From positions 5,981,991-6,018,082 of the forward strand of contig NC_057752.1 in assembly GCF_004010195.1 (NCBI RefSeq): a stretch of 36,092 nt of DNA, written 5' to 3'. The number at the start of each line of letters is the position of its first letter. Position 1 is the stretch's first letter. Source of the stretch: Chiloscyllium plagiosum (taxonomy: Eukaryota). The notes under the pieces were generated by a model. That model ran no database searches and was not told where the DNA came from. It worked only from the letters and a program-made list of their open reading frames with translations. The translations under genes were made by a program, and so were the position numbers. Shown piece after piece: positions 1-36,092 of this stretch.

Positions 1-757
1 GAGAAACAGCAGGCATGCTAGCTGAGCTCCATCCACATCCTGCATTTCTGATTGCATTTTTGAAGAGTAAATAAGAGAAAGGAACCATGGCAAGTTTTTC
101 CCTTTACACCTCCAGCATGCTGTGAGTGGCAGACAGCACGGAGCAGGAATTGAACCAGGGACCTTTGCATATTGATTAATGATAAGCTGCTTTATAAACT
201 GAACCACAGTGTTCTAACTGTTTATAAGAAGAGTCTATTAATCTCAGATCCATTAGTAATCTATATACTGTGAATCACAGTAACTAACTCAGTCTGACAT
301 ATAACATGACCTTTGGTTTTGGACACCAAAATCTATGTTGAGGACTATAGTCAGCATGTAAATTGATCCCCCTCCCATTTTTCAGCTAATAAATGTATAT
401 TTAGGACAGAAGTCAGTAGGAGTTGAAATCCATTTCTCAGCTCAAAGTTTCTTTCAAGTTGTACGCATCTTACATGCCAGCACATGGAATCAAGCAGGCA
501 ATAGGGGTTGAGTTGCCAGAAGACACACCCATGCAGAGCAAGACCATGCATGGCTGACAAACAAACATTTTTTCATCTTTCAAAAGGGTGGCTACCTACT
601 CAGCATATAAATTAACCCCCTGTTTTGGAAGCATTTTGTATGAACCTTCAAAGGTTGACTCTGACGCCATGATCTACATACTAGCTGTGGCATGATTTGA
701 AGATCATTTTTCCCCCCTCTGTCTTTGGAAAGTGATGAGGAGTCTTTTTCTTTACAG

Positions 758-828
758 AGAGAAGAGGAAGTTAACAATTCCATCTAACCTTGCGTATGGG
801 AAACGAGGCTTTCCACCCTCCATTCCAG
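758..828 (+). CDS. FKBP11: FKBP11 peptidyl-prolyl isomerase, penultimate coding exon (partial gene; earlier exons lie upstream of the window)
   Basis: Acceptor ttttctttacAG|; translates (G)EKRKLTIPSNLAYGKRGFPPSIP(G), the FKBP-domain 'IPxxLAYGxRGxPPxIP' motif; 71 nt, phase 2 to phase 1; donor is CAG|GCATGT. Confidence 0.93.
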
Positions 829-979
829 GCATGTATCTGGTTCCACCTCCTGGCTACACACGTTAAGTTCTGATTTAAGAAGCATTTTATTTAAATAGCA
901 GTACTTCAGGACTCTAGAGCAATCCTAATCAATAATTTTATATTGACGTAGTGCCTTTGACATAAATGATTACCAATTA

Positions 980-1198
980 TAGGCAGTTCTTTTATAACAC
1001 AATGGTTGCATTCTTGTACAACCCCGTATTATAGAAAAATTGCACCTCAGAAACAGCGTTTAAAGTGTTGGCGATGTAATCACATTACAACCAATGCACA
1101 TTTTAAAAGTCCGCACTTTAGAAACTGTCCCCCCAATTCGTCAATCGCGTTACAGTGAATTCACTTTGACGAAACGCATGCTATAGCAGAACAACATG
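980..1198. mobile_element. ~220-bp MITE, Tc1/mariner (pogo/Tigger)-like
   Basis: Imperfect terminal inverted repeats (AGGCAGTTCTTTTATAAC ... GCTATAGCAGAACAACATG), TA on both flanks; homologous inverted copy at 5083-5302. Confidence 0.65.
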
Positions 1199-1394
1199 TA
1201 TCTTTGGAATAAATACTGCTCCTGCTATTTCACGTTTTTCATAATTATGTCATCAGTATATCTTTAACTCAAGAAAACTGAATATTGTTTTCAACTACTT
1301 TGAGAAACCATTGCTGAAAAGACTAAATGGTTGGATGACAGTAAAGAGTTGAGAAAAGTTAAATGTTGGATAGGATAAAGGAAGAACATGTAAT

Positions 1395-2262
1395 TAGAGT
1401 CATAGAGATGTACAGCATGGAAACAGACCCTTCAGTCCAACCCGTCTAAGCCGACCAGATATCCCAACCTAATCTAGTCCCATTTGCCAGTACTTGGCCT
1501 ATATCCCTCCAAACCCTTCCTATTCATATACCTATCCAGATGCCTTTTAAATGTTGCAATTGTACCAGCCTCCACCACTTCCTCTGGCAGCTCATTCCAT
1601 ACACGTACCACCCTCTGCGTGAAAAAGTTGCCCCTTAGTTCTCTTTTATATCTTTCCCCTCTCTTAAACCTATGCCCTCTAGTTCTGGACTCCCCCACCC
1701 CAGGGAAAACTTGTCTATTTATCCTATCCATGCCCCTTATGATTTGAAAAACCTCTACCTGGTCACCCCTTAGCGTTTGACGCTCCAGGGAAAACAGCCC
1801 CAGCCTATTCAGCCTCTCCCTATAGCTCCAACCCTGGCAACATCCTTGTAAACCTTTTCTGAACCCTTTCAAGTTTCACAACATTCTTCAGATAGGAAGA
1901 CCAGAATTGCACGCATTATTCCAAAAGTGGCCTAACCAATGTCCTCTACAGCCGCAATATGACCTCCCAACTCCTATACTCCACATTCTGACCAATAAAG
2001 CATACCAAATGCCTTCTTCACTATCCTATCTGCTTTCAAGGAGCTATGAACCTGCACTTCAAGGTCTCTTTGTTCAGCAACACTCCCTAGGACCTTACCA
2101 TTAAGTGTATAAGTCCTGCTAAGATTTGCTTTCCCAAAATGCAGCACCTCGCATTTATCTAAATTAAACTCCATCTGCCACTCCTCGGCCCATTGGCCCA
2201 TCTGATCAAGATTCCACTGTAGTCTGAGGTAACCTTCTTTACTGTCCACTACACCTCCAATT
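1395..2262 (-). mobile_element. CR1-clade LINE (shark HER1-like) 3' fragment, frameshifted
   Basis: Minus ORFs with CR1 RT C-terminal motifs (WAEEWQMEFNLDKCEVLHFG; YRERLNRLGLFSLERQTLRGD; FFTQRVVRVWNELP); short-repeat 3' tail at ~1395. Confidence 0.92.
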
Positions 2263-2888
2263 AAATGCTAATAAGGCAAGGTTTTAAAAACCTGCAGGCT
2301 GAGAGGTAAAGTGTTCCTGGAAAGGGTAGGAGAATATAATAGTTTTGCTTTCAATATAGTGAGGGTCTGGGAAGAAAAAACAATGGTATAGAATGCCATA
2401 TTTTGCAACATAGCAGAAGTGTTCCTCGAAGCAAACAGAACTATAGGACAGAAGCAATTGAGAGAGACCTTGGAAACTACATTTCAGACTGAGAACATCT
2501 AGAAAACTGCAAGATATTTCTGGTGCCCTGCCCAAGATTATGGGATAGGTGCTGGAAGAACCTCCCAGGGACAGGTCAGGCTTATGCCTTAAAAGGTTAA
2601 ACATTGCTGACAGGGCAAGTAGTGTTTGGCTCAAAAGAGAGCTAAGTTTCTCAGAGACCATGGAAATGTCAGAGTTCTACTTGAGCTTAAAGGAAGATCG
2701 GTTGAATACAACAACCCAAAGTCAAAATAATTAATGGAACAGCACACATTTCACTCTCATTGGGTTTATGACAGTGGAATTACTTTGTATTCCTCTTCCG
2801 AAGTCGACTGGTATTTTATTGCTAAGTGCTGCAATGTCCTCAATGTAACTGGACATTGAGTTTTGAACGTTACTTTTTTGTATTTCAG

Positions 2889-3106
2889 GAGATTCTGTAT
2901 TGTTGTTTGAGACAGAGTTGATTAGTTTGGTGAAGTCAACATACTGGAAGAAAATGATGGACAATGTAATTCCAATCGCCTGCGTGCTGCTGGTCCCTGG
3001 ACTTTTGTGTCTAATAGGCTATTATCTCTATCTAAAAGCAAATGCGCCACAAATCTCCAAAAGGAAACTTAAAGAGGAGAAAAAGAGCAAAGCAAAAAAT
3101 AAATAA
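2889..3106 (+). CDS. FKBP11: FKBP11 last coding exon (end of PPIase domain, TM helix, Lys-rich tail)
   Basis: Acceptor ttttttgtatttcAG|; (G)DSVLLFETELISLVKSTYWKKMMDNVIPIACVLLVPGLLCLIGYYLYLKANAPQISKRKLKEEKKSKAKNK*, closely resembling the human FKBP11 C-terminus; ends in a KxKxx ER-retrieval-type motif; phase 1 matches the previous exon. Confidence 0.95.
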
Positions 3107-5082
3107 GTTTTCTGCAAAATTGTTCAAGTGTGTATGGTTTTATGTTTTAAACTGGGAAGAGTTGGTTCGATATCATATGCATCATGAGAGTTTGTTCTAG
3201 TTCGACCAATGGCACCTGTGAATAATCTCTTGGTTACAGATAGTTGATCATTACTGTCTTCAAGTTATTCTGCATAGGTTCAGCTTTAGGTCAAACTCAC
3301 TTAGTTGCTGTAATTGATTGTTACATGTTCGGCCAAGAAGGCAAGGGTTAAAGCAAAGCAATATTAGCATTAGGCGGAGGTGATAATCAGCATTATAGTA
3401 CTTCTACCATTATTGAAGATGTTTTCCTCACTCACATGCTGGTCCTGCCGATGTAACAATTACATAAGATTATCATTAGTAAAAATGCCTTATAAACAAT
3501 CTACTGTTAATTTTGGGGGGGGAAAGAAAGTTGCAGCGGTCAAGTGTGAAGATACATGTTGATCACTTTTCAGATATAACTAAAATTGAGCTGAGGAGAA
3601 ATTGTTCAAGAACTGTGGAGTATGAAGATTGCATGACCCGAATGCTATTTTAGTCTGCAGCAATGCATAATTCAAGACTGCGCAGAAATGCAAAAGTGCG
3701 TTAGATTCTAAACATGGGCAGGTGATGTTCTCGTACAACACTTATCAAATTTCCCTGTTATTTCCATGGTGGACAACTCCACCCTTTTACGTGCGTTAAA
3801 ATGTCCAATGAGAAGTAAATTTGCTACAAACACATTGTTTGTTTGTCAAGGCTCAAATTTCTAAACTGTTGTTTTCAAGTCAACCCATTTCATGGAATGA
3901 AGAAGTTGGAAAATGTAGCCTGGAGCGAATCTACCTCAAAATAGGTGTGAATACTAAATACTAAACAGCTCATAATTCAGCACTAATTAGCAGTGAATTG
4001 CAAGTCCTACTTGCAAAAGGTCACGTGACAGCTGGTGTGAGAACTGAAAAATCGTGGTGTCAGTTGTAATCACTGAGTGAAACAGTGGGCATAGGAAGGA
4101 GGATCTTTAGTTTGCTCTATAGTTGAGGCTAATAGTGCTTGACATTGACATACAAACTAGAAAGATATTGCATTTCCTCAAGAGTAATGTTCTTAAATTG
4201 GACCACAGAACTCAGAAAGCTTGTGCATCTGCAGTGAAGCCTGTGTTCACCTCTTAGGCTGTGTCAACAGCACAATGTGAATGTGGAGGTAGGTGATAGG
4301 ATCCTGAAGTGCAGTATAGATTTGTCTCAAGTATTTTCTAAACTGTGACATCTGTCGAAATATGGAAATGTTGGACTATAAGTTACATAACTCAACAATA
4401 GGTTGCTTCATGCAATTATCAAAGTTAGTCAACTACAATGTCTCAAGGTTTCCGGATGAGGACAGACAGTTCTGCTGCTTATGGCAGCACAAGGGCAAGA
4501 AATGTTACTCTTTTGCACAACAGAAACTTGTGAAAATTCCAACTTTTAAGAAAGGGTTAAGTTCAACTCTGGAATAATCAGCAGGAATTCAGCCCTACAA
4601 GCTTCTCCTCAGGGAGAAGGCTATTAACACAGAATTGCCCCTTTGCAAGAACTCTGCCCCAGAAAATCACAGATCTAACCTGACCCAAAAGCAGCTCTTT
4701 TTCATTTTTTAACAGTGTTCCAAATATATCAATTTTGTCTCAGAAGTCTATATAAGACTTACAGTTAAAGTGCCTGTCAGTGGCAGGATATACCAAGCCA
4801 ATGAAATACTTCTGAACAGCCATGAAATAAATGTTCTCTAATGTGTCTTGAGAATGGAGCACTTTTCTAAGATTAAATGCGACATAATACCAAACCAAGA
4901 ACACTTACCCTAACTAAACATTCCTGACCAGGCATGAAAATCCTACCACCAGGAGCAGAGACAACTCTTTTAGGTGAAAATATGGTTATCCTGCCTTGAC
5001 TGGATCTGTTTGTGGAAAGTAGGGAGTGAGCTGCTATGCACAGATAAAGCTTGGAGGACTGCAGTATACTGACATTCTAACA

Positions 5083-5302
5083 CAGGTCGTTCTGCTGTAA
5101 CGGGTGTTTCATGAACATGAATTTGCTAATAACAGGATTGATGAACTGGGGACATTGTTTTGAAAGAGCGAAGTATTAAAGTGTGTATTGGTTATAACTC
5201 CATTCCGGCCCCATTAGTTTAAATGGTGCTGCTATTATGCAATTTTTTTAGAAGATGGGATTGTACGAGAACAGAACTACCGCGCTGTAGCAGAACTGAC
5301 CG
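5083..5302. mobile_element. Second copy of the ~220-bp Tigger-like MITE, inverted relative to 980-1198
   Basis: TIRs CAGGTCGTTCTGCTGTAAC ... GCTGTAGCAGAACTGACCG followed by TA; internal similarity to the reverse complement of 980-1198. Confidence 0.65.
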
Positions 5303-6315
5303 TATGTGTTACTCAGATTGATTCATTGAACTAGATGGTTTCTTCAGAAAGTAATATATGTGCTTGCTGTCAGCTCCTGGGAGTTCTTTGAGGAGTTTTT
5401 GCAGGAGATGGAGTAGTTGTTCTTTATTCAGTGTATTGCATTGTGTCTGTGTAAAATTAGAATGTATGGGCATAATTTTCCCCTTCCTGGAGGTAGAGAC
5501 AAGGGGGAGTAATTGGACAAGTTGGCCTTCTTGAGATACTCACCAATTAATCTCTGATCGAGAAAGTTTATTAGAGATATTTTTGACCTGTCACCAATTG
5601 AGGCCCTTCAGTGAGCAATTAATGGCCTCTTAAGGGCTTCATTGACCACCACCACAATTATCTATCATCTGACCAGGTAAGAGAGAGCTGATGTGTTTCC
5701 CAGTTGGGAAATGGGGTGGGGGTGGGAAGGATGCCTGTCATGTTTGTTAGGGAGAGGAATGTTTTGATCTGGGAGCAATCAGAAGCATGGATAAGGGAGT
5801 GGCCTCTGAAAGCTACTGCTTTTGCCTTCTTCACATGCCCCCGGCCCTCGTCCTGTGTCAAGGATAAAGATATACTTACTTTTTTGCTGCTGGTTCTCCT
5901 CAAGGGGTTTGCTAGGGTAGGTATAGAGATGTTTCCACTCAGACAGAAATAAAGACAGTTGCTAATCAATGCCACAGGGAATTTTGGAGAAATTAACTTA
6001 CCCAGAGAGTGGTGAAAATATTGAACTAACTACTACATGCATTTAAGAGAAAACTTCATAACTAGATGAGGCAGACAGGTTAGAAAGAAATGTTGATAAG
6101 CAAGATAATTTGGTAGACATTTTTCCACACAGCAACGCTTACCATTGAAAGAATTTACTTTGTTTCAATAGCAGTGTATTTATAAAGAGAATTTGATAAC
6201 TGGTTGGTGGAATTGCAGATTTATATATTTATTGAATGATAAATATCTACTCATATGTCATTTAAGTTAATTAGGGAAAAAATGTCATTTAGTGACACTG
6301 GTCAGTAAAATAACT

Positions 6316-6665
6316 GGTGGCTCAGTAGTTAGCACTGCTGCCTCATTGCCCAAGGTACCCGGGTTCAGTTCCACCCTCGGGCGACTGTCTGTGTGGAGTT
6401 TGCACATTCTCCCCATGTCTGCGTGGATTTCCTCCAGGTGCTCCGGTTTCCTCCAACAGTCCAAAGATGTGCAGGTTAGATGAATTGGCCATGCTAACTT
6501 GCCCGCAGCGTTCAGGCATGTGTGGGTTAGGTGCGTTAGTCAGGGTAAAACTAGAGTAATAGGGTAGGGGAATGGGTCTGGGTGGGATACTCTTCAGAGA
6601 GTTGGTGTGGATTCGTTGGGCTGAAGGGCCTGTTTCCACAGGGTAGGGATTCTATGATTCTATGA
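6316..6665 (+). mobile_element. HE1-type V-SINE (tRNA-derived head, CR1-derived tail)
   Basis: A box TGGCTCAGTAG, B-box-like GGTTCAGTTCC, V-domain CTGTGTGGAGTTTGCACATTCTCCCCATGTCTGCGTGG, tail GGGCCTGTTTCCAC...(ATTCTATG)n. Confidence 0.9.
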
Positions 6666-6709
6666 TAAAAGACAAGCAGAAGACATTGAGACATGAATTT
6701 AAGTGATTA

Positions 6710-7015
6710 TTAGACTGTGTGATTAATGATGTGTGCAGCCTCAGTCACATTGTAAACCAGCTTTGAGGCTGCAGGTTCTATCACAGGCATATTCATTTTC
6801 ACATTTGTTTTGTTGTTGATAACAATGAGAGGGTTCAGATTTGATAGGATTTCCTCATTGACAGAGATTCCATCTAAGTACTGTTTCAGAAGTTGCCGGA
6901 GACGTCTGTTCTCCTGTAGCAAGGTATGTTTCTCTTTCTGCAAGACAATCTGGTCCAACTGAACCTTATTATAACGCTTCCAGAATTGTTCCAGAGTCAC
7001 ATAGTCCATCATTGC
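6710..7015 (-). CDS. CCDC65: CCDC65/DRC2 coding exon 8 (last), includes stop
   Basis: Acceptor tttttttAAG|; AMMDYVTLEQFWKRYNKVQLDQIVLQKEKHTLLQENRRLRQLLKQYLDGISVNEEILSNLNPLIVIN...HTV*; the FWKRYNKV and LLKQYLDGIS motifs are typical of DRC2. Confidence 0.95.
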   Translation of the reverse strand, partial: AMMDYVTLEQFWKRYNKVQLDQIVLQKEKHTLLQENRRLRQLLKQYLDGISVNEEILSNLNPLIVINNKTNVKMNMPVIEPAASKLVYNVTEAAHIINHTV

Positions 7016-7231
7016 CTTAAAAAAAGACAAAGTGTAAATTTACTATACAATAGAATCTAGGAAAAGGCATTATTTGCAGCAGATCCAGGAAATGAATTCC
7101 CCTGTAAGAAAAATCACATCATTTTGTAGTCAAATCCCAATTTGGATCAATTTCAGCTCTGGTTCCAGGCAAATATTCAAGACTTGACTTAAAATGAATT
7201 TGTCACTTATCTCAGTGAGTTCTTATGCCTA

Positions 7232-8424
7232 TGAGTTTTTTGACAATTTGTAGCTTAGGTTGAGGTTCTGGATGTAAGCTTGCTTGCTGAGCTGAAAGGT
7301 TCGTTTTCAGATGTATCGCCACCATACTAGGTAACATCATCAGTGAGCCTCTGGTAAAGCGCAGGTGTTATGTCCCGCTTTCTATTATGTGTTTAGATAT
7401 CCTTGGGTTGGTGATGTCAGTTCCTGTGTTGGTGATGTCATTTCCTGTTCTTTCTCTCAGAGGGTGGTAAATGGGGTCCAAGTCAATGTGTTTCTTGATA
7501 GAGTTCCGGTTGGAATGCCATGCTTCAAGGAATTATCATGAGTGTCTCTGTTTGGCCTATCCTAAGATGGATGTGTTGTCCCAGTCAAAGTGGTGTCCTT
7601 CCTCATCTATATGTAAAGATACTAGTAATAGTGGGTCATGTCTTTTTGTGGCTAGTTGATGTCCATGTATCCCGGTGGCTATTTGTCTGCCTGTTTGGCT
7701 AACGTAGTGATTGTTACAGTTCTTGCATGGTATTTTGTGAATGACGTTCATTTTGCTTGCTGTCTCCACAGGGTCTTTCAAGTTCATTAGCTGCTGTTTT
7801 AGTGTGTTGGTGGGTTTGTGGGTTATTATGATGCCAAGGGGTCTGAGTAGTCTGGCAATCATTTCCAAGGTGTCTTTGATGTAGGGGAGAGTGGCTAGGG
7901 TTTCTGGACGTGTTTTTTCTTATTGATTGGGTTTGTTGCTGAGAAATCGGCAGACTGTATTCATTGGGTACCCATTCTTTTTGAATACACTGTATAGGTA
8001 ATTTTTCCTCTGCTCTGCTTAGTTCCTCTGTGCTGCAGCGTGTGGTGGCTCACTGAAATAATGTTCTATTGCATTTCCATTTGTGGGTGTTGGGATGATT
8101 GCTTCTGTAGTTCAGTATTTGGTCCGTATGTGTTGTTTTCCTGTAGACGCTGGTTTGAAGTTCCCCATTGGCTGTTTGCTCTACTGTGACATCTAGGAAT
8201 GGCAGTTTGTTGTTGTTTTCCTCCTTTTTCGTGAATTTTATGCCAGTAAGGATATTATTGATGCTCTTGAAGGCTTCCTTTAATTTGTTTTGTTTAATGA
8301 TGACAAAGGTATCATCCATGTAGCAGATCCAAAGTTTGGGTTGGATGGTTGGCAAAGCTGTTTGTTCGAGTCTCTGCATTACTGTCTCTGCTATGAACCC
8401 TGACACCAGAGATCCCATGGGTGG
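7232..8424 (-). mobile_element. Penelope-like retroelement 3' portion (RT C-terminal half, GIY-YIG endonuclease, pLTR), degraded
   Basis: Minus ORFs MGSLVSGFIAE..YMDDTF..LPFLDV..VYRKTTHTD (PLE-type RT) and IHKIPCKNCNNHYVSQTGR..IHGHQ (GIY-YIG with CxxC); mutated hammerhead core at 7307-7346. Confidence 0.9.
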
Positions 8425-8431
8425 GAACCCA

Positions 8432-8800
8432 ACGGAACACCCATGGGACCTCCGACACCAGGGTTCTTAGCAGAGGCAGTAATGTCGAGACTCGAACAAA
8501 CAGCTCTGCCAACCCAAACTTTGGGTCCACTACATGGATGACACCTTTGTCATCACTAAATGAAACAAATTAGAGGAAACCTTCAAGACCATTAATAATA
8601 CCCTTACTGGCATAAAATTCACAAAAAAAAGGAAAAAGAACAGGAACTGACATCACCAACCCAAGGAAATCTAAACACATAAATAGAACGTGGGACATAA
8701 CACTAGTGCTTCATCCGAAGGCTCACTGATGATGTTACCTGGTATGGTGACAAAACGTCTGAAAACGAATCTTCCAGCTCAGTGAGCAAACTTACATCCA
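8432..8800 (+). mobile_element. Inverted, internally deleted second copy of the same Penelope-like element
   Basis: 8440-8635 is the reverse complement of ~8220-8424 (RT); 8640-8800 is the reverse complement of ~7270-7427 (3' end with hammerhead-like core at 8726-8759). Confidence 0.85.
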
Positions 8801-8804
8801 CAAG

Positions 8805-9171
8805 TGACAATGGTCATTGATGTTAAACAGCTTTATTAAACAGATGGGATCCAAGCTATACGAAAGAAGGAGAAAGTTGAAAATCACACAACACTAGGTT
8901 ATAGTCAAACAGGGGGTTTATTTGAAAATACAAGCTTTCAGAGCACTGCACCTTCGTCAGGTAACCAGATAAAGGAACAGCATTCCAAAAGCTTGTATTT
9001 TCAAATAAACCCCCTGTTGCACTATAATCTGGCATCCTGTGATTTGTAACTTTGTCCACCCCAGTCCAACATCGGCACCTCCACATCATAAACAAGGTGA
9101 CATAGCGATCACTGTTAACCATGGGTGTTAATCAATTAAACAACCACACAGCCTCAGGCAATGCAGCAACA
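8805..9171 (-). repeat. ~145-bp LTR-like repeat, copy A (interrupted by a hairpin element at ~8874-9086)
   Basis: On minus it begins TGTTGCTGC, ends ATTGTCA and has AATAAA near the end; direct-repeat partner at 9806-9950. Confidence 0.65.
8874..9086. mobile_element. Short Penelope-derived hairpin (inverted-repeat) element
   Basis: AAATCACACAACACTAGGTTATAGTC...TTTATTTGAAAATACAAGCTTT mirrored by AAAGCTTGTATTTTCAAATAAA...ACTATAATCTGG; degenerate hammerhead core on minus (CTGACGA...GAAAGCTT). Confidence 0.75.
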
Positions 9172-9551
9172 TTGGAATGCTTAACTGTGCTAAACAAGAG
9201 CTCAATTTTAACCCCTCATTTCACTACAGTATTTTACAATATGTTGATTATCACAATTCCGTCTAATTTTCTTTGCAGTCCAACTGGACGGACGTAATAT
9301 CCTAAACTCAAAGGTTACAGAAATTAAATGCAGCATGCAATCTTGTGAGCTGAATCTCTTTTTTTTTTGGAGGTAAACCCTTCGCACATCTACCAGATAC
9401 AAATTCTACTGTGCCTATTCACCTCACCCAAATTATATCTTACTCCACCCATTCCTACCCTCATCCACACCTTACTTTAGTCAATTCAGCTTCCCAATAC
9501 ATTTTGACCTAAGCAAACCTGTCTTTGAGTTTGCGTTTGTCCATTTCTCAC

Positions 9552-9704
9552 CTCAGCAAGCTCTTCACATGGCTTCACCATCATCAAATGCTCAACTTTT
9601 TTCTCTTCTTCCGGAGTCAGAGAGGAGGCATAGAATGGGAGAACTTTCTCTTCTTCTGTTTCCAGTTTCCTGCACATTTCTGCCATCTTCAGTACATGCT
9701 CACC
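9552..9704 (-). CDS. CCDC65: CCDC65 coding exon 7
   Basis: tctAG| GEHVLKMAEMCRKLETEEEKVLPFYASS...EELAE |GTGAGA; 153 nt, phase 0/0; the CRKLETEEEKVLPFY motif is typical of DRC2. Confidence 0.95.
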
Positions 9705-9805
9705 CTAGACACATCAAATGAGCAAGCATTCACCAGGTGAAGAACCACAATTATTCAAGATTTTACTCCAAAAGGATAACAGTCATAAGAACTCACTAAG
9801 ATGAA

Positions 9806-9950
9806 TGACAATGGTCACTGATGTTAAACAGCTTTATTAAACAGATGGGATCCAACATACACTAAACAAGGAGACACTGATTACTGTGAACGATGGATGG
9901 TAATCAATGAATGAAACATCCACACAACTTCAGGCAATGCAGCAGCAACA
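9806..9950 (-). repeat. ~145-bp LTR-like repeat, copy B (uninterrupted)
   Basis: TGACAATGGTCACTGATGTTAAACAGCTTTATTAAACAGATGGGATCCAA nearly identical to 8805-8854; remainder aligns with 9088-9171. Confidence 0.65.
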
Positions 9951-10701
9951 CCTCTTAAACAGAGACCATTTTACTTGGTGAGGACTGATACATTGATAAA
10001 ATGTAACCTGGTGACCATACGGAATTACTTTGTGAGTTGTTCCTCACATGATTGGTAAGATGTGCCATGTTGAAGTTATGCAGAGTTAATGGCGATAGGC
10101 ATCATCACACCCATCATGTTGTTGCTAAAACGTACATAAAATAGGCTAGACTTTTCAGGAGAGAAAATGTACTTCTTAAATCAGTTGAACAGAACAAACA
10201 TGAGATAAACAGAAGTAATCTTACAAACTGAATTATGGCAAAGTGCTTATAGGATAAATATTTTGGTGCTTTGCTTCATTGCATTTCAGTATAGCCAAGG
10301 TGTTTCTCCCTGCTACTCCTCATTCAAGCAATTTACCCTCCTGTTTCTCATTCAATTTTTTTTTCTCTGTTACAAACCTTGATCTTCATCCTTAGCTTCT
10401 GCATGGAGCAACATTGCATGTTTGGTGATGTCCCCTAGCTCCACTTCCTGCTTCTGTCTTTCTCAATGTTGCTATTCATACAGATTTGATTTGTGCTGTC
10501 AATGTTAGGGACACCCTATGTTATCATCACTACTGCCAACAAGGCCACTGCAGATTCACGAGGAACAGATAAATTATAGTCTGGCTTCTGAGAACTGCAC
10601 AGATTAATCAAGTAGGCTTTCTGCTGTCCACTCATGTTAATGAACATGCGGGATGAATTTGCACCTTTTTTACATTTTATCGAGGGGACTTGTGACTTTA
10701 C

Positions 10702-10920
10702 CTTATCACAGATATCCTTCAGTGTTTTGATGGCAGCATTACTCTCTACCGTTAGTTTGACAAGTCGCTCGTGCTCACATGCTCGGAGGTAATTCATCTG
10801 GCTTTTCTGCATCAGAAAATGCTGCTTAATTGTTTCCTTTTCGTCCCGTAATTTTTTGTTCTGTGCCTCACACTTTCGTGAATTAACTGCTATCTTGACC
10901 TTCAGTGTTGCTATTGTATC
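10702..10920 (-). CDS. CCDC65: CCDC65 coding exon 6
   Basis: aacAG| DTIATLKVKIAVNSRKCEAQNKKLRDEKE...TLKDICDK |GTAAAG; 219 nt, phase 0/0, coiled-coil composition. Confidence 0.93.
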
Positions 10921-11050
10921 CTGTTGGTAAAATAATAAATAAATGGAGCATGTCGAACTTCCAGTGATCAGTGTAGAGATTAAACGCTACACTAATATTT
11001 TAGGAACTCAGAACTCAGGCACATGCCGAGGCAATATCAAAATTGAAAAG

Positions 11051-11205
11051 GTCAGAAGTCACACGTCAGACGACGAAGGAGCAGAGCTCCAAAAGCTTAT
11101 GATTTCAAATAAACCTTTTGGACTATAACCTGGTGTGCTGTGACAAGGTCGTCTGACGTGTGACTTCTGACCTTGTCCACCTCAGTCCAACACCAGCACC
11201 TCCTC
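11051..11205. mobile_element. Short Penelope-derived hairpin element with 15-bp TSD
   Basis: GGTCAGAAGTCACACGTCAGACGAC ... GTCGTCTGACGTGTGACTTCTGACC inverted arms; TSD ATCAAAATTGAAAAG at 11036-11050 and 11206-11220. Confidence 0.8.
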
Positions 11206-11770
11206 ATCAAAATTGAAAAGTGCAGGATGGAAAATGAAGTCATTGAGAAAGTAGTGATGAGGTGACACCAAGCTTGAGTTGGAAAGCTAAAGATAACACA
11301 CAAACAGATGGAGACAGCAACACAGTTTTGAGGTGCCGATTTCACACACAATTATTCTCCAAACCTTTCCCACTAGGAGCACCTGGTTCCTCATGATTTT
11401 CCAGCCATTAAAATTAATTTACCTCCGATTCACCAATATATTAAACTCCACGTGGGCAGTGCTAATTCATAAAATCTACCCTTAGATTTCAATAGTGAAG
11501 ATTCCATGGGGAATAATTTTGTGAGCTCCAAATATTGTTCAAAGGATCTAAAATACACAAAACTGAAAGGGACAAGAAAGGCTACAACAGACAGAAAAAG
11601 AGGGTCATTAATATTCTAAACAACAATGTACAAATCCAACCTCAGTAAAGTTGCAGCTGTAACAATGCAAGGTTAATAAGTGAGTGTATTTTTCCAAGTA
11701 CTGTCAAATTAAACTCTGCAATAACTGTGCTACGATACAACAGGTACAATGAGTATTTAGTTAGACCTAC

Positions 11771-11968
11771 TTGCATCTTCTGCAGCTTTCTCATCTGCAT
11801 TTCAATCTCTTTTGCACTCTTTTCATCTCGTGCTTTCAGTGTTTCAAATGCAATTTTTCGATCCTCAGTTGAGTCAATATAGTTCTTCAATGCATGTTGA
11901 AACTGCAGCCACAAATCTTCCACTAATCCCTCCAGATTAACTCGGAGTGAATGCTTCTCCTCCAGACT
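11771..11968 (-). CDS. CCDC65: CCDC65 coding exon 5
   Basis: ttt[74 protein letters not shown]; 198 nt. Confidence 0.95.
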
Positions 11969-14094
11969 CTAAATGCAGCAAAAAACACAACTGGTCTCAT
12001 TAAGATTTAGGTGCTGTTTGCTTGAGCGAATTAGAAATAATAGAAATGACATAAATGTTCTTCGCAGGAAACCATCCTAGCTTCTGCAATAATTTCAGCT
12101 TGATTGCAACTTTTAAGAATAATGAAAATACAATAATTCAGTCTTAGTTCTTACAGTAAAATGCTAGTTTGATGAAATGGTCTTCACATGACAATGACCT
12201 TGGGCCAGATTTTGGACTATGTTAATTTTATTTTCATCAATAAACCGGTGTATAAACAGCAGCAAGAGATATCGACTTCATCTCTCCATATTGCAACTAT
12301 GAGTCTTGCTACCATTTAAAAATCTAAAGAACAAAAACACTTGCTCAATTAGGCTGGCTAAGAACTTCTTGAGGCCATTCATAGGAAACACACACAGAAT
12401 TTCATTGAGCTGTGTAAACAAGAATGAATTAGAATGAATGCAAACAGTCTGTCACATTCACAGGTGAATATGAAAAAGGAGTTCACAGTCCTATAGCCTG
12501 GGCAAACTGCCCGTTGACATCTTGCAACGCAGCAGAATGACAGAGCACTGTGGATATGTCGAAGGCATAGAAAGTGTGCAGAAATAGTTACATTTATATT
12601 CTACCTCAATGTGCTGCTACTTTTCAAGACAAATTATAACTTACTAGAATTCATTCCCAGTTCTTCAGGTTAACCCAGAGTTCAGATGCTCTGTGACATA
12701 AGACCACAACATATATTGCACTGTGCCCAATCGATGGAAAGGTCTTTTCACAGTTTGGTGCTGAGCCAGTACTGCCACAACTGGATGGTCAAATCCTTTA
12801 TTATTTCTATGAGTTAATTGGTTTGTTTGTTGTTTGAAGATTTGAATTACAGGCCCTTTGTGATTGGCATGTTCTTTCATTATTGCAAGGAATATGCCAC
12901 ATATGCAATGAAGCTGTTCACAATCAGAATATCACTATCCTGAAATCTCATGCCCTCCAAGGTACATGCGAAGGGTGACTAGTTTTATGATTTTTTTTTT
13001 GGCAGATTAAAAGGCTTTTGTAAAAAAGACCCTCTTTCCTTCCAAGTTTCCCAATCCCCTACTAAAGCTGTTAACTCTCATTAAGATTCTGCTCCACAGG
13101 CACCGGTCACTTTCATGGCTATTGCATAGTAGTGAACTAGTCAAATGTGGAACACCGCACCTCCACATCAAAGACCTTCTTGAGATTTCCCTGGAGGTTC
13201 GGAAGCAGTAGTTGAGCCGTTCTGCTCAGAAAATTCCCAGGTCCACAGTCCATGATCCACATCTGGGTTGTTTCACATCCAGGGTTTGGAAAGACAAAAA
13301 TCAGTTTCTGTATCCAGATTCTGATCATTACTCTTGTGTTTATTCATTTGTGGAATGTATGCATCACTGGCAAGGACAGCACTTACTATTTTCGAGATGG
13401 TAGCCGTTTTCTTAAATGGCTGTATCCTGTGTGACATAGGCACAATGAAAGTGCTCACTTTCCTGTAGTGGTGTAGCAAAACTGAGTGACGTGCTGGGCC
13501 ATCTCAGCATTCTAGATGACAATTACAAGTCAATGCGTGGATCTGAATCACATGTAGTACAGACCGGTGAAAGATGGCAGGTTTCCTTCCCCAGAAGACG
13601 AGTAAACCAAATGGGATTTTACAACAAACAAAAAAAAAGACAGAGGGTATTTTTTCCAATAATACAGAACTTTGATGATGACCATTATGGTGAACAGCTT
13701 TTTTTTTTCTTTAAAATCCAGTTGCAATAATTAATTGAATTTAAATTCCCCAGATGTTACCGTAGATCAAATAATTAGTGCAGGCCTCTAGATCACTAAT
13801 CCAGTAACATTACTGCTACCATAACCCCTAATCAGTAAACACTTGCTAGAAAGTAAAGGTGCATAGATATTGGCTGTGAACAGAACTATACCCCACAATA
13901 CTAGCTGGACTTCATACATGAAAAATGCCTGTTTTTACTCAAGCAGTCTGTCTTCAGAAGGGAATAACAGTTTCAGTATGAAAACAAAAGAGCATTTACC
14001 ACTTAGAAGTCTATGGCAATGTTTAGACCCACAAACAAACACACACATCTGTGTCAACCACAGCTCTATTAATTTTAAAATAGTTATGAAGAGG

Positions 14095-15505
14095 AAAAAA
14101 AAACTGGTCCATAGGTTAAAGTTCTAAATTGGGGCAAGGCGAATTTTGATGGAATTAGACAGGAGCTTGCAGGGGTTGATTGAAGTAGTTTGTTTGCAGG
14201 CAAAGGAATCTCTGGCAAATGGGAGGTCTTTAAAAGTGAGGTAACTAGAGTTCAAGGTCTATATGTTCCTGTGAGAGTGAAGGACAAAGTCGGCAGGAAT
14301 AGAGAACCCTGGAAGACAAGAGATATTGAGGCTTTCACCAGAAAAAAGGAATTGTGGCTCAGGCAAGCGGGATCAAGGGAATTCCTGGAGGTATACATGG
14401 AATACAGGAGTTTACTGAAGGAGGAAATCAGGAAGGTGAAAAGGGGGCACGAGACAGCCTTGGCTGAGAAGATTTAGGATGAATCCAAAAAGGTACTTGA
14501 AGTCTATTAAAGGAAAAAGAATAACGAGAGAGAAAATAGGACCCCCTCAAGGACCAAAGTGGACATGTATGTGTAGAACCACAGGAGATGGGGGAGGTTC
14601 TCAATGAATATTTCTCCTCTGTGTTTACTATGGAGAAGGAGATAAAGATTTTGGAACTTGGGGAGGTTAGTGGTGATATCTTGGGGACAGTCCATATCAC
14701 AGTAGAGGTGGTGTTGAATGTATTAATTAGAATGTACGAAGGTGGATAAATATCCTGGTTTTGACCAGATATATGCAAAAGGCTAGAGAAGAAATTGCGA
14801 GGGCCCTAGCTGATATTCTTGTATCATCATTAGCCATGGGTGAAGTCCTGGAAGACTGGAGGGTAGCGAATGTTGTGCCATTATTCAAGAAAGGCTGCAA
14901 AGAAAAGCCTGGGAACTATAGACCAGTAAGATTAACATCTGTGGTTGGTATGTTACTTGAGAAGATTCTGAGAGAGAAAATGCACATGCTTTTGGAAAGA
15001 TAGGGTTCCAACTCGGCACTGCCTCTTGAACTGTCCCATCTGTCCACCTTCCTGCCCATCTGTCCACTGCACCCTATCATCATCACCCCTCATCTTCATC
15101 TATGTATTGCCGTCCAAGCTACCTTCCCCCCAGCCCCACTCCCCTCCTATTTATCTCTCAGCTCCCCTCCACCCACTAACATTCCTGATGAAGATCTTAT
15201 GCTCGAAACGTCAACTCTCCTGCTCCTCGGAAGCCACCTGACCGGCTGTGCTTTTCCAACACCACACTTTTTGACTCTGATCTCCAGCATCTGCAGTCCT
15301 CACTTTCTCCTTGACTAAGAGTAGTCAGCATAGCTTTGTGAATGGGAGATCATGCCTCACAAATTTGTTTGAGTTCTTACAATGATGAAGTGACCAGGAA
15401 AGTTGACGAGGACAAGCTGGTAGATGTAGTCTATATGGATTTCAGAAAGGCCTTTGATAAGGTTTGGGCCAAAGGGCCTGTCTCCATGCTGTAGGACTCT
15501 GTGTC
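14095..15505 (+). mobile_element. CR1 LINE ORF2 fragment with internal deletion, interrupted by a Penelope-derived piece (~15006-15310)
   Basis: ORFs with EDWRVANVVPLFKKGCKEKPGNYRPVRLTSVVG; resumes with SQHxF / DVVYMDFRKAFDKV-like sequence, then jumps to the CR1 3' tail GGGCCAAAGGGCCTG. Confidence 0.9.
15006..15310 (+). mobile_element. Penelope-derived pLTR fragment with hammerhead-like core
   Basis: C-rich tract, then CCTGATGAAGATCTTATGCTCGAAACGTC (15185-15212) and a TCTCCAGCATCTGCAGTCCTCACTTTCTCC end; same family as 20515-21020. Confidence 0.75.
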
Positions 15506-15669
15506 TACGTCTCAATGACTCAAGGCTTGATCTTCTCCATTCTAGAAATCTTATGATAAATATTGAAAGTCATAGATTTTGTTGGTTACCAGCTAGTTCC
15601 TGTATCTTTGAGAGCACTTGGTGTCCATACCCATTCGTCATTCTATTGGTGGGGTCCAAGCTTCCTTAC

Positions 15670-15808
15670 CTTGTTTTTGAGGTCATCCCTTGTGCTGTTG
15701 AATTCTTGTCGTGCTTCGTTTGCAACTTCACCAAAGATCTGGTCCATAGCATACATGATATCCTCCAGATTGGTCATCTCTTGCTCATGCTGCACAATCA
15801 TCTGCTTT
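15670..15808 (-). CDS. CCDC65: CCDC65 coding exon 4
   Basis: gacAG| (R)KQMIVQHEQEMTNLEDIMYAMDQIFGEVANEARQEFNSTRDDLKNK |GTAAGG; 139 nt, phase 2/0. Confidence 0.95.
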
Positions 15809-16057
15809 CTGTCAAGATGCAGATTGAATTCAACTATCACGAGAATAACAGCCACCTTCTTATCCAAAATACACAGAACAAATCACACCATTAAACTTTC
15901 CTCAGTTATGTAATTTAGAAAGAGCATTAAGCAATTGAAAATCAATCTCAGTTTTTAAATTGGAAATGAACCACAGGTATTGTGGAAAGAGCTATAACTG
16001 CCATTTTAAAATTCAGTAAATGCAACATCTCCTTGTATTCCAAAACTGAACACTGAC

Positions 16058-16227
16058 CTTTCGGCATCAAACTCTTCTTTCAGTGACGCCAACTCTGCCT
16101 CAAACTCATTCTCTATTATGGTGAGTCGACTGCGTTGCAGATCCACCAGCTTATCCACGTTCTGAACATGGTTCCGCAGAGCTGTTGCATACTGTTCCTC
16201 TGCCTCTTCCAAATCTTTTGTTAAAGC
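16058..16227 (-). CDS. CCDC65: CCDC65 coding exon 3
   Basis: tccAG| ALTKDLEEAEEQYATALRNHVQNVDKLVDLQRSRL...EEFDAE(R) |GTCAGT; 170 nt, phase 0/2. Confidence 0.95.
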
Positions 16228-17085
16228 CTGGAAGACACATAAGAAACAGATTACTGATTCCTCTGCTGGCTCACTGAGTTTAATTAGTACACTCAATTTG
16301 ATGTAGCTGATTGGAGTTCCTCGCCGCTACATTCCCCCACATCATGTTACAGTAGTATGAGCACTACAAACTGGGTATGATCCAGGTTTGGGATCCCTGG
16401 TTCCCAATCTCAGTAACAGCATTAGTGCTGTGTACTGAGTGGATATGGTGACTGGGAACTCACTCTGGGATACTGTTTGCTAGTGCAAGTACTTGCAGTG
16501 TAACAGTAGCCAAGGCTTTGCAAATGTTGCATTTGTCCTATCAGACAGCGAATGGGATGTGCACTGCAGGCAAAACAGAGTGAACATGTTGCTGTTTCAG
16601 TTATGGTGTTGAAGGGAAGATTACGTGGCCATCAGCAATCTGAATGCTGACGATGAGAGAATGGCAGCTAAACAAAAATCACCATTTCGTACAGAATGGA
16701 AATCTCTCACTTTAACAGAAAGGCAGTCTCCCGACAGACTATTCACTGCTCAAATCTTTATCCACCAACAGATACTCGTACATCTGAATATTGTTTGACG
16801 ACCCTATGCAGGCGCAAGATTATCGTACATGAATTGTTAAAATAACATGGTCATACAGTATATGCACACAGTTCCAACAGTGAGGGTTGATGTTGTTACA
16901 TGGTGCAGCCAGTAGGAGGCCAAGCTTGCAGGAAATGCTGGAACCTTTGTGCCTGTGCAGCTGTAAGTTAGCCTGTCTCTTTAATGGAGGAGTGAAAATG
17001 TGAAACATATTTGGCCTGTTCTCTGAACAGTTCATTATGTCTCAAGGCACAATCCTATGACAGTGGCAATTTCTCTTCATCTTAC

Positions 17086-17253
17086 CCTGATCACACCATC
17101 TTTCCGGTCCACAATTCTTTCAAAGGTTTGGCTCAGGATCTCAATGTCCTTCCGGAGTTCTGCAGCTTTTGCCTCCCGCATCACAGTGCGCCACTTCTCA
17201 TTTAGCTTCAGCGTGTTCAGCCGGGTGTTGTGCTCTTCCTTGGACAGTTTATC
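17086..17253 (-). CDS. CCDC65: CCDC65 coding exon 2
   Basis: tac[64 protein letters not shown]; 168 nt; WR..LR([12 protein letters not shown]) is characteristic of CCDC65. Confidence 0.96.
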
Positions 17254-17384
17254 CTGTAGGGTAAAGAACACTCGTGATGAAGCAGAAAGAGTATGGCAAA
17301 TCAAACCACAATTGCATTACTCAAACCACGAAATAAATACAGGACACATCCCATGGTTACAGGCTGAGTATTCTCTGGCATGTA

Positions 17385-17960
17385 ATTCACCTATTGTCCC
17401 TCAAAAGCCTGTTGACCACCCCCAAGGGACAGGTCAGGAGTGTGATGGAATACTCCCCCACTTGCCTGATGAGTGCAGCTCTAACAGCAGTCAAGAAGAC
17501 CAATACCATTTAGGACAAAGGAGTCCACTTATGGGCATCCCATCTAACACCTTCGACATTCATTCCCTCCACTACCAATGCACAGTGGCAGCAGTGTATA
17601 CCTCTATAAACTTGCTTTCTGCTACTGTCTGATGCCACCCTAGCAACCGACAAAATAGCATCTCCCAAACCAGTGTTATCGACCACCTAGAAGGACAAGG
17701 GCATCAGAAACACAGGCACAATACTTTCTACAGAATTCCTCCTCTCCCCTGCCCCCAACCAAACACCATTCTGTCTTGGAATTAGATGGCTGACCCTTTA
17801 CTGTTGCTGGGTCAAAATCCTGGAACATCCTTCCCAACAGTATTGCAGTGTACCTACATCCTCAGGACTGCAGTAGTTCAAGCAGGCATCGCACAAGCAC
17901 CCTCCAAATGGCAATTAGGGATGGACAATAAATAGCCAGCAACACTCATGAACGAATAAA
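17385..17960 (+). mobile_element. LINE 3' fragment (CR1/L2-type clade), degraded
   Basis: GGAGTGTGATGGAATACTCCCCACTTGCCTG... homologous to 28060-28545; codes a remnant of VMEYSPLAW..LKKL..IQ. Confidence 0.75.
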
Positions 17961-18010
17961 TATGAAAATGACATGTTTGGGAAAAAAACAATTAGATTTG
18001 AAAGAAATAC

Positions 18011-18139
18011 CTTTAAGAATTGATTCAGCATATCCTCTTTCTTTTTTTGCCTCTCTTCCTCCTCCAGCATTTTTTGCTGCATATACAGCAGTTGCTCCTC
18101 CTCGGTCATTTTGGTCGCTTTTTTAGATTTTTTCGGCAT
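18011..18139 (-). CDS. CCDC65: CCDC65/DRC2 (dynein regulatory complex subunit 2) first coding exon; eight exons total 1482 nt = 493 aa
   Basis: ATG at 18139, MPKKSKKATKMTEEEQLLYMQQKMLEEEERQKKKEDMLNQFLK |GTATTT; all eight exons join in frame with GT-AG introns. Confidence 0.95.
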
Positions 18140-18254
18140 TGTGATTCAATCTGTGGATCACTGAAGAGATTTCCAAGTCACCAACAAAGCATGTGACAGT
18201 GCATACAAGATTAGAACGCAATACTTCTGAATTTTCCAACAGTTTAAAATTTGG

Positions 18255-18492
18255 GGATCTCCCATTTAAGTCAGAGATGAGAAATATTTTGCTTCCTCTG
18301 AGGGCCGTAAGCCTGTGAGACTTTCTTCGTCAGAGAGTGGTGGAGGTAGGGTAATCAGATATATTTAAGGCTGAGTAGATAGATTTGTGACTAGCAAGGG
18401 AGTCAGTGGTTATTGAAGTAAGGTAAGAAAGTGGAATTGAGGCCACAATCAGATCAGCCATGACCTTATTGAATGGCAGAGCAGGCTGAATG
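18255..18492 (+). mobile_element. Old CR1 LINE 3' end fragment
   Basis: CCATTTAAGTCAGAGATGAG...ATATTTAAGGCTGAGTAGATAGATT...AGATCAGCCATGA...GGCAGAGCAGGCT, typical CR1 3' UTR layout. Confidence 0.7.
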
Positions 18493-20514
18493 GTTGCAAC
18501 AAAGGATTCCAAGTCCCAATTTAGAACATCAGTGATTTTGGTTAATGTAAAACTATGTCATGTTTTGTCATGTGTGCCTCTAGTGGCTACTTAGGTAATA
18601 ACTAAACTGTATTGATTTATACTCACTGTCAATGGAACCCTTCCAGCTCTGATCTTCACAGCAGGTAGGTGCTGTGGCACTGAGCTCGCTGTAGGAGACT
18701 TGGGCAACCATCTTAAACCCCTGCTATCAAAAGCCTGATGCTATCCTAACCCAGGAGATAACTGAGAACTCCCCAGTTACCTTGTCCTCACAAACCATCT
18801 TACTTGCTGAGAGTAATGCATGGAAGATCGATTGGTGAATAAATATTTGGTTTCAACATTTGGGATTATTTTCTCTATGCCAATACACAAATCAGATTCA
18901 TTGAGTTTGATTTCCAACAGCTCATATTTGGATTTAGAAGTGACACCCTCTTCCCTGAAGGATTTTAGGGTCCCGAGTCTGATTTTTACAGCAATCCAGC
19001 AACCTTTGTGGCTTTTCCTTCCTGTCAGTCTGCAGCTGACTGGATTTATCAAGTTTGATTTCAATTAGCTCAGTCACTAGTCCAACACCATAAATACCAG
19101 GCTGCCAGATCATTGTACCTGTGGTGTTTGGGTAGATACATAAGTAAATGCAAGCCTTTTAATGTCCCTTTCTCATGGCAAGTTAAAAGGAGACAACACC
19201 TCAGGTTTTGCCAAATAGATTTGGCCAGATATTCAATTGGTAGGATTCTGGCTGTAGCCTATCCTTTGATAATGATGAGCCAATTTCATCTTATTAAAGT
19301 GCAGTAATGAAAAACTAAACTTTACATTTCCAAATAGCATCTTTCATACCCTCAGGACATTCCAGAGTACTTTACAGCCAGATAACCACTTTAGAAGTGT
19401 AGTCACTATGTCATGCAGGAAAGTTGAAGGGTGCTGAACTGCCAGAAGTGCCGTTTCTCAGATAGGACCATAGGAACAGGAGTAGGCCATTCAGTTCGTC
19501 AGGCCTGCCCTTCCCTAACATTCAATACAATCATGGTTGATTGAATACTTCAATTCCTTTCTCCATCCCATCCCCATAACCCTGTAAGTCACTGGCAATT
19601 ACAAATCTATCAATCTCTCCCTTAAACATGCTCAAAAACAGAGCTTCCACAGCCCACTGGGGCAGAGAATTCAAAGGTTCACAAGCCTATAACTAAAATA
19701 ATTTCTCATCTCTGACATAAGAGGCATCCCCTTACTTTTTAAATTGTGCCCCCATAGTTTCAGTCTCCCCAGCTAGAGGAAACATCTTGCCTGTATCTAC
19801 CCTGTCTACCCCTTTAAGTATTTTCAAAGTTTCATGAGATCACCTCTCATTCTTCAAGAATACAGGCACAGTTTGCCTAATCTCTCTCCATAGGACAGCC
19901 CAGCCATCCCAAGAACAAGTCTGATGAATCTTTGTTGCACTGCCTCTATGGCAATATCTTTCCTGAGATAAAGAAACCAAAATTGCACACTGTACTCTAG
20001 GTGTCGTCTAACCTATCTCCTGCACAACTGAAGCAAAATTTCACTACTTCTGAACTCAAATCCTCTTGCCTTAATGTTCTAACATTCCACTTGCCTTTCT
20101 GATAGCTTGCTACACCTGCATGTTGACCTTAAATGACTAATTGACTTAGACCCCTTTGTACATTCACACTTCCAACCTCTTACCATTTAACAAATACTCT
20201 GCACCTCTGTTCTTCTGACCAAAGTGGATAACCTCACATTTTCTACATTATATACGTTCTGACAAGTTCTTGCCCACTCACTAGGCTTGGCCAAATCCTC
20301 CTGGAGCTGCTTACCATGTTTATTACAACACACCTTCCCACTTTGCTTTGTACCATTCACAAATTCGGAAATATTACATTGATTCCAAATCAATGATATC
20401 TACTGTGTATAACAGGCAAAATAATGAGCCTTGTGATATCCCACTAGTCACAGCCTGCAAATAATCCATTTATTTCTGTTCTCTGTTTAACAGTCAGTCA
20501 ATCATTAATTTATG

Positions 20515-21020
20515 AAGAGAAAATGAGGTCTGCAGATGCTGGAGATCAGAGATGGAAATGTGTTGCTGGAGAAGCGCAGCAGGTCAGGCAGCATCTGAGT
20601 GGGAGGGGGAATTGAAATGTTGAGCTACAGGGTGGGACACCCGGACCAACCAACCCAACCACCCTGTAGCTAGGAACCCTCCAACCACAAGGGATGAACT
20701 CGGATTTCACCAGTTTCCTCATTTCCCCTCCCCCCAGCCTGTCTCAGTCAAATCCATCAAATTCAGCACCGCCTCCCTAACCTACAATCTTCTTCCCGAC
20801 CTCTCCGCCCCCACCCCAATCTGTCCTATCACCCTCACCTTGACCTTTTTCCACCTATCACATTTCCGACGCCCCTCCCCCAAGTCCCTCCTCCCTATCT
20901 TTTATCTTAGCCTGCTGGACAAACTTTCCTCATTCCTGAAGAAGGGCTAATGCCCGAAACGTCGATTCTCCTGTTCCCTAGATGCTGCCTGACCTGCTGC
21001 GCTTCTCCAGCAACACATTT
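20515..21020. mobile_element. Penelope-derived inverted-pLTR element with 16-17 bp TSD and intact hammerhead core
   Basis: AAATGTGTTGCTGGAGAAGCGCAGCAGGTCAGGCAGCATC ... GATGCTGCCTGACCTGCTGCGCTTCTCCAGCAACACATTT perfect inverted arms; TSD (T)CAATCATTAATTTATG at 20498-20514 and 21020-21036. Confidence 0.85.
20936..20963 (+). ncRNA. Minimal type I hammerhead ribozyme core (PLE-type)
   Basis: CTGAAGA-A-GGGC-TAAT-GCCC-GAAA-CG-TC: both catalytic boxes, 4-bp helix II, palindromic ACGT helix III, GUC cleavage triplet; helix I weak. Confidence 0.7.
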
Positions 21021-21059
21021 CAATCATTAATTTATGTCAGTACATTACCTCCTATCCTG

Positions 21060-21283
21060 TGTAGTGACTGTTACAAGGTCAGCCAGATGGACCTCATAGA
21101 ATATGAATTCCCTTAATGGGGCTGTTAATCTGTTTCAATCAGGGAGCCCTGGCTGACAGATATAAACAGGAGGGTCAGAGGTTCTGTTCACTCTGAGAAA
21201 GCCAGACCAGTGCACATGTACAATGCACATGTAAATAAAGGGTGACTTGGTGATGGGAATCCAAGCTTTATGGAGTTATTTCA
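21060..21283 (+). mobile_element. Solo LTR
   Basis: TG...CA termini, CAAT box, TATAAA (21161), AATAAA (21234); interrupts the CR1; no clean TSD. Confidence 0.7.
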
Positions 21284-21799
21284 CTATTTGCTTTAATTTT
21301 TCTACACAGCCTCCCTAAGGAACTTCATCAACATCATTCCGAATATCAACAGATACTATGTCCATTGGATCTCCTTTATCAATTTTGCTTGCAATATCTT
21401 CAAAAAAAAGCTCCTCTTTTGTTAAACATGATTCTCTATTGGCAAATCCATGCTTTGTCCAATCAGATCATTATCAACCAGATGTCTGTTTATCCCATCC
21501 TTTAGAATAGATTCTAGCATTTTCTCGATTACAGATGTAAGGCCAACAGGTCTCTAGTTACCTGTTTTCTCTCTCACTGCTTTCTTTAAAAATGGAGTGA
21601 TATTTGCTGCCTTCCAATTCGCAGGAATCATTCCAGAATCTATAGAAACAATATTTAACTCTAAACTGCCTGTGTCTCAGGAGAACATAAATGATTTAAC
21701 TGGAGTGTCTACAATAACTACAAGTCCCAGTTCAGGTGACTCACAAGTCTGCCCTTTAAATTTACTGTACACCTGTTAAAAAATAATTGAAAGGGTCCA

Positions 21800-22060
21800 G
21801 GGCACTTAAACAAATCATTTTTTTAAAAAGAGAGAACGTTCCCTGTAGCTCCTTGTGACACAAAGAGTATGGGCGTTTTCTTAGTGTGGACAATACATAT
21901 CCTTTAGTCAACATCTCTAAAACATAATATTTGCTCAATATCACATTTCTGTTTGTAGGAACATGCTGTGCACGAATTGATTGCCATGTTTCATACAATT
22001 CAAAATAAAAGAGCTTTTCCCTAATTCGCAAAAGTGAATATATAAATACAAATGGCTTTT
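21800..22060 (+). mobile_element. Degraded Deu-domain SINE
   Basis: TATCCTTTAGTCAACATCTCTAAAACATAAT...TCACATTTCTGTTTGTAGGAACATGCTGTGCACGAATTG matches the reverse complement of 26950-27050; ends TATATAAATACAA. Confidence 0.6.
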
Positions 22061-22399
22061 TAAAATAATCTTTTTAACTGTTTAGATAACGGAAAAGACC
22101 CACAACACGTCTTGAACATTGATTTCTCTTCTGGAACCAACATTATAAAGATAAATAAAACAAACAACTGAAGATCTGAAGCAAAAACATAGAACTCTGG
22201 AGAAACTCAGCAGCATCTGTGGAGAGAGAAATCGAGTTGAGGTTTCCAGTGACCCTTCTTCAGAACGTCAAAGTATTTCTTTTGCCCTGAAGTGGGATCT
22301 TGGCTGTCCCCAATTAGGCTGCCAGGTTTTACCTGGATGGAGAGAGGGGGCGGGGAAAGGAACATGCCTGGGAAGCACTTTAGCAGTCCCTGAGGATGG

Positions 22400-22720
22400 G
22401 AGAGGCACTACACAAATGCAATTTTGTCTTTAGGACGCCGCCGCCGCCGCCAGCAGAACTCCGCGAGGTCTCTATCCCTCGGGCCGCCTGGACCCTGTCT
22501 CTGCAGACAGTGGGAGCCTCTCACCCCCTGTCCTCCTCGACCTTCCGATTCTTCGTCTCGCAGCAGTCCCTGGGGAGACTACACACCGCGGCTGTCCAAC
22601 GGTAACCTAGCAACCGCGCGCTCTCGCACGACCTCAGCAACCGCCAACGAGCAATCACTGGAACAAGAGGGAGCCTCGAGCCGGTACCTTATCCTTCAGC
22701 AGCCCCTTTTCGGTCTGGAG
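22400..22720 (-). promoter_or_regulatory. CpG/GC-rich island, probable CCDC65 promoter and non-coding first exon
   Basis: Densest CpG stretch in the window, (GCC)5 at ~22437, GC box GGGGCGGGG at ~22347, candidate minus-strand donors GGG|GTGAGA (22525/22524) and CAG|GTAAAA (22333/22332). Confidence 0.65.
22602..22614. promoter_or_regulatory. RFX X-box
   Basis: GTAACC-T-AGCAAC fits GTNRCC-N(0-3)-RGYAAC; extra half-site AGCAAC at ~22636; lies upstream of a motile-cilia gene. Confidence 0.75.
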
Positions 22721-22764
22721 GATTCATCTCATTAAGTTTACCTATTCCACATGAAAAAGTACAA

Positions 22765-22876
22765 AGTTAAAAATCACACAACACCAGGTTATAGTCCAAC
22801 AGGTTTATTTGGAAGCACTAGCTCCGAAACTTTTAACTTTGTACACTCCAGTCCAATACCGGCATCTCCATAGCAC
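22765..22876. mobile_element. Short Penelope-derived hairpin element, truncated
   Basis: AAAGTTAAAAATCACACAACACCAGGTTATAGTCC...TTTTAACTTTGTAC; direct repeat GAAAAAGTACAA at 22753-22764 and 22877-22888. Confidence 0.75.
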
Positions 22877-24140
22877 GAAAAAGTACAATTTAAAGGTGAG
22901 TTTTCAAGACAATTTAATGTATTTCAATATGAAATTAGAAGAAAATGAATGGTAGAAACACTCACCAATTTCAGAGAGAAGCAAGAATTAACTTTTCAAA
23001 GGTCATTAACCAGGAAAACTGTTTCTGTATAAAGATGCTGCCTGACCTACTTCCAACATTTTCTCTTCGTAGTTCAGATTTTCAGCATTTGCAGTACCTG
23101 GATTACTTTCGTCTTTAACCCCGTTTTGTGTAAAATTAATGCCTAATTTTGCTTAATGATTATTCACTCGAATTATTAGTAAGTATACTTCAGTCAAATC
23201 TAAATCACAGACGGTATCCCAGGCAGGTCATCAGAATACATATTTTGTGTTATATTTAAGGTTAAGGATAAAGCAGCCTTTAATCTTGCATTATAAGCCT
23301 GAGAAATAAGAAACTGGCAATATTTGGAAGTATTAGCTTCAGAAACTTCAGAGCTGAGCTCTCAACGTTGACCAAATCTTACAATTGAAAACAAGCAAAA
23401 CTTGTCAAACTGCTACAAATTAAAATACAGCCTTAAATTTAAAAGAAAATTCAGAAAGCAACCTGAATATGGTTTACGACTGTGCTGTGGTGATGGAATA
23501 AAGTACATTCCATTTTCATTAAATATGATTACAGTGTCTGAGGTACTACAATTGATGTTTTTCTATGAAAAGTATCTTATTAATAAGTCAAAATAAATAG
23601 TCATGCTGAGAGTGTAGTCTATCATTCGGGCCTGTTATTCAGATGCTATATTATCTCCTAAGTACAAATGCAGTTTCCAGTAAGCATGCACATTTATAAT
23701 TGGTAGTACCCACCATTTGGGATATGATTAAATTAGAGTCAGAAGTGCAGGCAGAAACATTCAAAATTGGAAATAATTTATTTAATTTAAGGTCCTGTGC
23801 TTCTTGTGGGACCCATTTCTGATCTTTGAAAGCCTCATGCTTCACTCGCCACATGCTGAACATACACAGTGCAACGGCACAGGAAAGTCCCGTGACTATT
23901 CCTAAACATGGAGCAGAACCATCCACCAATTGCTCCCTCAAAGCCTGAGGCCATGTCTCCCACTCTCTTACACCCCACCCAACCCCAGCAAATGAAGAAG
24001 AACCAGGGAGATTCCCTGTAGTTTTCAGAATCACTACCCATCTCTGGATATGATTTGGAGATGCAGGTGTTGGACTGGGGTGTACAAAGTTAAAAATCAC
24101 ACAACACCAGGTTATAGTCCAACAGGTTTAATTGGAAGCA

Positions 24141-24175
24141 CACTAGCTTTCGAAGCGACACTCCTTCATCAGGTG
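24141..24175 (-). ncRNA. Minimal type I hammerhead ribozyme (PLE-type)
   Basis: Minus: CAC-CTGATGA-A-GGAG-TGTCG-CTTC-GAAA-GC-TA-GTG: helix I CAC/GTG, helix II, palindromic AGCT helix III, CUA cleavage triplet. Confidence 0.72.
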
Positions 24176-24363
24176 ATAGTGGAGGTGATCGTAACACGGA
24201 ATTTATAGCAAAAATTTGCAGTGTGATGTAACTGAAATCATACATTGAAAAATTGATTGTCTGTTAAGCCTTTTATCTGTTAGAATACAGTGGTAGTTTC
24301 ACTTCTTTCATGTGTAAATCACAAAACCTTTTTTTTAAAGTTGCATTCTCGGGTTAGCTGTTA

Positions 24364-24422
24364 NNNNNNNNNNNNNNNNNNNNNNNNNNNNNNNNNNNNN
24401 NNNNNNNNNNNNNNNNNNNNNN
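24364..24422. other. Assembly gap (59 N)
   Basis: Run of N inside an inverted-repeat element. Confidence 1.
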
Positions 24423-26050
24423 CTTCCAATTAAACCTGTTGGACTATAACCTGGTGTTGTGTGATTTTTAACTTTGTACATCTCTGGATAGAGAATGTAA
24501 GGATAGGGTTTAATGAATAAGTGGGTGAGCCTCTGAGAAGTGCTGGTTGTTCTTGTGCCCTCAACAGTCATGTGATTGAGACTCTGCTAGAAGATTGGAT
24601 CAGCTCTAGAGCAGTGGGGTCTGCTGCTAAATCATCATGGTTGTAAGTACTGTCAGAAGAAACATTTAGAGATCTGGCTTGAACTTAGCACCACATTTTA
24701 CTGTGCTTGAGTTATCAGTGGAGAAGATGGCACTTTTCTAAGAATCTGAAGAATAACGAAACGTCTGAGAAACCATGAGGCAAAAATCTTCAGCATCATT
24801 CCCAAGTACTTTATGTTGAAGACTTAACCCAAATAGGTCTATACTCAGATATGGCAGCCATGTCCACACCACCGAAGCACCTCTTATCCCTTCCATAGTT
24901 CTTCGAAGCTGTTGAAGTACCTATTCAGGTAAAGATGAGGGTTATGGAAAATGCACTTCCACTTTTACGGAACAGCCCCAGGTCTCCATTCCAAGCAGCT
25001 ACGGCACCATGATTGGTAATCTTTTTAATATACACAGTGGGCCTCATTGTGAATTATGTCCTGAGTGGACAAAGTATTGATCAAACCTGATTTTCAGTCA
25101 GTCCTAGCAGCTCTTGTTTTCGGTCCAAGAGGAAGCTTATTATTGAATGCACCAGAAGCCAGGGGAATCAGCAGACTCCTTTATTAATAAGTTATATAGG
25201 TTGGTCAATTATTGTGACTGAGGCACATTGAAGGATAAGCTTATTTGAAACAAAATAGTGATTAAGGTCCATCACAATTAACTCTGATTCTTTTGCAGTC
25301 TTAGGAAAATGGAACATGAGAGCACGCAGCCCTGAATATAAGGCAAGCCAACCAAAGATTAGTGATGATTTTGTTAAGTCTTCAACTTAAAGTATTCGGG
25401 AAGGATTCTGAAGATTTTTGCCACACAGTTCCTCGGCCTTGCTTTGCGGTTCTTCAGATTGTCAGAAAAGCACCATTTGCTCTAGATCAGTGTCTCCACC
25501 AATCTCACCATGTTTACATGTGCTTGAGATACATTCAGGTCCAACCTCAAAATGTTTCTTCAAAACAGTGCTTATGAATATGATGATTTGGCTGCAGACC
25601 CCTCTGCTCTAGAGCTGATCCAACCTTCTAGCAGAGTCTCAATCACATGACTCTTGAGAGCACAAGAACAACCAGCATACTCAGATTTATCCACTTATTC
25701 ATTAAACCCTCTCCCAACAATCTCTCTCCAGAGCAGAGTTGTGATTTTGAAAACGACAGGGGAACTCTCTGGTAACAGTAGTTCTTTGTTCACTGGGCAA
25801 CCTCCCAATGTAAATAAATTCCCATTAGCGTTCCAGAACTATGTCTCTCAGATTGTTTTGGAACATAAAATCACCATGGCGATAGAAATACCTAGAAATT
25901 AATCTCACACCGTTCAGTCACACAGAAACCCACATGCCACCAGTTCAGAATTAAAAATTCCAAAATAGATGATATTAAAATATATATTAATTACACTGCA
26001 CACATCACAACTGCTTGAGGATTGTCCACAATTTGATTTGTCCACAGTTA

Positions 26051-26401
26051 GGGCAGCATGGTGGCTCAGTGGTTAGTACTGCTGCCTCATAGCACCAGGG
26101 ATTGGGTTCAAGTCCAGTCTTGGGGGACTGTCTGTGTGGAGTTTGTACATTCTCCCAGTGTCTGCGTGGGTTTCCTCCTTGCTGTGGTTTTATCCTACAG
26201 TCCAAAGATGTGCAGGTTAGGTGGATTGGCCATGCTAAATTGTCCATAGTGTCCAGGGATGTGCAGGCAGATGAGCTATTAATGCAGAGTTATGAGGATA
26301 GGATGAAGGGCTGGGTTTGTTGGGGTGTTCTTTGGAGGGTCAGTGTAGACGCGATGGGCCGAAAGGCCTCTTTCTACACTGTAAGTACTCTATGATTCTA
26401 T
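26051..26401 (+). mobile_element. HE1-type V-SINE
   Basis: TGGCTCAGTGG A box, GGTTCAAGTCC B box, V-domain, CR1-like tail ending CTATGATTCTAT. Confidence 0.9.
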
Positions 26402-26848
26402 ATCAAATCCTCTCAGGACAATCAGTGCCACTCTGAGAATGCCTGAGTTAACAGCGTTTTGTTAGCTGAAAGATTTTGTTTTAGTGGCTGCCAACAGAAA
26501 ATGTTCTGAGCTTTATCAACTAGTCCTCAGAGGGCAACATCTGAGACTTTACTTTGCAAGAAAAATCTGATTAGGAGCTTGAAGCAAAATAAATATCATA
26601 AAACTTTCTTCTTTCTGACATAGTGCACAGTGTAAGATTACACAAATCAGAGATTAACTTACTCGTTTGCTTTTTAAATGGGAGATTTGATGCAATGTTG
26701 GACATCAGGACTCAGTGGAAATCATTGGTTCTGATAAACTCCATAATTCTTTTCTGTTAACAGATTCTGCTTCTTATTAGGATGAGTTGGGAATAATTTA
26801 CAGGAAAAAGTTACATTCAAATTTTGAATCCTGACTCTAAAGTGAAAC

Positions 26849-27274
26849 ATTTACATTTCTATAGTGGTGTTCACAACTCCTGAACATCTCAATGTGCTTT
26901 ACAGTCAATGAAGTACTTTTGAAGTGTGGTCTCTGTTATAATGTTAGAAACACAGCAGCCAATTTTCACATAGAAAGCTCCCATGAACAGAAAATGGGAT
27001 GACAGTCAGATAATCTATTTCAGTAATGTTGATTGAGGAGCAATTATTGGTCAGGACCCCACGGTGAATTCCCCTGTTCTTCCATGAAACAAGGCTATAG
27101 AAACATTTACATCACCTGAGTAGGAAGCTGACATCTCACCTGAAAGCTGGCATCTCCAACAGTGCGGCACTCCATTTGAAGTGTTAGCTTTGAATTTTGT
27201 GCACATGTCCTGCGGTGGGACTTGAACCTAGACGCTTCTGACTCAGTGGCAATAATGCTGCTAACTGATACACA
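26849..27274 (-). mobile_element. Near full-length Deu-domain SINE (SacSINE1-like)
   Basis: Minus tRNA-like head with B box GGTTCAAGTCC (~27217-27227); Deu-domain-like CAATGAAGTACTTTTGAAGTGTGGTC...CAGCAGCCAATTT...CAGATAATCT. Confidence 0.75.
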
Positions 27275-27609
27275 GTTGGTGCAGATTGTGCTTCCTATGT
27301 GTCAATCCGAGAAGCTTTGCAGTGTTTACAGACATTCAAAGTCGAGAGGTCCACCTTTTAGCCAGCCAATGATTCAGAGAATAGGTCAGAAGAAGAGCCT
27401 GATTGATGAATGTGGATAGTGAGAAGTCCAGGGCTACTTACTTGTTCAGGGCTGCTGGGTTGTCAGTATATGGGAGCTACTTTTTTTTAAAAAAGAAAAC
27501 TGCTCCAGGACACTGTGGCTACAGAATCAGGTCAGCAGTTTAGAATTCTCAGGCAAATGACTTGCCTCTGGAATCCCCAAAGCCAAGGCACAAGTCAGAA
27601 GAGTTCAAA

Positions 27610-28052
27610 AGAGATTTACCAGGAATAGAGGGTTTGAGTTATAAGGAGAGGCTAGATAGGCTGGGACCTCTTTCACTGGAGCGTAGGAGGCTGAGAGGTG
27701 ACCTTAAAGAGGTTTATAAAATCATGAGGGGTATAGATAAGGTGAATAGAAGGTGTCTTTTCCTTAGGGTGAGGGATTTCAAGTCTAGGGGGCATATTTT
27801 TAAGGTGAGGGGAGAAGGATTTTAAAAAACATGAGGGGCAATTTTTATTTTTACAGAGAGTGGGTTCATGTGTGGAATGAAATTCCATAGGAAGTGGTGG
27901 ATGTGGGTTCAGTTACAGTGTTTAAAAGACATTTAGATAAGAACATGAATAAGAATTTTTGGAGAGATATGGGCCAAGCACAGGCAGGTGGGACTAGTTT
28001 AATTTGGGATTATAGTCAGCATGGACTGGTTGAACCGAAGTGTCTGTATGAC
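27610..28052 (+). mobile_element. CR1 LINE 3' fragment
   Basis: LPGIEGLSYKERLDRLGPLSLERRRLRGDLKEVYKIMRG followed by CR1 3' UTR. Confidence 0.9.
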
Positions 28053-28057
28053 TTGAA

Positions 28058-28545
28058 GTCAAGAGTGTGATGGAATACTTCCCACTTGCCTGGACGGGTA
28101 CAGCTCCGACAACACTCAAAAAGCTCAACATCATCCAGGAGAAAGCAGCCCACTTGATTGGCACCGCGTCCACAAGCATTCACTCCCTTTACCACCAACA
28201 CTCAGTAGCTGCACTGTGTACTATCTCCAAGATGCACAGCAGAAATTCACCAAAAATTCTTAGACAGCACCTTCCAAACCCATGACCACTACCAACTAGA
28301 AGGACAGGTACAGCAGGTATATGGGAACACCACCCCCCCTGCAGGTTCCCCTCCAAGCCACTCGCCATCCTGACTTGGAAATATATTAACCATTCCTTCA
28401 CTGTTGCTGGGTCAAAATCCTGGAAGCCCCTCCCTCAGGACTGCAGCGGTTCACGAAGGCAGCTCACCACCACCTTCTCAAGGGACAACTAGGGACAGGC
28501 AATAAATGCTGCCCCAGCCAGTGGTACCCACATCCAGTGAAAGAT
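28058..28545 (+). mobile_element. LINE 3' fragment (CR1/L2-type clade)
   Basis: MEYFPLAWTGTAPTTLKKLNIIQEKAAHLI; homologous to 17385-17960. Confidence 0.8.
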
Positions 28546-29307
28546 TGTGAAACAAAGAATTAGCATCTGTCAAAACCTGTCGGAACAGATTGATTGAAAA
28601 TTACTACTGGCTCCTGTGGGCCAGCAAATTGAGAGGATAACTGCTTTTCTCCCCTACAATATTCAAATCCTTCATAAGGGTGAGGATTATTGCACTGCCA
28701 TTAGCTTCAGGCACAGGGAAATAGTGAGAAATGTGACCATTGTTAATACCAAGTGCTTCAAGTAATAATGTCTATTAATATTTAGAAGCTGGGGAAAAAA
28801 ACACTATTTTTATTTAGGGGTCAATTACGATGAATAATTCAGAGTTGCTGATAGAAAAAGTGGATTAAAAGCTTGTGTTAGTTTGTATTGTTTAGTTTTC
28901 TACTGCGACAGCAGATTAACTTCAGTTGATTCGAAGGGGCCTCGGGGACCACTTTGTGAGATTTATTGAGCTAATAACACACCGAGTGAATCCTGGATGT
29001 CATAGAAATGTGACTCAGAGGCCCCAGTCCCTGTCCTGCAACTCTTAACAGCACTCCCAGCGCGCCGGTTAACCGCTCTAAAGCGCTTAATGGCAACGAA
29101 TTTGCAGTGGTCTTACCCACTCTTGGCGTTTAAATCACTTCCCTAAATACTGCAAGTGGCTTTCCTGTTGTTTTGCATCGCCTCTGCTTTATTGCCTGCT
29201 CCATTTGCAGACATGCCCCTGCGGGCTTCGGAGAAGGTTTAAAAAAGGCACGTTGCAGGAGGTTGAGGGCCATAGCACACTTCTTCCTCAGCAGTTGGCT
29301 ACCCACA

Positions 29308-29451
29308 ATGATGAACAGGGAAGTGCTCCTAGCGTGCTGCCTTGTGCTGGGCTTGTTGCAAGCAGCTACTTGCACTGCCGAGGGGCAGTTCGCCACCATC
29401 TACCAAGCAGACCAGGAGGACGGGCTCCCCGTTCGCATTCTGGCAGCTGTG
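29308..29451 (+). CDS. NPFF: Neuropeptide FF (PQRFamide) precursor exon 1: signal peptide and pro-region
   Basis: MMNREVLLACCLVLGLLQAATCTA (hydrophobic signal peptide) EGQFATIYQADQEDGLPVRILAAV |GTAAGA; 144 nt, phase 0; TTTAAAA TATA-like element at 29238. Confidence 0.88.
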
Positions 29452-29779
29452 GTAAGACTCCTTAAGCTCTTTGTAAACTTTTCCATGCTGCTGCTGATCA
29501 GAGTGTGTTTGTCCCTCCTTGCCCTCTCGCCTCGAGTCTCCATTCCATGGGACATCATTACCGATGAATGTTGGTCAGACCATCTGGTGATCATTGCTTG
29601 TGGGGTCTTGCCAAGTTTCCATTACAACTTTAAACAAAAACGCTTAATTGGCCGTAAACTGCTTTTTGTGTATGTCTGGGTGGGTAGAATTTTGAGGTCA
29701 TGCTATAACAATGCAATTCTTTTGCCAAAGGGGTTGAAGAATTGGCTTTGTCCTGTTGTGCCTGCAGCCTCCAACATCT

Positions 29780-29897
29780 TTCTCTCTCACTCACACACAC
29801 TCACTCACACACACACTCACTCACTCACTCTCTCACTCTCACTCTCACACTCACACACACACACACACACACATAGACACACACACACACAGACACA
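29780..29897. repeat. Compound (CA)n/(CT)n/(CACT)n microsatellite in NPFF intron 1
   Basis: Directly visible. Confidence 0.95.
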
Positions 29898-30833
29898 GTC
29901 TGGCCCCTAAGGGAGTGTGTCAGCTCTAGCTAAGACCCACTCTTGCCTGACCAACTCTGTCCATTTTACAGCAGAGGTGCAGTACAGTAACCTGTGGACC
30001 AGGCTTGAGGGGCTGAATAGCCTACAGTGTTCCTAAGTTACTTTCAGCAGGGCTGCCTGACTCAAAGTCCTTCTCTGAGTCATGACAAACACTTGTAGCC
30101 TTGGTAAGCACAGCCCGAATATTGACACTGGGTCCGTGGGCCGCAGTGCTGTATATATCTATTTCGGAAAGCTATAGACCAGCTTTTCCCTGTGATCTAT
30201 GTGAGTGCAGCCGATGTCCAAACATAAAGCAACATTTTCCACATGCTTATGTTCACAAGAGCCGACATCATTCATCTTCAGAAGCACTTCAAAACTGTCT
30301 TGCAGCTGTCTGCACCACATAATGGTCTCGGGACAAGTACGACAAACACACAGCTATCTTCCAGGACGACACATGTTTTTTGCTGTATCGAATGATCACT
30401 CTATAGCAATGTCCAGGTGTCTCTGTAATGTTTCAGCACATTCCAGATAGTCATGGTGCAATACATACATGCTCCTTGTGTCCCTAAACACTTGAAGTGC
30501 AGAAGCGAATTGCAGCAGTTTGATCATACAATATGCATCGATATGCACAGAGTGTTGGAGACACACTTGGAATTTCTGCACATCTGTCTCACCAGAGTAC
30601 CTACTGTAAAGGGTGTTCAAGGCATTGTCATCTTCATTAAGACACATTACAGTTTAGCTTTGAATCATTTAATCTGTTCTAATTGAGAAGGCGTCGTTAA
30701 GAAACAAAGCACAATTCTCCTTGTGACCTTTTTCAATGTTGACGTCAAATGCATGTGACGAGAATGTTGCCATTTTGAACCTTGTATCCACTCTGCTGTG
30801 ATTGGTAATTACTCAAATCTGGCCCCTTGACAG

Positions 30834-30958
30834 GACGGGGAAGGGAACAATGCGAGGAGACTGGCAGACGACCACACAATGAGCTCACCAATCAACTCTA
30901 TCGTCCACATGCCTGGAAAGTTTGGCAGAAGTCCTTCCTTTGCCTTCCAGCCACAGAG
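30834..30958 (+). CDS. NPFF: NPFF precursor exon 2
   Basis: ccccttgacAG| DGEGNNARRLADDHTMSSPINSIVHMPGKFGRSPSFAFQPQ(R) |GTAGGT; 125 nt, phase 0/2; GRSPSFAFQPQR parallels mammalian GRSQAFLFQPQR. Confidence 0.92.
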
Positions 30959-31290
30959 GTAGGTTTCTCCCAGGTAGGCTCAGGGGGTGGCAGCGGTGGT
31001 GGGGGGTGGGGTGGGGGGAAGTGGGATGAGAGGTTGGCGCTGTGTTTAATGGTGTGATTTTTGACTGCAGCTTGTTACCCCATTCAGTTCAAAGTTACTC
31101 CAAGCAGCTCATGAACACACTGGCAATAAAGAATAAAAGCAAAATACTGCAGATACTAAAAATCTGAAACAAAGGCAGCAAATGCAAAAGAAACTCAGCA
31201 GGCCTGGCAGCATCTGTGAAGAGAGAAATAGAGTTAGCATTTAAAGTCTGGCATGACTTTTCTTTAGAACTTCAAACCAGTTCTGGTGAG

Positions 31291-31508
31291 TAGAGTCACA
31301 CTGCACGGAAACGGACCCTTCAGTCCCACTCTTCCATGCTGACCAGATATACTAGATTAATCTGGTCCCATTTGCCAGCACTTGGCCCATATCCCTCGAA
31401 ACCCTTCCTATTCATATACCCATCCAGATGCCTTTTAAATGTTGTAATTGTACCAGCCTCCACCACTTCCTCTGGCAGCTCATTCCATACACGTACCACC
31501 CTCTGTGT
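31291..31508 (-). mobile_element. CR1 LINE 3' end
   Basis: Nearly identical to 1395-1620; TQRVVRVWNELPEEVVEAG. Confidence 0.9.
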
Positions 31509-32974
31509 TGAAAACAGCATCCAAAATGGTTGACAGGAGAGGATTACAGCTCTAAGTATTGCTGTTTTTTGAGGTTGTTTTCAGGGCTGGAGCTGATTTC
31601 CTCGCTTTCTTGGAGGCATAATTACTGTTTTTATACATTCTGCATTGTTTTTGGAATTTTTATTTAAAAGATCAAACACAACGAGACTTTAAATGGGAGG
31701 AAAGAGAGAGAGCAGGAGATGAAGTTTCGTGAGAGCGATCAGGTGGTAAGGTCAGAGATCGAAGAATTGCAAATAGCTCTAGAGATCAACAAGCAAACAG
31801 TGCACTTTCACAGCTGCCTGACTGTGAAATTGCAAATGCTTCTCTGGAGTCATAACAAACTCAAAACGTTAACTCTGTTTCTTTCTCCGCAGATGCAGCC
31901 AGCATTTGTTTGTTTTAGATTTCCAAATGTCACGACACAATGGTCCATATGAATTCACAATACACTACACCATCTAGCCTTATCACTGCATAAGAAGACA
32001 ATAAGTAGCACAATTAATGTCTGCTGGAGAGGGCCAGAGAAAAGATTAGGAGATAAGGAGAACTGTTTCACATTTTCTTCCTTTTCTCCTGGACTAGAAC
32101 AAGAACACAGGTCAATTAAGGAAGCTTACGAACCTTAGCAGAGCAATTAGGATGCTGATCTGAAAAATAAGGTGTCCCCACTGAGGCAACGCTAGAAACG
32201 CTGCAGATGGTGACAAATTACATGGAAACTTTTCTTTGCAAAGAGTTAACTGGGCACTTAAACATTGATAGGGGAGGCACGTTCTGCCTGCACCCATTTT
32301 AGGGAACACCATGACAAGCACCCACCTCCTATAGCTGAGAAAGAAGCCAGGCAAAGGGACAGACCGAGGAAGGAAAATATGCCAGAGGTTCTCAAACTGA
32401 GGTTCACAGAATGGCGGGAGGGGGAGCAGTCTGTCAAGATTGTCCAGGGTCTGAAAATGTTGACTGAGCATAACTTGGCTGATGAAAGTGGCTGGAGGTG
32501 GGCCCAGGGATGAGCTGGGAATGTGATGCAAGGTGGGGTAACTGTCCTGTGTAGTGAAGAACTTGCAGGAGGGATGACAAGGGCAAGAAAGATTATGTGG
32601 ACGTAAAATATCTGTAGGTAATGCTGGTCTTCTTCAAAACCTTAATAACAGTACTTGTGTATGTCACATATTATATGGTATGATGAGATTTGTAATTTAG
32701 ATGTGGAAGGGGGTCTATGTTTAGTAATCTATTTGACCGGGGTTCTTTAATCAAATCAGCGACGTACAGAACTAGAAACAGAAATGACTAAGGCAGAGAG
32801 AAACATGGATAGAGATAGAGACAGAGATGGGGCTGCGAGATGAAGTGCAGGATTGGAGAGGCTGCATAAATGCTATCAACTGAAAGGGGCGTTGAATGTT
32901 TTGTTACTCTGTTGAAAGCTGCAATGCTGCCCCTGGACTCTGAGTTCTGGGAGAAAGCTGGAGCATCTAAATCC

Positions 32975-33215
32975 AGCTTCACAACCCTATGAGATCTTTG
33001 TGCTCCTCCAGTTTCAGCCTCTCAAGCATCCCCTGATTCGCATCACTCATATTGGCGGCCGTACCATCAGCTGCATGGGGCTCTAAACTCTGGAATTCCC
33101 TCCTCTCCTGAAAATCAATATTAGTGACCAAATGTTGGGTTACTAGTCCTAATAACTCCTTGTGTGGCTTTGTCAAACCTTGGAGTGGTTTACAATGCTA
33201 TATAAATGCAAGTAA
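32975..33215 (+). mobile_element. L2-like LINE 3' fragment, degraded
   Basis: CTCTGGAATTCCCTCC and a GCTATATAAATGCAAGT tail; homologous to the reverse complement of 34165-34450. Confidence 0.55.
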
Positions 33216-33290
33216 GATCAAAATACATGATGATATCCTGGATTCTGTTGTAAACTGACTCCGTTCTTCCTGCAACTGTCTTTGTTTCAG

Positions 33291-33420
33291 GTTTGGCCGC
33301 GAAGCTCAAGCCTTCTCGGACTACAGCACTGAAGGTCGGATACGTTCCAGAGGCTGGGATGTCATCCCGCCTCAGTTCTGGAACATGGCAGTCCCACAGC
33401 GTTTCGGAAAGAAGAAATAA
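33291..33420 (+). CDS. NPFF: NPFF precursor exon 3 (completes NPFF, encodes NPAF-like peptide); full precursor 132 aa
   Basis: tttgtttcAG| (R)[42 protein letters not shown]; FWxxAxPQRFGKK is the NPAF signature; phase matches exon 2. Confidence 0.95.
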
Positions 33421-33697
33421 CAGCTCCTGAAAGGAGGCAAACAGTAGCATTCCCCGAAAAACATCCCCACCTCAATCACGACCAAATGTTTAAGACCCGA
33501 CAACAGAGTGAGGCTTTTTATCACATTGGTCCTTTAGCCCAAGTACAAAATATTTTAGTCCATCAAACATCTCCAAACAGTATGCTTAGAAATGAATTCA
33601 TTCACTTGTAAAACTTATAATTGTCTTTACTAATAATTAAAGAGAATATTTAATCAATGTTATTATCCAGATTGTTAATTTTATTCTGAATTCTATA

Positions 33698-33703
33698 AAT
33701 AAA
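33698..33703 (+). terminator. Probable NPFF polyadenylation signal
   Basis: AATAAA ~280 nt after the stop in an AT-rich UTR, followed by a T-rich tract; an ATTAAA variant occurs at ~33636. Confidence 0.55.
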
Positions 33704-34164
33704 TCTTTGTGAACTCTATAATTGTATCTTTTTAACATGGGAATCGCTACTGTTGCCACGTTAGGAAACATATGCAGGCATTACTGGATTCTGATACAGG
33801 TCTGTGCACCAGTGATAGGTCGTTGGCAAAATGTTGCAGTTTTGGGTTTTTTAAAAGCATAATTTTCTTAATTAAATGGAAGGTTTATTAAGTTCCTTTC
33901 GATTTTTCACTTTTCATTGAGATCATAGTAATCCAGACCTAAATTATAACCCCTGATTTTGGTCAGTTGCAAAGTGGAATTGAGATATAATCCATAGTTT
34001 TGACATTTAAATAATTTATGGGAAGGTTTCTCTCCGAACTCTTGCTAACCCTTCTTCAGCAGTTGCAATAGCCTCTTGACATTAAATAGATTCTTGAATC
34101 TAACAGAATAAACCGATACCTTATATCAGTTTCATGCAAAACACGAGGCTGAGTTTTCAGACTT

Positions 34165-34450
34165 AACAACTTTTCTTTGTGTGGTGCATTAATCAAATGA
34201 AATGTTCCAAGGTGCTTCACAGGAGCATTAGAAAACGATACAAAACACTGAGCCCCATATTAGGTCAGATGACTGAAAGCTTGGTAAATGAGGTACATTT
34301 GAAGGAACATCTTAAAGAAGGAAAGTGGCGTAGTGAGGTTGAGGGAGGGAATTTCTGATCTTTGAGTCTCAGGAGATGGAGATACTGCTGCCAGTCATGG
34401 AGCAATTTAAAGTCGGGGAATGCTTAGGAGACCAGAATCAAAGGATATCT
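34165..34450 (-). mobile_element. L2-like LINE fragment (resumes ~35040-35105 after the CR1 insertion)
   Basis: Similarity to the reverse complement of 32975-33215. Confidence 0.5.
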
Positions 34451-34715
34451 CCGAGAGGTGACCTCATCGAGGTTTATAAAGTCATGAGGGGCATAGATAG
34501 GGTAAATAGACAAGGTCTTTTCCCTGGGGGTGGGCAAGTCCAGAACTAGAGGGCATCATTTTAGGGTGAGAGGGGAAAGATATAAAAGGGAACTAAGGGG
34601 CAACTTTTTCACGCAAAAGGTGGGTATATGGAATGAGCTGCCAGAGGATGTGGTGGAGGCTGGTACAATTAAAAGGCATCTGGATGGGTGTGTGAATAGG
34701 AAGGGATTAGAGGGA

Positions 34716-34921
34716 GTCTCTCTCTCTCACTGCAACTCCCAGGTCATTTCCTCAGACTCTATGCCACTCTCTCCCCACCCCGACCCTCCTCTAGCTTATC
34801 TCTCCACGCTTCAGGCTCTCTGCCTTTATTCCTGATGAAGGGCTTTTGCCCGAAACGTCGATTTTGCCTGTCCTCGGATGCTGCCTGAATTGCTGTGCTC
34901 TTCCAGCACCACTGATCCAGA
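34716..34921 (+). mobile_element. Short Penelope-derived element with 10-bp TSD and hammerhead core
   Basis: TSD ATTAGAGGGA at 34706-34715 and 34922-34931. Confidence 0.8.
34832..34859 (+). ncRNA. Minimal type I hammerhead ribozyme core
   Basis: CTGATGA-A-GGGC-TTTT-GCCC-GAAA-CG-TC. Confidence 0.7.
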
Positions 34922-35186
34922 ATTAGAGGGATATGGGCCAAGTGCTGGCAAATGGGACTAGATTAGTATATCTGGTCAGCATGGATGAGTTGGACCAAAG
35001 GGTCTGTTTCCATTTTGTATGACTCTGTACCAGCGGCTTATAGATTAGAGAACATTATGAGGGTTGGGAGTGGCAAGGCTGTGGAGGGATTTGAAACAAG
35101 GATTCTCCCAGGCGAACTCAGTCAACAGAGAAAATGGTGTTGGGGTGTAACAAGTGCTTCAGTTGTACTGGCAGATTATCTCACTG

Positions 35187-35416
35187 GGGGTGGCACAGTG
35201 GTTAGCATTGCTGCCTCACAGCGCCAGAGACCTGGGTTCAATTCCTGCCTCAGGCAACTGTCTGTGTGGAGTTTGCACATTTCCCATGTGTCTGTGTGGG
35301 TTTCCTCCCACAGTCCAAAAATGTGCAGGTTAGGTAAATTGGCCATGCTAAATTTCCCGTAGTGTTAGGTGTAGGGGAATGGGTCTGGGTGGATTGCTCT
35401 TTGGAGGGTCAGTGTG
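35187..35416 (+). mobile_element. HE1-type V-SINE, 3' truncated
   Basis: GGTGGCACAGTGGTTAGC, GGTTCAATTCC, V-domain. Confidence 0.88.
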
Positions 35417-35444
35417 CACTCATTCCAGCCTCTGCAACATTTGT

Positions 35445-35731
35445 GGGCGGCACGGTGGCACAGTGGTTAGCACTGCTGCCTCACAGCGCCTGAGACCCAG
35501 GTTCAATTCCCGCCTCAGACAACTGACTGTGTGGAGTTTGCAAGTTCTCCCCGTGTCTGCGTGGGTTTCCTCTGGGTGCTCCGGTCAGGTGAATTGGCCA
35601 TGCTAAATTTCCCGTAGTGTTAGGTGAAGGGGTAAATGTAGGGGTATGGGTGGGTTGCGCTTCGGCGGGTCGGTGTGGACTTGTTGGGCCGAAGGGCCTG
35701 TTTCCACACTGTAATGTAATCTAATCTAATC
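35445..35731 (+). mobile_element. HE1-type V-SINE with internal deletion and (TAATC)n tail
   Basis: GGGCGGCACGGTGGCACAGTGGTTAGC...GGGCCTGTTTCCACACTGTAATGTAATCTAATCTAATC; CpGs retained, so probably young. Confidence 0.92.
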
Positions 35732-35862
35732 AAAAGGACTGAAATCCCATGTCCTAACTGTATCACCTTGTCATAATTGGTTGCTTAGTGTTTTCCAAAC
35801 AGATTAAATGTTGAGCCGAGAAGGAAGAACTATTTCTCTAACTTGGTACACACCTTTCCTGA

Positions 35863-36092
35863 AAATGTGTTGCTGGAAAAGCGCAGCAGGTCAGGCAGCA
35901 TCCAAGGAACAGGAGAATCGACGTTTCGGGCATAAGCCCTTCTTCAGGAATGAGGAAAGTGTGTCCAGCAGGCTAAGATAAAAGGTAGGGAGGAGGGACT
36001 TAGGGGAGGGGCGTTGGGAATGCGATAGGTGGAAGGAGGTCAAGGTGAGGGTGATAGGCCGGAGTGGGGTGGGGGCGGAGAGGTCAGGAAGA
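35863..36092 (-). mobile_element. Penelope-derived pLTR element running off the window end; hammerhead core at 35920-35947
   Basis: Near-identical to the reverse complement of ~20790-21020; minus CTGAAGA-A-GGGC-TTAT-GCCC-GAAA-CG-TC. Confidence 0.85.

Follow-up and report, generated by a model that had tools for sequence, protein, structure and literature searches.

The NPFF precursors of lamprey and hagfish have been reported to yield three peptides (PMC4062910, PMC6691130), and a 2019 paper states that three peptides come only from the lamprey and hagfish precursors and two from those of other species (PMC6691130). In these agnathans the third PQRFamide directly precedes NPFF, and a segment of the npff gene of the bamboo shark Chiloscyllium plagiosum, here called site 1, occupies the same place and shares with the lamprey peptide the frame H-x-P-x-basic-F-G-R. 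The shark segment differs in that Gln-Arg has become Gly-Lys and in that the single Arg bounding the agnathan peptide is Asn, a 21-residue peptide being predicted instead from a new dibasic site. Degenerate peptides are also known from GnIH precursors, where human RFRP-2 (LPLRS-amide) and coelacanth LPXRFa-2 (LPLRL-amide), like the shark segment, have kept the amidation signal but only part of the RF motif (PMC6200920). Unlike shark site 1, those peptides belong to a paralogous gene and have a changed Phe rather than a changed Arg. The synthetic analogue [Lys7]NPFF has the same Lys-Phe-amide end as the shark peptide, but it keeps the Gln and the FLFQ N terminus and was studied at human and rat receptors only (PMC4058657).

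Within the literature searched, which covered few subscription journals and did not extend to sequences in figures, no description was found of a site-1 peptide from a shark, chimaera or lungfish, and the exact motifs PGKFGR, HMPGKF, HSPQRF, HVPQRF and PEKFGR were absent under the same coverage. The site-1 product represents a known peptide in derived form. We think it probable (roughly 0.6) that the segment encodes a decaying third RFamide that would be released as a weak by-product of NPFF production.

The npff gene of the bamboo shark

The window, the whole stretch of 36,092 nucleotides that was analyzed, contains npff, and a splice model of three coding exons gave a precursor of 132 amino acids (Table 1). 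When the model precursor was compared with the NCBI model from Chiloscyllium punctatum (P0018), 3 of 132 residues differed, and the C. plagiosum protein P0001 was 100% identical over exon 2. Exon 3 scored 48 bits against the Pfam NPFF family (PF15085), for which the cut-off is 27, and a profile search with that family returned one matching place in the C. plagiosum genome. The gene encodes two peptides of the form PQRF-Gly-basic, NPFF and NPAF, and the joint spanning NPFF was present in RNA. NPFF genes are typically linked to the HOXC cluster (PMC4133751). The shark gene belongs to the NPFF family and is unexceptional within it.

Table 1. Features of the bamboo-shark npff locus, in window positions
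Feature	Position	Strand	Evidence
Putative upstream exon, an alternative start to P0001 in the NCBI model, with AG acceptor and GC donor	25299..25342	+	Putative link from RNA contigs
npff coding exon 1: predicted signal peptide and pro-region, 48 codons, phase-0 donor	29308..29451	+	C. punctatum P0018 N terminus, 1 difference
npff coding exon 2: site-1 peptide and most of NPFF	30834..30958	+	P0001, 100%; X1, X2 and X6 contigs, X18 reads
Arg-Arg dibasic site, elasmobranch-specific within the data set	30855..30860	+	12/13 elasmobranchs versus 1/138 other rows
Predicted 21-residue site-1 peptide, third-PQRFamide orthologue	30861..30923	+	Translation, alignment
Lys codon AAG: ancestral Arg of RF; P4 of the Arg preceding NPFF	30918..30920	+	RNA, alignment
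Gly-Arg: site-1 amide donor and N-terminal cut of NPFF	30924..30929	+	Translation, alignment
Predicted NPFF peptide SPSFAFQPQRF, interrupted by intron 2 (30959-33290)	30930..33294	+	Translation; joint in RNA
npff coding exon 3: NPFF end, spacer, NPAF (33352-33405), GKKK, stop	33291..33420	+	Pfam PF15085; RNA

RNA evidence was taken from 4 of 24 listed sequencing runs; X18 was recorded as RNA, with about 2% of its reads examined, and the other three runs were assumed to be RNA. Contigs from X1 and X2 spanned 30832-30956 with 0 differences, and the joint between 30958 and 33291, which the original prediction had proposed, was found in both contigs and in 8 raw X18 reads (7 starts). Sequencing error at the Lys codon was ruled out because the X1 and X2 contigs matched exactly, and by the presence of Lys in all of the elasmobranch species compared below. 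Use of another acceptor for exon 2 was also ruled out, as three contigs start at the AG at 30832-30833. We conclude from the X1 and X2 contigs and the X18 reads over exon 2 that both the Lys codon and the acceptor are real. RNA also indicated a poly(A) tail at about 33657 and a high-copy transcribed repeat within intron 2 (31060-31510).

Positions 30855-30929 translate to RRLADDHTMSSPINSIVHMPGKFGR. The segment reads RR-LADDHTMSSPINSIVHMPGKF-GR and lies directly upstream of SPSFAFQPQRF, and the PGKF segment flanked by Arg-Arg and Gly-Arg signals that had been predicted was thereby borne out. A basic N-terminal cut site, at which cutting is predicted from sequence, is thus present before the site-1 peptide.

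Site 1 across vertebrates

For comparison, 190 proteins were gathered by homologue searches, a profile search and cluster look-ups, one homologue listing giving the best 120 of 420 matches. The set includes 14 elasmobranch species, a chimaera, a lungfish, lampreys and hagfish; a coelacanth sequence was not found among the 120 of 420 matches listed, nor identified in another 59 matches. Alignment indicated PQRF-GR at site 1 in lamprey, hagfish, Callorhinchus and Protopterus, PGKF-GR in 8/8 galeomorph sharks and PEKF-GR in 2/2 squalomorph sharks. Rays read PEKT, PEKT, PEKA and PDKT before the GR, such that Phe was lost in all four while Pro and Lys were kept. Lys was therefore present in 14/14 elasmobranch species, as was a Gly plus a basic residue after the site-1 Phe position, and the site-1 product lacks a C-terminal Arg-Phe-amide throughout, ending in Lys-Phe in 10/10 sharks and in Lys-Thr or Lys-Ala in 4/4 rays. 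Arg was kept and Phe replaced in gar, bowfin, bichir, sturgeon, teleosts, amphibians, turtles and squamates. In bony vertebrates the degenerate site 1 (gar SQRYGR, zebrafish SQRYER, squamate VQRPGR) retains the basic P4 and the P1 Arg, as in the shark, but bony vertebrates keep the Arg and lose the Phe, whereas sharks keep the Phe and have Lys in place of the Arg.

By this alignment, the shark segment is orthologous to the third PQRFamide that the ancestral NPFF precursor encoded, and the original placement of the segment at the ancestral third-peptide position is supported by its alignment with the PQRF of chimaera, lungfish, lamprey and hagfish. Site 1 of the chimaera (Callorhinchus milii P0178) and lungfish (Protopterus annectens P0010) is orthologous to that of the shark and aligns without gaps over the 21-mer. 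Unlike the shark, both have a canonical PQRF-GR, keep the internal Arg and carry RG or RS at the dibasic position; a second C. milii protein, P0056, likewise has the third PQRF-GR intact and the internal Arg present. On the aligned sequences, the intact third PQRFamide of chimaera and lungfish was missed in the original prediction, as was the loss of Phe in rays. The chimaera and lungfish precursors are arguably more suitable for testing than the peptide of the shark.

The accepted vertebrate tree was used for parsimony. The intact third PQRFamide in chimaera and lungfish implies that the first jawed vertebrates would have had three PQRFamides. On the same tree, Gln-to-Glu and Arg-to-Lys changes would be placed on the elasmobranch stem, a Glu-to-Gly change in galeomorphs and loss of Phe in rays; the window codons GGA and AAG would each be reachable by single-base steps. 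Read in this way, the aligned sequences indicate that the third PQRFamide has been lost at least three times, in elasmobranchs, ray-finned fish and tetrapods. These comparisons supply a missing piece of NPFF precursor evolution by extending the intact third PQRFamide beyond agnathans to chimaera and lungfish, and the shark form is a clear intermediate between an intact and a lost third PQRFamide.

Changes were also noted in the other peptides of some precursors. The NPFF of Pristiophorus japonicus (P0005) reads PQRRF, the extra Arg falling at the joint of exons 2 and 3, and reflects either a model error or an altered NPFF. Ray NPFF and NPAF are also altered (FRPQRF and FEPQRF in P0023 and P0042), and the NPAF of Narcine is without Trp, in line with faster evolution of the whole precursor in rays.

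The sequence HMPGKF had been likened to the (L/M)PXRF motif of GnIH/RFRP peptides. Met at -5 occurred in only 3/14 elasmobranch species, all Hemiscylliidae, and the position aligns with the PQRF of agnathans, chimaera and lungfish, indicating that the likeness is incidental. GnIH peptides end in LPXRF-amide, where X is L or Q (PMC4077772), and a GnIH-like identity was rejected as MPGKF falls outside that definition. Moreover, the close relatives among the matches listed were all named NPFF or NPFF-like, none being encoded by a GnIH (NPVF) precursor. A 2014 review reported that no GnIH was found in the elephant shark or skate genomes (PMC4133751), a result that does not show absence. In the C. 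plagiosum genome, one narrow back-translated pattern, which cannot show absence, revealed no multi-peptide GnIH-like frame; the search gave 4 matches versus 1 control match, each a single motif in a frame of 28 to 37 amino acids or out of frame. One of the single motifs, NLPLRFGR at G000:C4:92348929 (L004), lies in a 28-residue frame with no second motif within 1.5 kb and is probably due to chance.

The site-1 lysine, NPFF receptors and the new dibasic site

P4, numbered from the Arg preceding NPFF, was basic in 163 of 166 anchored precursors, a count for which 24 of the 190 proteins were dropped because the two PQRF anchors were missing and in which rows, including isoforms and kin, are not independent. 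Among the anchored vertebrate precursors without the Phe, P4 was basic in 139 of 142 and Gly-Arg was kept in 73 of 142. Convertase sites may be pairs of basic residues with 2, 4 or 6 residues between them (PMC4141687). Since a basic residue persists even where the Phe is missing, the most plausible role for the Lys is as P4 of the cleavage that would free NPFF. Gly-Arg had been described as an amidation and cleavage signal. Its conservation does not point to a selected amide, as the Arg also serves as the N-terminal cut of NPFF and as Gly-Arg persists in half of the Phe-lacking precursors. Since this Arg must be cut to free the 11-residue NPFF, site 1 would be left ending in Gly. Taken together, the P4 counts and the convertase spacing argue that neither the basic residue nor Gly-Arg is evidence of selection for a ligand, and service as part of the NPFF cut site would explain simply why a basic residue persists after the ligand is gone.

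Amides are formed from a C-terminal Gly. In the mechanism that we propose, prohormone convertases would cut after RR and after K-F-G-R, carboxypeptidase E would trim the ends, the amidating enzyme would convert the Gly, and the 21-mer amide would be released together with NPFF and NPAF. Cutting and trimming of this kind are established processing chemistry (PMC2976990, PMC4141687). Lys would be held since the single-Arg cut before NPFF would need a basic P4, a role that we infer from the alignment and for which Lys would suffice, whereas receptor binding would demand Arg rather than Lys, leaving the 21-mer a weak agonist at best.

Published pharmacology bears on the last of these steps. In rat spinal cord, the Ki of [Lys7]NPFF was 245 nM, versus 0.34 nM for NPFF, and the EC50 values were 1290 versus 12 nM at hNPFF1 and 565 versus 3 nM at hNPFF2, such that the Arg-to-Lys change cost approximately 100- to 190-fold in potency at the human receptors while efficacy remained about 80% (PMC4058657). 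In the structure of NPFFR2, the Arg of NPFF makes a salt bridge, a hydrogen bond and a cation-pi contact (PMC12069643). As Gln(-3) and Pro(-4) make few contacts with NPFFR2 (PMC12069643), the Gln-to-Gly change may cost little. The site-1 21-mer is therefore predicted, by analogy with data from human and rat receptors only, to be a weak ligand of NPFF receptors. That the mammalian data carry over to shark receptors is an extrapolation, helped by the retention of PQRF in shark NPFF and NPAF. The suggestion that a KF-amide might have altered NPFFR1/2 selectivity was not upheld, as Lys in place of Arg lowers potency at both human receptors (PMC4058657). A ligand of the PrRP receptor, hinted at by the Gly at -3, was also considered unlikely, as [Lys30]PrRP was non-functional (PMC4058657). 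Should the 21-mer be active, nature would have provided a KF-amide ligand at receptors for which Arg has been regarded as essential.

Conservation of site 1 was compared with that of its surroundings. Among 10 sharks, mean pairwise identity rose from 0.73 in the 16-residue body to 0.77 in the last five site-1 residues (core), 0.80 in the NPFF-NPAF spacer and 0.88 at the NPAF N terminus. The shark site-1 segment is thus conserved no better than the neighbouring spacer. Phe, Lys and Pro were invariant in 10/10 sharks, and Phe was kept in both superorders. In seven full-length sharks, 20 of 49 columns of the pro-region and spacer were also invariant, making the invariant Phe unremarkable.

These observations favor decay over the retention of a working peptide. 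Consistent with decay, the site forms a series from PQRF through PEKF or PGKF in sharks to PEKT, PEKA or PDKT in rays, and the same site also decayed in ray-finned fish and tetrapods. Against it, Phe is retained in every shark, and the loss of the ancestral internal Arg together with the gain of a new dibasic pair, kept in rays by way of Lys/Arg swaps, looks like selection for excision of a 21-mer. Of the original claim that a third processable peptide is kept, the cut signals and the conserved position stood, and retention as a functional ligand fitted less well than a relic. The decaying relic that had been offered as the other option was the better fit.

One alternative is that the KF-amide is a working co-ligand of lower potency or with a leaning toward NPFFR1, kept by selection and lost only in rays, which we consider unlikely. 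The three invariant residues and the residual efficacy of Lys analogues would fit such a role, as would the His or Asn at -6 and hydrophobic residue at -5 (NLPGKF in Mustelus), which resemble an Asn-Leu pattern that favours NPFFR1 (PMC12069643). The hydrophobic -5 residue is, however, ancestral, being Val in lungfish and Phe in lamprey, and the invariance is no higher than background. A vacancy left by GnIH would also fit, as none was found in the genomes reviewed or by our own pattern, but that search was too narrow to show absence. Moreover, the potency loss of about 100-fold applies to hNPFF1 too (PMC4058657), and the same precursor would give two intact PQRFamides in equal amounts.

The cut sites themselves have changed in elasmobranchs. 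Lamprey, hagfish, chimaera and lungfish carry an internal Arg that bounds a short site-1 peptide, as do 111 of 145 non-elasmobranch rows; in 14/14 elasmobranchs this residue is Asn or Ser. A dibasic pair (RR, KR or KK) 21 residues upstream was found in 12/13 elasmobranchs, rays included, versus 1/138 other rows, counted in a fixed window such that indels may hide some pairs. The exception was Heterodontus, with Gly-Arg instead, and Heptranchias was not counted as its sequence is incomplete. With x-P-G/E-K-F-G-R in 10/10 sharks, these counts agree with the conservation expected of the RR-PGKFGR arrangement. Loss of the Arg and gain of the dibasic pair suggest, at the level of sequence, selection for cutting there. 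Rays keep both cuts yet lack the Phe, so the selected feature needs no KF end; candidates are excision of the pro-region and a new function of the 21-mer.

The latter case, in which the altered cut sites of elasmobranchs yield an amidated, partly helical peptide of 21 residues whose role is independent of an RF or KF end, is in our estimate doubtful, somewhat more so than a co-ligand. In its favor, the dibasic pair persists though shark-ray identity over the 7 residues preceding it is only 0.37, and the loss of the internal Arg and retention of Gly-Arg are universal among the elasmobranchs. Against this, shark-ray identity of the body (0.52) was lower than that of the spacer (0.59) and of the NPFF N terminus (0.63), and Heterodontus has Gly-Arg in place of the pair. 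Moreover, the amphipathic stretch is common to vertebrate pro-NPFF and weaker in elasmobranchs, with a hydrophobic moment of 0.42-0.66 in six elasmobranchs versus 0.81-0.83 in chimaera and lungfish, and in the Hemiscylliidae this stretch contains a Pro. The new site may merely replace a lost cut that removed the pro-region. A re-engineered third RFamide, with the old cut deleted and the dibasic pair added to give a shark KF-amide ligand of NPFFR1 or another receptor, perhaps a substitute for GnIH, has a similarly slim chance of being correct.

Transcripts without exon 1 and other features of the window

Exon 1 had zero depth in all four runs used, and no reads across a 29451/30834 joint were therefore obtained. 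Three contigs (X1, X2 and X6) instead reached exon 2 from 52 to 63 letters that map outside 29250-33750, and a match through the AG at 30832-30833 suggests that they use the exon at 25299-25342. Joining that exon to exon 2 gives a frame without a signal peptide, and the signal peptide is absent from the NCBI models P0001, P0017, P0019 and P0003. These transcripts and models would be compatible with a segment that is never released, whether as uncut or degraded spacer or with the exon residing mostly in transcripts without a signal peptide, but this is very improbable, as exon 1 is intact and, by inspection and homology, codes a hydrophobic N terminus, full-length models containing it exist for six sharks (C. 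punctatum, Stegostoma, Heterodontus, Scyliorhinus, Mustelus and Pristiophorus) and two rays, and the runs without exon 1 are of unstated tissue origin.

A CpG-rich stretch was noted at 22400-22800 (observed/expected ratio, 0.89), and the sole window match to what we take to be an X-box-like pattern lies inside it, at 22602-22614. The stretch may act as a bidirectional promoter from which npff transcripts without the signal peptide also arise. Farther from npff and transcribed away from it, a multi-exon gene on the minus strand (about 6700-18139) matched Pfam NYD-SP28 with 63.7 bits and NYD-SP28_assoc weakly; it is presumably DRC2/CCDC65. Inspection also indicated LINE-like fragments at 1474-2267 and 7557-8466.
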